Shown here: positions 1 to 64,000 of the stretch, in pieces
Layout: each line of letters begins with the position of its first letter
Numbering within the stretch: position 1 is the stretch's first letter
From: Spirochaetia bacterium
GTDB taxonomy: Bacteria; Spirochaetota; Spirochaetia; UBA9216
DNA length: 64,000 nt
Assembly (NCBI GenBank): GCA_963677925.2
Contig: CAXXYH010000003.1
Coordinates: forward strand, 800,001-864,000
Direction: 5' to 3'
Notes under the pieces: generated by a model
Told to the model about the DNA's origin: nothing
What the model saw: only the letters and a program-made list of their open reading frames with translations
Database searches by the model: none
Position numbers and translations under genes: made by a program

Positions 1-2
1 GC

Positions 3-791
3 ATGATTCTGCTCAGCGGTATTTTCCTGTTTTTAACATATTTGCTTTACAAAGCACAAAATACTATAGAATCGCGTCAGTCGAAATTTGTTTTGGTGAC
101 AGTCTTTCATGATAAATCATGTTTTAAAAAGAAAAGACTGAACCATTTCATGTATAATTTCGGTCTTTTTATTAAGACAGCAGAAATTAAGGCTTCTTTT
201 CTGATTACAGCAGCAGCAGTATTATATATAAATTTAACAAATGATTCTTCAGTAAATGTACTGTACATCTTTATGATTTCTTTCATGCTGAATGCAGCTC
301 CTCTTGCTAATAACTGTTTCGGCTTTGAAACTGAAGCCTTCGGAAGAATTAAACTATGGCCTAAATCTGCATTTCAATTTATCATTCAAAAAAATATTGT
401 GTTTTTAATTCTATTTACCGTACCCGGCTGCATATACACATTTATTATCGCAATTATGACAGATTTTTATACCCCCGCTGCCGGCCTTTTAATGATTTCA
501 GGAATTTCCTTCCTGTATCTGGCCTTTGGAAATATTTTTTCAATTTTAAAACCTGAAAAAAGAGAGATAAACCGTTTTGCAGGCCTTTCCCAGACAGGAG
601 GTATTACCGGAATTTTATTTGCAATATTTTCGTGGTATCCTCTTTTCAAATTATTAATTGATATCAGCCCTCAAAATTATGACGGCATATTAACTTTTAC
701 TGCAGTATTCGCAATTACATCCTTGATTGCCTATCTGATTTCATTAAAAGTCAGTATTGAATTATTTCAGAAAAATGGTTTAAGATCCTGA
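3..791 (+). CDS. Multi-pass membrane protein, possibly an ABC-2-type permease; probably 5'-truncated by the window edge
   Basis: Several hydrophobic segments; AT-rich; no recognisable catalytic motif. Confidence 0.55.
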   Translation: MILLSGIFLFLTYLLYKAQNTIESRQSKFVLVTVFHDKSCFKKKRLNHFMYNFGLFIKTAEIKASFLITAAAVLYINLTNDSSVNVLYIFMISFMLNAAPLANNCFGFETEAFGRIKLWPKSAFQFIIQKNIVFLILFTVPGCIYTFIIAIMTDFYTPAAGLLMISGISFLYLAFGNIFSILKPEKREINRFAGLSQTGGITGILFAIFSWYPLFKLLIDISPQNYDGILTFTAVFAITSLIAYLISLKVSIELFQKNGLRS

Positions 792-793
792 TT

Positions 794-1618
794 ATGAAAG
801 CTGAATTATTTCATAAACTATTAATAATCTTATTAATTTGTCTGTATAGTCCGCTCCTTTTATATGCCGAAACATTTCAGAATGAAAATAAACCTTCAAT
901 GGAGAAGAATTCCATGTATAATTATGAACTGCAAAAACCCTGGAATTATGATCTGCCTGAAAATTCCCAGCGACGCTACCCACTGATAATCTCACTGCAT
1001 GGAGCGACCGGAAGATCTGACGTCTACTACACTCCGATAATAGTTAATAATGAAAAACAGATGAAAGAGTACCCATGTTTTTATATGGCACCGAACAATC
1101 CTCAGGGCTGGGGAGATGAGGCGGCATGGGTTAGAACTCAGATAGAGGAATTAAAAAAGCAGTACCCTATTGATGAAAACCGTATTTATCTGATTGGTTT
1201 TTCCATGGGAGGCTCGGGGTCATACCTTTTCGCCGAAGCATACTATAAAGAGTACGGACAATTGTTTGCCGCTATCGTACGTCTGGCAGGAAATTCAGGC
1301 TATGAACTATCCCCTCCATTGGCAGCTAAAACCTCAGTTTGGTATCACATCGGCTGGAGGGATGATAAGCAAAGGGTTATAACAGCACGGAATGCATTTA
1401 ATTTTATTAGAGATTTACCTGAATACAAAGATGCTTCTGAAAACCTCAGATTCGGTTTGGCAGGTAAACAGCCCTTCAGAACAAGAACAATTACCTTCAA
1501 CAATACAGAAATAATGAAGCTGAGCGATTATCCTCTGATGGGCCACAATCCGGACACTCCATTCAAAAATGAAGCAGTACTTGAATGGATGTTCTCCCAG
1601 TCATTATCCAACAGGTAA
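794..1618 (+). CDS. Secreted alpha/beta hydrolase (esterase/peptidase-like)
   Basis: Signal peptide; YPLIISLHG, nucleophile elbow GFSMGG, late GH motif. Confidence 0.8.
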   Translation: MKAELFHKLLIILLICLYSPLLLYAETFQNENKPSMEKNSMYNYELQKPWNYDLPENSQRRYPLIISLHGATGRSDVYYTPIIVNNEKQMKEYPCFYMAPNNPQGWGDEAAWVRTQIEELKKQYPIDENRIYLIGFSMGGSGSYLFAEAYYKEYGQLFAAIVRLAGNSGYELSPPLAAKTSVWYHIGWRDDKQRVITARNAFNFIRDLPEYKDASENLRFGLAGKQPFRTRTITFNNTEIMKLSDYPLMGHNPDTPFKNEAVLEWMFSQSLSNR

Positions 1619-1656
1619 CAGGTTTTTATAAATCAGATTACCTGATATAAATAAGT

Positions 1657-2319
1657 ATGAGAAAATCCGCAATAATATTCGATCACGACGGAACTCTTGT
1701 TGATTCGATTAAAGCTGTTGAAATATGTACAAACCAAGTTCTTCAAAAAAACGGTTATGCAGCTGCATCTTCTGAGCTGATTTCAGAAGGGATGGGTTAT
1801 GTTACACATGAACGTTTCGGCTTCCACTCAGGTACAGATGATATAACACGAATGCATACCATGGCAGCAGAGTTTTATACCAGTATGCATACCGGCGGAC
1901 TTGTCCACCTACAGGTTTATGAGGGTGTTCAGGAAGCCCTTGATGCCCTTGCCTCCTCAGGTTATTCAATGGGCATGGTTTCAAATAACCAGGGAATCTT
2001 CATCAGAAAAGCCGCAGCGCATCTGAAATATGCCTACGATCTGGAGATTATGCTTGGCGAGGAAAATATTAAGGCTCACAAACCTGCTCCCGACGGACTG
2101 CTCCAGGCGGCTGCCGGGCTTGCGGCACTGCCTGAAGACTGCTGGTATATCGGTGATACCGAGACTGATTACAGGGCGGCTAAAGCCGCAGGTATGAGAA
2201 GCGGACTTGTCAGCTGGGGAACAACTGCGGCTGCGGAGCTTTCGAGACTGAACCCGGATGCCCTTTTTAATCATCCTCATGAAATGAAAGCTTTCTTTCT
2301 CAGCCTGCTGTCTGATTAA
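1657..2319 (+). CDS. HAD-family hydrolase (phosphoglycolate phosphatase-like)
   Basis: Motif I FDHDGTL, KPAPD, motif IV IGDTETD. Confidence 0.85.
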   Translation: MRKSAIIFDHDGTLVDSIKAVEICTNQVLQKNGYAAASSELISEGMGYVTHERFGFHSGTDDITRMHTMAAEFYTSMHTGGLVHLQVYEGVQEALDALASSGYSMGMVSNNQGIFIRKAAAHLKYAYDLEIMLGEENIKAHKPAPDGLLQAAAGLAALPEDCWYIGDTETDYRAAKAAGMRSGLVSWGTTAAAELSRLNPDALFNHPHEMKAFFLSLLSD

Positions 2320-3959
2320 CTCCTGCCTATTTCCTCACAAACCCGCAGCAGCTCCGGAAGCAGCTGTTTCTTTCTCGAAAGAATACCGGGCAGGTCAAAA
2401 ATACCATCATCAATCCTGCTGTAAATAAGCTCTTCCTCAGCTGCTATGAACGGAGTTGATAACAGTATGGAATTTTCCTTGATAACATCTGTAATAAGCA
2501 GCATAGCCCATTTCAGCTTTTTAGCTTTCTTTACTTTTTCAAGCTCATTGATAATGTTGTTCTTCACTTCATCTATACCGTTAAGACTAATAACCTCTGC
2601 CTGACCTATTCCGAAAGCTATACCGCCTTCATCATACTCCTTAAAATCAGTACCAACAAGTTCATTTACTGGTGAGGCTCCGAGAACAGCGCTCTTCTCA
2701 AAGAGAGCTCTTCCATGATCCTCAAGGCTTACTTCACATATTTCTGCAAGTTTTTCGGCAGCATGACGATCTTCAGCGGTAGTTGTAGGAGACTTCAGGA
2801 TTATCGTATCAGAGAGTATCCCCGAAAGCATAAGCATCGCGGTCTTAGGACTGAGTTCAAGATTGTGGGAAATGAAATGACTGAAAATAATTGTGCAGGT
2901 ACTGCCCACAGGCCTTACGTTGATATATATCGGCTTTTTTGTAGGCTGTGGAGACAGTCTGTGATGATCAACTATTTCAATAATCTCAGCCTGCTCCGAC
3001 CCGGGAATACTCTGGGAGATTTCATTGTGGTCGACCATTATTATCTTTTTCAAAGGCTTTTCAATAAAACAGCGCCTTGTGACTATACCTGCAAACTGTT
3101 CGTCCTGGAATACAGGAAGACCGCGGTATCGAGAGTTTACGAGAAGCTGCTTTGCCGAATCAAAGTCAGCATCAGATTTTACTATCTCCGGCTCTGCATT
3201 CATAATTTCCTTAACAGGCGCACTCAGCCTTAAAAGACGGATGGTTTCAGCAGTATCCGTTTTAGAAATAAAAACTGTTCCCCTGTAGTTTTTAAGGCGA
3301 TCACCGACCCTTGAATCATCACTTACACCTGTCAGTATGATGGCAGGAAATTCGTTTTCAACTGCAAAATCTATGAGATCCGTACGGAGCCCTACAACCA
3401 GAAGCGGTTTGTAGGGTTTTATATCCTCTATCCTGCTTCTGCTTACCTCAACCGGCATGGCACCTGTCATTATAGGTGCGGTAAACTCTTTATCCGGCCC
3501 GCGCAGGTAAAAATACCCAGGAAGAACATCCTGAAAATTGTTAATTCTGAATCTGTATACAGGCCGGGTTCCCAGATTTTCAGAAATAAGAAAGCCGCTT
3601 ATCTGGTGAATTGTAACAATACCGCGAAAAATAGTGCCATCCTCAAAAACCGGAATACAGCTCAGGTTTTCCTCATCGAGAACCTTGATGGCGCTGAAAA
3701 CAGGCTGGTTTATATCAAGACTTTCTATATTGCGTCTTGTTACATCAGAGACCTTCGGTGCTGCATCTTTCATAAATGACGGAGGCTCTGCCCCGGCAAG
3801 TTCAAAAGCAGTTTTAGTCTGACGGTTCAGGTTTCCGCATCTTACAGGTATGTACTGATTAGAGGGATCCGTTCTGTTTTTAAATTCAGCATATGCATAT
3901 GCAGCGCATACAGAATCCATATCAGGATTCCGATGGCCGGTTACAATTATATCTTCCAT
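2316..3959 (-). CDS. ppaC: Mn-dependent family II inorganic pyrophosphatase with CBS/DRTGG insert
   Basis: GHRNPDMDS, VDHNE, DHH motif (IVDHH), SRKKQ C-terminus; CBS-like insert. Confidence 0.92.
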   Translation of the reverse strand: MEDIIVTGHRNPDMDSVCAAYAYAEFKNRTDPSNQYIPVRCGNLNRQTKTAFELAGAEPPSFMKDAAPKVSDVTRRNIESLDINQPVFSAIKVLDEENLSCIPVFEDGTIFRGIVTIHQISGFLISENLGTRPVYRFRINNFQDVLPGYFYLRGPDKEFTAPIMTGAMPVEVSRSRIEDIKPYKPLLVVGLRTDLIDFAVENEFPAIILTGVSDDSRVGDRLKNYRGTVFISKTDTAETIRLLRLSAPVKEIMNAEPEIVKSDADFDSAKQLLVNSRYRGLPVFQDEQFAGIVTRRCFIEKPLKKIIMVDHNEISQSIPGSEQAEIIEIVDHHRLSPQPTKKPIYINVRPVGSTCTIIFSHFISHNLELSPKTAMLMLSGILSDTIILKSPTTTAEDRHAAEKLAEICEVSLEDHGRALFEKSAVLGASPVNELVGTDFKEYDEGGIAFGIGQAEVISLNGIDEVKNNIINELEKVKKAKKLKWAMLLITDVIKENSILLSTPFIAAEEELIYSRIDDGIFDLPGILSRKKQLLPELLRVCEEIGRS

Positions 3960-3980
3960 TATGAACCTCAGTATACAATA

Positions 3981-4457
3981 TCAGGATAGTTTTTCACACT
4001 GTATGCTGTATTGAATTTCAAGCCGATGAACACCGTCAGTAAAAGGTATCGCAGAAATCACAGATTTCTTCGGCCACGATATACTATGCTGTTCTCCCTG
4101 AATGGTTACAGGAATCGAAAGGTTGAAATCACTTTTTGCTGCAACAGATAAAACATTTCCTGAGATAATATTTATAATCTCGCCTATCATATCATTTATC
4201 ATTTTAGCTCTTCCAGCGCCTTCAGTATTCTGAAATCGTGAGCGTTCAAGCAGAAAAGATGTAAATGAAGCTTCCACCCTTATAGCCATAATACCGTAGC
4301 AGTCACCGGTTACTCCTACAACACTGGTCACACCCCAGTTTCTTCTGTCCGGGACTTCCAGGATATACGGAGTTCCGGATTGAAGTTCAGTTTTAAACAG
4401 CATGGCAAATATGCCCTTTACTCTTTCATCAATAATTCCGGAAATCACAGAATTCAT
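3981..4457 (-). CDS. cheX: CheX-family chemotaxis phosphatase (paralog 2)
   Basis: VGVTGD...G and GEIINIISGN (ExxN) motifs; start overlaps upstream paralog stop. Confidence 0.8.
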   Translation of the reverse strand: MNSVISGIIDERVKGIFAMLFKTELQSGTPYILEVPDRRNWGVTSVVGVTGDCYGIMAIRVEASFTSFLLERSRFQNTEGAGRAKMINDMIGEIINIISGNVLSVAAKSDFNLSIPVTIQGEQHSISWPKKSVISAIPFTDGVHRLEIQYSIQCEKLS

Positions 4458-4933
4458 TTATTCTCCTTGCTTTGGATTATACTTACCTGAACTTCAAACG
4501 GGCCGTATTTGGTTGAGAAAGGTACTCCGATAATAGGGGTTTTGCTGGGCCAGGAGATGCTGTGATTAGCTCCCTGGGCAGTAAAAGGCGGAGTAAGAGC
4601 CACCTCACGACCCTTAAGGGCACCAAGGGCATTTCCCGATATAATATTTACAAACTCGCCGATCATCTCGTTCCGAAGCTGAGGTATCTCATCAGGATCA
4701 GTAATCTGAAGGCCTGACTGGCTCAACAGTTTCTCTGCCATCAGCTGGGTTACCCTGAGGACTACAATCCCTTCATGACTTCCAACTATTCCTATTACTC
4801 CTGAGATTTCCCACCGGTGGTTACCTGCCGAGTTCGCCAGAAAGGGTTTTCCGTATGTAGGCTCAATCAGAAACATTTCATAAAAGAGGTTTATGGTTGC
4901 ACTTAGAAACGGATTGATGATCGAAGCATCCAT
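4454..4933 (-). CDS. cheX: CheX-family chemotaxis phosphatase (paralog 1)
   Basis: INPFLSAT N-terminus, ISGVIGIVG, GEFVNIISGNA, PFSTKYGPF. Confidence 0.88.
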   Translation of the reverse strand: MDASIINPFLSATINLFYEMFLIEPTYGKPFLANSAGNHRWEISGVIGIVGSHEGIVVLRVTQLMAEKLLSQSGLQITDPDEIPQLRNEMIGEFVNIISGNALGALKGREVALTPPFTAQGANHSISWPSKTPIIGVPFSTKYGPFEVQVSIIQSKENK

Positions 4934-4968
4934 ATATAGTTTATAATATAGAATAGTCTATTCGTCGA

Positions 4969-5484
4969 TCAGATTTTTCCTTCAGGAGTTTTTTTTGAAT
5001 ATCTCTCTATTTCATCCAGAAAATTCGGCGTAAATAACCCCTTATCCGAATTTTCAATCTCTTCAAAAGTCCAGAATCTGCCGTCAGAGATTTCTGAGAG
5101 CTGCAGATTTATTTCACCGTCATAGATCAGGCGGTAGGTCGTTACAAACTCTGTCTCATAACTGTTGCTGTGCAGATATTTATACATAAAAGAAAATGAA
5201 CTTTCTTCAACTGTTGAAATTCCCAGTTCTTCGGAAGTCTCTCTTAGCGCAGCAGCGAGATATGTCTCGCTCCGGTCAAGATGCCCCCCTACAGAAGTAT
5301 CCCACTTTCCCGGCTGGACATCCTTGTCATCAGCCCTTTTCTGCAGAAAGAGTTCTCCTTCGCTGTTAAAAACAAGGACATGAACAACCCGGTGTTTAAG
5401 TTCAGGGTTCCCGTGAACTTCACTTCTTGCTGCAGAGCCTATTACCCTGTCCTCATCATCGACTATATCAAAAATCTCACTCAT
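4969..5484 (-). CDS. NUDIX hydrolase (Idi/YfcD-like)
   Basis: DIVD...HRVVHVLVFN...LQKR, Nudix box GGHLDRSETYLAAALRETSEELG; start moved to the ATG at 5484 behind a GGAGG SD. Confidence 0.88.
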   Translation of the reverse strand: MSEIFDIVDDEDRVIGSAARSEVHGNPELKHRVVHVLVFNSEGELFLQKRADDKDVQPGKWDTSVGGHLDRSETYLAAALRETSEELGISTVEESSFSFMYKYLHSNSYETEFVTTYRLIYDGEINLQLSEISDGRFWTFEEIENSDKGLFTPNFLDEIERYSKKTPEGKI

Positions 5485-5926
5485 AACTCCTCCCTGCAGT
5501 AATTTTCTCCGGCACATCATACTTTACCCATTTTACACGGCCGGAAGATACTGCATCCCTCAGCTGACGTTCTACACGTGAAAGATTCTTTGCCTTGCCG
5601 CTTTTCACCTCGACAAACACAATTTCAGTCAAATCCCCCTCATCCATTCCCTTGAAAACCAGAAAATCAACAGGTTTGCCGATAAACCTGCACTCGTTCG
5701 GATTGAATGGGAACTCAGGAAGATAGGGAGCAAGCTGCTCTGCAAACTGGCCTCCAATGACGGCCCGTGACCGGTTAAGCCTGTCCTTTACAATGGGTTC
5801 AAGCTTATGCTCCTTCCAGCTTCGCTCCTCCCTCTTTCGGCCGAATAAAATACCAAGTCGAAGGCCTATTAGGAAAAGAAGGATAGCTCCTGCTGCTGTT
5901 ACCAGATATACAAAGTCAATATTCAT
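5477..5926 (-). CDS. Membrane-anchored Holliday-junction-resolvase-like PD-(D/E)XK endonuclease
   Basis: N-terminal TM helix; SRAVIGGQFAEQLAP, PVDFLVF, EVKSG motifs. Confidence 0.8.
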   Translation of the reverse strand: MNIDFVYLVTAAGAILLFLIGLRLGILFGRKREERSWKEHKLEPIVKDRLNRSRAVIGGQFAEQLAPYLPEFPFNPNECRFIGKPVDFLVFKGMDEGDLTEIVFVEVKSGKAKNLSRVERQLRDAVSSGRVKWVKYDVPEKITAGRSYE

Positions 5927-6046
5927 ATGACATTATACCCGGGTGGCCGGCGGCTTGAAAGCATTCAGTAGCATTCTGCCCGATTTACTCAACAGTTTTT
6001 TTTGTTTATAATTCAGTCACTAAAAACTTACACAGAGGACAGTTAA

Positions 6047-7270
6047 ATGATCAAAGTCAATGAAAACTATGCAAAGCTGAAAGCTTCATATCTTTTCACC
6101 GATATTGCAAGAAGAGTAAGCTCATACCAGGAAGCTAATCCTGATAATAAAATAATCAAACTAGGAATAGGTGATGTTACAAGACCTCTTCCCGAAGCCT
6201 GTCTAAATGCTTTTCACTCCGCTGTTGATGAAATGGCTGAAACTTCAACCTTCAAAGGTTACGGCCCCGAACAGGGTTATGCTTTTCTTAGAGAGAAAAT
6301 CGCTGAATTTGACTTCGGTCCCAGAAATACGGGTGTAAAAGCCAATGAGATCTTTATCAGCGACGGGTCAAAGTGCGACACCGGGAACATACAGGAAATC
6401 TTCTCAAACGACAGCATAGTAGCTGTTCCGGACCCCGTATACCCTGTTTATGTTGATACAAACGTAATGGCAGGCCGAACAGGGGTATGGAGCGATGGCA
6501 GATATGATGGCCTTGTATACCTTGAATCAACAAAGGAAAACGGCTTTGTGCCCGAGCCTCCAAATGAAAAGGCTGATCTCATCTACCTCTGCTTTCCCAA
6601 CAATCCTACCGGAGCTTCAGCAACGAAGGAACAGCTCGAAGCCTGGGTTGATTATGCAAGAAAAAACCAGGCGCTTATACTTTTTGATGCAGCCTACGTT
6701 TCTTTTATAAGAGACGAGTCTATCCCTCAGAGTATTTTTGAGATCGACGGAGCAAGAGAAGTTGCAATTGAGTTTAGAAGCTTTTCAAAAACAGCAGGTT
6801 TTACAGGAACCAGGTGTGCATATACGGTCATTCCCGAAGAATGTACTGCTTACACTGCAGCAGGAGAAAAAGCTTCACTTCACCAGATTTGGAATAGAAG
6901 ACATTCAACAAAGTTTAACGGCGTATCGTACCCGGTTCAGAAGGCGGCAGAGGCTGTTTTTTCACCTGAAGGAAGTGCACAGGTAAAAGCACTTACCGAT
7001 TATTATCTGGTTAATGCCGGTATAATCAGAAACAAGATGACCGAACTTGGCTACACATGCTTTGGAGGAGATAATTCTCCATATATATGGATTGAATGCG
7101 GTATGGATTCATGGGACTTCTTCGATCTCCTTCTTAATAAGGCAGAAATAGTTACAACTCCCGGCAGCGGATTTGGAAAATGCGGAGAGGGCTATATCAG
7201 AATCAGCGCATTTAACGAGCTGGACAAGGTAAACGAGGCAATGGACAGAATAGCAAAGGTACTGGGCTGA
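6047..7270 (+). CDS. dapL: LL-diaminopimelate aminotransferase
   Basis: [25 protein letters not shown] lysine motif [12 protein letters not shown]. Confidence 0.95.
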
Positions 7271-7274
7271 ACTA

Positions 7275-9038
7275 TTGGCTGATATGAATATTTCAGAATG
7301 TACTCCGGATTTTGGCAGTTTTACAAAATCTTTTAAGAGTTTTATTCTTTCCGCCTCAGGCTACAGGAAGGTTTTCGCCGCAGATGGAAATGAAGAATCA
7401 TCTGCGGCTGAAATAAGCTCTGAAGATACTGCAGCTGCTGCTCTCATTGCATCAGAGTTTGCCGATTTCATAAAATCAAAAGGCGGAAAAACTGTTAGTC
7501 TCGGGACTGATGCCAGACCTACCGGCAGGACCATTGCCGGAGTAACCGCAGCAGTATTTCTTTCTAAGAAGCTGAAGGTTCTTTATTCAGGAATTACTGC
7601 AGCACCCGAGCATATGGCCTGGACCAAAACAGATCCAGCCATCGATGGATTTGCCTACATATCAGCCAGTCACAATCCTGTAGGTCATAACGGATTTAAA
7701 TTCGGGCTTTCCGATGGAGCTGTCATCGGCGGTACCGGCTCAGCTGAGCTAATTGCCTCCATAAGAAAAACAGCTTCCGATCCCGCCCGCTTAAAAGAGA
7801 TCTGCGGTTTAATCAATTCTATTTCAAAAGCCGATCTTAACGCTGTATTTGAATCTGAAAATGAAAACAAACTAAAGGCCGCAGCGGCCTACAGCGAGTT
7901 CAGTCTTGAAGTGATTACATCAGAACCTGCAGGACCCGCACGCGATGAAATTATCAATAAATTAAAATCAGCAGCCGGAAATATCGGTATTATTGCTGAA
8001 CTTAACGGTTCAGCCAGAGGCGTCAGTATAGACAGGGCTTTTTTCAGCTCTTTCGGCTTAAGCTCAAAGTTTCTGAATGACAGTCCCGGTGATATCGTTC
8101 ACCGGATAGTTCCGGAGGGTTCATCACTTAATCTCTGCAGAGAGGAACTTAAAAAGGCTCACGCTGAAGACAGCCGCTTCATCATGGGCTACGTACCCGA
8201 CAATGACGGGGACAGGGGTAACATAGTCTATTATTCCGATGTAAGCGGTAAGGCTGAAATCCTTGAAGCTCAGGAGGTTTTCGCACTTTCAGTGAAGGCT
8301 GAGCTGTCCTTTGCCAGGCGTCTGTATCCTGAAGCAAAACTCGCAGTTGCCGTAAACGGACCGACATCAATGCGTATCGAAGAAATAGCTGCTGATTACA
8401 GTGCAGAAGTATTCAGGGCAGAAGTCGGCGAAGCAAACGTGGTTAACCTGGCGGCAGAAAAGCGGGCTGAAGGCTATGAAGTCCGGATATTAGGCGAAGG
8501 TTCGAACGGAGGGAATATAACCCATCCCGCAACTGTAAGAGACCCTCTTAACACAATATTTGCAATCATCAAACTGCTGAGCCTCGACGGGTATAAAAGC
8601 ATCACAGAGGCTGTAAAAAGTCTGCCGGCATATACTACAACAAGCGCTTATGAACCTGAAGCAAAAATGAATATAGGCAAAATAACGCATTCCGAACTCA
8701 AAGCGAATTATGAAGCTGTTTTTCGTAAGGAATTCAAAGCAAAAATTGAATGGCTGAAGAGTAAATTCGGAATTTACAGTTGGGATGAGATTAACTATGA
8801 AGGAACCAGGGCTGTCACAGGCACCGGAAAAGAATGCCGAAGCGGTGCGGAAACCGGCGGACTGAAAATTATGCTGAATGACAGAAGCAACAACCCTGTT
8901 GCCTATCTGTGGATGCGCGGCTCAGGCACCGAACCTGTCTTTCGAGTTATGACGGACATCAAAGGCGATAAGCCTGAGCAAATGCATGAACTCCTGGACT
9001 GGCATCGGGCGATGGTAGCAGATTCCGCAAAAATATGA
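7275..9038 (+). CDS. Phosphohexomutase (phosphoglucomutase/phosphomannomutase family)
   Basis: SASHNP catalytic Ser, DNDGDR metal loop, GEGSNGG, RGSGTEP. Confidence 0.88.
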   Translation: MADMNISECTPDFGSFTKSFKSFILSASGYRKVFAADGNEESSAAEISSEDTAAAALIASEFADFIKSKGGKTVSLGTDARPTGRTIAGVTAAVFLSKKLKVLYSGITAAPEHMAWTKTDPAIDGFAYISASHNPVGHNGFKFGLSDGAVIGGTGSAELIASIRKTASDPARLKEICGLINSISKADLNAVFESENENKLKAAAAYSEFSLEVITSEPAGPARDEIINKLKSAAGNIGIIAELNGSARGVSIDRAFFSSFGLSSKFLNDSPGDIVHRIVPEGSSLNLCREELKKAHAEDSRFIMGYVPDNDGDRGNIVYYSDVSGKAEILEAQEVFALSVKAELSFARRLYPEAKLAVAVNGPTSMRIEEIAADYSAEVFRAEVGEANVVNLAAEKRAEGYEVRILGEGSNGGNITHPATVRDPLNTIFAIIKLLSLDGYKSITEAVKSLPAYTTTSAYEPEAKMNIGKITHSELKANYEAVFRKEFKAKIEWLKSKFGIYSWDEINYEGTRAVTGTGKECRSGAETGGLKIMLNDRSNNPVAYLWMRGSGTEPVFRVMTDIKGDKPEQMHELLDWHRAMVADSAKI

Positions 9039-9047
9039 TAAATTGCA

Positions 9048-10928
9048 GTGGTGGCAGGATTTTCGTCATCACGTGCAGCAGATTTCTGGTATGAAATAAA
9101 ATATTTTTTCTCCAGGTCGCTTAAAACAAAACTGATTATATTCTTTCTCTTCCTTGCATTTATTCCGACGCTTATCACCGGCTTGTTCTCCTTTAATCTG
9201 TCGTCAAGAATTGTCTACAGAATGGCGGTTGACTCGAGCAGTGAAATGATTGACAGGATATCTCAGGAGCTCGAAAATCTGTTCAGCGATACCATCTACT
9301 TTATGTATCATGTTCAGGACATCATGCCGCTGCAGCAGGGGCTGAGGGAGAATTTCGACACTCTCGAACAGCGATATCTGACAGACTTTAACGTAAGTTC
9401 AGAGCTTCACTTCATATCTGATTACAAAAAAGAAATATTCGGTATCTATGTTCTGGGCCTCAACAAAAGCAAATTCAAATCCAATTACTACACATTCAAT
9501 GATGATGATCTGAGGGATTCTCCCTGGTATAAAACAATATTTGAATCAAACCTGCTGACAGTTTCCGGTCCATACAGGGAATCCGCTGCAGTTAAGACTA
9601 CCCCGAACTGGAATATGGAGTTCTTTTCGCTTGGAATACCCTTTATAGACAGGCAGACAGGGCTTCGTACCGGAATCATTCTTGCAGAAATTGAGAAAAG
9701 AGTAATAAGACGAATTACAGATACAACATTCGGAAAGACAGGATATATCCTTGTCCTTGATAATAGAAACAATATCCTTATTTCGCCTGACAAATACGAT
9801 GAGCAGCCGGATTTATCCGCCCTTCCCTCCCTTAAACCCAGGAATTTTCAGGAGCTTATAGTAACAGAAAGATTTATTGGAACAGATGATGAAGAAGAGA
9901 CGTTTTTTCTCGACAGCGATGATTATCTTGTTCTGTTTCAGGTGCTGAAAATTCCGGGCTGGAAAGTCGTGGGAGTAATACCAAGAAATGAACTTAGAAC
10001 AGATAAGGACAATATTCTCTGGGTTCTGCTTATTCTTCCACTGATCAGCTGTATACTTGCCGGGTTTGCAGCGGTAAAAATATCCTCAGGTATTGTAAAA
10101 CCTGTCTACCAGATGAGTTCTCTTATGAAGAAGGCCGAGGGAGGAAATCTACAGGTCAGAATGACCGAAATGGGAAATGATGAAATTGGACAGCTTGGGA
10201 GAAGCTTCAACGTCATGGTAGAAAAACTTGATGATCTGATGACCCAGATTTACTCCAGTCAGGCAAAAATTCGAAAAACTGAACTTCAGCTTCTTCAGGC
10301 ACAGATAAATCCGCATTTTCTTTATAATACGCTGGATGCAATAAAATACCTGGCTAAACGAGGTGAAAATGAAGGGGTTGTGCGTATGGTTGTATCACTA
10401 GCTAAATTCTTCCGCAGCAGCCTCAGTAAGGGTATGGCAGTTATCACAATAGAAGAGGAACTGGAACGCATAGAGCATTACCTTACTATTTTAAAAATAC
10501 GCTACAGTAATAAATTTGAGTATATGATTAATCTTCCCCCCGAGCTTAGAAGCAGAAAGATTCTAAAACTGCTGCTTCAGCCCATAGTTGAAAACGCAGT
10601 TTACCACGGCATTAAAGAAAAATCTGAACCAGGACACATTCTGATTTCGGTACAGCAGGTGGATCGCAACATTGTTATCATGATTAAGGACAGCGGTAAC
10701 GGAATGACAGAAGAAAAGCTTGAAGAGCTTAGGAAGTCAATCCGAAGAAGAACTTTCGCAGACAGGGAAAACTACGGGCTTCGGAACATTCAGGAAAGAA
10801 TTGAAATATTTTTCGGTCAGGGATACGGTCTGGAGTTCAGCAGCAGATACGGTGAAGGTACAGAAGTTAGAATAATAATACCGGCTTTCAGCGAGGAGTT
10901 GATAAATGATCAAAGTAGTAATAGCTGA
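9048..10928 (+). CDS. YesM/LytS-type sensor histidine kinase (Cache-HAMP-HisK); start uncertain
   Basis: Two TM segments, HAMP (DEIGQLGRSFN), QINPHFLYNTL, QPIVENAVYHG, DSGNG. Confidence 0.92.
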   Translation: MVAGFSSSRAADFWYEIKYFFSRSLKTKLIIFFLFLAFIPTLITGLFSFNLSSRIVYRMAVDSSSEMIDRISQELENLFSDTIYFMYHVQDIMPLQQGLRENFDTLEQRYLTDFNVSSELHFISDYKKEIFGIYVLGLNKSKFKSNYYTFNDDDLRDSPWYKTIFESNLLTVSGPYRESAAVKTTPNWNMEFFSLGIPFIDRQTGLRTGIILAEIEKRVIRRITDTTFGKTGYILVLDNRNNILISPDKYDEQPDLSALPSLKPRNFQELIVTERFIGTDDEEETFFLDSDDYLVLFQVLKIPGWKVVGVIPRNELRTDKDNILWVLLILPLISCILAGFAAVKISSGIVKPVYQMSSLMKKAEGGNLQVRMTEMGNDEIGQLGRSFNVMVEKLDDLMTQIYSSQAKIRKTELQLLQAQINPHFLYNTLDAIKYLAKRGENEGVVRMVVSLAKFFRSSLSKGMAVITIEEELERIEHYLTILKIRYSNKFEYMINLPPELRSRKILKLLLQPIVENAVYHGIKEKSEPGHILISVQQVDRNIVIMIKDSGNGMTEEKLEELRKSIRRRTFADRENYGLRNIQERIEIFFGQGYGLEFSSRYGEGTEVRIIIPAFSEELINDQSSNS

Positions 10929-12426
10929 TGATGAGCAGCTTTTCAGAGAAGGCCTGGTAGCTGATGTAAACTGGGACAGGATAGGTATGTCGGTTGCCGG
11001 ACTTGCATCCGACGGCAGGGAAGCCCTTGAGATGGTAAGGATGCATAAGCCTGATATAGTAGTAACGGATATCAGAATGCCCTACATCGACGGGCTTGAG
11101 TTTATATCGGAAGCAAAAGAAATTAAACCTGATATTCACTTCATTATAATAAGCGGCCATGATGAATTCGAATACGCCAGAAAGGCAGTCAGGCTCGGAG
11201 TCTCTGAATTCCTTCTAAAACCGCTTGATGATTATGAACTGGAGAACGCTCTTCTCAAAAGAAAAGAACTTATAGACAAAAACAGAAAAACAAGCATAGA
11301 AAATACCCTCCGTGATATCCTTCTCAGACTTGAAAAGAGGGCGGATTTCAACAGCAGCGATAACTTCCGGATAATTGTGATACAGATGGATGATTATAAT
11401 ACATCCACCGGAAATGCAGAGGATTTCTACAAATGTCTGGAAAGGCATACAGCTTCCGCAGAAAATATCTTTGTACTTGAAAGAAGAAACGGCGAACTTA
11501 TAATCACTGTTTCAGCACCTAACGGGTCGCTGCTGGCTAAAAATACAAGAAATCTTATAAAAACCCTTAGAGGTGATGATTTCTGCAGCAAGTATTCAAT
11601 TACCATAGGGATTGGAGACCCGGTAGAGGGCATCGAAAACCTTAACACATCACGCATCACTGCAGAAAATGCAGTATCAAGAAAATTCCTGAAAGGAAAG
11701 AACATGACCTTCTTCCATGAAGATCATGAAGATGAAAAGCTTGAGGAAAATACCGAATCAAATGCCTTCGATTACAGTATTATCCTGTCCGCTCTAAAAA
11801 CCGGAAATGCCGAGGAGCTGGGCAGCTGCATAGAATCGCTCATCAAGAATACGGCAAGAATGGGCAAGGACTCATTTGCCTACGGACTGATGATAACCGG
11901 AAATATATTTTCTGAATCTCTTAAAATAGTGGATCTTGCAGGCGGCTCATCAGCTGAACTTTTTGAAAATGCCATGGAAGTCTACCGGCAGATTACTTCG
12001 CGTCCAACCATGGAAGAGATGTTCAACGAATTGAAAAAGAATCTGAGCATGATTATGTCATATCTTTCAATGAGGCGCGGCGGAAGCCAGCAGCTCCTGC
12101 TCGACAAGGTAATTGCCCACATGAAACAGAATCTGTCGGACAGTTCCTTAAGTCTTCAGGGCACTGCGGATAAATTCAACATCAGCAGCGGCCATTTGTG
12201 CAATATTTTCAGCAACTACGGTGATGAAACCTTCAAGGAAATGCTTACCAGATTTCGAATTCAGAAAGCCCAGGATTTGATTGCCGCATCAGATTTCATG
12301 ATTTATGAAATATGCTATGAAGTCGGCTACAACAATCCTGCATATTTCAATTCTGTATTTAAAAAACAAACAGGATTGAGTCCCGGAGCCTATAAAAAGA
12401 AAATTACAGGCGGAAACCTTAAATAA
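10906..12426 (+). CDS. YesN-type response regulator (REC + AraC HTH)
   Basis: IADDE, TDIRMP, FLLKP; C-terminal VGYNNPAYFNSVFKK. Confidence 0.92.
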   Translation: MIKVVIADDEQLFREGLVADVNWDRIGMSVAGLASDGREALEMVRMHKPDIVVTDIRMPYIDGLEFISEAKEIKPDIHFIIISGHDEFEYARKAVRLGVSEFLLKPLDDYELENALLKRKELIDKNRKTSIENTLRDILLRLEKRADFNSSDNFRIIVIQMDDYNTSTGNAEDFYKCLERHTASAENIFVLERRNGELIITVSAPNGSLLAKNTRNLIKTLRGDDFCSKYSITIGIGDPVEGIENLNTSRITAENAVSRKFLKGKNMTFFHEDHEDEKLEENTESNAFDYSIILSALKTGNAEELGSCIESLIKNTARMGKDSFAYGLMITGNIFSESLKIVDLAGGSSAELFENAMEVYRQITSRPTMEEMFNELKKNLSMIMSYLSMRRGGSQQLLLDKVIAHMKQNLSDSSLSLQGTADKFNISSGHLCNIFSNYGDETFKEMLTRFRIQKAQDLIAASDFMIYEICYEVGYNNPAYFNSVFKKQTGLSPGAYKKKITGGNLK

Positions 12427-12481
12427 TTATAAGAATTTGTTAAATAACTGAATTTACACCTCAATTTCACAGTCATATAAT
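12419..12481 (+). promoter_or_regulatory. Sigma70-type promoter of the TRAP operon with upstream direct repeats
   Basis: TTTACA (12453-58)-17 nt-TATAAT (12476-81); TTAAATAA repeats at 12419 and 12440, 21 bp apart. Confidence 0.55.
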
Positions 12482-12518
12482 CTCAACACTAATCCAGTTA
12501 CAATTTTTCGGAGATGAT

Positions 12519-13028
12519 ATGGCTAAAAAAAAGAATATCTTATATTCCGCCGATTCTCTTCTGACTACTGTTTTTTTCATAGTACTGATCTTCTTACTTA
12601 GTATGCAGATTTTCCTGCGTTATGTAGTAAATAAATCAGTCAGCTGGTCAGAAGAAGTGTCGAGATGGTTTTTTATATGGATTATCTACTTCGGCTGCAT
12701 GCTTGGTGCCAGAGAAGATAAACATATCAGAGTTACAGTTCAGCTGAATAAACTTCCAGTGAAAATACAGAAAATAGTAATTACCATTGGTGATATTATC
12801 TGGACAGTATTCTCACTTGTTATGGGAACCCTGGGGGTAATGATGGTTGCTGAAATGTTTGAATTTCCTATCCGTTCCAATACAACCGGAATCAATATGG
12901 TAGCTATTTACGCAATTATTCCGCTGTCCTTTATCACAATGGCGGCCTGGGTAATTGTTAATATGATTCGAAGACTGAAAAGTCATGATGATTTTGAAAT
13001 CACTGACTCCAGACTTGGTGTGGATTAA
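12519..13028 (+). CDS. dctQ: TRAP transporter small permease
   Basis: 4 TM; WSEEVSR, HIRV motifs. Confidence 0.92.
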   Translation: MAKKKNILYSADSLLTTVFFIVLIFLLSMQIFLRYVVNKSVSWSEEVSRWFFIWIIYFGCMLGAREDKHIRVTVQLNKLPVKIQKIVITIGDIIWTVFSLVMGTLGVMMVAEMFEFPIRSNTTGINMVAIYAIIPLSFITMAAWVIVNMIRRLKSHDDFEITDSRLGVD

Positions 13029-13037
13029 GGGAGTTAA

Positions 13038-14321
13038 GTGATGGTTATACTTATAATTACGGTTATTTTCATTGTTGCCCTGCTTGCAGGTGTTCCTGTT
13101 GCAGTTTCTCTCGGTGTTGCATCAATTACCGGATTTCTTATGGCCGGTATGCCTCTGAGCTATATGGCGCAGACTGCATTCGACGCCGTGAATGATTTTA
13201 CAGTTATAGCAGTTCCAATGTTCGTTCTTGCAGGTTCCATTATGGAAAGAGGAGGCCTGACGGAACGGCTTGTCGGTTTTGCACGCGCTGTAATAGGTAA
13301 TGTCTCAGGCGGGCTGGCAATGGTTGCAGTTCTGGCTTGCACACTTTTTGCTGCAATTTCCGGTTCCGGTGTTGCCACCACAGCAGCAATCGGTGCAATG
13401 CTTATTCCAACAATGGTAAATGAAGGCTACAAGAAAGAGTTTGCAGGTGCGGTAACTGCCTGCGCAGGCGGAATCGGTGCGGTAATACCGCCGAGTATCC
13501 TGATGATAATCTATGGGGTTTCGGCCGAAGCCTCTATTACAAGAATGTTCATCAGCGGTATTATTCCGGGTCTTATTCTTGGACTCTTTCTCATCCTGGC
13601 AGTTTTCTTTGTCAGCCGGAAAAGAGGCTACAAGTCCGGAACCGGCAAAGCAAGCAAAAAAGATCTGCTGAAGAGCATCTGGAATGCAAAATGGGCCCTT
13701 CTTGCTCCGGTAATTATTCTTGGAGGAATCTACACCGGAGTAGTTACAGTCACGGAGGCTTCTGTTATTGCAGTCCTCTACTCCCTGTTCATCTCAGTAG
13801 TAGTTTACCGTGATTATTCATGGAAGGAGTTCCGCAACTCTGTTGTGGATGCAACAAAGACATCAGGAACAGTTCTTATAGTTATGGCTACAGGAACCAT
13901 GCTTGGACGTCTGCTTTCAATCTATCAGATACCGCAGCTCACATCAGAATTCCTTATTACCCATATAAAGAATCCGATACTGCTTATACTCATGATAGAT
14001 TTTCTTCTCATTTTTATCGGTATGTGGATGGAAAGCGCTACACAGATTATTATTCTCACTCCGCTGCTGCTTCCTGTTGTAACCAGCCTTGGAATCGATC
14101 CGGTACAGTTCGGAATAATGTTTGTTATTGCCTGTGAAATAGGATTTGAAACACCGCCGCTTGGAATCAACCTTTTTGTGGCAAGTGAAATATCCAAATC
14201 CAGCATAGAAGGAATCAGTAAGGAAGCGCTTATCTTTGTCGGAGTCGAAAGTGCTGCCCTTATAATGGTGAGCTTAATACCGCAAATAACATCATTTCTG
14301 CCCAACCTTATTGGTATGTAG
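13038..14321 (+). CDS. dctM: TRAP transporter large permease
   Basis: AVPMFVLAG, ISGSGVAT, IPPSI, TPPLG motifs. Confidence 0.94.
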   Translation: MMVILIITVIFIVALLAGVPVAVSLGVASITGFLMAGMPLSYMAQTAFDAVNDFTVIAVPMFVLAGSIMERGGLTERLVGFARAVIGNVSGGLAMVAVLACTLFAAISGSGVATTAAIGAMLIPTMVNEGYKKEFAGAVTACAGGIGAVIPPSILMIIYGVSAEASITRMFISGIIPGLILGLFLILAVFFVSRKRGYKSGTGKASKKDLLKSIWNAKWALLAPVIILGGIYTGVVTVTEASVIAVLYSLFISVVVYRDYSWKEFRNSVVDATKTSGTVLIVMATGTMLGRLLSIYQIPQLTSEFLITHIKNPILLILMIDFLLIFIGMWMESATQIIILTPLLLPVVTSLGIDPVQFGIMFVIACEIGFETPPLGINLFVASEISKSSIEGISKEALIFVGVESAALIMVSLIPQITSFLPNLIGM

Positions 14322-14364
14322 CGGAAATGATTTTATATGAAATATAATATAAGAGGAGGATCTT

Positions 14365-15402
14365 ATGAAAAGAAGAACAGGTATTATCCTGTTAACAGCA
14401 GCATTAATTTTCAGCATTGCTGCAGGTAACGTTTTTGCAGGAGGAGATCAGGAAGCTTCATCAGGAGCAGCTGATTCCGGAAAAGTTTACACACTTAAAC
14501 TCGCTCACGGTGTTACTACTTCAGACCCGCTTCAGCCGGCTGCCGAAAAGTTCAAGGAACTTGTAGAAAGCTATACTGAAGGAAGAGTAAAAGTTGAACT
14601 CTATCCTAACGGACAGCTTGGTGATGAGCAGGAAATAGTTCAGTCACTCCGATCAGGCGCTATTGAAGCCGGTATTGTTTATACAGGTAATGCTCAGTCA
14701 CTTGCACCTTCAATCGGTGTTGTTATGCTTCCCTACCTTTTCAAAAACAGTGAAGAAGCATGGTACGCACTTGATGCAGTTGTTCCCGGAATGAACGAAA
14801 GAATTATCAAGGAAGCAGGAATCAGAAACCTCGGTTTCTTTGAAAAAGGATTCAGAGTTCTTACCAATTCTAAAAAACCTGTAGAGACTATTGATGATCT
14901 TAAGGGTCTTAAAATCCGTGTAAGTCCTTCAGAACTACCCATAAAGACTTTCAAGTCCTGGGGAATAGATCCGGTTCCCATGGCATGGGGTGAAGTATTT
15001 ACCGCACTTCAGCAGGGTGTAATTGACGGACAGGAAAACCCTTATACAACTATTCCAGCTGTTAAGTTCGAAGAAGTTCAGAAATACGTAACAGAAATTC
15101 ACTATATGCTTTGGACAGGACCACTTCTTATCAGTGAAAAATTCTACAGCAAACTTCCTGCAGATCTTCAGGAACAGGTAGCAAAAGCCGGAAAGGATGC
15201 AGTAACCTGGGAAAGAGCATTTGCAGCAGGTCTTAAGGACGAAGCTATAAAGAAGTGTATCGATGCAGGAATGATTCTCAGCGGTGCTCCTAAAGATGAA
15301 GAAGTGTGGCAGCAGAATGCTCAGTCAATCTGGCCTGATTTCTACGATGGCGTAGGCGGAAAAGCCTGGGTTGATGAAGCTCTCGGAGTAATGTTCGAAT
15401 AA
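14365..15402 (+). CDS. dctP: TRAP substrate-binding protein
   Basis: Signal peptide; YPNGQLG, DLKGLKIRV (carboxylate-binding Arg), LQQGVIDGQEN. Confidence 0.94.
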   Translation: MKRRTGIILLTAALIFSIAAGNVFAGGDQEASSGAADSGKVYTLKLAHGVTTSDPLQPAAEKFKELVESYTEGRVKVELYPNGQLGDEQEIVQSLRSGAIEAGIVYTGNAQSLAPSIGVVMLPYLFKNSEEAWYALDAVVPGMNERIIKEAGIRNLGFFEKGFRVLTNSKKPVETIDDLKGLKIRVSPSELPIKTFKSWGIDPVPMAWGEVFTALQQGVIDGQENPYTTIPAVKFEEVQKYVTEIHYMLWTGPLLISEKFYSKLPADLQEQVAKAGKDAVTWERAFAAGLKDEAIKKCIDAGMILSGAPKDEEVWQQNAQSIWPDFYDGVGGKAWVDEALGVMFE

Positions 15403-15418
15403 TCAGAATTAATTTATA

Positions 15419-15451
15419 GCATCCGTCGGCTCTTCCGACGGATGTTTTTTT
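15419..15451 (+). terminator. Rho-independent terminator after dctP
   Basis: CATCCGTCGG-ctctt-CCGACGGATG followed by T7. Confidence 0.85.
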
Positions 15452-15511
15452 CTTGCAGACTATATAAACCTGTGTTACGGTTAGACAATACATCAAAAAT
15501 GCAGGTTTAAT

Positions 15512-17318
15512 ATGAAAATTTATCCAACTTCAATAATCCACATCACACTATCGATCTTGTTTCTGTTAATTCCATCCACCTATGGTTTTTCCCAGGAAAA
15601 ATCAAGAGTCGCAATTCTTCCATTTGAAGCAAGAGAAGTCTCCCAGTCAGAATCACAGGTAATAACAGAACTTTTTGAAACTGCATTAGTGAAAACAGGT
15701 GTCTATAATATTATCGAACAAAACCAAATTGAAGCCATTGCTGAAGCTCAGGCGTACTCTCTTTCCGGTTGTGTTGACGATTCATGCGCAGTTGAAGTAG
15801 GAAAACTTCTTTCTGCTGAATTGATTGTGATCGGAACCATTTCAAAAGTTGGGAATAAATATATAGCAAATTCCAAGATAATTGATGTTGCCCTGGGAAA
15901 GAATATAAAGGCTGATTCTGTCTCTGCAGATAATCTGGCAGAAATGACTGAAACAAAAATCAGTTTTCTTGCATTTAAACTTGCAGGTCTGACTTATTCT
16001 GAAAATGGAAATGAACAGATAGCCTCTAATTTCGGTGAAATATATGTCGGCACAGACCCACCCGGTGCTGAAGTCTTTGTTAACGGTATGCGTAGAGGAA
16101 CAAGTCCAATGGTGGTAGAGAAAATTCCTTTCGGACAGGTAGTTGTCAATGTAAAGAAAGGGAATATGGTAGCCGAAGGTTCGATCACTATCAATTCCTC
16201 AGATTTAATTGAACTTGATCTAAAATTAGAGGTCGCATTAGGACGTTTGTTTATAAAAAGCAATGATCAAAATCTTATAGTATCACTGGACGAAAGAGAT
16301 CTAGGAGTACTTGGAAGCGGAATATTCCGAGACATAGGCACAGGTGAACACATACTGTCTCTTCGGGGTGAGGGCATGTATTATGAAGAAAGAATCACTA
16401 TAGACGAAGGTAAAAAGGACAACTATTGAGGCATATCCTAGTCCCATAGGTAAAATTTCATATAAACTTCCCGAGGGAGTTCAACTCTCAGTGACAGGAG
16501 GCAGAAACAGTTATAAAAATCTTCAAGGCTCTGGTGAATTAGAAAATGTTTTCACAGGAAGATACAAGCTTAATTTTATCCCTCAGAATGTCTCATTTCC
16601 CGAAGATGAATTACTACTCCTGAAAGGTTCAACATTATCAATTATTCCCGAAGAATATTTCAGGGAGAAAGTTGATAGTATCAACCGAAGCATGAAATCT
16701 CAGGATGACAATTTTTTTAAACTAAACACACAAGCAGCAGAACTGGAGAACGATCTGCATCTGCTTGGTGAAGCAGGAATCAAATACTCAGGAACTGATT
16801 CTATAATCCAGACAATGAAACAGCAATTACAGCTGTATGGGGATATTAAAAGTAAGAGGAATGAATTAAGCGGAATAAATGAACAATTAAGTTCATTAAA
16901 GTCAGAACGTGAAAATATCGAACCTTATTTTAAGAGTGCTAATTTCCAAAAGAATATATATCCATGGATATCAATACCTATCGGCACTGGTTTCCTTGGA
17001 TTAGGTTTTTATACAATAATAGCATCTGCAATAGAAGGATATGATCTTGAGGTTTCAACTATAGTTATTGGAGTAGGAGGTGTCGGTCTGGGAATTACCG
17101 GGCTTGTAACTGGAATTGTATTTGGTGCAGACACATTTGAAGATCCTGGCCCATCTGTTGCATCTGAATACCGTTCTGAAATTATTAAAAAGGGACAAAG
17201 TTTAAATAGATGGCCTGAAATCCAGAATGAAGAACGTGTTCTCACTGAAAAGAAATTTATAGTTGAAAACGAATTAAGCATACTTGAGAATGAATACAAC
17301 ACAGAATATGCGGAGTAG
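15512..17318 (+). pseudogene. CsgG/TolB-N-like + PEGA-domain protein with C-terminal coiled coil and hydrophobic hairpin; one +1 frameshift at ~16412-16418 (real or sequencing error)
   Basis: RVAILPF...CAVEVGKLLSAELIVIG and PEGA motif TDPPGAEVFVNG; removing one base of the A5 run reads EGKRTTIEAYPSPIGKISYKLPEGVQLSVTGGRN into ORF 16491..17318. Confidence 0.7.
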
Positions 17319-17389
17319 CTATAATTTTCTCCTTTGTGCGGGACATTTACTGTATTTTGAAAAGAATCTACGAACAGTAAGATGAAAAT

Positions 17390-17426
17390 AAAAAAGGGCT
17401 GACTTCTATGGAGTCAGCCCTTTTTT
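17390..17426. terminator. Bidirectional Rho-independent terminator
   Basis: A6-GGGCTGACTTC-tat-GGAGTCAGCCC-T6 between convergent genes. Confidence 0.85.
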
Positions 17427-17440
17427 ATAATATTCTATTA

Positions 17441-18259
17441 TTACCAGCCGCCGGAAGCTCCGCCCCCGCCAAAGCCTCCTCCGCCTCCGGAGAATCCTCC
17501 GAAACCGCCGCCCCCGCCGAAGCCGCTGCTTCCGCCAAAGCCTCCGCGATGAGATCTGCCCGAAGATCCGAGCATAGAACCCCAGAAAAGTGCCGACCAC
17601 AGACTTCCGCGCCGTCCTCTTCTGCCTCCACGCCCGCCTCTACCGATAGAGGACAGGATTATAAAAATAATAAATACAATAAATCCGAACGGAATACCGC
17701 CTCCGCTGCTGGATGAAGAACTCTGTGTTTTTCGGTATTTAGCCAGCTCTTCTTCTGAAATGTCGGAAGTTTGTGTAATAACACCGCTTACCCTTGTAAC
17801 GGCAGCGTATAAGCCTCCGGCATAATCACCGTTCCTAAAGTAAGGAAGCATAACTTCACGGATAATATATCCTGATTTAGCATCAGTCATGACACCTTCA
17901 AGACCGTATCCAACCTCAATTCTGACTTTCTTCTCTCCGGTAGACAGTAAAATCAAAAGACCGTTATCCCTGTCAGCCTGTCCTAGCTTCCATGTTTCTG
18001 CAACCTTCAGCGAATACTCTTCTATAGAAGTGCCTTCAAGACTTTTAACTGTCAGAAGTGCAACCTGAGCAGAGGTGGAACTTTCCAAATCAACAATAAT
18101 CTTCTCTATTTCAGTTTTCTGCGAACGTGAGAGAACTCCTGCATCATCTACAACCGGACCGTCAAGTTTAGGAATGCTCAGACCGAACAGTACCGGCCCC
18201 GTAATAAAAAGAAGTAAACAGACTGCAAGGATTGTTCTAATTTTAATTTTTATTCTCAT
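17441..18259 (-). CDS. TPM-domain protein (YgcG-like) with Gly-rich tail
   Basis: VVDDAGVLS, RIEVGYGLEG, terminal GGGFGGGGASGGW. Confidence 0.92.
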   Translation of the reverse strand: MRIKIKIRTILAVCLLLFITGPVLFGLSIPKLDGPVVDDAGVLSRSQKTEIEKIIVDLESSTSAQVALLTVKSLEGTSIEEYSLKVAETWKLGQADRDNGLLILLSTGEKKVRIEVGYGLEGVMTDAKSGYIIREVMLPYFRNGDYAGGLYAAVTRVSGVITQTSDISEEELAKYRKTQSSSSSSGGGIPFGFIVFIIFIILSSIGRGGRGGRRGRRGSLWSALFWGSMLGSSGRSHRGGFGGSSGFGGGGGFGGFSGGGGGFGGGGASGGW

Positions 18260-18262
18260 ACG

Positions 18263-18937
18263 TCAATCCTCCAGGAAAATTATGCCGTCGGGAAGTTCAT
18301 TTATATCGTCTTTTTGAACAGGAAAATGTTTCTCAAGCTCTTCACCGCATTTATTGATAGCCTTTACCAGCCCTGCTGCAGCCTTTCCGGCCTTTATGTC
18401 TGATACAACATCCTTTAAAACAGTATCCCAGAAACCGGGGTCTACTTTTCCGTCAATGCCGCTGTCAGCAAGTATCTCAAGCCGTCTCTCTCTCAGAGAC
18501 AGATAAAATAAGATTCCGGTTCGATCAGCCGTCATACGTATTCCCGATTCGGAAAAACAGGCCAGAGCACGTCTGTGGACCTTTTTACTTATCACTTCTG
18601 AAGGGACTATTATTCTGTCAAAGCCGGGAATATTCGCAAGAAAGTAGAAAATACTGACAACTGCTGCAGTGCTGAGTCCGTAAAAAAGCGGTATCCACCA
18701 CATCTGCGGATTCCAGGTGAATCCGTTTATCCAGGTGCTTACCGGTTTATAGAGAAGCAGCATTACTATGAAATAGACAGCACCTGTAATTAGAGAGAAC
18801 ATCAGCTCATAATAGTTATAATCTGAACTTTCCCTTATAACAGCTGTTACAACCTCACCTGAACTCTTTTTTTCAACAGCAGCCGCAGCCTCATTTATTT
18901 GTTTAATTTCATCATCTGTTAATCTGAATGATTTCAT
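18263..18937 (-). CDS. TPM-domain membrane protein
   Basis: EKKSSGEV, RTGILFYLS..ERRLEILADSGI, NELPD; located between lemA and ygcG-like gene. Confidence 0.88.
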   Translation of the reverse strand: MKSFRLTDDEIKQINEAAAAVEKKSSGEVVTAVIRESSDYNYYELMFSLITGAVYFIVMLLLYKPVSTWINGFTWNPQMWWIPLFYGLSTAAVVSIFYFLANIPGFDRIIVPSEVISKKVHRRALACFSESGIRMTADRTGILFYLSLRERRLEILADSGIDGKVDPGFWDTVLKDVVSDIKAGKAAAGLVKAINKCGEELEKHFPVQKDDINELPDGIIFLED

Positions 18938-18946
18938 GAAACCTTC

Positions 18947-19555
18947 CTAAAATTCTACTTTCGGAGCAGTTTCTGCACCGCTTGAAGCTTCAAAATACGG
19001 TTTTTCCCTGAAGCCTGAAAGATTGGCAATTATCATCCTGGGGAACTGCTTAATATAAGTGTTATAAGTTCGTACCTGCTCATTGAAACGCTGTCGTTCC
19101 ACTGCTATACGGTTTTCAGTGCCTTCAAGCTGATCCTGCAGTGCCAGAAAGTTCTGATTCGACTTTAATTCAGGATAATTCTCTGTGACAACAAGAAGAC
19201 GCTGGAGAGCCCCGCTTAATTCTCCCTGTGCCTGCTGGAATCTCTCGAATGATTCAGGGTTATTCAGAACTTCGTCGGATATATTCATAACACCCCCGGC
19301 TCTGGATCTGGCCTCGGTAACTGCGGTTAAAGTATCTTTTTCCTGTGCAGCATATCCTTTAACGGTTTCTACAAGATTAGGAATCAGATCAAATCTTCTC
19401 TGATAAACATTTTCAACCTGACTCCAGCTGGATTTTACTCCTTCATCAAGTGCTACCATCCTGTTATAGGTTCCTGCAAATGAACCGTAAATAATAAGGA
19501 CTATAACTACAATAATACCTACCGGGATAAGCCATTTCATGCCCTTTCCTGCCAT
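18947..19555 (-). CDS. lemA: LemA family protein
   Basis: YQRRFDLIPNLVETVKGYA, ENYPELKSNQNF, LEGTENRIAVER. Confidence 0.95.
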   Translation of the reverse strand: MAGKGMKWLIPVGIIVVIVLIIYGSFAGTYNRMVALDEGVKSSWSQVENVYQRRFDLIPNLVETVKGYAAQEKDTLTAVTEARSRAGGVMNISDEVLNNPESFERFQQAQGELSGALQRLLVVTENYPELKSNQNFLALQDQLEGTENRIAVERQRFNEQVRTYNTYIKQFPRMIIANLSGFREKPYFEASSGAETAPKVEF

Positions 19556-19635
19556 TTAAATCTCCTGTAATTTATAAATTATTTTATTTATCAGATTACC
19601 TGATAATACATAGTACAATTAAATACACCGAATAT

Positions 19636-19998
19636 TCACTGCATATTAAGCATAGCGCCGGAAATATAAGGTATAAGCCAGATTATCCAGACAATGATAC
19701 TGAAGCGGTGAAAAGTTTTCTTCATTTTTTCATTTTTTTTGATGATAACAATCGTAGCCCACAAGGCATGAAAAATCATAAGTATTATTGCTATTAAACC
19801 GGTTAAAGCATGCAGATTGAGGCTTATTGCACCGGCAACAGCCGACATAGCTGCAGTTCCGACAGTATCAAAAACAAGCCCGGCCCAGAACATTGAGAGA
19901 TTCCAGACTTTAAGTCCGCCTGACAGTTTTTCACCCCATACTCCGATCGTATAAAAAACCAGGGCCAGTGTTATTGATATAATTGCAGGTATAAGCAA
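19636..19998 (-). CDS. HsmA-family (TIGR03987-like) 4-TM membrane protein
   Basis: ALVFYTIGVWGEK, FWAGLVFDTVGT, two intramembrane His, FHRFSIIVW; TTG start with AGGAG SD. Confidence 0.78.
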   Translation of the reverse strand: MLIPAIISITLALVFYTIGVWGEKLSGGLKVWNLSMFWAGLVFDTVGTAAMSAVAGAISLNLHALTGLIAIILMIFHALWATIVIIKKNEKMKKTFHRFSIIVWIIWLIPYISGAMLNMQ

Positions 19999-20084
19999 AT
20001 CGATACTCCTATTGTATCAATATACCTAGTATATTTTTTATAATCAACAAAAGAGATTTCAATTTATTTTGGACATTTTGTGTA

Positions 20085-20113
20085 TTGCAGTGCAGTGTCC
20101 TAGGTTATATAAT
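20085..20113 (+). promoter_or_regulatory. Sigma70-type promoter of a small non-coding transcript
   Basis: TTGCAG (20085-90)-17 nt-TATAAT (20108-13). Confidence 0.7.
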
Positions 20114-20119
20114 CTTATT

Positions 20120-20192
20120 AAGGAAAATTCTGATTCTCCTCTTTCAGGATTTTTCCGGCTGTTCGGGTGTTACCCGGGCAGCCTTTTTTTTT
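20120..20192 (+). ncRNA. Candidate ~70-nt sRNA: hairpin with anti-SD loop plus intrinsic terminator
   Basis: Stem GGAAAAUUCUGA/UCAGGAUUUUUCC with loop UUCUCCUCUU; terminator GGCUGUUCGGGU-GUU-ACCCGGGCAGCC-U9; no ORF; both neighbours on the opposite strand. Confidence 0.7.
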
Positions 20193-20244
20193 GTCAAATT
20201 CTGCTTTTTAACCTCATTGATTAACAATTATTATATCTGAGTAT

Positions 20245-20275
20245 AAAAAAACCGCCAGCCTATTGGACTGACGGT
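20245..20275 (-). terminator. Terminator of the crotonase-family gene
   Basis: Minus strand ACCGTCAGTC-caata-GGCTGGCGGT then T run. Confidence 0.75.
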
Positions 20276-20297
20276 CTGAATAATCATAAATATGTGA

Positions 20298-21293
20298 TTA
20301 TTTGATAGCGACTTCGAATTCTCCACCGCCGATTTTTGGTCTAACAACCTTACCCTCTTTTTCTGCAGCCAGAACGAGTCTTGCTTCTTCATGCGCATCG
20401 TCCCAGTATTTTGCCTCATGTGGTGAATGGTCAGTTGCAGTAACCCACATTTCAGAAGCAAAGCTGGCTCTAAGTTCATTTGCAATATCTTCCTTCCATG
20501 GCTTCCTGAGAATCTGAGTTGTAATTCTTCTTGTTGTTCTACCTGCAGCATGCATGATAAGTTCAGCAATTTCCCATGCTCTCTTGTATGCAGCATCAAC
20601 ATCTTCACAGATTTCGTTAATCATTCCATATTCAAGAGCCATTTTTGCTGTGATGATCTGACCGGTAAGCTCTGCATAAGCAAATCTCTTTCTTCCCATC
20701 AGCTCTCTCCATGCAATCTGGATACCGTCACCGGGAACCATGTTTGTTCTGAAGTGCATTTCAGTTGTCCATGCATCCTTTGTTGCTAGTGTGATGTCGC
20801 TGAAAAGAACGAGGTCAGTGTGGTAGGAAGCACCAGTCCATACACCTATTGTAGGAACTTCAAGGTCAAAAATCTGACCTTCGATGTCATTTGTTCCATC
20901 GTAGTACTGGTAATCGTACATCTTCCATGATTCTTCAGGTTCAGAACCGTACTCACGACAGGGCATCCACTCGCCGGTTTCCCTGTTGATTCTTCCAATT
21001 CCCTTGAATACGTCAGGTCCGATACCACCGAGGATGATTACCTCATTATCAGGGTCCCGTCCGGCCCAGTCAAAAAAGTAATGAAGGCCCTGATGAAGCT
21101 CGGCACTCCACTGTACAGGTCCGCCATGTGTATGCATTCTTGCTTCAAGGATTCCGTTCTTTCTTGTCATTTTCAGACAATTTTTCAGCTTCTCTGAATA
21201 CTCTTCGAAAGGCATGTGAGGAATTGTATAGAGTTCCTCATGTGGAATTTCTTTTCTTTTGTTCCAATCTGATTCATAATTGGCTTTAATCAT
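20298..21293 (-). CDS. Crotonase-superfamily enzyme resembling 6-oxocamphor hydrolase (beta-diketone hydrolase)
   Basis: PFEEYSEK, HTHGGPVQWS, DPDNEVIILGG, MHF...VPGDG with His/Asp at the OCH catalytic positions (recalled alignment). Confidence 0.75.
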   Translation of the reverse strand: MIKANYESDWNKRKEIPHEELYTIPHMPFEEYSEKLKNCLKMTRKNGILEARMHTHGGPVQWSAELHQGLHYFFDWAGRDPDNEVIILGGIGPDVFKGIGRINRETGEWMPCREYGSEPEESWKMYDYQYYDGTNDIEGQIFDLEVPTIGVWTGASYHTDLVLFSDITLATKDAWTTEMHFRTNMVPGDGIQIAWRELMGRKRFAYAELTGQIITAKMALEYGMINEICEDVDAAYKRAWEIAELIMHAAGRTTRRITTQILRKPWKEDIANELRASFASEMWVTATDHSPHEAKYWDDAHEEARLVLAAEKEGKVVRPKIGGGEFEVAIK

Positions 21294-21553
21294 TTAAATC
21301 ACTCCTTAATACTATATTGCCGCCATCATAGCTTACAAGTAATCGTATTATACATATTCATAACTTTGACGACATGATAAAGAAAATAAATTTTATAACT
21401 ATCCTCATAAGAGGGTGTAGCTTCAAAAATAATTTAGATATAGTCTGTCTAAATGGTTAACTTCACCAATACTATAACAGGTATTCGCGGGTTTATGTGG
21501 TATCAAAATTAACTATTATACTTACAAATTTGTAGATCCGGCTGATTAAAAAT

Positions 21554-24292
21554 CTACTTGGTTTTCAGATTAAAAACACCATCCCAGTTTGCAGGAGGAG
21601 CCTTTCTCTGATGATCTATACAGCGCTTGATATAAATTCCTGAGGGGCCGTCATCCGGTATAAGCTCTGTAACATTTCTAAACAGCTCAAGAGCATCCTG
21701 CCAGTCCTTGTTTTCAAAATGAAAAAGACCTCTGTGAAAGATATCCACAGCTTCAATCATTTTTTCATCCGCATATTCTGTTTCATCAATAAGTTCATAC
21801 AGTCTCACTGGTTCATTTATGCCGACTACGCGAACCCTGTCAAGTTTACGAAGCAGGAATTCATCACCTATTTCCTCAGCAGTTGATGCACTTATAAGCT
21901 TCCAGCATTCATACTGCTTGTTGACACCTTCAAGCCTGGCAGCAAGGTTAACAGAATTACCCATTATTGTGTAATCCATTTTTTTGGCGGTACCCATATT
22001 TCCGACAACCATATTGCCTGTATTGACGCCTATTCTTGTCAGCATATCTGTATCTATCAAACCTTCTTCTCTTAGCTTACTGTTAAGAATTACTTCTTCT
22101 TTCTTCATCCTTACTGCGGCACGGCATGCCCTGACCGCATGATCAGAGAAATCAACAGGAGCTCCAAAGAAGGCAATAATTGCATCACCCTCATATTTGT
22201 CTATGGTCCCCCCCTGCTCCATTATTATGTTGCTCATTGCGGTAAGATACTTATTAAGGAGATTTACAAGCTCACCGGGAGCCATATTTTCTGAAAAAGT
22301 GGAGAATCCCTTTATATCGGTGAACATGGCTGTCATATGCTTTTCAACGCCGCCAAGCTGCAGATCATCACGGTCCTTTATAAGATTTTCAATAACAGCA
22401 GGGGCCAGATAATGACCGAATGCATTCCTTATATAACTTTTTTCCTTGGCTGTCTCAACAAACTTCATAAAACTCATAAATATAAAGATTCCGAAAACAG
22501 AAAGAACCGGAGCAAGCAAGTGTATGTAAACTCCAAGCAGGAGAAAGACAGCAACCTCAGCACCCGCAATTATAAGGATGGTTACGATGCCCCATATGAT
22601 CGACGGTCTGGCATCCAGCTTTCTGATTATGAGGATCAGCATCAATGAGAACAGAACAGCTATTGCTATAGAGATCCACTCCGGGGCATCATCAAGAAAT
22701 GAATCCTGGATAATCATATTCATCAAAGAGGCATGGGTTCCTACGTTTGCATATTCCTTTGAAAACGGATTAACTCCGCGATCAAATGTCGATGTAGCAG
22801 AAGAACCTATTATGCAGAAGGAGCCTTCCACACTGCTTTTGATAATATCCCTTGTCTTTATATAATCTTCAAAAATAGCGCGGACCTGTCCAAAGTTTGT
22901 CTTAACCTGCCGTGCTATAGAGGTATATTCAGCTATTTCATCCTCAGAGAGTCCTTCTGTGGAAAGTATATCTTCTATCTGAGCTGAAATTACAGCTTCG
23001 GTATCGCCGTTCAGGAATTTATCAACCTCCGAAAAGAAATACTCCCTTGAATCACGGTAATCGGCAAAGTAATCAAGATCGCCGCCGTTGAGGATTTCGG
23101 TACGGATTGACTGCGCATATTCATATCCTGCAAAAATATCTGGATCGCCATTGTAATAATAAAAATACTGATCATCTTCAAGCAGTTTAAGATTTTTTAT
23201 CAGGTCGGCTTCCTGCCAGTCATGCAGAACAAGATAATAGAACGAAAGATGTCTGAAACTGTCCATGTAATCCTTTGCAGGCCAATTAATAAGAACTGTA
23301 CCGTCTTCTGCTCTGGGGATAGTAATATCCTTTTTAACACCGGTACCGGGAATTTCAGCATCCTTAAAAACGATTTCTCTGTCAGTCAGTTCAACATGGG
23401 GTCTGCCCAGCCAGTCAAGGAATGGAGTCATCACAAGCTGGGGAAAATATTTCCCTTCATATTCAATAAATGTATCTATCCGGCGTCTCACACCATCCGG
23501 ATCTATTATAATATTCGGGAACCCTGCCCCCATAGAATTCTGATACAGCAGTTCAAGGGCAGGATCAATACTTACGGATTTTTTTATATTTTCCGTCTCT
23601 ACCGAAATATCATCATAGGGGATATTTTCCATAATCCATTTTCTGAATGATTCGTCTATTACCACTTCATCAAGCATCTGCATATTCACAGTAAAGTAAA
23701 CATCACCATACAGCCTCGAGGCCTGTGCAAAGTATTCATCATTGTCTTTTGTAATATACTGGACTCTTTCAAGAAGCAAATCTCTGGTCTGGTGTCGTTA
23801 AGATCAGCAAGTTCCAATATATAGTCTGAAGCCTCTTCTATTGAAAGGGAACCGGCTGCCACAGCAGCAAATAATTCGATTATGTTGTCGTTTATTATCT
23901 CAAAGTTCTCATCAAATACAGCCGTGGAGTTCACTGTTAAGATAATCAGGATCAACAGCCACAGGACTTTTCTGAATATACTCAATATCAAAAACAGCAG
24001 CTCCTGAACCAAGCTCTTTCATGGTGATAAGCCCGTCTGCCACAATATTCCTGCTCCAGGGCCAGACTCCGACCTTCTCGATGGATGTGTCATCAATATC
24101 GACAAGTAATATCCTGTCATCTTCCGGGATTTCATTCTTAACCTTCAGCAGCGTGTCATACAGACGGTTTTCAAGTCTGTCAAAACCTCCGAAAAGCGAT
24201 ATGAAAGAAAGAGCTATTACTATCAGAATTGCAACAATGACTTTATAATCCACTTTACCATCCCAAAATCTGTATTTAAAAATTGAAAGCAA
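21554..24292 (-). pseudogene. CHASE2-domain class III adenylate cyclase; two compensating frameshifts at ~23926 and ~23790 (real or sequencing error)
   Basis: CHASE2 motifs VDIDDTSIEKVGVWPWSR and DPDGVRR; 3 TM; cyclase FTDIKGFS, DKYEGDAI, GNSVNLAARLE; WDGVF tail; ORFs 23912..24292, 23686..24012 and 21554..23779 join into one protein. Confidence 0.88.
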
Positions 24293-24348
24293 TGATTTGC
24301 AGGGGCTACAATTTCCTAGTAGTATAATGCATATAATGGAGAAAAGGT

Positions 24349-24813
24349 ATGCAAAAAATTAAAGTTTTTCTAAGCATCGTATTTCTGGTATTTATTTCTT
24401 CCGTATTTCAACTTTATGCACAATCAGCGGAAATCATAGACAACATTATTGAATCGCAGGGTATCAGCTATGGTGAAGCATCATATCTTGCCGCACTGGG
24501 TACTGGCCTTGCTGATGATGAAGCAGATATTCAAACAGCTTTTACTATTATGAGCAGCAGAGATTTTAACAAAAATTCAAAAACCGCTGATCAGCCGGCA
24601 ACTCTTGGTGAGTTCGCTTATTTACTTATGGAATCTCTGGAGATTAAGGGCGGACTGATGTACAGTTTGTTTCCCTCGCCTCGGTATGCAGTACGAGAAC
24701 TTGTATATCTTGGTATCATTGACTTTGAAGCACATCCGGGAAACAAGCTCAGAGGGACAGATGCCCTGAACATGCTTTCAGAATTATTAAGCCTGCAGGA
24801 GGCTGAACAGTGA
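24349..24813 (+). CDS. Secreted/periplasmic protein with degenerate SLH-like helices
   Basis: Signal peptide ending LYA-QS; DQPATLGEFAYLLMESL resembles the SLH TRAEFA motif. Confidence 0.6.
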   Translation: MQKIKVFLSIVFLVFISSVFQLYAQSAEIIDNIIESQGISYGEASYLAALGTGLADDEADIQTAFTIMSSRDFNKNSKTADQPATLGEFAYLLMESLEIKGGLMYSLFPSPRYAVRELVYLGIIDFEAHPGNKLRGTDALNMLSELLSLQEAEQ

Positions 24814-26221
24814 AAAAATTAAACATATTTATTTTTACAGTAATAGTTATCAGCCATCCCCTTTCTACAGTATCAGCTGTAGATTTCGGCGGCTCGCTTG
24901 CCTCATCCACCGCATATTCAACAGCGGAGACGGAAGCATTCAGAATGAAGAGGCAGTCGGGCTCTGGTTTGAATCAGGCCGGGGTGAACATCTCGCATTT
25001 GAAACAAAGCTGGATCTGATTTTTTCAGCTTCTCCGCTCGGGTTCTATATCAATCCTGACTATCTTAAACTTACTTCGGTTTATGAAAACACCGATTTCG
25101 GCCCTGATCTACTCAACACCACAATCGGAAGATTCACAGCCTCGGATTTCAGCTCCATGGTAATAAATCAGAAGCTTGACGGAGCTTCAGTAAGTTTCAG
25201 TTATCCTGAAGTTGAATTATCCATGACTGCGGGATATACCGGGCTCTTTTTTAACAGAACAGGAAGCCTCCTCACTACATCTCCGCTTACAATACTTTCA
25301 AAAACCGATACAGCATCCTATGAAAATGGAACCCTGCTGCAGAGCCCGAGGGCTGTAGAAATGATATCTGTCAATGTTCCGCAGCTGTTCGCGCGACAGA
25401 ATCTCTTTTTCAGCCTGATTTTACAGGAGGATCTGAGAGGTCTTCAGGACACAATAGGAGCCTATTCATCTGATTATTTACCGGTACTCCTGCAGGAAGG
25501 AGAAGAGACTTTCTACGCAGGTAGAGGCGGTGCCGTTGATACTCAGTATACCGGAATAGGTTTATCCGGACCTGTTATAGATTCACTGTATTACAGAGCA
25601 TACTACTACTTCGGAACCGGACGTAGCCTTTCATATCTTGCAGATTCAGAAAGTGAAACGGGCTTTTCATATCAGTACACTGATATTTTTTCCCATATGA
25701 CTGGAATGAATATAGATTACTACCTGACTGATATCCTCTATTCTGTTATCAGTCTGAGTTTTAATTTTGCAACCGGAGATGCGGATGCAGAAAGTTATTT
25801 TGAAGGTAATACAGCAGGTAACTACACCCAGTTCACACCTGTATCACCGGTTTCTACCGCTCTTGTGTTTAATCCGGGTGTTTCAAACATAATTTCCACT
25901 GCCCTCAGTTACTCAATAAAGCCGCTCTCATCAAGCAGTCTTTCATATATAGATTCTGCGCAGATAGTGTTCAAGGCTATTCCCTTCTTCCTTGCCGAAA
26001 CAGGTGCCCCGCTGCTCTACAACGGGATAAATCCTGATATTGCAGGAAATTACCTGGGAACTGAGATAGACTTAACTATGAACTTCAGGCCGTTTTCGGA
26101 TCTTGGCGGTATACTTCAGACCGGGCTTTTTTTGCCTGCTGCGGATGCATTTGCAGAAGGCTCAGAGTTTGATACAAGCGCGGTATTCCTGGCCCGTCTG
26201 ACTTTATCGGTCAGCTACTGA
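24810..26221 (+). pseudogene. Predicted outer-membrane beta-barrel protein (~470 aa); one missing base at ~24925
   Basis: Signal peptide in 24810..25019; the frame of 25157..26221 is open back to 24926 (GDGSIQNEEAVGLWFESG); YLGTEIDL and terminal RLTLSVSY beta-signal. Confidence 0.65.
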
Positions 26222-26275
26222 TCGAAGTTCAGTACCAGACATATTGCATGGTTAAATGTTCAGGAGGACAAAACT

Positions 26276-26941
26276 ATGAAAAAAACCGTATTATTATTTA
26301 TGATTTTCCTTATAAGTATTCCGGTTTTTGCTGCTTCAAATGCAGTAGTAAAGGAAACTAAGGGTAAAGTAGAGTTTATGAAACCCGGCAGCAGCAGCTG
26401 GGTTAAAGCCTCGCCCGGTGATGAAATACCGGAAGGTTCTACAATTTCCACAGGATTCAGGTCTTCTGCAGTGATAGAGGCCGGTGAATCTGTTTTGACA
26501 ATAGACGCGCTCACTAGAATCGAACTTGAAGAACTTATGCAGCAGGGAGGCAATCAGACTACAGGCCTATTTCTGCGTGTCGGAAAGGTAAATGCAGAAG
26601 TTAAGCGTGATACCGGGCTTACTCATAATTTCAGACTCAGAAGTCCCTCATCAACAGCTGCAGTTAGAGGAACCAATTTTACATTTGACGGAAGAAAGCT
26701 CATCGTTAACCGCGGAGCCGTAGCCCTCATCGGTCAGGCGCTTGCCCGTGAAATGCTTGTGCAGGCAAATGAAAAAAGCCGCATGGGCAGAGACGGCAGA
26801 GCTACTGACCCGGCCGACGAGAAACAGGATGACTCATCAACTGACGGAAGCACAGTTAAAACTGAAAACGGCGGACCGTCAGGCCCAATGGGAAGCTACA
26901 GTTATTCATCATACGGCTCGCTTGAGATAATAATTGAGTAA
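26276..26941 (+). CDS. Secreted FecR-domain protein
   Basis: Signal peptide; GSTISTGFRSSA, LRVGKV, SPSSTAAVRGTNF FecR-type motifs. Confidence 0.85.
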   Translation: MKKTVLLFMIFLISIPVFAASNAVVKETKGKVEFMKPGSSSWVKASPGDEIPEGSTISTGFRSSAVIEAGESVLTIDALTRIELEELMQQGGNQTTGLFLRVGKVNAEVKRDTGLTHNFRLRSPSSTAAVRGTNFTFDGRKLIVNRGAVALIGQALAREMLVQANEKSRMGRDGRATDPADEKQDDSSTDGSTVKTENGGPSGPMGSYSYSSYGSLEIIIE

Positions 26942-26952
26942 GGAGGCATAGA

Positions 26953-28434
26953 ATGAAAAAGATAAGTATTTTTATAATTACCGCCGCTGTTCTTGCAGCC
27001 TTATTTTCCTGTGAAGGTATAAATACCGCTTCAGGCAGTATTACAATGGACTTCTCCTCAATCCTCGAAAAATCTGTAACTTCATCAGCAGATACTGCCA
27101 GAGTGTGGGTTGTACCGGATGGTATGAACAGTTTCTATGATCTTAATCCGGCAGAAGAAGCAATTGTTTATTTTGAAACAGCCCTGACTGATACTGCTGA
27201 TGGAGCCTCATTTACAATAGAGGGAATTCCAGCGGGAATCAGCTACGATGTATATGTGACACTCGGAGCAACAGACAGCGATGGATTATTTACTGCATTA
27301 CAGACAGCAAACAGCACTGCGCCGGTATATGTTGCAGGTACAGGAAGTTCGACAGGCGTCCTGACTGCTCAAACGGCAGTTGCATCACAGGTTACTACCA
27401 TGACAGGCAAAGATATTGTAGGTGTTGTGTACACTAATTCAACCCTGTTTGCTGCTGATTCAGCTACGCTATATTACGGAGCCTCTACAGCCAATCTAAC
27501 CGGCTATTCATTCAATTCTATCACTGAGGGTAAATATTGGGATGGAGCTTCCACCAAACCGGCGGTTTTTATCAGTACCGACACATCTTCAGCCGGAACC
27601 AGAAATGGAATTATTGCCTATGATACAGTCGCTCATTCCATGCATACATCATTTTCCGACGGTATCAACTCAACCCTGATCAGCTCTTCAACATTTTCCG
27701 TCATAGACACCAATATTTTTGATTTAGCTCCGGATACACATGAAGTCTTTATTTCTCAGTTAGATGCAGGAATAATGATAAATTATTATGATTATTCAAA
27801 CGGCAATTCTTACTGGAGCAGCGTGGATCTGAGTGATCTTGTATCTGATCTTGGAATTACACTTGAAGGCAGACTTGTCAGAGATATGCTTGTAGTAGAT
27901 ATTGACGGCTCTAATGGATGGGTATATTTCCTTTCAAAAGCCGGTAACTACCGGGTTAACGTTAGTTACGAAACAGGGCCATCTGATACAGAAACCTATT
28001 CGGACTATTTTCCCAAACCGCCTGTATCAACCGAAGCAACAATGTATGAAAAACGGATTTACTCAATAGAAGAAACTGGCGGGACTCTGTATTTCGGCAC
28101 AAGTGACGGAATATGGACCGCAGATGTCGGTACTGACGAGGCACTGGAGAATCAGCAGCAGATTGCTGCGGATGAGATAAAGGTCACTATGATGGCCGTA
28201 AACAGCTCCGGAACCTTTCTGGCCTGTGTTACGCCTCTTGAACTTCTGATCATAGATCTCGGATCTTCTGCGTATTATACAGCAGCAGTCCCCTTTAACA
28301 GCGCACTGCCTGTAACAGATTATCTTTACGGTGATGAAGTTGGAATTACCGGTCTGGAATGGGAAGGTAACACACTTTATATATCAGGTGATTACGGAGT
28401 TTCATCAATTTCTGATGTATCTACCATTTTTTAA
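26953..28434 (+). CDS. Large acidic lipoprotein, beta-rich, probably with a beta-propeller C-terminus
   Basis: Lipobox LFSC; blade-like LYFGTSDGIW and LYISGDYGVS; AAGGAGG SD. Confidence 0.7.
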   Translation: MKKISIFIITAAVLAALFSCEGINTASGSITMDFSSILEKSVTSSADTARVWVVPDGMNSFYDLNPAEEAIVYFETALTDTADGASFTIEGIPAGISYDVYVTLGATDSDGLFTALQTANSTAPVYVAGTGSSTGVLTAQTAVASQVTTMTGKDIVGVVYTNSTLFAADSATLYYGASTANLTGYSFNSITEGKYWDGASTKPAVFISTDTSSAGTRNGIIAYDTVAHSMHTSFSDGINSTLISSSTFSVIDTNIFDLAPDTHEVFISQLDAGIMINYYDYSNGNSYWSSVDLSDLVSDLGITLEGRLVRDMLVVDIDGSNGWVYFLSKAGNYRVNVSYETGPSDTETYSDYFPKPPVSTEATMYEKRIYSIEETGGTLYFGTSDGIWTADVGTDEALENQQQIAADEIKVTMMAVNSSGTFLACVTPLELLIIDLGSSAYYTAAVPFNSALPVTDYLYGDEVGITGLEWEGNTLYISGDYGVSSISDVSTIF

Positions 28435-28455
28435 AAACAAATAATTATATCTTTC

Positions 28456-28491
28456 AGCAGACCGGTTAAATATTCCGGTCTGCTTTTTTTT
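28456..28491 (+). terminator. Rho-independent terminator
   Basis: AGCAGACCGG-9 nt-CCGGTCTGCT plus T run. Confidence 0.85.
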
Positions 28492-28506
28492 CACCGAATT
28501 AATTAC

Positions 28507-28522
28507 AATGAATTGATTCATT
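28507..28522. promoter_or_regulatory. Candidate TetR operator (TGAAY-N2-RTTCA)
   Basis: Palindrome AATGAAT-TG-ATTCATT upstream of tetR; related sites at 32376-32400. Confidence 0.55.
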
Positions 28523-28586
28523 TGTTTTTACCGCAGGACTATCCTGTGATATAATCAAATAATCATTTGTTCAATACGGGTGTAAA

Positions 28587-29180
28587 ATGTCAGAAAAGAA
28601 ATTAACCAAGCGCAAGATCCAGGCAAACAGGACAAGGAAAAAGATATTCGATGTAGCTATAGAGTTGATGGAAAAAAACGGTTTCAACAACATGACGATC
28701 GAAGATATCTGCGAAAAAGCAGGAGTTTCCGTCGGGACTTTTTATCATTATTATCAGTCTAAAGAAGATGTTTTTTATGAATTATACCGTAAGGCAGATG
28801 AATATTTTATAGAAGTAGTTACACCTGCCCTCGACAATCTTACTGCAGATACCTGGGAAAAAATAATAATCTTTTTTAAATATTATGCAGAATATCAGAC
28901 CAAACAGAAATTTGAAAACACATCTCAGGTGTACAATGCCAAAAACAAACTTTTTATCGATGAAGACAGATATATGATTTCCTACCTCTTTGAGCTTGTA
29001 GCAAAGGGACAGGAAAATGCTGAACTAAATTCGGATATGAGTTCACGAGATACTGCGGTTTATCTTTTTATTGTAAGCAGGGGAATAGTTTTTGACTGGT
29101 GTGTCCATGATGCGGGATACGACCTTGTCGAACGCATGGATAGAATGTTCAGAAAACTGACACCTGTTTTTAAGCTTTAA
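28587..29180 (+). CDS. TetR/AcrR-family transcriptional regulator
   Basis: GFNNMTIEDICEKAGVSVGTFYHYYQSKE HTH. Confidence 0.93.
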   Translation: MSEKKLTKRKIQANRTRKKIFDVAIELMEKNGFNNMTIEDICEKAGVSVGTFYHYYQSKEDVFYELYRKADEYFIEVVTPALDNLTADTWEKIIIFFKYYAEYQTKQKFENTSQVYNAKNKLFIDEDRYMISYLFELVAKGQENAELNSDMSSRDTAVYLFIVSRGIVFDWCVHDAGYDLVERMDRMFRKLTPVFKL

Positions 29181-29194
29181 GCATTCTTCTATAT

Positions 29195-29237
29195 AAAAAA
29201 ACCCTTGAAATCAAACTGATTTTCAAGGGTTTTTTTT
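29195..29237. terminator. Bidirectional terminator between tetR and dctM
   Basis: A7-CCCTTGAAA...TTTCAAGGG-T8. Confidence 0.85.
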
Positions 29238-29250
29238 ATACTGCGTATGC

Positions 29251-30546
29251 TCAGCCGGCCATAAAACTAGGCAGGAATGTTGCAATTTTCGGGAAAACCA
29301 TCAGGATAACAGTTGAAGCTATAAGGGCAAACCAGAATGGTATTGTCCCTTTAAAAACGGTCTCCAGCTTAATTTTTGTAATACCTGAGGTAACAACACT
29401 GACAACTCCGACAGGAGGAGTCAGGAATCCGATAAGGATCATTAGAATTGTTATAATTCCATACCAGATACCATCATAACCGGCGTTTATAATAAGCGGG
29501 TAAAACAGACTTGTAAAAATAACAAGAGTTGCCATTGCATCCATAAAGAAACCGGAAACAAAGTATGCTGCAAATATTGTAGCAAGCAGCGCAACAGGCG
29601 GCATTTCTGCCATGTGTATTGCAAGATAACCGGGTATCCTTGAAACGGAAATAAAATTACCGAAAATTATTCCTCCGATAACAATAACCATAAGCATTCC
29701 GCTTACCTTAACTGTATCATACAGGGCCGAAAGAAATGCTTTTATATTCATCTTTCGAGTCATCAGACTGAAGACAAGTGATAGAAAAGCACCCATGGCA
29801 CCGCCCTCGGTTGGTGTAAAAACTCCGAAGTAGATACCGCCCATTGTGAATAAAAAGATCAATGGAATAGGCCAGATAGGCAGCAGTGATTTAAAACGCT
29901 CTCTCATCGGGGTTTTTTCTGCACCAGGAGCCAGTTCAGGTTTAACACGAACCATGATGTAAGCTGTTATGGCCATCAATATGGCTGTCATAATACCGGG
30001 AACGACTCCCGCAATGAGCAGCTGCCCGATAGATTCTTCTGTCAAAACACCGTAGATAATTAATACTGAACTGGGCGGAATAAGAATTCCAAGCGTACTT
30101 CCTGAAGCTACGCTTCCGGCAGCAAGACTGTCGGCATACTTCATCCTGCGCATTTCAGGAACAGCTATTACTGCAATCGTCGCAGTAGTTGCGATTACAG
30201 AACCAGAAACAGCAGCAAATGCCGCACAAGTAATAATTGCAGCAATAGCAAGACCTCCGCGGATATGTCCGAACCAGGCATTAAACGCCTGAAACATCTC
30301 TTTACCCAGACCTGCACTGCCTATAAACATACCCATAAGAGTAAACATAGGAATTACACTCAGACTGTAATTGTGCGCATTATTAAACAGATCGGTACCC
30401 AGTTTGGCCAAAGCGGCCGTTGGGCCGATAACGACACCGTACCCTACAACGCCTACAAGGAGCATTGAGAATCCGATGGGTACTTTAAACATAATTAGGA
30501 CAAGGAGGACTATTACTCCAAGCAAACCAATAGTTTCAGGACTCAT
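29251..30546 (-). CDS. dctM: TRAP transporter large permease
   Basis: VIPMFTLMG, VSGSVIAT, LIPPS, LTPPVG. Confidence 0.94.
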   Translation of the reverse strand: MSPETIGLLGVIVLLVLIMFKVPIGFSMLLVGVVGYGVVIGPTAALAKLGTDLFNNAHNYSLSVIPMFTLMGMFIGSAGLGKEMFQAFNAWFGHIRGGLAIAAIITCAAFAAVSGSVIATTATIAVIAVPEMRRMKYADSLAAGSVASGSTLGILIPPSSVLIIYGVLTEESIGQLLIAGVVPGIMTAILMAITAYIMVRVKPELAPGAEKTPMRERFKSLLPIWPIPLIFLFTMGGIYFGVFTPTEGGAMGAFLSLVFSLMTRKMNIKAFLSALYDTVKVSGMLMVIVIGGIIFGNFISVSRIPGYLAIHMAEMPPVALLATIFAAYFVSGFFMDAMATLVIFTSLFYPLIINAGYDGIWYGIITILMILIGFLTPPVGVVSVVTSGITKIKLETVFKGTIPFWFALIASTVILMVFPKIATFLPSFMAG

Positions 30547-31042
30547 TAGCTTTCTCTCCCTTCATTTCTTTAATGGACACAAGTAAATCCCAGACAAGGG
30601 CGATTACAAGTACGATGAGCCCGATTGAAGCTATATAGATCCATGGGTGCATCGGCCAGCGGAGTACGCTGGTAATAGTATGAGAAGCCTTCATACGTCC
30701 TGCATATTTAATAGTCTGAACAAATGCAACTGAAAACATGCCGATGCTCAGACCGGAACCGATAAAATCAAGTATGCCCTGGACCTTAACCGGAAATTTG
30801 TCATATATCAGGGTAATTCCAAGATTCTCTCCATTATATTGAGAAACAGAGAACGAAAAGAATACTGACAAGGCAAACAGGATCTTTGTGATTTCAAAAG
30901 TTCCCGGGATTGGATGTGTGAATAAAAACCTTCCTGCCACATCTCCGACAGTCAGGAACAGCAGAATGAAAATGGCCGCCATCCCGAGCTTGCTGGCAAT
31001 GTTACAGATTATGTCCACAATTTTCTTGATCAAATTCATCAT
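30536..31042 (-). CDS. dctQ: TRAP transporter small permease
   Basis: 4 TM; DVAGRFLFTHPIPGTFEI; start moved to an ATG behind a GAGGTGG SD. Confidence 0.9.
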   Translation of the reverse strand: MMNLIKKIVDIICNIASKLGMAAIFILLFLTVGDVAGRFLFTHPIPGTFEITKILFALSVFFSFSVSQYNGENLGITLIYDKFPVKVQGILDFIGSGLSIGMFSVAFVQTIKYAGRMKASHTITSVLRWPMHPWIYIASIGLIVLVIALVWDLLVSIKEMKGEKANES

Positions 31043-31065
31043 GACCACCTCAATCAAAAAATGAT

Positions 31066-31095
31066 GGTTCCTGAAAAGAGAATTTTTCAGGAACC
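31066..31095 (-). terminator. Stem-loop between dctP and dctQ (partial terminator or mRNA stabiliser)
   Basis: GGTTCCTGAAAA-6 nt-TTTTCAGGAACC 12-bp inverted repeat. Confidence 0.7.
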
Positions 31096-31119
31096 GGAAT
31101 AGTTGTTAGAATAAATATT

Positions 31120-32142
31120 CTACTGTTCGTATTTTTTTGCTGCTTCAACAGCTATGTTGTAGAGTTCTCTACCGGGCTTGCCGGCAGCTTCAAGCTCTTC
31201 TATCCATCCCTGTTTCATCGGATCTACAATTGAATGGAATTTAGCCATATCTGCGGCAGAGAGCTGATAAACATTCTTACCTTTTTCTTTGGCAAGGCCC
31301 ATTGCATGTGCAACTTCTGCATCGTACTGCTTTCCAATTCTTTCAGGGAAGGTAGCAACTATATCCATAATAACTTTTTTGTCGGCATCTGAAACTTTTG
31401 CCCAGAGGTCTTTATTCGCAAAAAAGATAAATGGTGTTGCATACATGTTAAGCTCTACAATCTGATCGGTAACTTCCATGAGTCTGAATGAAAGCAGCGC
31501 ACTCGGAGCCATTACTGTTCCGTCAACAATGCCTCTATCCATTGCATCATAAAGATCACTTACCGGAAGGCTAACTTCTACTCCGCCTATTTTTTCAATA
31601 ACATCGTTATAGATAGGGCCGGGAGATCTAAGCTTTACACCTTTAAGATCATCAAGGGTTTTAATTTCTTTCTTAAGAAGGAAATGTCCCAGATCGGAAC
31701 CTCCGAACCATAGAAGTTCTGTATCAGTATATTCATATTCACGAAGCATTGGTGTCATTTCAGCTGCAGTCAGGTTTGCCTGAAGAGATGAAGTAAACAT
31801 AAATGGATATTCAAGAATCTGTGACATGGGGAAACGTCCCGGTGTATAAGCAGGAAGTACAAATCCCATTCCCGCTACGCCGCTTACAACAGCATCATAT
31901 GTATCTCCGGGTGCAGCAAGAGCATTTCCGGGATGTACAACTATTTCAACACGGCCCTCAGTCTTTTCTTTAACTTCTGCTGCCATTGGTTCAAGCATAT
32001 TTACATTCAGTGGGTGAACGGCAGGCATAAAATGGTTAAGGTGGAAAACTACATGTCCGCCGCCTTCCTGATCCCCACTTGCATATGCAAATGAAACACT
32101 GATTAATACTGATAAGATAACTAAAAATACTTTCCTTTTCAT
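31120..32142 (-). CDS. dctP: TRAP substrate-binding protein
   Basis: Signal peptide; YTPGRFP, DLKGVKLRSPG, LYDAMDRGIVDG. Confidence 0.92.
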   Translation of the reverse strand: MKRKVFLVILSVLISVSFAYASGDQEGGGHVVFHLNHFMPAVHPLNVNMLEPMAAEVKEKTEGRVEIVVHPGNALAAPGDTYDAVVSGVAGMGFVLPAYTPGRFPMSQILEYPFMFTSSLQANLTAAEMTPMLREYEYTDTELLWFGGSDLGHFLLKKEIKTLDDLKGVKLRSPGPIYNDVIEKIGGVEVSLPVSDLYDAMDRGIVDGTVMAPSALLSFRLMEVTDQIVELNMYATPFIFFANKDLWAKVSDADKKVIMDIVATFPERIGKQYDAEVAHAMGLAKEKGKNVYQLSAADMAKFHSIVDPMKQGWIEELEAAGKPGRELYNIAVEAAKKYEQ

Positions 32143-32375
32143 AACAATCCTCCTATAAAATTCCTTACTTTTTTTTTCTGTCTGTTTTAAATGTGTTTAC
32201 ACCAGCCTCCTTCCCCCGTTATTTTGGATGAACTGGTCCGGCCAATATTAGTAATCGATTGACTGCATAAAAGAATGAGAAAAGCATAGGAGTAGATCGA
32301 GATGAAGAACAAAGAAGAAAGGCCGGTGCGTAAAAACTTGTTAGCGTAAAATTCAAGTATCAATCAAAATTTAAC

Positions 32376-32434
32376 TGAACGCGTTTACCGAATCTGTTCA
32401 ATAAAATTATCTCATCATATATCAATATTGTCAA
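32376..32434 (-). promoter_or_regulatory. Promoter of TRAP operon 2 with two tandem TetR-type operators at the start site
   Basis: TTGACA (32434-29)-17 nt-GATAAT (32411-06); TGAACGCGTTTA 32376-87 and CGAATCTGTTCA 32389-400. Confidence 0.6.
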
Positions 32435-32469
32435 TTTTAAATATTGTTAAAACGAAAGCTGTATGAACG

Positions 32470-32497
32470 AAAAAAAGCCCCGGAAAACTCCGGAGCT
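32470..32497 (-). terminator. Terminator of the upstream outer-membrane protein gene
   Basis: Minus strand GCTCCGGA-gttt-TCCGGGGC-T7. Confidence 0.8.
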
Positions 32498-32518
32498 GAT
32501 AATACCAATTTAAAAAAT

Positions 32519-33508
32519 TCAGAACTGGAATCTGGACCCTATAGAAGCACCCCAGACACCGTTGCTGAGATTGTAATTACCTGCAAGATTAATAATATAC
32601 GTACCGAACTTTAAATCAGAACCGGCTTCTGCAATAAAATAGATATCATTTGATTCAACAGGAGCAATATACATAGGGCTTGATACTGTAGCCGAAGGAG
32701 TGTAACGGCTATCGGCATACCAGGCGCTCATTCTGGCAAAGGGAATAAAAAAGCCGATCTGCTTTGAAATTCCAGCCTGAACAGTAAATGCCTGAACAAC
32801 TGTTTCAAGACCGAAGCTAAGATTGTCAAAACCTGAAAAATCAGCTGAGAGACTTGTAAGGTCTGCAAGTTCAAAAGTGAAATTATCAAAGACATAGCCT
32901 ACACCGACAGACACTGCAGGAAAAACACGAGTGTCCTTAAGTATCGGATACCTGATAAAGGCGCTTATATTAAGTGAAGACAGAGTAATCTGCTCCAGTT
33001 CGGACAAAAGGCCGGAAGCTAATCCAAGCAGGCTGGATGGAAGATAAAATCCGTTTATCAGCAGTTCAATATCTGAAAACACTTTCACACCGGCATTCAG
33101 CCTGAAGGATGGATAATATGCAATTGTCCCAAACAGGCTGTCAGTTATTGCCGAATCTCCGATAAGACTGCCGATATTTGTGACAATAAGATTATCAAGA
33201 TTAACAACCTCATAGTACCCGGTAAAGTCTTTATTCGACATAAGACCTGAACCCGAGGACACTGCGGCGACCGGTATAATATTAAAATAGAATCTATCTT
33301 CTCCAATTTCAGCCTGTCCGATATTCTGTCCTGAGACAGCATTCTGAATAAGAACAGGGGAAATATCATTGCCGATACCCGTAAGAAATTTGTCAAAATC
33401 TCCGCTGACGGCATTAACAAGGGCATCTTCTGATATCTCCTGAGCAAAAGTTCCGGAGACAGCTATTACCAACATCAGGAAAATGAATACCGTTTTTAAC
33501 TTTCTCAT
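32519..33508 (-). CDS. Secreted protein, likely outer-membrane beta-barrel
   Basis: Signal peptide; amphipathic strands (PAVSVGVGY, FIPFAR); terminal SIGSRFQF. Confidence 0.65.
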   Translation of the reverse strand: MRKLKTVFIFLMLVIAVSGTFAQEISEDALVNAVSGDFDKFLTGIGNDISPVLIQNAVSGQNIGQAEIGEDRFYFNIIPVAAVSSGSGLMSNKDFTGYYEVVNLDNLIVTNIGSLIGDSAITDSLFGTIAYYPSFRLNAGVKVFSDIELLINGFYLPSSLLGLASGLLSELEQITLSSLNISAFIRYPILKDTRVFPAVSVGVGYVFDNFTFELADLTSLSADFSGFDNLSFGLETVVQAFTVQAGISKQIGFFIPFARMSAWYADSRYTPSATVSSPMYIAPVESNDIYFIAEAGSDLKFGTYIINLAGNYNLSNGVWGASIGSRFQF

Positions 33509-33563
33509 AATTTATCCTCCATGTTGTTATCTACTATATCAAGCGTACCGCAATATCATTGAT

Positions 33564-34622
33564 TTACTTATCTTTTTCTCTGTTTTTCTTTACCTTCTCG
33601 GCTTTACGGCTGATACTGTTCCACACACCGGTTAAGCCCATAGCCTTTTTCATAGCTGTCACAGTCTGCCTTGCCTCTTCACGCATAACCATGGTTCCGT
33701 CAAAGATAACCTCATCAACAAAACCTGATTTTTCAGCATAAAAAGCACGTCTTTCACGAATAGGATCAAGAAATTCGTTAATAGCCCTTGCAAGGCTGTC
33801 TTTTACTTCTACATCTCCTATTTTACCTTCCCTGTAACGGGTCTTGAAATCTTCAACCTCAGCTTTATTATTATTGAATATATCATGGTATATAAAAACC
33901 GGATTTCCTTCAACTTTTCCGGGGATATCAGCCCGGATTCTGTTTGGATCGGTATACATCCCCCTGACTTTCTTTTCTACTGATTTTTTGTCATCTGACA
34001 GCATTATAGCGTTGCCAAGAGATTTGGACATCTTGGCATCACCATCGGTTCCAACGAGTGTCGGAACATCGCCGATCATTACGTCGGGAATAGGAAAAAC
34101 CTCACCGTACATACTGTTGAAACGTCTTGCGATTTCTCTAGAAAGCTCAACATGAGCTTCGTTATCCTTTCCAACAGGAACCAGATTAGCTCTGGGCATA
34201 AGAATATCTGCAGCCTGCAGAACTGGGTATCCAAGAAGTCCGAAAGGCATTTCATTAAAATTGGCAGCCTTTGCCATATCTTTCAGACTAGGCATACGCT
34301 GAAGTCTGGGTACTGTAACCAGCATCTCAAAGATGAGATTCATTTCAAAGACTTCATGAACAGCCGATTGAAGATAGATAGTAGCTTTTGAAGGATCAAT
34401 TCCGCATGCAAGGTAGTCAAGAACCATATCCCTTGCGTTCTCGGCAATCATTCCGATAGCATCACTGTCCGGTTTTGTAGTGAGAGTATGAAGATCGGCT
34501 ATAATAAAAAAGCAGTCGTACTGCTCCTGAAGTTTAACTCGGTTTGCAAGAGACCCTACATAATGTCCGAGATGCAGTTTTCCGGTAGGCCTGTCGCCTG
34601 TAAGTATTCGTTTTCTTTCCAT
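33564..34622 (-). CDS. trpS: Tryptophan--tRNA ligase
   Basis: [14 protein letters not shown] (HIGH), [15 protein letters not shown]. Confidence 0.97.
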
Positions 34623-34671
34623 AGATTAACTATATCTGCGGGTAGTGAATTAGACAAGACCTGAAATGATT

Positions 34672-35823
34672 TTAATCCTGTTCAGAAACAGAATCATCTT
34701 TAGCTTCGGTAATAATTTCAGAAGTAAAAAGAGAGTCTCCCAGTATGGTGGCAGCAGATTTGAATTTTTTGGTATTCCTGTTTTTTGCAACTTTTTTACC
34801 GTATTCCATCATAACTGCCATTGGCTTAAGACCGGGGATATTTTCAAATACAATCTTTAATACCGTAGTAATAGGGACTGCTATAAACATTCCGACAGGG
34901 CCCCAGATCCATCCCCATAGAAAGAGTGAAAACAGTATAATAACAGGACTCAAATTCAATCTGCGTCCCTGAAGCCTCGGATCAAAAAAATTGCCTACTA
35001 CTACCTGTATTAAAATCATAGATATGAATACAAAGATAATCGGTCCGGGCTGGGGAAAAAACTGTATGAATCCCATCAGGATTGTCACAGCCATAAGGAT
35101 AAACGAACCGATGTTGGGTATAAAGTTCAGAATAAAGGCCATAACACCCCAGATGAGTGCAAAATCCATCCCGATGACCTGGAGGCAGAACCAGACCAGA
35201 ACACCGGTTATAGCGCTTACAAAAAACTTTATCGAAAGATACCTGCCAATCTGCCTTGTGGTATGCCTTATAATAATTATTATTCTCTTTCCTGTTCTTC
35301 TGGGAAAAGCCTTTGATATTGTAACAGGCAGAAAGGGCGCCTCAATCAAAAGAAATATCATTGAAAGCACTATTATTACAATTGCACTGAAAAAATCCAT
35401 GACATTCTGGGTTATAGGGGTCAGAGAATTCATAAAAGTGGCCGTGTAGTCAATTTCAGCCATGGGGTTAACCGGCAGATCCATTGAAAAGTTCTGATTC
35501 AGCGTAGCTGAAATCTGGGTAAGAATGGATTCAAATCGGTCGTAATATTTCGGAGCCTCTTCTATAAATGAGTTGATACTCGACATAAAAAACAAACCGA
35601 CAAGATAGGCTATTCCGAAAACAATAAGCACAGCAAGTATAATGGCACCGTTTCTGGGCACCTTTATTTTGGTAAGAGTATCAACGACAGGAGCAAGGGT
35701 AAATGTTAAAAGTATGGAAAAAACGATGGGCATCATTACAGAAGATGCAAGTTTGAGTACAGCAATCAGGGCGAAAATTGTTATCAGGCCCAAAAATACA
35801 GAAATTGTTTTCTGATTATCCAT
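34672..35823 (-). CDS. AI-2E family transporter
   Basis: LNFIPNIGS, LNLSPVIILFSL..WGWIWGPVGMFIAVP. Confidence 0.9.
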   Translation of the reverse strand: MDNQKTISVFLGLITIFALIAVLKLASSVMMPIVFSILLTFTLAPVVDTLTKIKVPRNGAIILAVLIVFGIAYLVGLFFMSSINSFIEEAPKYYDRFESILTQISATLNQNFSMDLPVNPMAEIDYTATFMNSLTPITQNVMDFFSAIVIIVLSMIFLLIEAPFLPVTISKAFPRRTGKRIIIIIRHTTRQIGRYLSIKFFVSAITGVLVWFCLQVIGMDFALIWGVMAFILNFIPNIGSFILMAVTILMGFIQFFPQPGPIIFVFISMILIQVVVGNFFDPRLQGRRLNLSPVIILFSLFLWGWIWGPVGMFIAVPITTVLKIVFENIPGLKPMAVMMEYGKKVAKNRNTKKFKSAATILGDSLFTSEIITEAKDDSVSEQD

Positions 35824-35887
35824 AGTTTTTTATTCCCGTTGGTGATAGTATCCAGTATAGTGAATTTATCATGCATGGAGAAGCCGA

Positions 35888-36400
35888 ATGGTCAGCAAAT
35901 TCTTAAATAAAACGCCCGACACAGATAAAGCCAATTTTATTGCCTGGAATGCAGATGTTTCCGGAGATGTTGTACTCGGAAAAGAATCTTCCATCTGGTT
36001 CAGTGCAACCCTCAGAGGCGATATAGCTCCGATTCGTGTAGGTGACGGTTCCAATATTCAGGATAATTCGACCTGCCATATCAGCACCGATGTTCCGCTG
36101 ATAATCGGTAACTACGTTACTGTTGGTCACCAGGTAACCCTTCATTCCTGCAAAATTGCAGACCACTGCCTGATAGGGATGGGAGCTATTGTACTCGATA
36201 ACGCAGAAATTGGAGAGTACAGTATTGTAGGAGCCGGAAGCTTAGTGACCAAGGGAAAGAAGTTCCCACCCCGCTCCATGATACTCGGCTCTCCGGCAAA
36301 GGTCGTTCGCGAACTTACTGACGAGGAAGTAGCCTCAATAGATAAATCTGCAGAAAGGTATATTCTGCATTCAAAAGAAACAGCAGATTCAAGAAAATAA
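35888..36400 (+). CDS. Gamma carbonic anhydrase family (YrdA-like hexapeptide-repeat protein)
   Basis: LRGD, SNIQDNSTCH, TVGHQVTLH, GSPAKVVR. Confidence 0.92.
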   Translation: MVSKFLNKTPDTDKANFIAWNADVSGDVVLGKESSIWFSATLRGDIAPIRVGDGSNIQDNSTCHISTDVPLIIGNYVTVGHQVTLHSCKIADHCLIGMGAIVLDNAEIGEYSIVGAGSLVTKGKKFPPRSMILGSPAKVVRELTDEEVASIDKSAERYILHSKETADSRK

Positions 36401-36402
36401 AA

Positions 36403-36450
36403 GAAAACCGGGCTTTTAAGTAAGAAAATACTTATAAACCCGGTTTTTTC
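36403..36450 (+). terminator. Imperfect long hairpin, probable terminator before the fabH promoter
   Basis: AAAACCGGG...TAAGTA/TACTTA...CCCGGTTTT followed by T run. Confidence 0.55.
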
Positions 36451-36453
36451 AGC

Positions 36454-36481
36454 TTGATTATCGGTCGGCAACCGATATAAT
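36454..36481 (+). promoter_or_regulatory. fabH promoter containing a TATCGG-N7-CCGATA operator
   Basis: TTGATT (36454-59)-16 nt-TATAAT (36476-81); palindrome 36459-36477 fills the spacer. Confidence 0.7.
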
Positions 36482-36509
36482 ATGATTTAACGCACTCGAG
36501 GAGGACACT

Positions 36510-37496
36510 ATGATTGCGGAAATTCTTGGCTTAGGTGCTTATGTACCCGAAAAAGCAATTACCAACGAAGAACTTTCTAAGACTGTCGATACCACTGACG
36601 AATGGATTAGATCACATACCGGAATAGGTAAAAGACATATCATTGCAGAAGATGAGACAACTTCTGATACAGCTGTAAAGGCTGCAAAGATAGCAATTGA
36701 ACGTGCAGGAATAGATGTACAGGAGATAGATTTTATTATACTTGCAACAGCGTCAGGTGATTATGCGGGATTTCCTTCAACAGCCTGTGTTGTACAGCAC
36801 AAACTTGGAATCAGAAATACTGCGGCTGTAGATATTGGTGCAGGCTGTACCGGTTTTGTTTACGGACTTGAAATGGGACGCAGTCTGCTTCTTGCCGGCG
36901 GAGCCAAAAGGGTGCTGGTTATCGGCGTCGAATCACTTTCAAGAATTGTAAACTGGAAAGATCGTAATACATGCGTACTGTTCGGAGACGGTGCAGGAGC
37001 TGCTGTTCTAGGGCTGAGTGAAGATGATAACGGAAGCGGAATAATTGATTCCTTTCTGGGCGCAGAAGGCGACGGATTTGAACACCTTATGAGGAAGGCC
37101 GGCGGAGCCAAGCACCCGTTTCACATCGGTGAGTACGAAGAAGAAGATCTCTATGTCAGCATGAACGGCCGCAGGGTTTACGGTTTTGCTGTTAAGGTTA
37201 ATGAGACCATTATCAATTCACTTCTTAAAAACAATAATCTTTCTGTAGACGATGTCAGCAGAATTGTCCCTCATCAGGCAAATATAAGAATTATTCAGGC
37301 CGCTGCGAAGAGACTTGAACTTCCTGAGGAAAAGTTTTTCATCAACATCGAAGAATATGCCAACACTTCAGCAGCCTCAATACCAATCGCGCTTAATGAT
37401 ATGCTTTCAAAAGGACAGCTCAAGAAGGGTGACCTTATAATTACTACAGGATTCGGTGCAGGCCTTACCTACGGCGGCAACCTGATACGCTGGTAA
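36510..37496 (+). CDS. fabH: 3-oxoacyl-ACP synthase III
   Basis: AGCTGF (Cys), PHQAN (His), ANTSAASIP (Asn), GFGAGLT. Confidence 0.96.
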   Translation: MIAEILGLGAYVPEKAITNEELSKTVDTTDEWIRSHTGIGKRHIIAEDETTSDTAVKAAKIAIERAGIDVQEIDFIILATASGDYAGFPSTACVVQHKLGIRNTAAVDIGAGCTGFVYGLEMGRSLLLAGGAKRVLVIGVESLSRIVNWKDRNTCVLFGDGAGAAVLGLSEDDNGSGIIDSFLGAEGDGFEHLMRKAGGAKHPFHIGEYEEEDLYVSMNGRRVYGFAVKVNETIINSLLKNNNLSVDDVSRIVPHQANIRIIQAAAKRLELPEEKFFINIEEYANTSAASIPIALNDMLSKGQLKKGDLIITTGFGAGLTYGGNLIRW

Positions 37497-37513
37497 AAAG
37501 ACAAATAATGGAT

Positions 37514-37552
37514 AAAAAAAGGGAGCCGGTGTGAGTACGGCTCCCTTTTTTT
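37514..37552. terminator. Bidirectional terminator
   Basis: A7-GGGAGCCG-9 nt-CGGCTCCC-T7. Confidence 0.88.
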
Positions 37553-37587
37553 ATCAGTTATAAGAATACTTTACAGGACTTAGAACA

Positions 37588-39231
37588 TCAGCCCCTTCCA
37601 TTCTTTATCATATCAACAGCCATTTCACCCATCTTGTACTTCTGAATCTTACCGCTTGCTGTCAGCGGATATGAATCAACAAAAAATACATATTTAGGGA
37701 TTTTATGCCTGGCAATCTGACCACGGCAGAAATCACGAACATCTTCTTCCTTTGTCTTCTTACCGTCATGCAGGACAATAAAAGCTCCTACCTGCTCACC
37801 GTATTTTTCATCAGGAACCCCGGCAACCTGTACATCCTTAATTTCCGGCATGCCGTAAAGAAACTCTTCAATCTCTCTGGGGTATATATTCTCCCCTCCC
37901 CTGATAATCATGTCCTTGATGCGTCCGGTAACCCTGAAAAAGCCGTCCTCGTCCTTTATTCCGAGGTCTCCCGAGTGCAGCCAGCCGTCCTTGTCGATAC
38001 AGGCGGCAGTTGCTTCGGGCATCTTGTAATATCCCTTCATGATGTTGTAGCCACGGCAGCAGAGCTCACCCTGGACTTCAACAGGACATTCCTCACCTGT
38101 TTCAGGATCAAAAACCTTCACTTCAATACCCGGAAGCTCCTGACCGACAGTAGCAACTCTCTTTTCAAGCGGATCGTCAGTTCTTGTCTGGGTCATTACC
38201 GGGGACCCCTCAGTAAGTCCGTAGGCTATAGTAACCTCGCTCATATTCATCTTTTCAACAACCTGCTTCATGGTTTCCATTGGACAGGGGGAACCGGCCA
38301 TAATTCCGGTACGTAGACTGCTGAGATCGAACATGTCGAACATCGGATGATTCAGCTCGGCAATGAACATTGTAGGCACCCCGTAAAGGGCGGTACACTT
38401 CTCTTTCTGTACTGAAGCAAGCGTGACCAGCGGATCGAACTTTTCAATCATTACAAGACCGGCACCGTGAGTTATTATTGCCATAACCCCCAGAACAATA
38501 CCGAAACAGTGAAACAGCGGAGGAGCGAGGCAGAGAATATCCCTGTCGGTAAACTTCTGACACTCACCGATATAAAACCCGTTATTGAGGATATTATGAT
38601 GGGTAAGCATAACTCCTTTTGGAAATCCGGTTGTACCGGAAGTATACTGCATATTTATAACGTCATGAGTATCACAGCTGTCAAAGAGTTTTCTGAGTTG
38701 AGCATCATCCTCATAAGCTCCCAGAAGAAGAAGTTCTTCTGTATTGTACATTCCCCGGTGTTTCTGCTGTCCTATAAAAACTACGTTTTTAAGAAAGGGG
38801 AATTTCTCTGATTTCAAAGCTCCCCTCTGTGAAGTTTTCAGCTCAGGAACCAGACTGTATACCATCTGTACATAGTCGCTGTCTTTGTGGCTGTCTATTA
38901 TACAAAGTGTGTCGAGATCAGCCTGTTCAACAAGATAGGCAAGCTCATGTTCCTTGTACTCAGTATTTACGGTGACAAGCACTGCGCCAATCTTGGCTGT
39001 TGCAAAAAAGAAAGTAAGCCAGTCAGGGACATTAGTCGCCCATATTCCGACATGTGAGCCCTTTGTAATTCCGATTTTCATCAGGCCCAGAGCCAGTCTG
39101 TTTATACGCTGGTCAAACTGTGAATATGAAAAACGCAGGTTCCGGTCCGAATAAACCATAAAATCCTTATCCGGAAATGCGGCTACCTGCTCCTCAAATA
39201 CCTGTCCTATTGTTTTATTTATTAGTTTCAT
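37588..39231 (-). CDS. AMP-binding acyl-CoA synthetase
   Basis: [44 protein letters not shown]. Confidence 0.93.
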
Positions 39232-39245
39232 ATGATCTCCGGTAA

Positions 39246-39818
39246 TCAGGATGGTTCATGAATTACAGCCAGAATTTTCGCATTCACGCCTGCAGCACGG
39301 ACATCATGCTCAACTACTGAATCATAATAAATGCTTTCCCCGGCTTCCAGCAGATGCGTTTCTTTTCCATATATAACTTCTATTTTGCCCTCAAGCACAT
39401 AAACAAATTCCTCACCCTCGTGTGATGAAAGAGGGGTTTTCTCTCCTTCAGAATAAGTGAGTTCAACAATAAGAGGCTCCATATGCCTTGAAGCCTTGTT
39501 TACTGCAAGAGAATAAAAAGTGCGGTCAGCATCGGTATCATTATCAATCCCGCGTACTCTTTTGGATTCAGCCATATCACCTGCTTTGCTGACAACCGGG
39601 CCCTCAGAAGCCTGATCATCAAGAAAAGTTCCCAGACGTACACCGAGAGCCCTTGAAAGTTTAATGAGCGGGCTTAGATAAGGTACAAGTTCACCCTTCT
39701 CTATTTTTTCGATGAGTTTTGCATCAATTCCTGCCCTTGCGGCAAGCTCATCTGTTGTAATGGCATGTTTTTCACGAAACATCCTTATTTTTTCACCTAA
39801 TTTTTCGTTATAAACCAT
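39246..39818 (-). CDS. XRE-family HTH + cupin transcriptional regulator
   Basis: N-terminal HTH (ELAARAGI...IEKGE); cupin [12 protein letters not shown]...YYDSVVEH. Confidence 0.92.
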
Positions 39819-39895
39819 AATTCCCTCTGCTTATATTGTTTTATCTTGGTCTAAGAACGAAGTTTAACATAGAGGCATACTATTTAACAGTTTTT

Positions 39896-39951
39896 TTTCG
39901 GCCATTGACCGATATTTTACTTAAATCACTTTATCGGCCGTTGACCGATAA
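39896..39951. promoter_or_regulatory. Two copies of the TATCGG-N7-CCGATA operator upstream of fabD
   Basis: TTTCGG-ccattga-CCGATA 39896-39914 and TATCGG-ccgttga-CCGATA 39932-39950; the second overlaps a TTGACC -35. Confidence 0.72.
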
Positions 39952-40004
39952 GAGCAAGTATGATATTAATTTATCCATAAATAATTAGAATTCAGGGAGA
40001 TAAT

Positions 40005-40931
40005 ATGAAAACTTGTTTTCTTTATCCGGGCCAGGGTGCTCAGTACCCGGAAATGGGAAAGGATCTCTGGGAAAAATATTCCGGAGTAAAAGAGCTTTTT
40101 ACAGCGGCTTCTGATATTACCGGACTTGATTGTGAAAAACTTCTGTTTGAAGGTGATGTACAGACACTTGGACGAACTGATAATACACAGCCCGCAGTTA
40201 CACTTGTTAATCTGGCTGTAAAAAATACACTGAAAGAGCTGGGACTCGAATCCGACGGATGTGCAGGACACAGTCTTGGTGAATGGGCAGCATATGCAGA
40301 TGCCGGAATCCTTTCCGATCTTGAGGTAATGAAGGCGGTAGCGCTTCGCGGTAAATACATGCATGAGGCAGGAGAGAAGGCATCAGGAGAAGGTGCTGAC
40401 TCAAGCATGGCAGCAGTAATCGGACTTGACCTTGCTCAGGTTAATGCCGCTATTGAGAGTATTGAAGGCGTCTACATGGCCAACTGGAACGCTGACAAGC
40501 AGATAGTAATTTCAGGAACCCAGAACGGACTTGCCGCTGCTGAGGGCGTTTTAAAAGAAGCAGGAGCCAGAAGGGTTCTCAGGCTTAAGGTTTCAGCCCC
40601 CTGTCACTCACCTCTTCTTAATGAAGCCCGTGACAAGTTCAGTGAATACCTTAACAGTCTTGATTTCAAGGATCCGGTAAAGGCGATTTATTCCAATGTT
40701 ACCGGTAAGATTGTTAAAGACGGCGCTGAGGCAAAGGATCTCGCCGTAAAACAGATTGTTTCTTCCGTTTTATGGGTAGATGAAGAAAATAATATTGCAG
40801 CAGACGGATACGACAGATGTCTGGAAACCGGTCCGGGAAAAATCCTCTGCGGTCTATGGAAAAATATAGCAACAGAAATTCCCGTTTTTCCATGCGGCAC
40901 TGTTGAACAGATAGAAGAAATTAAAGGTTAA
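40005..40931 (+). CDS. fabD: Malonyl-CoA:ACP transacylase
   Basis: PGQGAQ, TQPA, GHSLGE, SAPCHS, ETGPG. Confidence 0.96.
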   Translation: MKTCFLYPGQGAQYPEMGKDLWEKYSGVKELFTAASDITGLDCEKLLFEGDVQTLGRTDNTQPAVTLVNLAVKNTLKELGLESDGCAGHSLGEWAAYADAGILSDLEVMKAVALRGKYMHEAGEKASGEGADSSMAAVIGLDLAQVNAAIESIEGVYMANWNADKQIVISGTQNGLAAAEGVLKEAGARRVLRLKVSAPCHSPLLNEARDKFSEYLNSLDFKDPVKAIYSNVTGKIVKDGAEAKDLAVKQIVSSVLWVDEENNIAADGYDRCLETGPGKILCGLWKNIATEIPVFPCGTVEQIEEIKG

Positions 40932-40944
40932 ATCAGGAGTAGAT

Positions 40945-41688
40945 ATGTTATTAAAGGGAAAAAAAGCAGTCGTTACCGGAGGCTCAAAGGGCATCGGTAA
41001 GACTATAGTTGAAGCATTCATCAAGGAAGGCGCTTCAGTATGGTACATCAGCAGAAGTGAATGTGCTCAGGCGGATGAGCTTCAGAAACTTGCAGAAGAA
41101 AACGGAGTCAGTGTTACCTGGAAAAAGGGTTCTGTTTCCGATTCTCAGGAAATGGCTGCAGTTTCAGCAGAAATTCTGAAAGAAGCCGAACAGATTGATA
41201 TTCTTGTGAATAATGCAGGCATCACAAAGGACGGTCTTGTTTTCATGATGAAGGACGAAGCCTGGAATGATGTTCTGGCAACAAACCTTTCAAGCTGTTT
41301 CTACCTCAGTAAGTCTTTCGGTCGTGCTATGGCCAAGAAACGATCCGGGTCAATAATCAACGTATCATCCGTAGTCGGAGTAATCGGCAACGGGGGTCAG
41401 ACAAACTATGCAGCATCAAAGGCAGGTATTATCGGATTTACCAAAAGTCTTGCACGCGAAATTGCAGGCAGAGGCGTAAGAGTAAACGCCATCGCTCCGG
41501 GATTCATTAAATCAGATATGACCGAAGCAATTCCTGAAGCTGCTAAAGAAGAATTTATGAAAAAGATTCCGTTCGGCCGAATCGGTGAACCCGAAGAAGT
41601 CGCATCAGTTGTTGTTTTTCTCGCCTCCGAAATGTCTACCTATATCACAGGTCAGGTTCTCGGAATTGACGGCGGAATGGGAATGTAA
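40945..41688 (+). CDS. fabG: 3-oxoacyl-ACP reductase
   Basis: TGGSKGIG, NNAGITKD, NYAASKAG. Confidence 0.96.
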   Translation: MLLKGKKAVVTGGSKGIGKTIVEAFIKEGASVWYISRSECAQADELQKLAEENGVSVTWKKGSVSDSQEMAAVSAEILKEAEQIDILVNNAGITKDGLVFMMKDEAWNDVLATNLSSCFYLSKSFGRAMAKKRSGSIINVSSVVGVIGNGGQTNYAASKAGIIGFTKSLAREIAGRGVRVNAIAPGFIKSDMTEAIPEAAKEEFMKKIPFGRIGEPEEVASVVVFLASEMSTYITGQVLGIDGGMGM

Positions 41689-41709
41689 TCCACATTAAGG
41701 AGAATAATT

Positions 41710-42954
41710 ATGTCACGAAGAGTAGTAATTACAGGACTTGGTACAGTAAACCCCTTAGGCCATAATGTGGCTGAATTATGGGATGGAATAACACATGAAA
41801 AATGCGGTATCGGTCCGCTTACAAGAATCGATGCAACCGAATTTGCAACAAAAATTGCCGGTGAGGTAAAAGATTTTAAGCCCGGTGATTTCATGGACAG
41901 CAAGGATGCCAGAAAAATGGCACTCTGTACACAGTTTGCAGTTGCTGCAGCCGGTGAAGCTATCAGAGATGCCGGACTTACTGAGGGCAGCTTTGATCCG
42001 GACAGAGTAGGAACCATTATAGGTAACGGTATCGGAGGTTTCGAGGTTACAGAAGCCGGACACAAGGCGATTTTTGAAAAGGGTCCGTCAAGAACCCCTC
42101 CCATGACTATACCCAAGCTCATAAGCAATGAGGTTCCCGGAAACATAGCAATTACATACGGACTTAAGGGACCATGCTGGGTTGTAACAACAGCCTGTGC
42201 ATCCGGTACTGATGCAATCGGAAATGCTTATATGACCATTCAGGCTGACAGGGCCGATATCGTTGTTGCAGGCGGGTCAGAAGCCAGCATCACTCAGCTT
42301 GGTGTTTCCGGATTCAACGTAATCGGGGCATTAAGTACAAAGAGAAACGATGATCCCCAGAAAGCAAGCCGCCCCTTCGACAACGACAGAGACGGATTCG
42401 TACTTGCAGAAGGTGCAGGGGTCCTGATCCTTGAAGAACTTGAGCATGCAAAAGCACGCGGTGCAAAAATCTATGCAGAGCTTGTCGGATACGGAAACAC
42501 ATGTGACGCATATCATCTTACAGCACCGGATTCAGAAGGAACAGGCGCTGTAAAGGCAATGAAGATAGCATTAAAAGATGCAGGAATGAAGCCCGAGGAC
42601 ATTGACTACATCAATGCTCATGGAACTTCAACTCCTACCAACGATCCTATTGAAACTCTTGCTATCAAGACAGCATTCGGAGATCATGCAAAGAAGCTCA
42701 AAGTTTCATCTACAAAGGGAATGACAGGACATATGATTGGTGCTGCCGGTGCAGTTGAAGCAATCATTGGAGTTAAGGCAATAACCGAGGGATTTTACCC
42801 TGCGACTATTAATCTTGACGAGCCGGATCCTGCATGTGACCTGGATTATGTACCGAACAAGGGCGTTAAGGGAAATATTAATGCTGTAATGTCCAATTCG
42901 CTTGGATTCGGCGGACATAACGCTATAATTATAATTAAGAAGTATTCAGAATAA
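41710..42954 (+). CDS. fabF: 3-oxoacyl-ACP synthase II
   Basis: TACASG, NAHGTST, GHMIGAAG, GFGGHN. Confidence 0.96.
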   Translation: MSRRVVITGLGTVNPLGHNVAELWDGITHEKCGIGPLTRIDATEFATKIAGEVKDFKPGDFMDSKDARKMALCTQFAVAAAGEAIRDAGLTEGSFDPDRVGTIIGNGIGGFEVTEAGHKAIFEKGPSRTPPMTIPKLISNEVPGNIAITYGLKGPCWVVTTACASGTDAIGNAYMTIQADRADIVVAGGSEASITQLGVSGFNVIGALSTKRNDDPQKASRPFDNDRDGFVLAEGAGVLILEELEHAKARGAKIYAELVGYGNTCDAYHLTAPDSEGTGAVKAMKIALKDAGMKPEDIDYINAHGTSTPTNDPIETLAIKTAFGDHAKKLKVSSTKGMTGHMIGAAGAVEAIIGVKAITEGFYPATINLDEPDPACDLDYVPNKGVKGNINAVMSNSLGFGGHNAIIIIKKYSE

Positions 42955-42965
42955 CAGGAGTTGCA

Positions 42966-43397
42966 ATGTCTGCAGAAATTGAAAAACTGCTTCCGCACCG
43001 TGATCCCTTCCTTTTTGTTGATTCAGTAGATATCACAGAAGACGGAAAGATTATCGGTTACCGGACTTTTACTGATAAAGAATTTTTCTTCAAGGGACAC
43101 TTCCCCCAGTACGCTGTAGTACCGGGGGTTATCCTTGTGGAAACAATGGCTCAGGCCGGCGGTGCCGGAGTGGGCAAATCAGGTCAGCTTGGAGAAGGCA
43201 AACTTTTCTTTCTGGCCACGGTAGATAAAACAAAATTCCGAAGACAGGTCAGACCGAACGAAACGGTAAGGCTTGAAATCGAGAACGTCAGAATTTCCGG
43301 CGCAATGATCAAGCAGTCAGGCAAGGCCTATGTGGGTGATGAGCTTGCTGCTGAAGCATCATGGATGTGCCTTGTTGGAAGTGCTGATAATTTATAG
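42966..43397 (+). CDS. fabZ: 3-hydroxyacyl-ACP dehydratase
   Basis: LPHRDPFLFVD, GHFP...PGVILVETMAQ. Confidence 0.95.
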   Translation: MSAEIEKLLPHRDPFLFVDSVDITEDGKIIGYRTFTDKEFFFKGHFPQYAVVPGVILVETMAQAGGAGVGKSGQLGEGKLFFLATVDKTKFRRQVRPNETVRLEIENVRISGAMIKQSGKAYVGDELAAEASWMCLVGSADNL

Positions 43398-43410
43398 GGA
43401 CTGAAAAGCA

Positions 43411-44586
43411 TTGATTATTACACCCAGAATCAGAAATAATGTCTGCCTCACCGCACATCCGGACGGATGCGCTGCTGAGGTCAGGCGCCAGATAGATTAT
43501 ATTAAGAGTCTTAATCTCGAAAAAGGTCCGTCAAACGTACTGGTAATCGGTTCATCTACAGGCTACGGCCTGGCCTGCCGTATTGCAGCAGCTTTCGGGT
43601 ACGGAGCCGGAACCGTCGGTGTCTTCTTTGAAAAGGAAGGAACTGAAACACGGCCCGGAACCCCGGGGTACTACAATATGAGAAGCTTTGATGAAGAGGC
43701 AGCAAAAGCGGGTCTTTTTTCGGTGAGCATAAACGGCGACGCTTTTTCAAATGAACTTAAACAAACCACAATTGACGCAATTAAACAGGGGCCGGGAAAG
43801 GTTGACCTTGTTATCTACAGCCTTGCTTCGGGTGTCAGGGTTGATCCTGCTGACGGTGTTATGTACCGATCAGCACTTAAGCCGCTTTCCGAAACCTACC
43901 GCTCACGTGCTCTGGATACAATGAGCGGAAGGATAACCTCAATGGAGATTGAACCGGCGGTGGCTGATGAAGCTTCAAGCACTGTTAAAGTAATGGGCGG
44001 AGAGGATTGGAAGCTTTGGATTGATGCGCTTCTGGATGCAGATGTTCTCTCGGAGGGCGCAAAGACCGTAGCTTTTTCATATATAGGGCCTGAAATGACC
44101 CAGCCTATTTACAGAAACGGGACCATTGGACTTGCCAAAAAGGATCTGGAAAAGACAGCCGGAGTTATCGACAGTCTTTTATCAGAGAAGCTCGACGGCA
44201 GGGCGTGGACCTCTGTAAATAAGGCTCTTGTTACCAGGGCTGCAGCCGTTATTCCGGCTATTTCACTGTACATAGCAATTCTGTTTAAAGTGATGAAGGA
44301 AAAGGGGCTGCATGAAGGCTGTATTGAGCAGGCCGGAAGACTGTTCCGTGACAGACTTTACAGCTGCGATGGTTCGGTTGCAGTTGACAGCGAAGGAAGA
44401 ATCAGAATTGACGATCTTGAAATGCGTGATGAGATCCAGAATGAGGTAAAACGCCGCTGGGAAATTGTCAGTGATGATAATATAGAAGCATTAAGCGATA
44501 TAAGCGGATATCATGCCGATTTCATGCAGATGCATGGATTTGAAGTTCCGGGTGTAGACTACACAAAAGAGGTTGACAATCTGTAG
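43411..44586 (+). CDS. fabV: Enoyl-ACP/trans-2-enoyl-CoA reductase FabV
   Basis: AHPDGC, GSSTGYGLA, VMGGEDW, YRNGTIGLAK, GLHEGCIEQ. Confidence 0.93.
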   Translation: MIITPRIRNNVCLTAHPDGCAAEVRRQIDYIKSLNLEKGPSNVLVIGSSTGYGLACRIAAAFGYGAGTVGVFFEKEGTETRPGTPGYYNMRSFDEEAAKAGLFSVSINGDAFSNELKQTTIDAIKQGPGKVDLVIYSLASGVRVDPADGVMYRSALKPLSETYRSRALDTMSGRITSMEIEPAVADEASSTVKVMGGEDWKLWIDALLDADVLSEGAKTVAFSYIGPEMTQPIYRNGTIGLAKKDLEKTAGVIDSLLSEKLDGRAWTSVNKALVTRAAAVIPAISLYIAILFKVMKEKGLHEGCIEQAGRLFRDRLYSCDGSVAVDSEGRIRIDDLEMRDEIQNEVKRRWEIVSDDNIEALSDISGYHADFMQMHGFEVPGVDYTKEVDNL

Positions 44587-44629
44587 AAAGGTATCTGCAG
44601 ATTTTTTAAGCAGTATATGTAATTTTAGC

Positions 44630-44658
44630 GCCGGCAGTTTTTCTGCCGGCTTTTTTTT
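44630..44658 (+). terminator. Terminator of the fab operon
   Basis: GCCGGCAG-ttttt-CTGCCGGC-T8. Confidence 0.85.
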
Positions 44659-44670
44659 CAACCGGCCGAA

Positions 44671-45483
44671 TTACAGTTCTTCAATAAGTTCGCAGGTATT
44701 ATCTTCAATCCAGGCTTTTTCACCGTTGATGAATTGAGCAAGAATCCAGCCGGGTCTTTTCTGAACGACTGTGAATTCTGCTCCTTCATAAAGAGGTGTA
44801 TCAAATACCGATTCATAGCTCCGGCTGTCGCCAAGCCGGCCTTCTGTTGATTCTGCAGTTATAACTCCATGTCTTTTTCTGCTTTCCTTAAAATCCAGAT
44901 ATCCTGAAATTCCGAATACGATAAATACAATTACTGCGGCAGCAGTAAGGGCAGGAAGTCTTCGTCCAAACAGTCTAAGGCCAAAAAGCAGCCATATCGT
45001 GAGGTTAGCAATTATCATAATAATAATTTTTACAATGATCGGCAGATTAAAATGCCAGAAAAATATTACTTTAGTAAGCTTATTTTCGCTGTCGATGGTA
45101 AATCTGTTTTTCTGCAGGCTTCTTGCATATTCCAGATTTGAACGAATCTGATTGTCTGCCGGAGAATACAGCAGCGCCCTTCTGTAATTGAGAACAGCCT
45201 TCCCTATCTTTCCGAGTCGGAACCAGGCATTTCCTGTATTATAGTATATTCCCGAATTTCTAATACCCATTTCAGTAATTGAATTATAGTTTAGAACTGC
45301 TTCTGAATATTTTTCTTTTGATAGCGCAGGGTTTGAGTCCATCAGGGAGTTACCTTCAGCAAAGGCGGTTTCAGCTCTTTCCAGGAGAACCTGAGTATCA
45401 GCACTCTCAGAAGCAGAAAGATTTCCTGTAATCACAGCAGTAAAAAGGAGTATATAAAATAATAGGTTCACAGCTTTCTTCAT
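44671..45483 (-). CDS. batE: BatE-like TPR + SH3-like protein
   Basis: YYNTGNAWFRLGKIGKAVLNYRRA TPR, TM pair, C-terminal LYEGAEF...W; last gene of the bat operon. Confidence 0.78.
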   Translation of the reverse strand: MKKAVNLLFYILLFTAVITGNLSASESADTQVLLERAETAFAEGNSLMDSNPALSKEKYSEAVLNYNSITEMGIRNSGIYYNTGNAWFRLGKIGKAVLNYRRALLYSPADNQIRSNLEYARSLQKNRFTIDSENKLTKVIFFWHFNLPIIVKIIIMIIANLTIWLLFGLRLFGRRLPALTAAAVIVFIVFGISGYLDFKESRKRHGVITAESTEGRLGDSRSYESVFDTPLYEGAEFTVVQKRPGWILAQFINGEKAWIEDNTCELIEEL

Positions 45484-47225
45484 GATTTCACTCCTGCCTT
45501 TTCCAGCTTTCCAATCAGAGAAAATACAGCAGCCCCGGCTTCTGTAGAGGTAATATGTCTCCCGCCGTACAGTACAGCTTGAATAACAGATAATTCATCC
45601 GCAATATTATGCTCATCATCAGAATCACCATAATCCATTAGAAAACCATCAAGCGTTCTGATAAAACTCTTCAGATATAAAACCGGTTCTTTTATTGCAG
45701 CCTTTTCCGCATCCTTTCTCATTTTCTTAAGAGCCTTTCTTCGGTCAAGATTATTTACCGCATTCTGTCTGAACTGGGGCACAAAAACCATGACTATTAA
45801 AACAGCGAAAAAAACAGCCGGAGGAATAATCAGCAGAAGCAGGATAGATATTATAGAAGATTGTTCTGACAAAAATGGACGGCTGTTTTCAAGCAGTTCG
45901 ACGCCTGTGTAATTGTAGTAAATACCCTCTTTCTTTTTATCAGTTACAACCTTATTGTTTTCATTTTCAGCTGAATCACCTTCAAGATCTCCTGCAGTCA
46001 CGGTCCTTGTTTCAAGAACTTCCAGCGGCAGAGCATCGGTCTCCGCGTAGCGGTATTCACCTGAATTGGTGTCAAAATAGCTGAAGCGTATCTGCGGAAT
46101 ATATTTCAGGTCCGGATCAGTAATCCTTATCGTCTGGGTAACGGACCGGCTTCGTGCTCCGGTCTTTCCAGCCGCCCTTGTATCAGGGATATCAATGCCG
46201 CTGCCCAGGTAACCAGTCAGAGGAGGAATACCTATATCGGTATTATTCATCCCGCTTACATTTAGACTGAGAGTAATTGGATCTCCAAGATGAACAGAAA
46301 GAGGTTCTGCACTGATATTAAGCCTGATATCTCCTGATAATCCGAAAAAATCGACCGGTTTTCCTTTTTCCGGAAACGGAAGGACATTGAGCACTGCAGC
46401 ATCTCCAGGTATTACAAACTTCCCGTAAACTTCCTGCCTCTGTACTCTTCCGAAAAAGTCATGGACGTTCTGATATCCGGTAACAGCCTCAAAGACCGCA
46501 GTTGAATTATTAAATTCAATGCTCCCTGTCTGCCCCGGACGAATCATAAGTTCTGCAGTAAGGCCCGCAACACCTCCCCGGTCGTCCCTTTCAAAAATAA
46601 CCGGACTGTCATTGATATCAAGTTCATACATTTCACTGTTTCCGGAAGGTTCAAGCGCCCGGTACTCCATTTCATTAAGTTCCGGAATTCTGATTGAAAG
46701 CGAACGCAGACTGGACTTATAACGGAAATGAACTTTTAAAGAAACCTCCTCATTTAGATAGACAATCCCTCTGTCGACATTCAACTGAAGGTAAAAATCA
46801 TCGGATTTTTCAGGCTCTTTCACCGTAAAGGATACCGGATTTGAAGAAAGAAGCTGCCCGTCAATATTAGCTGTTATAGAAGGTACTGTAAAAATTCCTG
46901 TCTTTACAGGTGTAAGCTTATATGAATAAACATAAGCAAGCTTTACATTCTGTGTTACCTTTCCATTAATACTGGTTACTGACCGGCTGCTTCTGACTGT
47001 TCCGCCTAGCGGGGAAATTGTAATTCCCTGAATTGCCAAATCGGGTGCAATCTGCTCTTCACTTCCCTGCAGATAAAGATTCAGCCTCACAGAATCACCA
47101 AGCCATATTTCAGTGTCTTCAAGTTCAGCTGATAATGATAGAGTCTGTGCAAATAGAGAAGCCGCGGCAGTGAAGAAAATCAATAAGACGATGTATTTAA
47201 ATATATTACCAGTCTTTATCTGCAT
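45480..47225 (-). CDS. batD: BatD-family protein
   Basis: SVTSING, GIFTVPS, VLPFPEKGKP, FSYFD, one late TM; start uncertain. Confidence 0.82.
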   Translation of the reverse strand: MQIKTGNIFKYIVLLIFFTAAASLFAQTLSLSAELEDTEIWLGDSVRLNLYLQGSEEQIAPDLAIQGITISPLGGTVRSSRSVTSINGKVTQNVKLAYVYSYKLTPVKTGIFTVPSITANIDGQLLSSNPVSFTVKEPEKSDDFYLQLNVDRGIVYLNEEVSLKVHFRYKSSLRSLSIRIPELNEMEYRALEPSGNSEMYELDINDSPVIFERDDRGGVAGLTAELMIRPGQTGSIEFNNSTAVFEAVTGYQNVHDFFGRVQRQEVYGKFVIPGDAAVLNVLPFPEKGKPVDFFGLSGDIRLNISAEPLSVHLGDPITLSLNVSGMNNTDIGIPPLTGYLGSGIDIPDTRAAGKTGARSRSVTQTIRITDPDLKYIPQIRFSYFDTNSGEYRYAETDALPLEVLETRTVTAGDLEGDSAENENNKVVTDKKKEGIYYNYTGVELLENSRPFLSEQSSIISILLLLIIPPAVFFAVLIVMVFVPQFRQNAVNNLDRRKALKKMRKDAEKAAIKEPVLYLKSFIRTLDGFLMDYGDSDDEHNIADELSVIQAVLYGGRHITSTEAGAAVFSLIGKLEKAGVKS

Positions 47226-48114
47226 TTCGTATGCCCCCGGTTTTATCAAGTCTGTTCTTCATTGCCTCATACTCCGATTCCATATCAAGGATGTCCTCAG
47301 CCTCGCCCTGCTGCTCATTCATAGCCGCAGCCTGAGCAAGAGCCTGTTCCGCTGCCTTCTGATGCTCTATTGCCTCTGCCCTGTCACCCTGCGCCAAAGC
47401 TTTGACTGCTTCTTCCTGTTCGGAAGCCGCCTTTTCAAGCTGTTGTGAGGTTTCACTGCTGCTGCCGGCCGCGCCCGAAGTTTCATTCTGAAGTTCTTTC
47501 TGCTGCTGCGCGAGATTGCTGTCGGAGCCCTCCCCCTGTTCGGTCCGCCTGGTAATTTCCTGCTGACGATCAAGCAGTTCACCAGGGTCGGTGCTTCCGC
47601 TATTAGAAGACTGGCCTGATCCGGTATCCTGTTTATCTGCGGAGGACTGTCCGGAATTCTGTTCTTCAGCCTGCTCCTGTTTTTGATTTTCTCCGGACTG
47701 CTGCTCATCCCCTTCGGACTGATTCTGCTGTTGGTTCTCTTGCTGCATCTGCTCCTGAAGCTGCTTCAGGCGGCTGTTAACAACTTCAAGGTTCTTTCGT
47801 GCATTGAACTGAACATCCGGCGGCAGAGCACCAAGCTCAACAGCCCGTTTGAGTGAGCTGAATGCATCTTTAAGCAGCCGCTCTTTTTCTCCAGTATCCT
47901 CAGCCTGATCTGCAAGAATCGCCTGACTTGTGCCGAGGTTGTAGTAGCCTGCAGCACTGATGCCGGGGTCTTCAGAAGCAGCCGAATTCCGGAACTCCTC
48001 AACCAGGTCCTGAACATGCTGCGCCTCAATGCTCTCCGGCTCCTGAGAACCACCTGCGGAAAGCGGAATAACAATTAGAATCAGAAATGCAAAAAGCAGA
48101 TAAAAGTTTCTCAT
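47206..48114 (-). CDS. batC: BatC-like TPR protein with Gln-rich linker
   Basis: YYNLG, ARKNLE, Q/E-rich low complexity, terminal DKDW. Confidence 0.7.
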   Translation of the reverse strand: MRNFYLLFAFLILIVIPLSAGGSQEPESIEAQHVQDLVEEFRNSAASEDPGISAAGYYNLGTSQAILADQAEDTGEKERLLKDAFSSLKRAVELGALPPDVQFNARKNLEVVNSRLKQLQEQMQQENQQQNQSEGDEQQSGENQKQEQAEEQNSGQSSADKQDTGSGQSSNSGSTDPGELLDRQQEITRRTEQGEGSDSNLAQQQKELQNETSGAAGSSSETSQQLEKAASEQEEAVKALAQGDRAEAIEHQKAAEQALAQAAAMNEQQGEAEDILDMESEYEAMKNRLDKTGGIRNADKDW

Positions 48115-49139
48115 GACCTTCTCTCCCAATACCGGACAGGAAGTATAAGGCCGAAAAGATATACAAGCACCATAACAACAGCCGGAAGCAGAAAGTATTG
48201 AAAATCCTCCTCATGTACCACAGAGGTTTCATCTTCTATAAATCGCTTTTCCTGTGAGTTAATCAGAGAAGAATAAATTTCACCAAGATCAAAGTTACCG
48301 GTTGATACATTGAGATATCGGCCTCCTGTAGTTTTAGAAACCATAGTCCTGAGCATATCCGCATCAAGACGGCTCCATATTTCACGTCCATCATATGTCA
48401 TAAAAACCTGCTCACCGTTCTCATCTGTAACAGGAATACGCCTTCCAGTGTTTTCATCACCAAGTCCTATGGCAATAAGCCGGATGTTGTTTTCTCCAAG
48501 CATTTCGGCAGCTTTTACAGGGAAGCTCTCCTGATCCTCGCCGTCTGTAATAAGGATTATATCGCGGTATCCTCCATTGCTGTCAGTTAAAACTTCATCC
48601 ACGGTTTTACGGAGGGCATCACCTATCATACTTCCCCCCACTGAGACAGAATCAGGCGACAGTTCATCAACAGCCTGTCTGAAAAAACTGTAATCAAGTG
48701 TAAGCGGACATTTAATTACCGAACTGCCGGCAAAAGCAACTAGGCCGACCCTATCACCGTCTATCACCGAAAGAGCATCAAGTATTGCAAGTCTTGCCCT
48801 GGCCAGCCGGTTCGGGTAGAGATCTTCTGCAAGCATACTTCTCGATACATCAACCACAAAGACAACGTCACGGCCCTTACGTGATACTGTTACTTCTTTC
48901 TGGCTCCAGCTCGGCCGGGCAATTGCGAGAACGGCAAGCACCAGCCCCAGGCTTAAAACGATCACAAGGCTGAAGCGGGTTCTGCGGCTGCTGTGCAGAC
49001 GGGTACTGTATCGGGGTAAAACAGTTCTTATAAGCTGCCCGTTTCTTAAAAATCCCCAGAAGGCTGCTGCTGCTGCTGCAAGCGGAAGCCATATATAGAT
49101 AAGAGATTCCGGAGCAAGAAACTGAAAATTTTCAATCAT
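48111..49139 (-). CDS. batB: VWA-domain protein BatB
   Basis: DVSRSM (MIDAS), PNRL, DRVGLVAFAG, TDGE. Confidence 0.88.
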   Translation of the reverse strand: MIENFQFLAPESLIYIWLPLAAAAAAFWGFLRNGQLIRTVLPRYSTRLHSSRRTRFSLVIVLSLGLVLAVLAIARPSWSQKEVTVSRKGRDVVFVVDVSRSMLAEDLYPNRLARARLAILDALSVIDGDRVGLVAFAGSSVIKCPLTLDYSFFRQAVDELSPDSVSVGGSMIGDALRKTVDEVLTDSNGGYRDIILITDGEDQESFPVKAAEMLGENNIRLIAIGLGDENTGRRIPVTDENGEQVFMTYDGREIWSRLDADMLRTMVSKTTGGRYLNVSTGNFDLGEIYSSLINSQEKRFIEDETSVVHEEDFQYFLLPAVVMVLVYLFGLILPVRYWERRS

Positions 49140-50218
49140 CAGGAAATCCTCCTGAATACGGTATTATCCAGCACAGCGCCGGCAGCGAGAAATATTATTC
49201 CCGCAATCGCAAATAGATAGAAAAGTTCACGGTAACGGTATTCTGAAACTGAAATTATTTCGGACTTTTCCATACTGTCTATCTCTTCGTAGACAGCTTT
49301 AAGATCCTCGGGTGTGTCTGCCTCAAAGTAAGCTCCACCGGAAATTTCAGCAATCTTTTTTAGTGTAGCGGAATCAACTGCAGAACCGACAGGAACACGC
49401 CGGGAACCGAAGAGGCTGCTCATCTGATAGTAGGCATCACCGCCGAACCCGATTGCATAGATTTTAATACCCCAGTCTGCTGCAAGTTCTGCAGCTTCAC
49501 GTGGTGAGTATTTACCGCCGTTATTTTCCCCGTCGGTAAGAAGCACTATTATCCTGCTTTTAATTTCATATCCGTTAGATGAATCATTGTTGCTGTTTAC
49601 AGTTTTGAGCCTTGCTGAAGCAAGCGCTATGGCATCACCTATCGAAGTACCATCCTCCTCTTTTGTAGTTACAGTATCGAGATTCCTAATAAAATCTGAA
49701 ACAACATCATGAGAAAGGGAAAGAGGAGCCAGCGTATCAGCATATTTGGCGAAAGCCACCAGCCCGAGCATATCATCAGGTCTGCCGGAAAGAGTTTTAC
49801 CATCCCCCTGAATAAAATCCAGGATATTCTGCTTCACTACATCAATTCTTCTGACATAGGAGCCGCCCTTTTCTACTTCAGCAGCCATACTTCCGCTGCG
49901 ATCAATAACAAGCTCTGCAGCAATACCGCTTGTCACCTTGCGACTTTCATCAAGTCTTTCCCTCGGCCGGGCAAGAGCAATAATCAGCAGAATGCTTCCC
50001 GTAAGTGCAAAGAATACAGGAAGCCACAAAAAAGCCTGCCGCAATGTAATCATCGAGCTGTCAATGATACCTGTATCCGGGAAAGGCAGGCCTCGTCTGT
50101 GCGGCCGGGAATGCTGACGACCGTCACGCCGCAGCTTCATACTGCTTAATATTTTTAGAAACAATGCCAGTACGGGAAAGGCCAGCAGAAAAAGAGCCTG
50201 AGGAGATTCAAAGTTCAT
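49139..50218 (-). CDS. batA: VWA-domain protein BatA
   Basis: ALARP, DRSGSM, GTSIGDAI, LLTDGENN. Confidence 0.88.
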   Translation of the reverse strand: MNFESPQALFLLAFPVLALFLKILSSMKLRRDGRQHSRPHRRGLPFPDTGIIDSSMITLRQAFLWLPVFFALTGSILLIIALARPRERLDESRKVTSGIAAELVIDRSGSMAAEVEKGGSYVRRIDVVKQNILDFIQGDGKTLSGRPDDMLGLVAFAKYADTLAPLSLSHDVVSDFIRNLDTVTTKEEDGTSIGDAIALASARLKTVNSNNDSSNGYEIKSRIIVLLTDGENNGGKYSPREAAELAADWGIKIYAIGFGGDAYYQMSSLFGSRRVPVGSAVDSATLKKIAEISGGAYFEADTPEDLKAVYEEIDSMEKSEIISVSEYRYRELFYLFAIAGIIFLAAGAVLDNTVFRRIS

Positions 50219-51086
50219 CTATCACATCTCCTTCAAGCAGTTCAAATATTTCTCGTATTAATGCGTCTGCGCGGCCTGCGGGTAATCCGTCCCTTGAAAA
50301 AGATGCAGCATACAGTTCATTACTGAATTTTTCCCTGATCAGACCAGAAGTGCAGAAGTCTGATTTTTCAATAAGTCTTCTCAAAAAGATAAGAGCTTCT
50401 TTTGACTCCGAAATCAAATCCTGTGAAATATACAGTTTTTTAAACTCTTCGATTTGCTGTTCAAAAGTTGGTACCGAAGGTTCTTTCCTCTGTCTGTTTT
50501 TTCTTACTTTCATAAAAATAATTACGGAGGCTGACAGAAGAATAAAAACAGCAGGGAAAACAAGCAACATCATGCTTTTTCTTCTGCCGCTATCTTCAGG
50601 GATATAAACCGGAGCCAGGCTGTCCCGGCTTTCATCACCGCTGAATGCAGATTTAAAATCAATACTGAAAGGATCGGTTGTAATATCGTTGCTGAAGCGT
50701 ACAGTCATTGAAGGAAAAACTGCAGGCCCCGGGAACTGTGCTTCAAGTGAAAAGATAATTGTACTTAGAACCTGTCCTTCACCGTCATACACCGGTTCCG
50801 ATTCAATCACTTCTGTCAGTACCGAATTAGAGCCGGCGGAATCTTCAGATTTTCCAGGAAGCAGTATGTAATGTTCATTCTCCGGGTATCTAAGTTCCAG
50901 CCTTATCTCTGCTGTATCTCCAAACCAGAGGTTTTCTGTCGGCAGGAACATTTCAACGGTGCATCTGCCGCTTTGATATGTTTCAGAAGAGGTAGATAGC
51001 GTTTTTGAATCAACTGGTGAGTTTGAGCACGAAAGAAGAGTAACTGCAGATATACCCAATATGAATATCATGCTGCGGAGTTTCAT
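50208..51086 (-). CDS. Bat-operon hypothetical lipoprotein with a C-terminal TM segment
   Basis: Lipobox LLSC; translationally coupled between the DUF58 gene and batA. Confidence 0.65.
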   Translation of the reverse strand: MKLRSMIFILGISAVTLLSCSNSPVDSKTLSTSSETYQSGRCTVEMFLPTENLWFGDTAEIRLELRYPENEHYILLPGKSEDSAGSNSVLTEVIESEPVYDGEGQVLSTIIFSLEAQFPGPAVFPSMTVRFSNDITTDPFSIDFKSAFSGDESRDSLAPVYIPEDSGRRKSMMLLVFPAVFILLSASVIIFMKVRKNRQRKEPSVPTFEQQIEEFKKLYISQDLISESKEALIFLRRLIEKSDFCTSGLIREKFSNELYAASFSRDGLPAGRADALIREIFELLEGDVIDEL

Positions 51087-51967
51087 CGACGGGCCTCCCT
51101 CTGCAGAAAAAACTTTGAAAGGCTATGTATATATTCTTTTGAAAGATCAATCTCAAGAAAATCACAGCCGTATTTCCTGAAGCGGTCCCGCAGCCCGGCC
51201 AGACGCTTATTAAACTTTTCAGTATAGGACTTCCGTACCCGCAAGCTTGTTGTATCGACAGTTATCATTCTTCCTGTTTCAAGGTCCGACATTTCAAGCA
51301 GACCGCAGGAGGGAAGTTCCCGCTCCAGAGGATCATAAAGGTAGAAGCTTACAATATCATGCTTAAGTGATGCGACTTTGAGCTGATCAAGAAATCCTTC
51401 ATCATAATAATCAGACAGGATAAAAACTACGCTTCTGCGGTGTGCAACTCTGCCAAGATAGTCAAGGGCTGCTTTTATGGAAGTACCGCGGTTCTGGGGC
51501 TTATGTGCCAGCATTTCCCTTACCATGTGCATTGTATGCGTCATTCCCTTCGAAGGCGGAATAAAAAGCTCCGGCTGGTCACTGAACAGAAGAAGAGCGG
51601 TACGGTCATTATTCTGAGAAGCGGAAAAAGACAGTATTGAAACAATTTCTGCAGCAACCTCGGCACGACTTTTATTCCTGCTTCCAAAATCCGAGGATGA
51701 AGAGATATCGACAAGAAAATAAACCGAAAGTTCCCTTTCCTCACGGTAGCGCTTTATATGAGGAAATCCTGTCCTAGCCGTTACATTCCAGTCAATCGCT
51801 CTGATTTCATCTCCAGGCTGGTATTCTCTTACCTCTTCAAACTCAAGGCCCTCTCCCTTGAAGGCGCTTTCAAACTCACCGGCAAAAAGTGATGTAACCG
51901 ACTGCCGTGTTAAAATCCTGATGAGTTCTACCTTTTTGAGAATTTCCTTATCTATCGATGCAGACAT
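51083..51967 (-). CDS. DUF58-family protein (MoxR associated)
   Basis: GLEFEEVREYQPGDEIRAIDWNVTAR, REERE. Confidence 0.92.
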   Translation of the reverse strand: MSASIDKEILKKVELIRILTRQSVTSLFAGEFESAFKGEGLEFEEVREYQPGDEIRAIDWNVTARTGFPHIKRYREERELSVYFLVDISSSSDFGSRNKSRAEVAAEIVSILSFSASQNNDRTALLLFSDQPELFIPPSKGMTHTMHMVREMLAHKPQNRGTSIKAALDYLGRVAHRRSVVFILSDYYDEGFLDQLKVASLKHDIVSFYLYDPLERELPSCGLLEMSDLETGRMITVDTTSLRVRKSYTEKFNKRLAGLRDRFRKYGCDFLEIDLSKEYIHSLSKFFLQREARR

Positions 51968-51970
51968 AAT

Positions 51971-52969
51971 TTATGGTCTTGGTATTTTTGCGAGAATCAT
52001 ACTGATGATATCATCAGAACTCATACCCTCAGCTTCAGCCTCATAGCTTGGAATAAGCCGGTGTCGAAGCACGTCATAGGCTGATTCAGTTACATCCTCA
52101 GGAATAACATATAACCGGCGTTTAAGCAGTGCAGACGCCTTTGCAGCCAGAGTAAGGAAGATGGTGGCCCTTGGAGACGCCCCGTATTTAATCAGATGCC
52201 CGGCATCAATACCATAAGCTGAAGGCTCACGTCCGGCCTGAACAAGATCAACAATATACTCCTCAACGGAGGGTTCTATGTGAATCCTGTCGAGAAAGTT
52301 TCTGAGGGCAAGAATGTCCTCTGCAGAGGCTACGGTTTCAGCCTGGGCTGGAGGCGCTGTTCTGGACATTGCCCGGAGTATTTTCAGCTCTTCAGCCTTA
52401 TCAGGATAGCTTATCTTAACCTTAAACATGAAACGGTCCACCTGGGCCTCAGGCAGAGGGTAGGTACCTTCCTGCTCTATGGGGTTCTGGGTAGCCATGA
52501 CCATAAAGGGTGTATCAAGCTTGTATGTTTCATCACCGATAGTCACCTGACGCTCCTGCATTGCCTCAAGGAGTGCCGACTGCACCTTGGCAGGAGCACG
52601 GTTTATTTCATCGGCAAGGATAATATTACTGAATATGGGCCCCTTCCTGGGGGAAAACTCACCGGTCTTCGGGTTATAGATAAGTGTTCCAAGAATATCT
52701 GAGGGCAGCAGATCAGGTGTAAACTGGATTCTTTTAAACCCCAGGCCGAGAGTTGAAGAAAGTGTGTTCACACTCAGCGTCTTTGCCAGCCCCGGCACGC
52801 CCTCTATGAGCACATGCTGATTGCATATGAGTCCTGTCAGCAGCTTTTTTACCAGATAATCCTGCCCCACAAGGACCTTTCTAATCTCCTGCTCTATTGC
52901 TGTTATTTTTTCAAGCTCAACAGGTAATTCCTGAATCATTTCGATGGAAGAATTCTGCAGTTCACTCAT
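51971..52969 (-). CDS. moxR: MoxR-family AAA+ ATPase
   Basis: GVPGLAKT, RIQFTPDLLPSD, DEINRA, TQNPIEQEGTYPLPEAQVDRF. Confidence 0.96.
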   Translation of the reverse strand: MSELQNSSIEMIQELPVELEKITAIEQEIRKVLVGQDYLVKKLLTGLICNQHVLIEGVPGLAKTLSVNTLSSTLGLGFKRIQFTPDLLPSDILGTLIYNPKTGEFSPRKGPIFSNIILADEINRAPAKVQSALLEAMQERQVTIGDETYKLDTPFMVMATQNPIEQEGTYPLPEAQVDRFMFKVKISYPDKAEELKILRAMSRTAPPAQAETVASAEDILALRNFLDRIHIEPSVEEYIVDLVQAGREPSAYGIDAGHLIKYGASPRATIFLTLAAKASALLKRRLYVIPEDVTESAYDVLRHRLIPSYEAEAEGMSSDDIISMILAKIPRP

Positions 52970-53074
52970 ATTGATTCACTCCTGATGAATTAATATAAAA
53001 ATTCTTACCATAATGGTCAACAGCAGGCTTAAGATGATGTATACTTAGAAGTGTATGCAGGAGGAAAAACAGCA

Positions 53075-53713
53075 ATGAAGAGAATACTTTTACTATTGCT
53101 CATATCGGTTTTAATAATCTTTACATTCAGCTGCCAGGATATCAACATGCTTCTTTTCGGAGACAGTGTTGATACAGTATCCACTTCAGCAGATGGACTC
53201 TATGATTCATCTTATTATTCCTATTACTATTATTTCACAAACAATACATCCTACGATATAGAGATAACACCTGATGACTATCAGGACTGGTATTCTTTTA
53301 CACTTGATGCTTACGGCACCTACGCCCTCTACAGTTACAGCTCATATATTGATTACTCATATAATAATGCGGCTTATGTGACTGAAAGCAATGATACTGA
53401 TGGATCTATAATTTTTTCATATAAGGATGACACCTCCTCAGCTTCCATAGCAGACTATGCTTACGGCCACTGGGATTCAACCTATTCACAATATTATTAC
53501 TACTTTGCCAACTATTCGGATCATGATGTATATATAGAACCTGATCCTGATTATGGACAGAGCTGGAGCGGATTCACTTTATATTCTGGTTATTACCAGG
53601 AGGTGTATCTTTCTTCCTCCGATTATTATATCTATTACCTGTATGATAATACGACCAACGTATATACCTATACCGATAATGACGGGAATGTTTATATTTA
53701 TAATAACTACTAA
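53075..53713 (+). CDS. Tyr-rich acidic lipoprotein with two internal ~80-aa repeats
   Basis: AGGAGG SD before ATG 53075; lipobox FTFSC; duplicated YYYYF-x-N...I-x-PD...W-x-x-FTL. Confidence 0.75.
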   Translation: MKRILLLLLISVLIIFTFSCQDINMLLFGDSVDTVSTSADGLYDSSYYSYYYYFTNNTSYDIEITPDDYQDWYSFTLDAYGTYALYSYSSYIDYSYNNAAYVTESNDTDGSIIFSYKDDTSSASIADYAYGHWDSTYSQYYYYFANYSDHDVYIEPDPDYGQSWSGFTLYSGYYQEVYLSSSDYYIYYLYDNTTNVYTYTDNDGNVYIYNNY

Positions 53714-53731
53714 GATAGTTTAATTAAAACC

Positions 53732-53760
53732 AAAAAGGCGGGAATCAACCCGCCTTTTTT
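53732..53760. terminator. Bidirectional terminator overlapping the yhhQ stop codon
   Basis: A5-GGCGGG-aatcaa-CCCGCC-T6. Confidence 0.85.
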
Positions 53761-54442
53761 ATTCAACCCTGCCCTTTTCCTTCCAGCTGCTTGCCAGGTA
53801 GATAAAAGGGGTATCCGCCACGGCGACAAGCCATTTAAACAGATAGGTCGTGATCAGTATTTCTATCAGAACCGGAATTTCGAATTCACCCCAGAAGGCT
53901 ATCAGCGTAAAAGCAAGGCTGTCTATCAGCTGACTAACCATGGTTGACACATTATTCCGCAGCCATATGTATTTGCGTCCCGGTTTCCGGTCCTTCATTT
54001 TATTGTAGGCCCAGACATCGTGCAGCTGGGAGAGCGCGTATGCAGTAAGACTTGCCAGGGCAAGACGCGGCATAAGGCCGAAGATTGTGGACAGGCTTTC
54101 CTGTGCAAAATCGCTCGGGTCGGGAACAAAGTGAATGGCAAGGTTCATCAGAACTGTCATTGAAATAAGGGAGAAAAAGCCGATTCCTACAGCCTTTCCG
54201 GCATCCTTTCTGCCGTAGTTCTCATTCAGGATATCTGTAACAAGGAAGGAAGTTGCGTATACGATATTGCCCAGGGTTGCAGTAAGCCCGAAGAGTTCAA
54301 CCGTTTTGATAACCTGAATGTTTGCGACGATTACAGAAATTGGAATCCAGATAAAAAGACCAAGCTTTCCAAAAAGCCGGTATGCCAGCATGATTGCTGC
54401 GAAGTTTATAATGAGCATTATAAACCAGAGAAGAGTATTCAA
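53759..54442 (-). CDS. yhhQ: Queuosine precursor transporter (YhhQ/COG1738)
   Basis: ANIQVIK, FLVTDILNENYG, ASLTAYALSQLHDV, WLRNNVSTMVSQLIDS, DTPFIY; riboswitch upstream. Confidence 0.93.
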   Translation of the reverse strand: MNTLLWFIMLIINFAAIMLAYRLFGKLGLFIWIPISVIVANIQVIKTVELFGLTATLGNIVYATSFLVTDILNENYGRKDAGKAVGIGFFSLISMTVLMNLAIHFVPDPSDFAQESLSTIFGLMPRLALASLTAYALSQLHDVWAYNKMKDRKPGRKYIWLRNNVSTMVSQLIDSLAFTLIAFWGEFEIPVLIEILITTYLFKWLVAVADTPFIYLASSWKEKGRVE

Positions 54443-54448
54443 TTGAGG

Positions 54449-54486
54449 CCTCCGTTGTTTTTTTAAGGCGGGGAACTGCGACCGCC
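54449..54486 (-). ncRNA. preQ1 class I riboswitch (translational type)
   Basis: GGCGG-UCGCAGUUCC-CCGCC-UUAAAAAAACAACGGAGG: 5-bp P1, UCGCAG loop and A-rich tail running into the SD, matching the Thermoanaerobacter-type preQ1-I aptamer. Confidence 0.9.
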
Positions 54487-54518
54487 GTACGGCAGATAAT
54501 ATACCGAATCAGGTATAT

Positions 54519-55892
54519 TTAATCAACCGTAAATGCGCCGGCGGCCTTTGAGCTGTAGTCATTATCCAATTCAAGCTCTTCAAACAGCTTATCGAGAGCC
54601 TTTGTATTTGCCTGCTCCCAGTCAAGTCCGGCACCCTTCACTTCAGCGGTTTCATAGGTAAATATATTGTTGCCGCGTCTATTAATGGAGATATTTGCCT
54701 TTACATAGATGATTGTGAAACCATAATTGTTCGGCGGTGCATTTCTATAATTCAGAGTGAAATTAACGACAAATTCCGGACTGCCCGAAGATATAATTTC
54801 AAGCGGAAGAGTATCTGAAACTGCAGCCTTTACAGTACCGTAGACCGAGCTGGTATTTTCCATATCCTCGATATCTCCGGTATAGCTGATATTAAGCAGA
54901 GACTTTATTTTCTGTACATCAACAAGGAAATCACGCTTCGGTGGATTAAGCTGGAAGCGTCCGCCTGCAAGACCCAAAGCGTCAGTATTTAGTACCGCTG
55001 TAAGGTAGTTTTTACCTACACCGAGGCCGGAAATATCCACAGCATCGCCGTATTTCCCGTTTGAAGGAGTTGTGCAGCTCATCATCAGTTTTGCATCATT
55101 TCTTGAAACAAGGTCAATCTGCAGCTGTCCCGGGGGATTGGGTTTCTGACTGCTGACTTCAAAATCAAGACTGACCGGACGGCCCGACTGAGCCGAGACA
55201 TTCTCATTATTAAAGCTGATTGTTAGAGAACCTATGTACATTGCAATCTGCTTTTCAAGCAGGTCAAGCAGAACACCCTGCTCTCCGCCAAGCTCAGATT
55301 CAATCATGCCTGCATAGGCTGATTCAGCAACTATATCCCACCCGTCGGCAAGTAAAGGCAGAATTTCTGCTATGGTCCTGGAATTATTTAACATTACAGG
55401 TTCAACCAGATTTTTAACACGTCTTTCGATATCAGCCATTTCCTTCTGCTGAATACGGAGCCACTCAGATTTATTCAGTCTCATGTAGTACCAGTAGCCT
55501 GAATCCGGAGAGTACCAGGAATCAACAGTTTCAACAGCTTTAAGATTCTGTTCAACGAGCTGTGTTATTTCTTCAACAGCCTGGCTTTCGGCGTTTCCAC
55601 GGCTGTCTTCCATCTGCCGGTAATTAACCTCGCTCATAATAACAGCTGATATTTCTGCGGCAAGGTTCGACTGTGCCCGCTTTAGGGCTATTTCACTGTC
55701 CTCTGCCTCATTACCGGTATTCGAAGAGCCGATTCCGGTATAAAAGGCGGGGTTAGCCGGATAATTCGTGACCCAGTCAGGTTTCTTCGGCGTTGAGGCG
55801 CAGGAAAATAACAGGACAGTAAGCAGAACTGAGGTTACCGATATTATGGAAAGTTTCTTTAAGTATTCTCTATTGATTTTGCAGATGGACAT
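54519..55892 (-). CDS. LPP20-family lipoprotein (large)
   Basis: Lipobox LFSC, KPDWV, YTGIGSS, AQSNLAAEIS. Confidence 0.75.
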   Translation of the reverse strand: MSICKINREYLKKLSIISVTSVLLTVLLFSCASTPKKPDWVTNYPANPAFYTGIGSSNTGNEAEDSEIALKRAQSNLAAEISAVIMSEVNYRQMEDSRGNAESQAVEEITQLVEQNLKAVETVDSWYSPDSGYWYYMRLNKSEWLRIQQKEMADIERRVKNLVEPVMLNNSRTIAEILPLLADGWDIVAESAYAGMIESELGGEQGVLLDLLEKQIAMYIGSLTISFNNENVSAQSGRPVSLDFEVSSQKPNPPGQLQIDLVSRNDAKLMMSCTTPSNGKYGDAVDISGLGVGKNYLTAVLNTDALGLAGGRFQLNPPKRDFLVDVQKIKSLLNISYTGDIEDMENTSSVYGTVKAAVSDTLPLEIISSGSPEFVVNFTLNYRNAPPNNYGFTIIYVKANISINRRGNNIFTYETAEVKGAGLDWEQANTKALDKLFEELELDNDYSSKAAGAFTVD

Positions 55893-55909
55893 TTTTTCCC
55901 CCGAAATTT

Positions 55910-55946
55910 AAAAAAATAAAGCTGATCATACCATGATCAGCTTTAT
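55910..55946 (-). terminator. Terminator/stem-loop between the two LPP20 genes
   Basis: ATAAAGCTGATCAT-3 nt-ATGATCAGCTTTAT with T run on the minus strand. Confidence 0.75.
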
Positions 55947-55997
55947 GTGTCTGCATGTTATTTACATGCATTATTATTCATAGATTCAGAATAAGTC

Positions 55998-56543
55998 TTA
56001 TTTAACCGGTTCTGATACAGTAGGATTGTTCTGGAGCTGGTAGTCGAGTTTTTCAAGAGCCTGTGCAGCCTTAAACTCTGCGAAAGCAGCATCTTCATTT
56101 CTCTGGAAAGCTTCAGAAGCAGCAGCTACCATCTCGGCCTTGTCGAGCTGCATAAGAACCCAGATTCCGCCGTCATCATCCTGCTCAAATCTTACAGGTT
56201 TTGCGCCGCTTAATTTCTTGTCGGTGATTTCCCTTGTGATTGACTCTACGAAGCTGATAAGCTGTGTGTTGTCATCAACACCTGCTTCCTGAGCATAGTC
56301 TGTTACAGAAGCCTGAATTGTTGTTTCAATCTGTCTGGCTATGTCAGCTCTTGCGTTTGTTTCAGCAACTGTCTTTGAAAGTGAAAGCTTTGACTGATTT
56401 CCGTAGCCTACTCCGTAGATTACATCATCAGCCATCGGCGGGTTAAGTACAAAATCGGGGACACCTGCTACCTTGTTTGAGGCACAGGAAAAAACGAGAA
56501 GTGCTGCAAGAACAGCAAGTACAATAATTCTAATTTTTTTCAT
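55998..56543 (-). CDS. LPP20-family lipoprotein (small)
   Basis: Lipobox VFSC, PDFVLNPP, YGVG, ARADIARQI. Confidence 0.8.
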   Translation of the reverse strand: MKKIRIIVLAVLAALLVFSCASNKVAGVPDFVLNPPMADDVIYGVGYGNQSKLSLSKTVAETNARADIARQIETTIQASVTDYAQEAGVDDNTQLISFVESITREITDKKLSGAKPVRFEQDDDGGIWVLMQLDKAEMVAAASEAFQRNEDAAFAEFKAAQALEKLDYQLQNNPTVSEPVK

Positions 56544-56667
56544 TATTTTCTCCTACATATTTATTCGAATGCTTTAAATTTAACTCTTGTATCGGATCTT
56601 TTCAAGTTTTAGCGAAACAAAAAAAACATTTTGACAAAAAAAAGGCTATTTATTATTATGTCCTGAT

Positions 56668-56910
56668 ATGCCTAAAGCAACTGTTTTTATTTATGTAATT
56701 GATTTACTTGATGCCCCGAAGGCCGACAAACTCCGGAAGGCACTGCTCGTCAATCCGAGGATCTTCGATGTGTCGATCAAACTTAATGCCGGAGTAATTG
56801 AAGTAACCTCCGAAAAAGATCCTGAAACTGAAGTGAAGATGGCCTGTTCAATAGCAGGATGCTCTTTCAGAATGCGGACCAGTAAAAGAAAAGCCACCTA
56901 CTGGGCCTGA
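56668..56910 (+). CDS. Small HMA-fold-like hypothetical protein lacking CxxC
   Basis: 80 aa with ferredoxin-like pattern; own promoter TTGACA (56631)-17 nt-TATTAT (56654). Confidence 0.55.
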   Translation: MPKATVFIYVIDLLDAPKADKLRKALLVNPRIFDVSIKLNAGVIEVTSEKDPETEVKMACSIAGCSFRMRTSKRKATYWA

Positions 56911-56929
56911 GCAATCCGTAATATTAAGT

Positions 56930-57415
56930 TCAGTATCTTAGAATTTCATATTCAGCAGCAATAGCATAATAACTCAGCACTTTTTCAAGAGCATCCTTGC
57001 GTACAACAAGTAGAAGTTCCCCTGTGAACGTCTTTAATAGAAACTTTAATGCCGGAGTAAATCCATATCCATTCAGCTCAAGCGGTCCGATTTCATCTAT
57101 CAGAATGATTGAGGATGAAACAGCAGCCGTCAGAACATCACAGGCATTTTTATATGCAGTCTCAGAGAAATAGAATCTGCTGAAACCATAAGTCTTCAAA
57201 TCATCCGATTCTTTTTCCGCAGATACAGCAAGAGTCCTCGTATTAGTTCTGATATTTCTCAGGAAATATCGATCTTTTTTACCTTCAACATATTCAGCAT
57301 CACTAAGAAACCCTGCTGTGCTTTCTCCGGACAGCTGCTTCCCGATCATATAGGCTTCGGCAAAAGTGCTTTTACCGCTGTTTATTTTTCCTGTAATTAA
57401 CTTTACTTCCGCCAT
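56930..57415 (-). CDS. THEP1-like nucleoside triphosphatase
   Basis: Walker A GKINSGKS, AGFLS, Walker B ILIDEIGPLEL. Confidence 0.85.
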   Translation of the reverse strand: MAEVKLITGKINSGKSTFAEAYMIGKQLSGESTAGFLSDAEYVEGKKDRYFLRNIRTNTRTLAVSAEKESDDLKTYGFSRFYFSETAYKNACDVLTAAVSSSIILIDEIGPLELNGYGFTPALKFLLKTFTGELLLVVRKDALEKVLSYYAIAAEYEILRY

Positions 57416-57437
57416 TTGAAAATAATATAATTAAAAC

Positions 57438-57956
57438 ATGGAAAAAAACAATCCGCCGGTAGTATCTATTACCGGCTGGTCGGATTCAGGAAAAACTACC
57501 TTCAGTGAACAGCTTATCAGGGAACTCATTTCACGCGGCCTTGAGGTTTCTGCGTTAAAAAGTACTCACCATGATATAGTCGCTGACCGCCCCGGCAGTG
57601 ATACAGACCGCTTTTATTCTGCCGGAGCCAAAGCCGTCTGCCTGTCTGCACCGGGAGGCAGGACAGTATTCTACAACAGCCCCCTGAGCAGTGAATCTGA
57701 ACTGGGTGAGATGTTCCCCGATACTGATATCATCATATCGGAAGGCTACAAAAGCAGGGATGCGTTTAGAATTGAGGTGGCTGGAGTTATCGGTGATGAG
57801 GGCGAACTGAAAAACCCGCTTTCCGAGGCTGATATTGTACTTTCTGATAACCCCAGGCTGGGTCAGTACTGTTCCTCCTGCGGAGCCGTATTTTTGAAAC
57901 TGTCCGACGTAAAAACGGCAGCAGATTTAATTATGAAAGAATTTGAGCTGAAATAG
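57438..57956 (+). CDS. mobB: Molybdopterin-guanine dinucleotide biosynthesis protein B
   Basis: GWSDSGKTT, KSTHH, DRPGSDTDRF, DIIISEGYK. Confidence 0.88.
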   Translation: MEKNNPPVVSITGWSDSGKTTFSEQLIRELISRGLEVSALKSTHHDIVADRPGSDTDRFYSAGAKAVCLSAPGGRTVFYNSPLSSESELGEMFPDTDIIISEGYKSRDAFRIEVAGVIGDEGELKNPLSEADIVLSDNPRLGQYCSSCGAVFLKLSDVKTAADLIMKEFELK

Positions 57957-57997
57957 AAGATTCAGAACTGAAGGACATTGATTTTATTTACACAGTT

Positions 57998-58028
57998 CGT
58001 TAACCTACATAGACAATCATGGTTAACG
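57998..58028. promoter_or_regulatory. BirA operator
   Basis: CGTTAACC-N15-GGTTAACG inverted repeat overlapping the birA start; fits the GTtAAC-N14-16-GTTaAC BirA consensus. Confidence 0.82.
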
Positions 58029-58801
58029 TAACCGACAGCAGATACAGCTTAATAAAAACCCTTAAAAACTCATCCTTCCCTGTTTCCGGAGAAGACCTGG
58101 CTAAGAAATTAAATATTTCAAGGGTCGGTGTTTGGAAAATTGTACAAAAACTCAAGGATGACGGATATGCTATTGAATCTTCCAGAAACGGATACAGGCT
58201 GAAGCAGAACACAGATTTGCCGCTGCCATGGGAGATGGAAAACGGGCTTGGAGATATTATATTTCTGAAGCAGACTGATTCTACAATGAATGAGGCGGAG
58301 AAATACAGTCTGCATCATAACAACGGCAGCTCCGCGACAGTTATTGCCGCAACCCAGAATCGAGGTAAGGGAATTGAAAACTCTGAATGGAAGTCTCCTG
58401 AGGGAGGGCTTTATTTTACAAGGATATTCAGGCACCAGCTTCACAGCAGCCGGATTGCGGCTTTCACGGAAGCGTCAGCTCTTTCTATCTGTGAAGCAGT
58501 AGGCAGAATCTGCGGAACAGAGTGCTGTATGAAATGGCCAAACAGTATAATGATTGGTGATAAAAAAGTAGGCGGGATTCTTACCAGTTTCAGGGGTGAA
58601 CTTTTTCACACATCAGAACTTCATACAGGTACAGGATTATACATCAGCACACCTGATTCAGAACTTCCTGAAGGAATTTCAAGCATTAAATCGGTTACCG
58701 GAAAAACAATCTCAACAAAAGAACTCATGTCTGAAATTCTTTTAAGCCTTGAGCAGACAGAAAAAACATTTATTTATACAACAGATAAACAGGAGAACTA
58801 A
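58019..58801 (+). CDS. birA: BirA-like biotin repressor (HTH + degenerate ligase domain, C-terminal domain missing)
   Basis: SGEDLAKKLNISRVGVWK HTH; TDSTM, KWPNS, KVGGIL; upstream of bioY. Confidence 0.85.
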   Translation: MVNVTDSRYSLIKTLKNSSFPVSGEDLAKKLNISRVGVWKIVQKLKDDGYAIESSRNGYRLKQNTDLPLPWEMENGLGDIIFLKQTDSTMNEAEKYSLHHNNGSSATVIAATQNRGKGIENSEWKSPEGGLYFTRIFRHQLHSSRIAAFTEASALSICEAVGRICGTECCMKWPNSIMIGDKKVGGILTSFRGELFHTSELHTGTGLYISTPDSELPEGISSIKSVTGKTISTKELMSEILLSLEQTEKTFIYTTDKQEN

Positions 58802-58807
58802 TCAAAA

Positions 58808-59368
58808 ATGACTGAGAGACATCAAATTAAAACCAATATGCTTATAGCCCTCTTTGCAGCCCTGATAGCCGCAGGAGCCTTTATCAGAGTGCCGGTCGGA
58901 CCGGTACCAATCACTTTGACAACATTTTTCCTTCTTGTTTCAGGACTGCTTTTACCGGTTTCAGGAGCAGTACTATCTGCAGCTGTATACCTTATTATCG
59001 GAGTGGCAGGACTTCCCGTATTTGCCGGAGGAAGCGGCCCGGCGGTTTTTGCAGGACCGACAGGCGGGTACCTTGTATCGTACATACCGGCAGTTCTTGT
59101 CTGCGCTGCCGTCTCCAAACCATCAAAAACCAGCGAAACAAGCCGCAGCCTGTGGAGGGACATCATCTCAGTTGTTCTGGCCAGCCTGATAATTTATGCA
59201 GTCGGTGTACCATGGCTGAAGTGGCGCCTTGATTTCACATGGGTCAAGGCCCTGTCCGCCGGCATGCTCCCCTTCCTATTCGGAGATGCGCTTAAAGCCG
59301 CAGCTGCTGTAAGTCTTGCAGCCGCCCTGAATAAAACAGCCCCTGAACTGCTTCCGCGCAGAGTATGA
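58808..59368 (+). CDS. bioY: Biotin ECF transporter S component
   Basis: PVPITL, GLPVFAGG, GPTGGYL, PFLFGDALK. Confidence 0.94.
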   Translation: MTERHQIKTNMLIALFAALIAAGAFIRVPVGPVPITLTTFFLLVSGLLLPVSGAVLSAAVYLIIGVAGLPVFAGGSGPAVFAGPTGGYLVSYIPAVLVCAAVSKPSKTSETSRSLWRDIISVVLASLIIYAVGVPWLKWRLDFTWVKALSAGMLPFLFGDALKAAAAVSLAAALNKTAPELLPRRV

Positions 59369-60123
59369 ATACACCTGCTGTTGAAGTAAAATCCGTCAGA
59401 CACCGTTTTCCCGGCGGCAGGGAGGCTTTGAGGGGCATTGATCTCAGAATAGATCGCGGCAGCCTTACAATTATTGCCGGCCCGAACGGCAGCGGCAAGA
59501 CAGTGCTGATGAAGCACCTTAACGGTCTGTTAAAACCGACAGAAGGGGAAATTCTGATAAACGGTATAAGTACTGCGGATGACCCTCAGCATGCAAGAAC
59601 CAAGGTAGGCCTTGTATTCCAGAATTCGGAAACGCAGATTATTGGACAGACCGTTTCTGAAGATATAGCCTTCGGACCGGAGAATCTGGGAAAAACGGCC
59701 GCAGAAGTTGACATGCTGGTGAAAGAAATTGCAAAGAAGCTGTCGATTACAGAGCTCCTTGATGAAAGCCCGCACCGATTATCCGGGGGCAGCCTTAAGA
59801 AAGTTGCGGCAGCAGGCGTTATTGTCATGGGTGCCGAGATCATTGTTTTTGATGAACCCTTTGCCGGCCTTGATTACAGGGGTGTACGGCTGCTGCTTGG
59901 TGAAATTCTGAAGCTGAAGGATGCCGGACATACAATCATTCTTATTTCGCATGATCTGGAGAAGTTACTTGCTCATACTGACAGCCTCATCATTATATCA
60001 GAAGGGAGAAAGGCCGCAGAAGGATCACCTGCTGATATAATTGACAGACTGGAGGAGTTTGATATACGAAGGCCTGCAGGCGAAATCAGCGGAATGACCT
60101 GGCTTAAGGAAGCGGATATTTGA
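59365..60123 (+). CDS. ECF transporter ATPase (BioM-like)
   Basis: GPNGSGKT, VFQN, DIAFGPEN, LSGG, FDEP, SHD. Confidence 0.92.
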   Translation: MNTPAVEVKSVRHRFPGGREALRGIDLRIDRGSLTIIAGPNGSGKTVLMKHLNGLLKPTEGEILINGISTADDPQHARTKVGLVFQNSETQIIGQTVSEDIAFGPENLGKTAAEVDMLVKEIAKKLSITELLDESPHRLSGGSLKKVAAAGVIVMGAEIIVFDEPFAGLDYRGVRLLLGEILKLKDAGHTIILISHDLEKLLAHTDSLIIISEGRKAAEGSPADIIDRLEEFDIRRPAGEISGMTWLKEADI

Positions 60124-60857
60124 AAGAGATACAGCTTTTCGAATACACAAACAGAACATCTGCAGTGTCAAAATTTCATCCTTCAGGAAAACTCATTGCC
60201 CTTTTAGTTTACAGCATTATGTGCGGAATCGTAAACTGGTATATCATCCCTGCCGCAGCCCTGATTCTTGTTCCGGTAATGATCGCTGCAGGCAGAGAGA
60301 CCTTAAGGCAGATACCTGCACTGTGGAAGATTCTGCTCTTCTTCGCCGCTTTTGCGCTTATACGCTTTTTCAACGGAGAAAATCCTGATGAAGCTGCAGC
60401 TTTTTTTTTAAGGCTCAGCTTAATGGCGGCTGCTGCAGTTGTTTTCTATACAACAACAGGGACTGCTGAACTTGCAGCAGGAATTCATTCACTGCTTAAT
60501 CCGATACCGTTTATAAACGGCGGAAGGGCTGCAGGTATAATTTCGGCAGCTGCAGGATTCCTGCCGATGATTTTCCGAATTTCAGCCGAACTCAGTGAAG
60601 CTGGAAAAGCACGAGGATTTACACCCAGGGCAGGATTTATAAGATACATCAAACTGACCTCACTTCCTTTGATTATCAGTCTTCTTCAAAAATCCGAAGA
60701 AATGTCCGATGCCTACTACAGCCGGTGCTACACCGAGAATCGCATTTACCGCACCAAGGTTAACACTCCGGGAACACATATCTATCCAGCAGGATTCATA
60801 CTTCTATGTGTAATAATTTCCAGCTCATCTTTTTTAATTGACTTCATGAAGCATTAA
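60120..60857 (+). CDS. ECF transporter T component (BioN-like)
   Basis: TM helices; ARG and SRC coupling motifs; coupled to the ATPase gene. Confidence 0.85.
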   Translation: MKEIQLFEYTNRTSAVSKFHPSGKLIALLVYSIMCGIVNWYIIPAAALILVPVMIAAGRETLRQIPALWKILLFFAAFALIRFFNGENPDEAAAFFLRLSLMAAAAVVFYTTTGTAELAAGIHSLLNPIPFINGGRAAGIISAAAGFLPMIFRISAELSEAGKARGFTPRAGFIRYIKLTSLPLIISLLQKSEEMSDAYYSRCYTENRIYRTKVNTPGTHIYPAGFILLCVIISSSSFLIDFMKH

Positions 60858-60911
60858 TATTACCATACGTATACGTATATGTTTTTTGCATACAACATAT
60901 ACGTTGAGGTA
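60838..60911 (+). promoter_or_regulatory. Promoter and palindromic operator(s) of the MerR-family gene
   Basis: TTGACT (60838)-17 nt-TACCAT (60861); perfect palindrome ATACGTATACGTAT 60865-78; degenerate copy TACGTTGAGGTA 60900-11. Confidence 0.6.
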
Positions 60912-60915
60912 CACT

Positions 60916-61653
60916 TTGAGTAAAATTATAGAAATATCAGGACTATACACTGCAGAGGAAGTCTGTGAGGAATCGGGAAGCACAATTCCACAGCTCGAGA
61001 CATGGACCGGCGAAGGGTTCATAGAGGCTGAAGGATATACCGAAGAAGGCGAAGCCCTTTATTCATCGGATAGTCTTAACGCAGCTGTTCATTTGAAAAA
61101 AATGACGGAACTTGGTTATGATAAAATCGAACTCAAAAAAATAATAAAGAAAATTGGCTTTCCGGGGAGTTCACCTAAAGATACTGAAAAAAACCGGAAA
61201 AATACAAAATATCTCACTGTCGGAACATTATCAGAAAAAACCGGAATAAGTCCCCGGACCCTGAAGCACTGGGAGGAAAAGGGGATAATAGCACCCGATC
61301 TAAGAAGCCGCGGCGGTTTTCGAATGTACAGGGATTATTATGTTTTCCTGTGCAGTCTTATCCGGGATCTTCAGCTCTTCGGCTACAGTCTGGATGAAAT
61401 CAAAGATATATCCGACTACTTCAGAGATTTTATTGCGATAGAAAACGGAACAGATTCGTACAGCACTAACGAAAAGAATGAGCGACTTTTATTGATGGAA
61501 GAGGAAATAAGCAGACTCTTTATAAAGACTGATGAACTTAAAAAAGGAATAAAGCGCTGGGAGGATCTACTACGCAAAAAATCAAAACAGATTACTCTGC
61601 TCAAAAACAGTACCGTAAAAAAAAATAAATCAGAGGAAAACAATGAAAACTGA
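60916..61653 (+). CDS. MerR-family regulator with two HTH modules
   Basis: YTAEEVCEESG...LETWTGEGFI and LTVGTLSEKTGISPRTLKHWEEKGII...RSRGGFRMY; TTG start at 60916 behind GAGGT. Confidence 0.85.
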   Translation: MSKIIEISGLYTAEEVCEESGSTIPQLETWTGEGFIEAEGYTEEGEALYSSDSLNAAVHLKKMTELGYDKIELKKIIKKIGFPGSSPKDTEKNRKNTKYLTVGTLSEKTGISPRTLKHWEEKGIIAPDLRSRGGFRMYRDYYVFLCSLIRDLQLFGYSLDEIKDISDYFRDFIAIENGTDSYSTNEKNERLLLMEEEISRLFIKTDELKKGIKRWEDLLRKKSKQITLLKNSTVKKNKSEENNEN

Positions 61654-62893
61654 TTATAATAATGATTTTATCAGCCTTACAAAAAACTTTTCTGTAAATT
61701 CAGGAAAAACACGTGTAGAACTTGACGGACATATCCCCATGGAATTTCTCAGTCTCCCCTTTAAAAGTTCTGCAACCTGGGTTTACCCTGAAAATAATGA
61801 TTACACAGAGAACAACAGTTCATTTAATTCCCTTCTCCGCTACTACTGCAGCAACAACCGCTACAGCAATGAACTGATATTCAATAATCTTGAAAAACCT
61901 GATTCTGCCATTGAGGAAAACAGCAGGTTCAGGATTCCCGTCTTTAAACCCGAGAAATGCGACGGAAGCAGATTTATAATTCTGCTTCATGGTTTAAATG
62001 AAAAAATGTGGACGAAATATCTGCCGTGGGCATTCAGTCTGGCAGAGCAGACCGGGCATCCGGTACTGATGTTCCCGATAGCCTTCCACATGGACAGAGC
62101 TCCGGAAGTATGGGCAAAGCCGAGGGAGATGAACCACGTAGCCGACGAAAGAAAGAAGATTGTACCGCTTGAAAATGAAACAAGCTTTATAAATGCAGCA
62201 CTGAGCCATAGAATTCAGTTTGCCCCTCACCGCTTCTTCTCTGCCGGCATGAACACCTACTACGACATAATAGAACTCATTGATGCTATCAGACAGGGAG
62301 CCTACCCTTTTATTGACCGAAACGCAGTGCCGGATATTTTCTCGTATTCCATAGGAGCTTCACTTTCGGAAGTACTGATAACCGGAAACAGCAGAAACTA
62401 TTTTGACGATTCAAAACTTTTTATGTTCTGCGGAGGAGCAGCGCTTGATACTGCCAATCCGGTATCCAAAACTATAATTGACGGCGAAGCATACCGGGAA
62501 CTGTTCAGATGGCTTAAAACACTTTTCTCCTCTGTTTTCGATTTCGGCAGACAGCAGCAGAATATTTTCTCCCTGGATAATCAGGAGACCAGATGTTTCA
62601 AGAGTTTTCTCTTCTTTGATCGGATGCAGAGCTTCAGGGAAGAAGCCCTTAAAAAGGTTTCAAAACAGATAAAAGGCCTCTGCCTGCTGAAGGACAGGGT
62701 TTTTCCACCGGATATTACTGCACAGACTCTCAGCGGAGAAAACGCGGATATAGGAATAGATTTTATTCAAACCGATTTCCCGTTTGAGTACAGGCATGAA
62801 GACCCTTTTCCGCTGACCAGGGATGATAAAGAGGCTGTAAACTTCAGTTTTCAGCAGACTATGAGTCAGGCAGCCGATTTTTTTCAATCCTGA
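61643..62893 (+). CDS. Alpha/beta-hydrolase-fold protein (DUF6051-like)
   Basis: IILLHGLNEK.W.KYLPWA, FPIAFHMDRAP, FSYSIGA, YRHEDPFP. Confidence 0.7.
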   Translation: MKTDYNNDFISLTKNFSVNSGKTRVELDGHIPMEFLSLPFKSSATWVYPENNDYTENNSSFNSLLRYYCSNNRYSNELIFNNLEKPDSAIEENSRFRIPVFKPEKCDGSRFIILLHGLNEKMWTKYLPWAFSLAEQTGHPVLMFPIAFHMDRAPEVWAKPREMNHVADERKKIVPLENETSFINAALSHRIQFAPHRFFSAGMNTYYDIIELIDAIRQGAYPFIDRNAVPDIFSYSIGASLSEVLITGNSRNYFDDSKLFMFCGGAALDTANPVSKTIIDGEAYRELFRWLKTLFSSVFDFGRQQQNIFSLDNQETRCFKSFLFFDRMQSFREEALKKVSKQIKGLCLLKDRVFPPDITAQTLSGENADIGIDFIQTDFPFEYRHEDPFPLTRDDKEAVNFSFQQTMSQAADFFQS

Positions 62894-62954
62894 TCCCCAT
62901 CTTTCCTTTACTTTGGAACTGTTCATGTATATTTTTACTATATAGGAGCAGTAA

Positions 62955-64000
62955 ATGAGTTCAGAAGAAGAAAAAGAGGACAGGATAAATATGTCCGATA
63001 AGAAAAAAGATAAGGACAAGGAAAAAGGATGCTGGAACGACGACTGCGACAAGAAAGGCGGTCCGCAACACGAACCCTCATTTTTTAAATTTACCAAGGG
63101 TCAATTCCATTTTTCAATATGGTATTTTGTCGCGGCAATAGTGCTGATGATGATCATAAATTCATTCTTCACAAGCAACACCTCGGAGGTTATAACCTTC
63201 AGTGAGTTCAAGAGCAAGATTGAATCAAATGAGATTACCCGTGTGACAATGGGTACTGATTACTACACAGGTTATACAGTTACAGAGTCAACAACTACGA
63301 CAAATTCGATGTACAACAGTCTGACCGGAGGAGCAAATACCGGTATTTACAGAACCGTTCCTGTAGATGATCCCGGATTTGTGGAGCTGCTTGACAGCAA
63401 GGGTGTAAGCTACAGCGCAAACTCTGAAAGAACAGGCAATATTATCAGCATGCTTTTCAGCTGGATAATCCCTTTCGTTTTTATAATCATTATCTGGCGG
63501 GCAATGTTCAGCAAGATGGGCAATCCCGGCTCAGGAGTAATGAGTTTCGGGAAGAATAATGCAAAGCTGATTGCAGAAGGAGACACCGGAACAACATTTG
63601 ATGATGTCGCCGGAGCCGATGAAGCAAAGGAAGAGCTGGAGGAGATCGTAGATTTCCTGAAAAATCCGAAGAAGTATACCGATATCGGCGGAAAAATACC
63701 CAAGGGAGTTCTGCTGGTAGGTTCTCCGGGTACTGGTAAAACTCTTCTTGCAAGGGCTGTTGCCGGTGCGGCAGAGGTCCCATTCTTCAGGATAAGCGGT
63801 GCCGACTTTGTTGAAATGTTCGTTGGTGTGGGTGCCGCACGTGTTAGAGACCTGTTCAAACAGGCAAGGGAAAAAGCACCCTGTATAATCTTCATTGACG
63901 AACTTGATGCAATCGGCAAGAGCCGTCTAAATGTAGCCTCCGGAAACGATGAGCGTGAACAGACACTCAACCAGCTGCTTGTTGAAATGGACGGATTCAG
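62955..64000 (+). CDS. ftsH: ATP-dependent zinc metalloprotease FtsH (3'-truncated by the window; absent from the ORF track)
   Basis: Two TMs, [73 protein letters not shown]; ATG at 62955 or in-frame 62991. Confidence 0.96.

Follow-up and report, generated by a model that had tools for sequence, protein, structure and literature searches.

A candidate anti-Shine-Dalgarno small RNA beside hsmA in a Spirochaetia bacterium

The intergenic unit and its neighbours

The window analysed here is a stretch of 64,000 nucleotides from a Spirochaetia bacterium (assembly GCA_963677925.2, contig CAXXYH010000003.1, positions 800,001 to 864,000), and positions given without a contig name are counted from its first letter. 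On its plus strand, at 20085-20192, it holds a compact unit that lies in the intergenic region between the minus-strand hsmA gene and a minus-strand crotonase-like gene. The elements of the locus are listed below, where the congener is the same-genus genome in which the unit was also matched.

19636-19998, minus strand: gene of an HsmA-family membrane protein (TIGR03987, 163.7 bits), the first of a lemA-TPM gene string
20085-20090, plus strand: -35-like hexamer TTGCAG, agreeing with TTGACA at 3 of 6 positions; same in the congener
20108-20113, plus strand: perfect -10 hexamer TATAAT, after a 17-nt spacer following TTGCAG; same in the congener
20120-20192, plus strand: predicted transcript of about 73 nt, its unmapped start placed from the position of the -10 hexamer
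20122-20155, plus strand: hairpin 1, a 12-bp A/U-rich stem with two G-U pairs, from the fold computation
20134-20143, plus strand: 10-nt loop UUCUCCUCUU, complementary to Shine-Dalgarno (SD) sequences of the GAGGAG type; same in the congener
20157-20183, plus strand: intrinsic terminator stem-loop of 12 pairs (8 of them G-C) with a 3-nt loop, from the terminator scan and the fold
20184-20192, plus strand: U9 tract, U7 in the congener
20249-20277, minus strand: terminator of the crotonase-like gene, from the terminator scan
20298-21293, minus strand: gene of a crotonase-superfamily protein, the right neighbour

Several of these elements had been described in an earlier reading made from the letters without database searches (hereafter the sequence-only reading). 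The promoter hexamers with their 17-nt spacing, the 12-bp terminator stem with its U9 (20157-20192) and the minus-strand orientation of both flanking genes, the upstream one having a terminator of its own at 20277-20249 on the minus strand, are found as they were described there. The 12-bp stem and the 10-nt loop are likewise present; the single bulge reported for the stem appears in the centroid structure, whereas the MFE structure has no bulge and contains two G-U pairs. About 8 nt lie between TATAAT and the start of hairpin 1 (20122), a single nucleotide separates hairpin 1 from the terminator stem, and there is one CU-rich unpaired stretch. Since the crotonase-like gene has its own terminator, the plus-strand unit is not the 3' end of that gene, and, both neighbours being encoded on the minus strand, the plus-strand terminator serves no gene. 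The anatomy of an independent small-RNA gene is present, in agreement with the stand-alone unit proposed earlier, and the compactness of the arrangement, in which a perfect -10 hexamer, a hairpin and a terminator follow one another without spare sequence, counts for such a gene. The unit is single-copy, a search for paralogues in its own genome having returned none, and its interpretation as a small RNA is plausible from these features.

Two further observations concern the surroundings of the unit. The promoter spacer (20087-20105, plus strand) carries a direct repeat, TGCAG-TGCAG, and a palindrome, CCTAGG, both the same in the congener, which could form an operator. The crotonase-like protein (20298-21293, minus strand) has paralogues of 69-71% identity and a weak Pfam match to ECH_1 (34 bits); it is 93% and 85% identical to copies from another genus, the corresponding values for the neighbouring HsmA being 59% and 55%, and these identities suggest either an unusual constraint on this protein or a recent exchange of its gene.

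Chance expectation and conservation

An explanation that dispenses with an RNA regulator takes the plus-strand terminator as an insulator or a relic by which stray transcription, antisense or divergent, arising in the AT-rich promoter region of hsmA is brought to a halt, with the TATAAT, the hairpin and the CU loop arising by chance in DNA of 32% G+C. This is, in our estimate, unlikely, if the least unlikely of the alternatives considered. The 82-nt unit folds at -33.8 kcal/mol (z -6.49), an energy equalled by none of 200 shuffles, and most of this signal is carried by the terminator, which alone gives -22.1 kcal/mol (z -5.91). Hairpin 1 alone reaches -11.7 kcal/mol, equalled by 4 of 200 shuffles, and its z of -1.84 favours the insulator, as do two properties of the promoter: promoter-like sites in the region are no commoner than in shuffled sequence (9 observed, 7.2 +/- 2.2 in shuffles), and the -35 hexamer agrees with the consensus at only 3 of 6 positions, which is also why the unit's promoter is absent from the promoter-scan list. 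Against the insulator, the perfect -10 hexamer is placed to start an RNA at the foot of hairpin 1. With both strands counted, the 385,586 intergenic bases contain 1154 perfect copies of TATAAT, or 0.0015 per nt per strand, which gives a chance of about 1.5% for a given 10-nt slot and of about 0.5% if a TT-type -35 is included.

The terminator at 20157-20192 is a textbook intrinsic terminator, with a 12-bp stem, 8 G-C pairs and U9; it differs from ordinary ones in having no co-directional upstream gene and in the second hairpin and -10 box packed directly in front of it. The lack of a plus-strand gene for it to serve argues against an insulator. Under a strict definition of the terminator, 87 strong intergenic terminators were counted genome-wide, of which 16, the unit's included, are orphans, with no co-directional gene within 250 nt. 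Of the remaining 15 orphans, 5 form the ends of known RNAs (tRNAs and an FMN riboswitch), and so orphan terminators often mark real transcripts; the other 10 are unexplained, and their likewise lacking a known RNA is counted for the insulator. An orphan terminator is a fair sign of an RNA gene, yet an unsafe one. The ten strong orphans with no Rfam family upstream, which could mark small RNAs or missed short genes, lie as follows.

Contig C3: 397563-397596 (plus strand), 1394061-1394102 (plus strand), 2080160-2080195 (minus strand)
Contig C4, plus strand: 36757-36789, 1685852-1685897, 2160051-2160083, 2570484-2570526
Contig C4, minus strand: 1916842-1916890, 591812-591852, 420440-420480

A genome scan for a CU-loop hairpin of at least 7 bp followed by a terminator returned 13 matches, 4 of them outside coding sequence, and the longest stem among the 13 is that of the unit (12 bp, the others having 7-8). 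A family of such units within the genome was considered and rejected, the match inspected on contig C4 being the 3' end of a plus-strand gene. That element (C4:1658636-1658722, plus strand), at the 3' end of a 450-aa gene, has a 7-bp hairpin whose loop is CCCCUCCA, together with a strong terminator and a linker rich in C and U; it could be an RNA derived from the 3' UTR that carries a motif resembling an anti-SD sequence.

In a DNA search of 41 genomes, the unit's own and 40 relatives, the unit was matched in the congener (G001) only; two further matches, of 23-35 nt, fall inside the terminator. Over 108 nt the congener's copy differs by two substitutions and the shortening of T9 to T7. Promoter, loop and terminator are unchanged, and the sole stem change, from U to C, turns a G-U pair into G-C, an improved pairing that argues against a relic. 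The unit is 96.3% identical between the two genomes, compared with 89.6% for the coding and 89.3% for the intergenic sequence of the window. As proof of function this conservation was set aside as weak, since 18.8% of 1046 intergenic 108-nt segments (and 12.7% of all segments) are at least as conserved, and both this unexceptional value and the confinement of the unit to two close species favour the insulator. Within its own intergenic region, however, the unit has changed less than the flanking sequence, which carries 17 substitutions in 191 nt where the unit carries 2 in 99 nt (Fisher p 0.025), and this counts against the insulator.

With a covariance model of the unit, based on its own and the congener's copy, the hits in the nine other genomes of the family, which is here the whole order (11 genomes), and in the other 141 of the 151 class genomes searched were bare terminators only, at no more than 35.3 bits; a filter-free covariance search of the syntenic loci gave no score above 18.1 bits. 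The two flanking genes are on separate contigs in the next genus, where neither the crotonase-like gene nor hsmA has such a unit in its flanks. An exact 18-mer scan of public genomes produced 46 stretches, one of which is a true match, namely the congener itself (L176); in the corresponding metagenome scan the unit was absent among at least 119 stretches, mostly one coding sequence of a gut bacterium, and contigs from public sequencing runs of the DNA type yielded the congener-like variant again and no new relative. Of the 4 public sequencing runs listed for the locus, none was an RNA run. The conservation of loop and stems in relatives to which the sequence-only reading had looked is absent beyond the genus in the covariance, DNA and synteny searches, and this counts against that reading as it was put forward.

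Candidate targets and known small-RNA families

The 16S tail of the host reads GGATCACCTCCTTTC, and the genome uses the SD sequence heavily, with a median pairing to this tail of -6.9 kcal/mol. The loop UUCUCCUCUU has a computed opening energy of 0.0 kcal/mol and is fully accessible, so that the unit exposes an accessible motif complementary to the host SD; the loop core CUCCUC is exactly complementary to GAGGAG, which occurs in 135 of 4391 initiation regions. These regions come from gene calls made for this analysis (hexamer log-odds with an SD-weighted start choice), which gave 4395 starts, 4391 of them with usable initiation regions; the start choice favours SD-rich starts, and the set of competitors is therefore larger, not smaller. 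Each region, from -30 to +15, was scored against hairpin 1 by hybridisation plus the opening energy of the small RNA. CsrA is encoded in the genome, and Hfq (PF17209) gave no match in this 99.6% complete genome, the control giving a match in 5 of 14 known genomes; an atypical Hfq may have escaped. Two ribosome-binding sites (RBSs) in the window had been put forward as targets.

14351-14362, plus strand: RBS of dctP, AAGAGGAGGATC, 2 nt before ATG; one possible target among many
32147-32154, minus strand: RBS of a second dctP-family gene (31120-32142), AGGAGGAT; predicted pairing weak

The first belongs to dctP, the last gene of the dctQ-dctM-dctP operon. The 12-bp match on which the proposal was based exists as written, GAUUCUCCUCUU pairing with AAGAGGAGGAUC at 14351-14362 with one G-U. 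This pairing uses two bases of the stem, at an opening cost of 5.0 kcal/mol; extension from 10 to 12 bp therefore adds nothing, and dctP is predicted to pair best through the 10 bp of the loop, at -13.8 kcal/mol. In the genome-wide ranking dctP stands at 37 of 4391 by hybridisation and small-RNA opening and at 62 of 4391 when target accessibility is included. For the second gene the site at 32154-32147 on the minus strand was correctly located, but its pairing is weak, and the gene ranks 911 and then 473 of 4391 under the same two scores.

Long matches of this kind are common in the genome: at least 12 contiguous pairs are available in 39 of the 4391 regions, the longest match having 17. In controls that keep CUCCUC and shuffle its flanks, 22 +/- 10 regions reach at least 12 bp, 13 of 200 controls being as high as the 39 observed, and the excess over these controls is marginal. 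Target scores track plain SD strength (Spearman 0.69). The 18 DctP-family genes outscore other genes (p 0.0012), their SD sites are also stronger (p 0.0006), and once SD strength is regressed out the bias has p 0.058; it is mainly through their strong SD sites that these 18 genes score well. By hybridisation and small-RNA opening dctP is the best of the 63 genes of the window, and a reader of the window alone would thus be led to it, the chance of finding one gene of the top 0.8% among 63 being by arithmetic about 4 in 10. Specificity for dctP was rejected on its ranks, on the 39 regions with long matches and on the SD-strength bias, and the claim that the RNA is aimed at the TRAP dctP RBS finds no support in the same ranking; the unit is an in-silico candidate, and the transporter-target account of it does not hold.

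The 20 best predicted targets are functionally mixed and form no coherent regulon, which favours the insulator; they include a dehydrogenase E1 component (PF00676), CheA, TatD, a FliI-like ATPase, an epimerase and MsrAB, together with permeases, two binding proteins, TetR, P-II and others, and functional coherence among them was rejected for this mixture. The longest match, of 17 contiguous pairs, belongs to a 986-aa PPDK_N/receiver-domain protein (C3:308942-311902, minus strand), which ranks first when accessibility is included; it may be a chance match among 4391 regions. Directly after dctP, the stretch 15404-17345 is alone in the window in having no alignment to the congener. Apparently a variable island, it contains a gene for a PEGA/CsgG-like protein (15512-16429) and a 275-aa gene (16491-17318) with no Pfam match.

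The sequence-only reading had called the RNA undescribed, and in this it agrees with a scan of 19000-21500 against Rfam 15, in which 8 matches at E <= 10 were obtained, none near its gathering threshold. The best rows on the plus strand of the unit are U7 (19.9 bits, gathering 34) and suhB/mmgR (16.2 bits, gathering 41), and, judged by its sequence, the unit belongs to no described family. Among the papers listed by a full-text literature search for small RNAs and anti-Shine-Dalgarno motifs in spirochaetes, none appears to describe such an RNA.

Three families invite comparison. MmgR/SuhB RNAs (RF00519) consist of a hairpin with a CU-rich loop followed by a terminator, and theirs is the only bacterial small-RNA family with a faint plus-strand alignment to the unit, at 20131-20198. 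The family is alphaproteobacterial, and the score of 16.2 bits against a gathering threshold of 41 (E 4.3) means that the unit is not a member. In RsaE/RoxS (RF01820) and other Firmicutes small RNAs with C-rich motifs, unpaired pyrimidine-rich motifs, which contain runs of three or four C and occur at least twice, pair with SD regions and Hfq is not needed; the unit, by contrast, has no Rfam match to them, and its loop, present in a single copy, lacks CCC, its C runs being of two at most.

The third comparison is with AbcR1/2 (alpha-r15) of the Rhizobiales. According to two studies, these RNAs repress the translation of many transporter mRNAs, notably those of periplasmic binding proteins, and compete at ribosome-binding sites through an anti-SD motif, aSD1, in the 5'-hairpin loop (PMC4152367, PMC8844928), the aSD1 of S. 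meliloti AbcR being given as CUCCUCCC (PMC8844928). They are described as having three hairpins, a second single-stranded aSD module and an association with Hfq (PMC4152367). The unit resembles them in carrying an anti-SD loop, with the core CUCCUC, in a 5' hairpin. It has, however, no sequence or structure homology to AbcR1/2, no such family appears among its Rfam matches, and it has one anti-SD module where AbcR1/2 have two, in the loop of hairpin 1 and in the linker between hairpins 1 and 2. The unit also consists of one hairpin and a terminator instead of three hairpins, its genome has no Hfq gene that was found, whereas AbcR1/2 are Hfq-associated, and its targets are known here from prediction, those of AbcR1/2 having been validated experimentally.

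Possible roles of the unit

The reading that we favour, tentatively and at slightly less than an even chance, is that the unit encodes a young, genus-specific, Hfq-independent non-coding small RNA of about 70 nt that acts by an anti-Shine-Dalgarno loop and has many weak candidate targets. Transcription would start about 7 nt after TATAAT, pass the 5' hairpin and end at the intrinsic terminator, a strong one that would also serve as the 3' stabiliser of the predicted RNA. In the cell, hairpin 1 would present the unpaired CU-rich loop UUCUCCUCUU to SD sequences of the GAGGAG type, and the pairing would put the loop in competition with the 30S subunit at the regions where translation is initiated. 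Since no Hfq gene was found, the RNA would act without Hfq. Its effect on translation would be that of a brake, broad and of low specificity, on mRNAs whose RBSs are strong and rich in purines, not that of a dedicated dctP repressor. A bolder form of this proposal, which we consider rather unlikely, is that free-living Spirochaetia have in this unit their first anti-Shine-Dalgarno riboregulator, a 70-nt RNA of very recent origin, confined to the genus and independent of Hfq, that arose beside the hsmA promoter; its single open loop would damp GAGGAG-type RBSs such as internal operon sites (dctP in dctQMP) and those of P-II and the PPDK-like response regulator. Such an RNA would illustrate how little is needed for a brake on translation with global reach.

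It is also conceivable, at a clearly lower probability, that the RNA is made and works in another mode, by binding a protein that recognises pyrimidines or structure, or by pairing within coding sequences or at 3' ends, its likeness to an anti-SD RNA being incidental. The anatomy of the unit suits this mode as well as the favoured one, the list of targets at initiation regions is unspecific, a loop of 10 nt is necessarily strained if it forms 10 bp, and AbcR1 is reported to bind some mRNAs deep within their coding regions (PMC4152367). Opposed to this are the loop core CUCCUC, which complements a common SD variant present as GAGGAG in so many initiation regions, and the fact that no protein partner can be named. 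The target scan covered initiation regions.

Improbable too is a function of the minus strand, on which the hsmA-lemA-TPM operon would have a long 5' leader; alternatively, the plus-strand RNA would be the cis-antisense partner of that leader. Such a leader would start at a CTGGCG-17-TATAAT-like site near 20225-20253 and would expose the SD-like loop AAGAGGAGAA as a decoy for CsrA or the ribosome. The minus strand does have a second perfect TATAAT, located upstream of the unit, and the GGA motif in the minus-strand loop, together with the CsrA of this genome, is in line with such a decoy. The minus-strand copy of hairpin 1, however, shows no significant fold (z -0.69, equalled by 50 of 200 shuffles), because its G-U pairs turn into mismatches on that strand, one of them being an A-C mismatch in both species, and the two G-U pairs thereby give hairpin 1 its strand specificity. 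Promoter-like sites also lie nearer to hsmA, at 20062-20033 and 20047-20019, and the G+C-rich hairpin, which on the minus strand is preceded by A9 and followed by no U-run, has no role there. A small protein is very improbable: the claim that the unit holds no ORF needs amending in that two 51-aa ORFs starting with TTG (20069-20224 and 20085-20240), listed mechanically, span it, but neither has an SD upstream, both pass through the strong terminator and the U9 tract, and the 2-nt difference in the T-run of the congener puts both out of frame.

The favoured reading, that of a young anti-Shine-Dalgarno small RNA, touches on a field in which small-RNA regulation in spirochaetes beyond Borrelia and Leptospira is almost unexplored. 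If confirmed, a one-hairpin anti-SD RNA in a spirochaete lacking Hfq would extend a convergent theme of regulation to one more lineage, and the unit would be an unusually simple model of anti-SD regulation.
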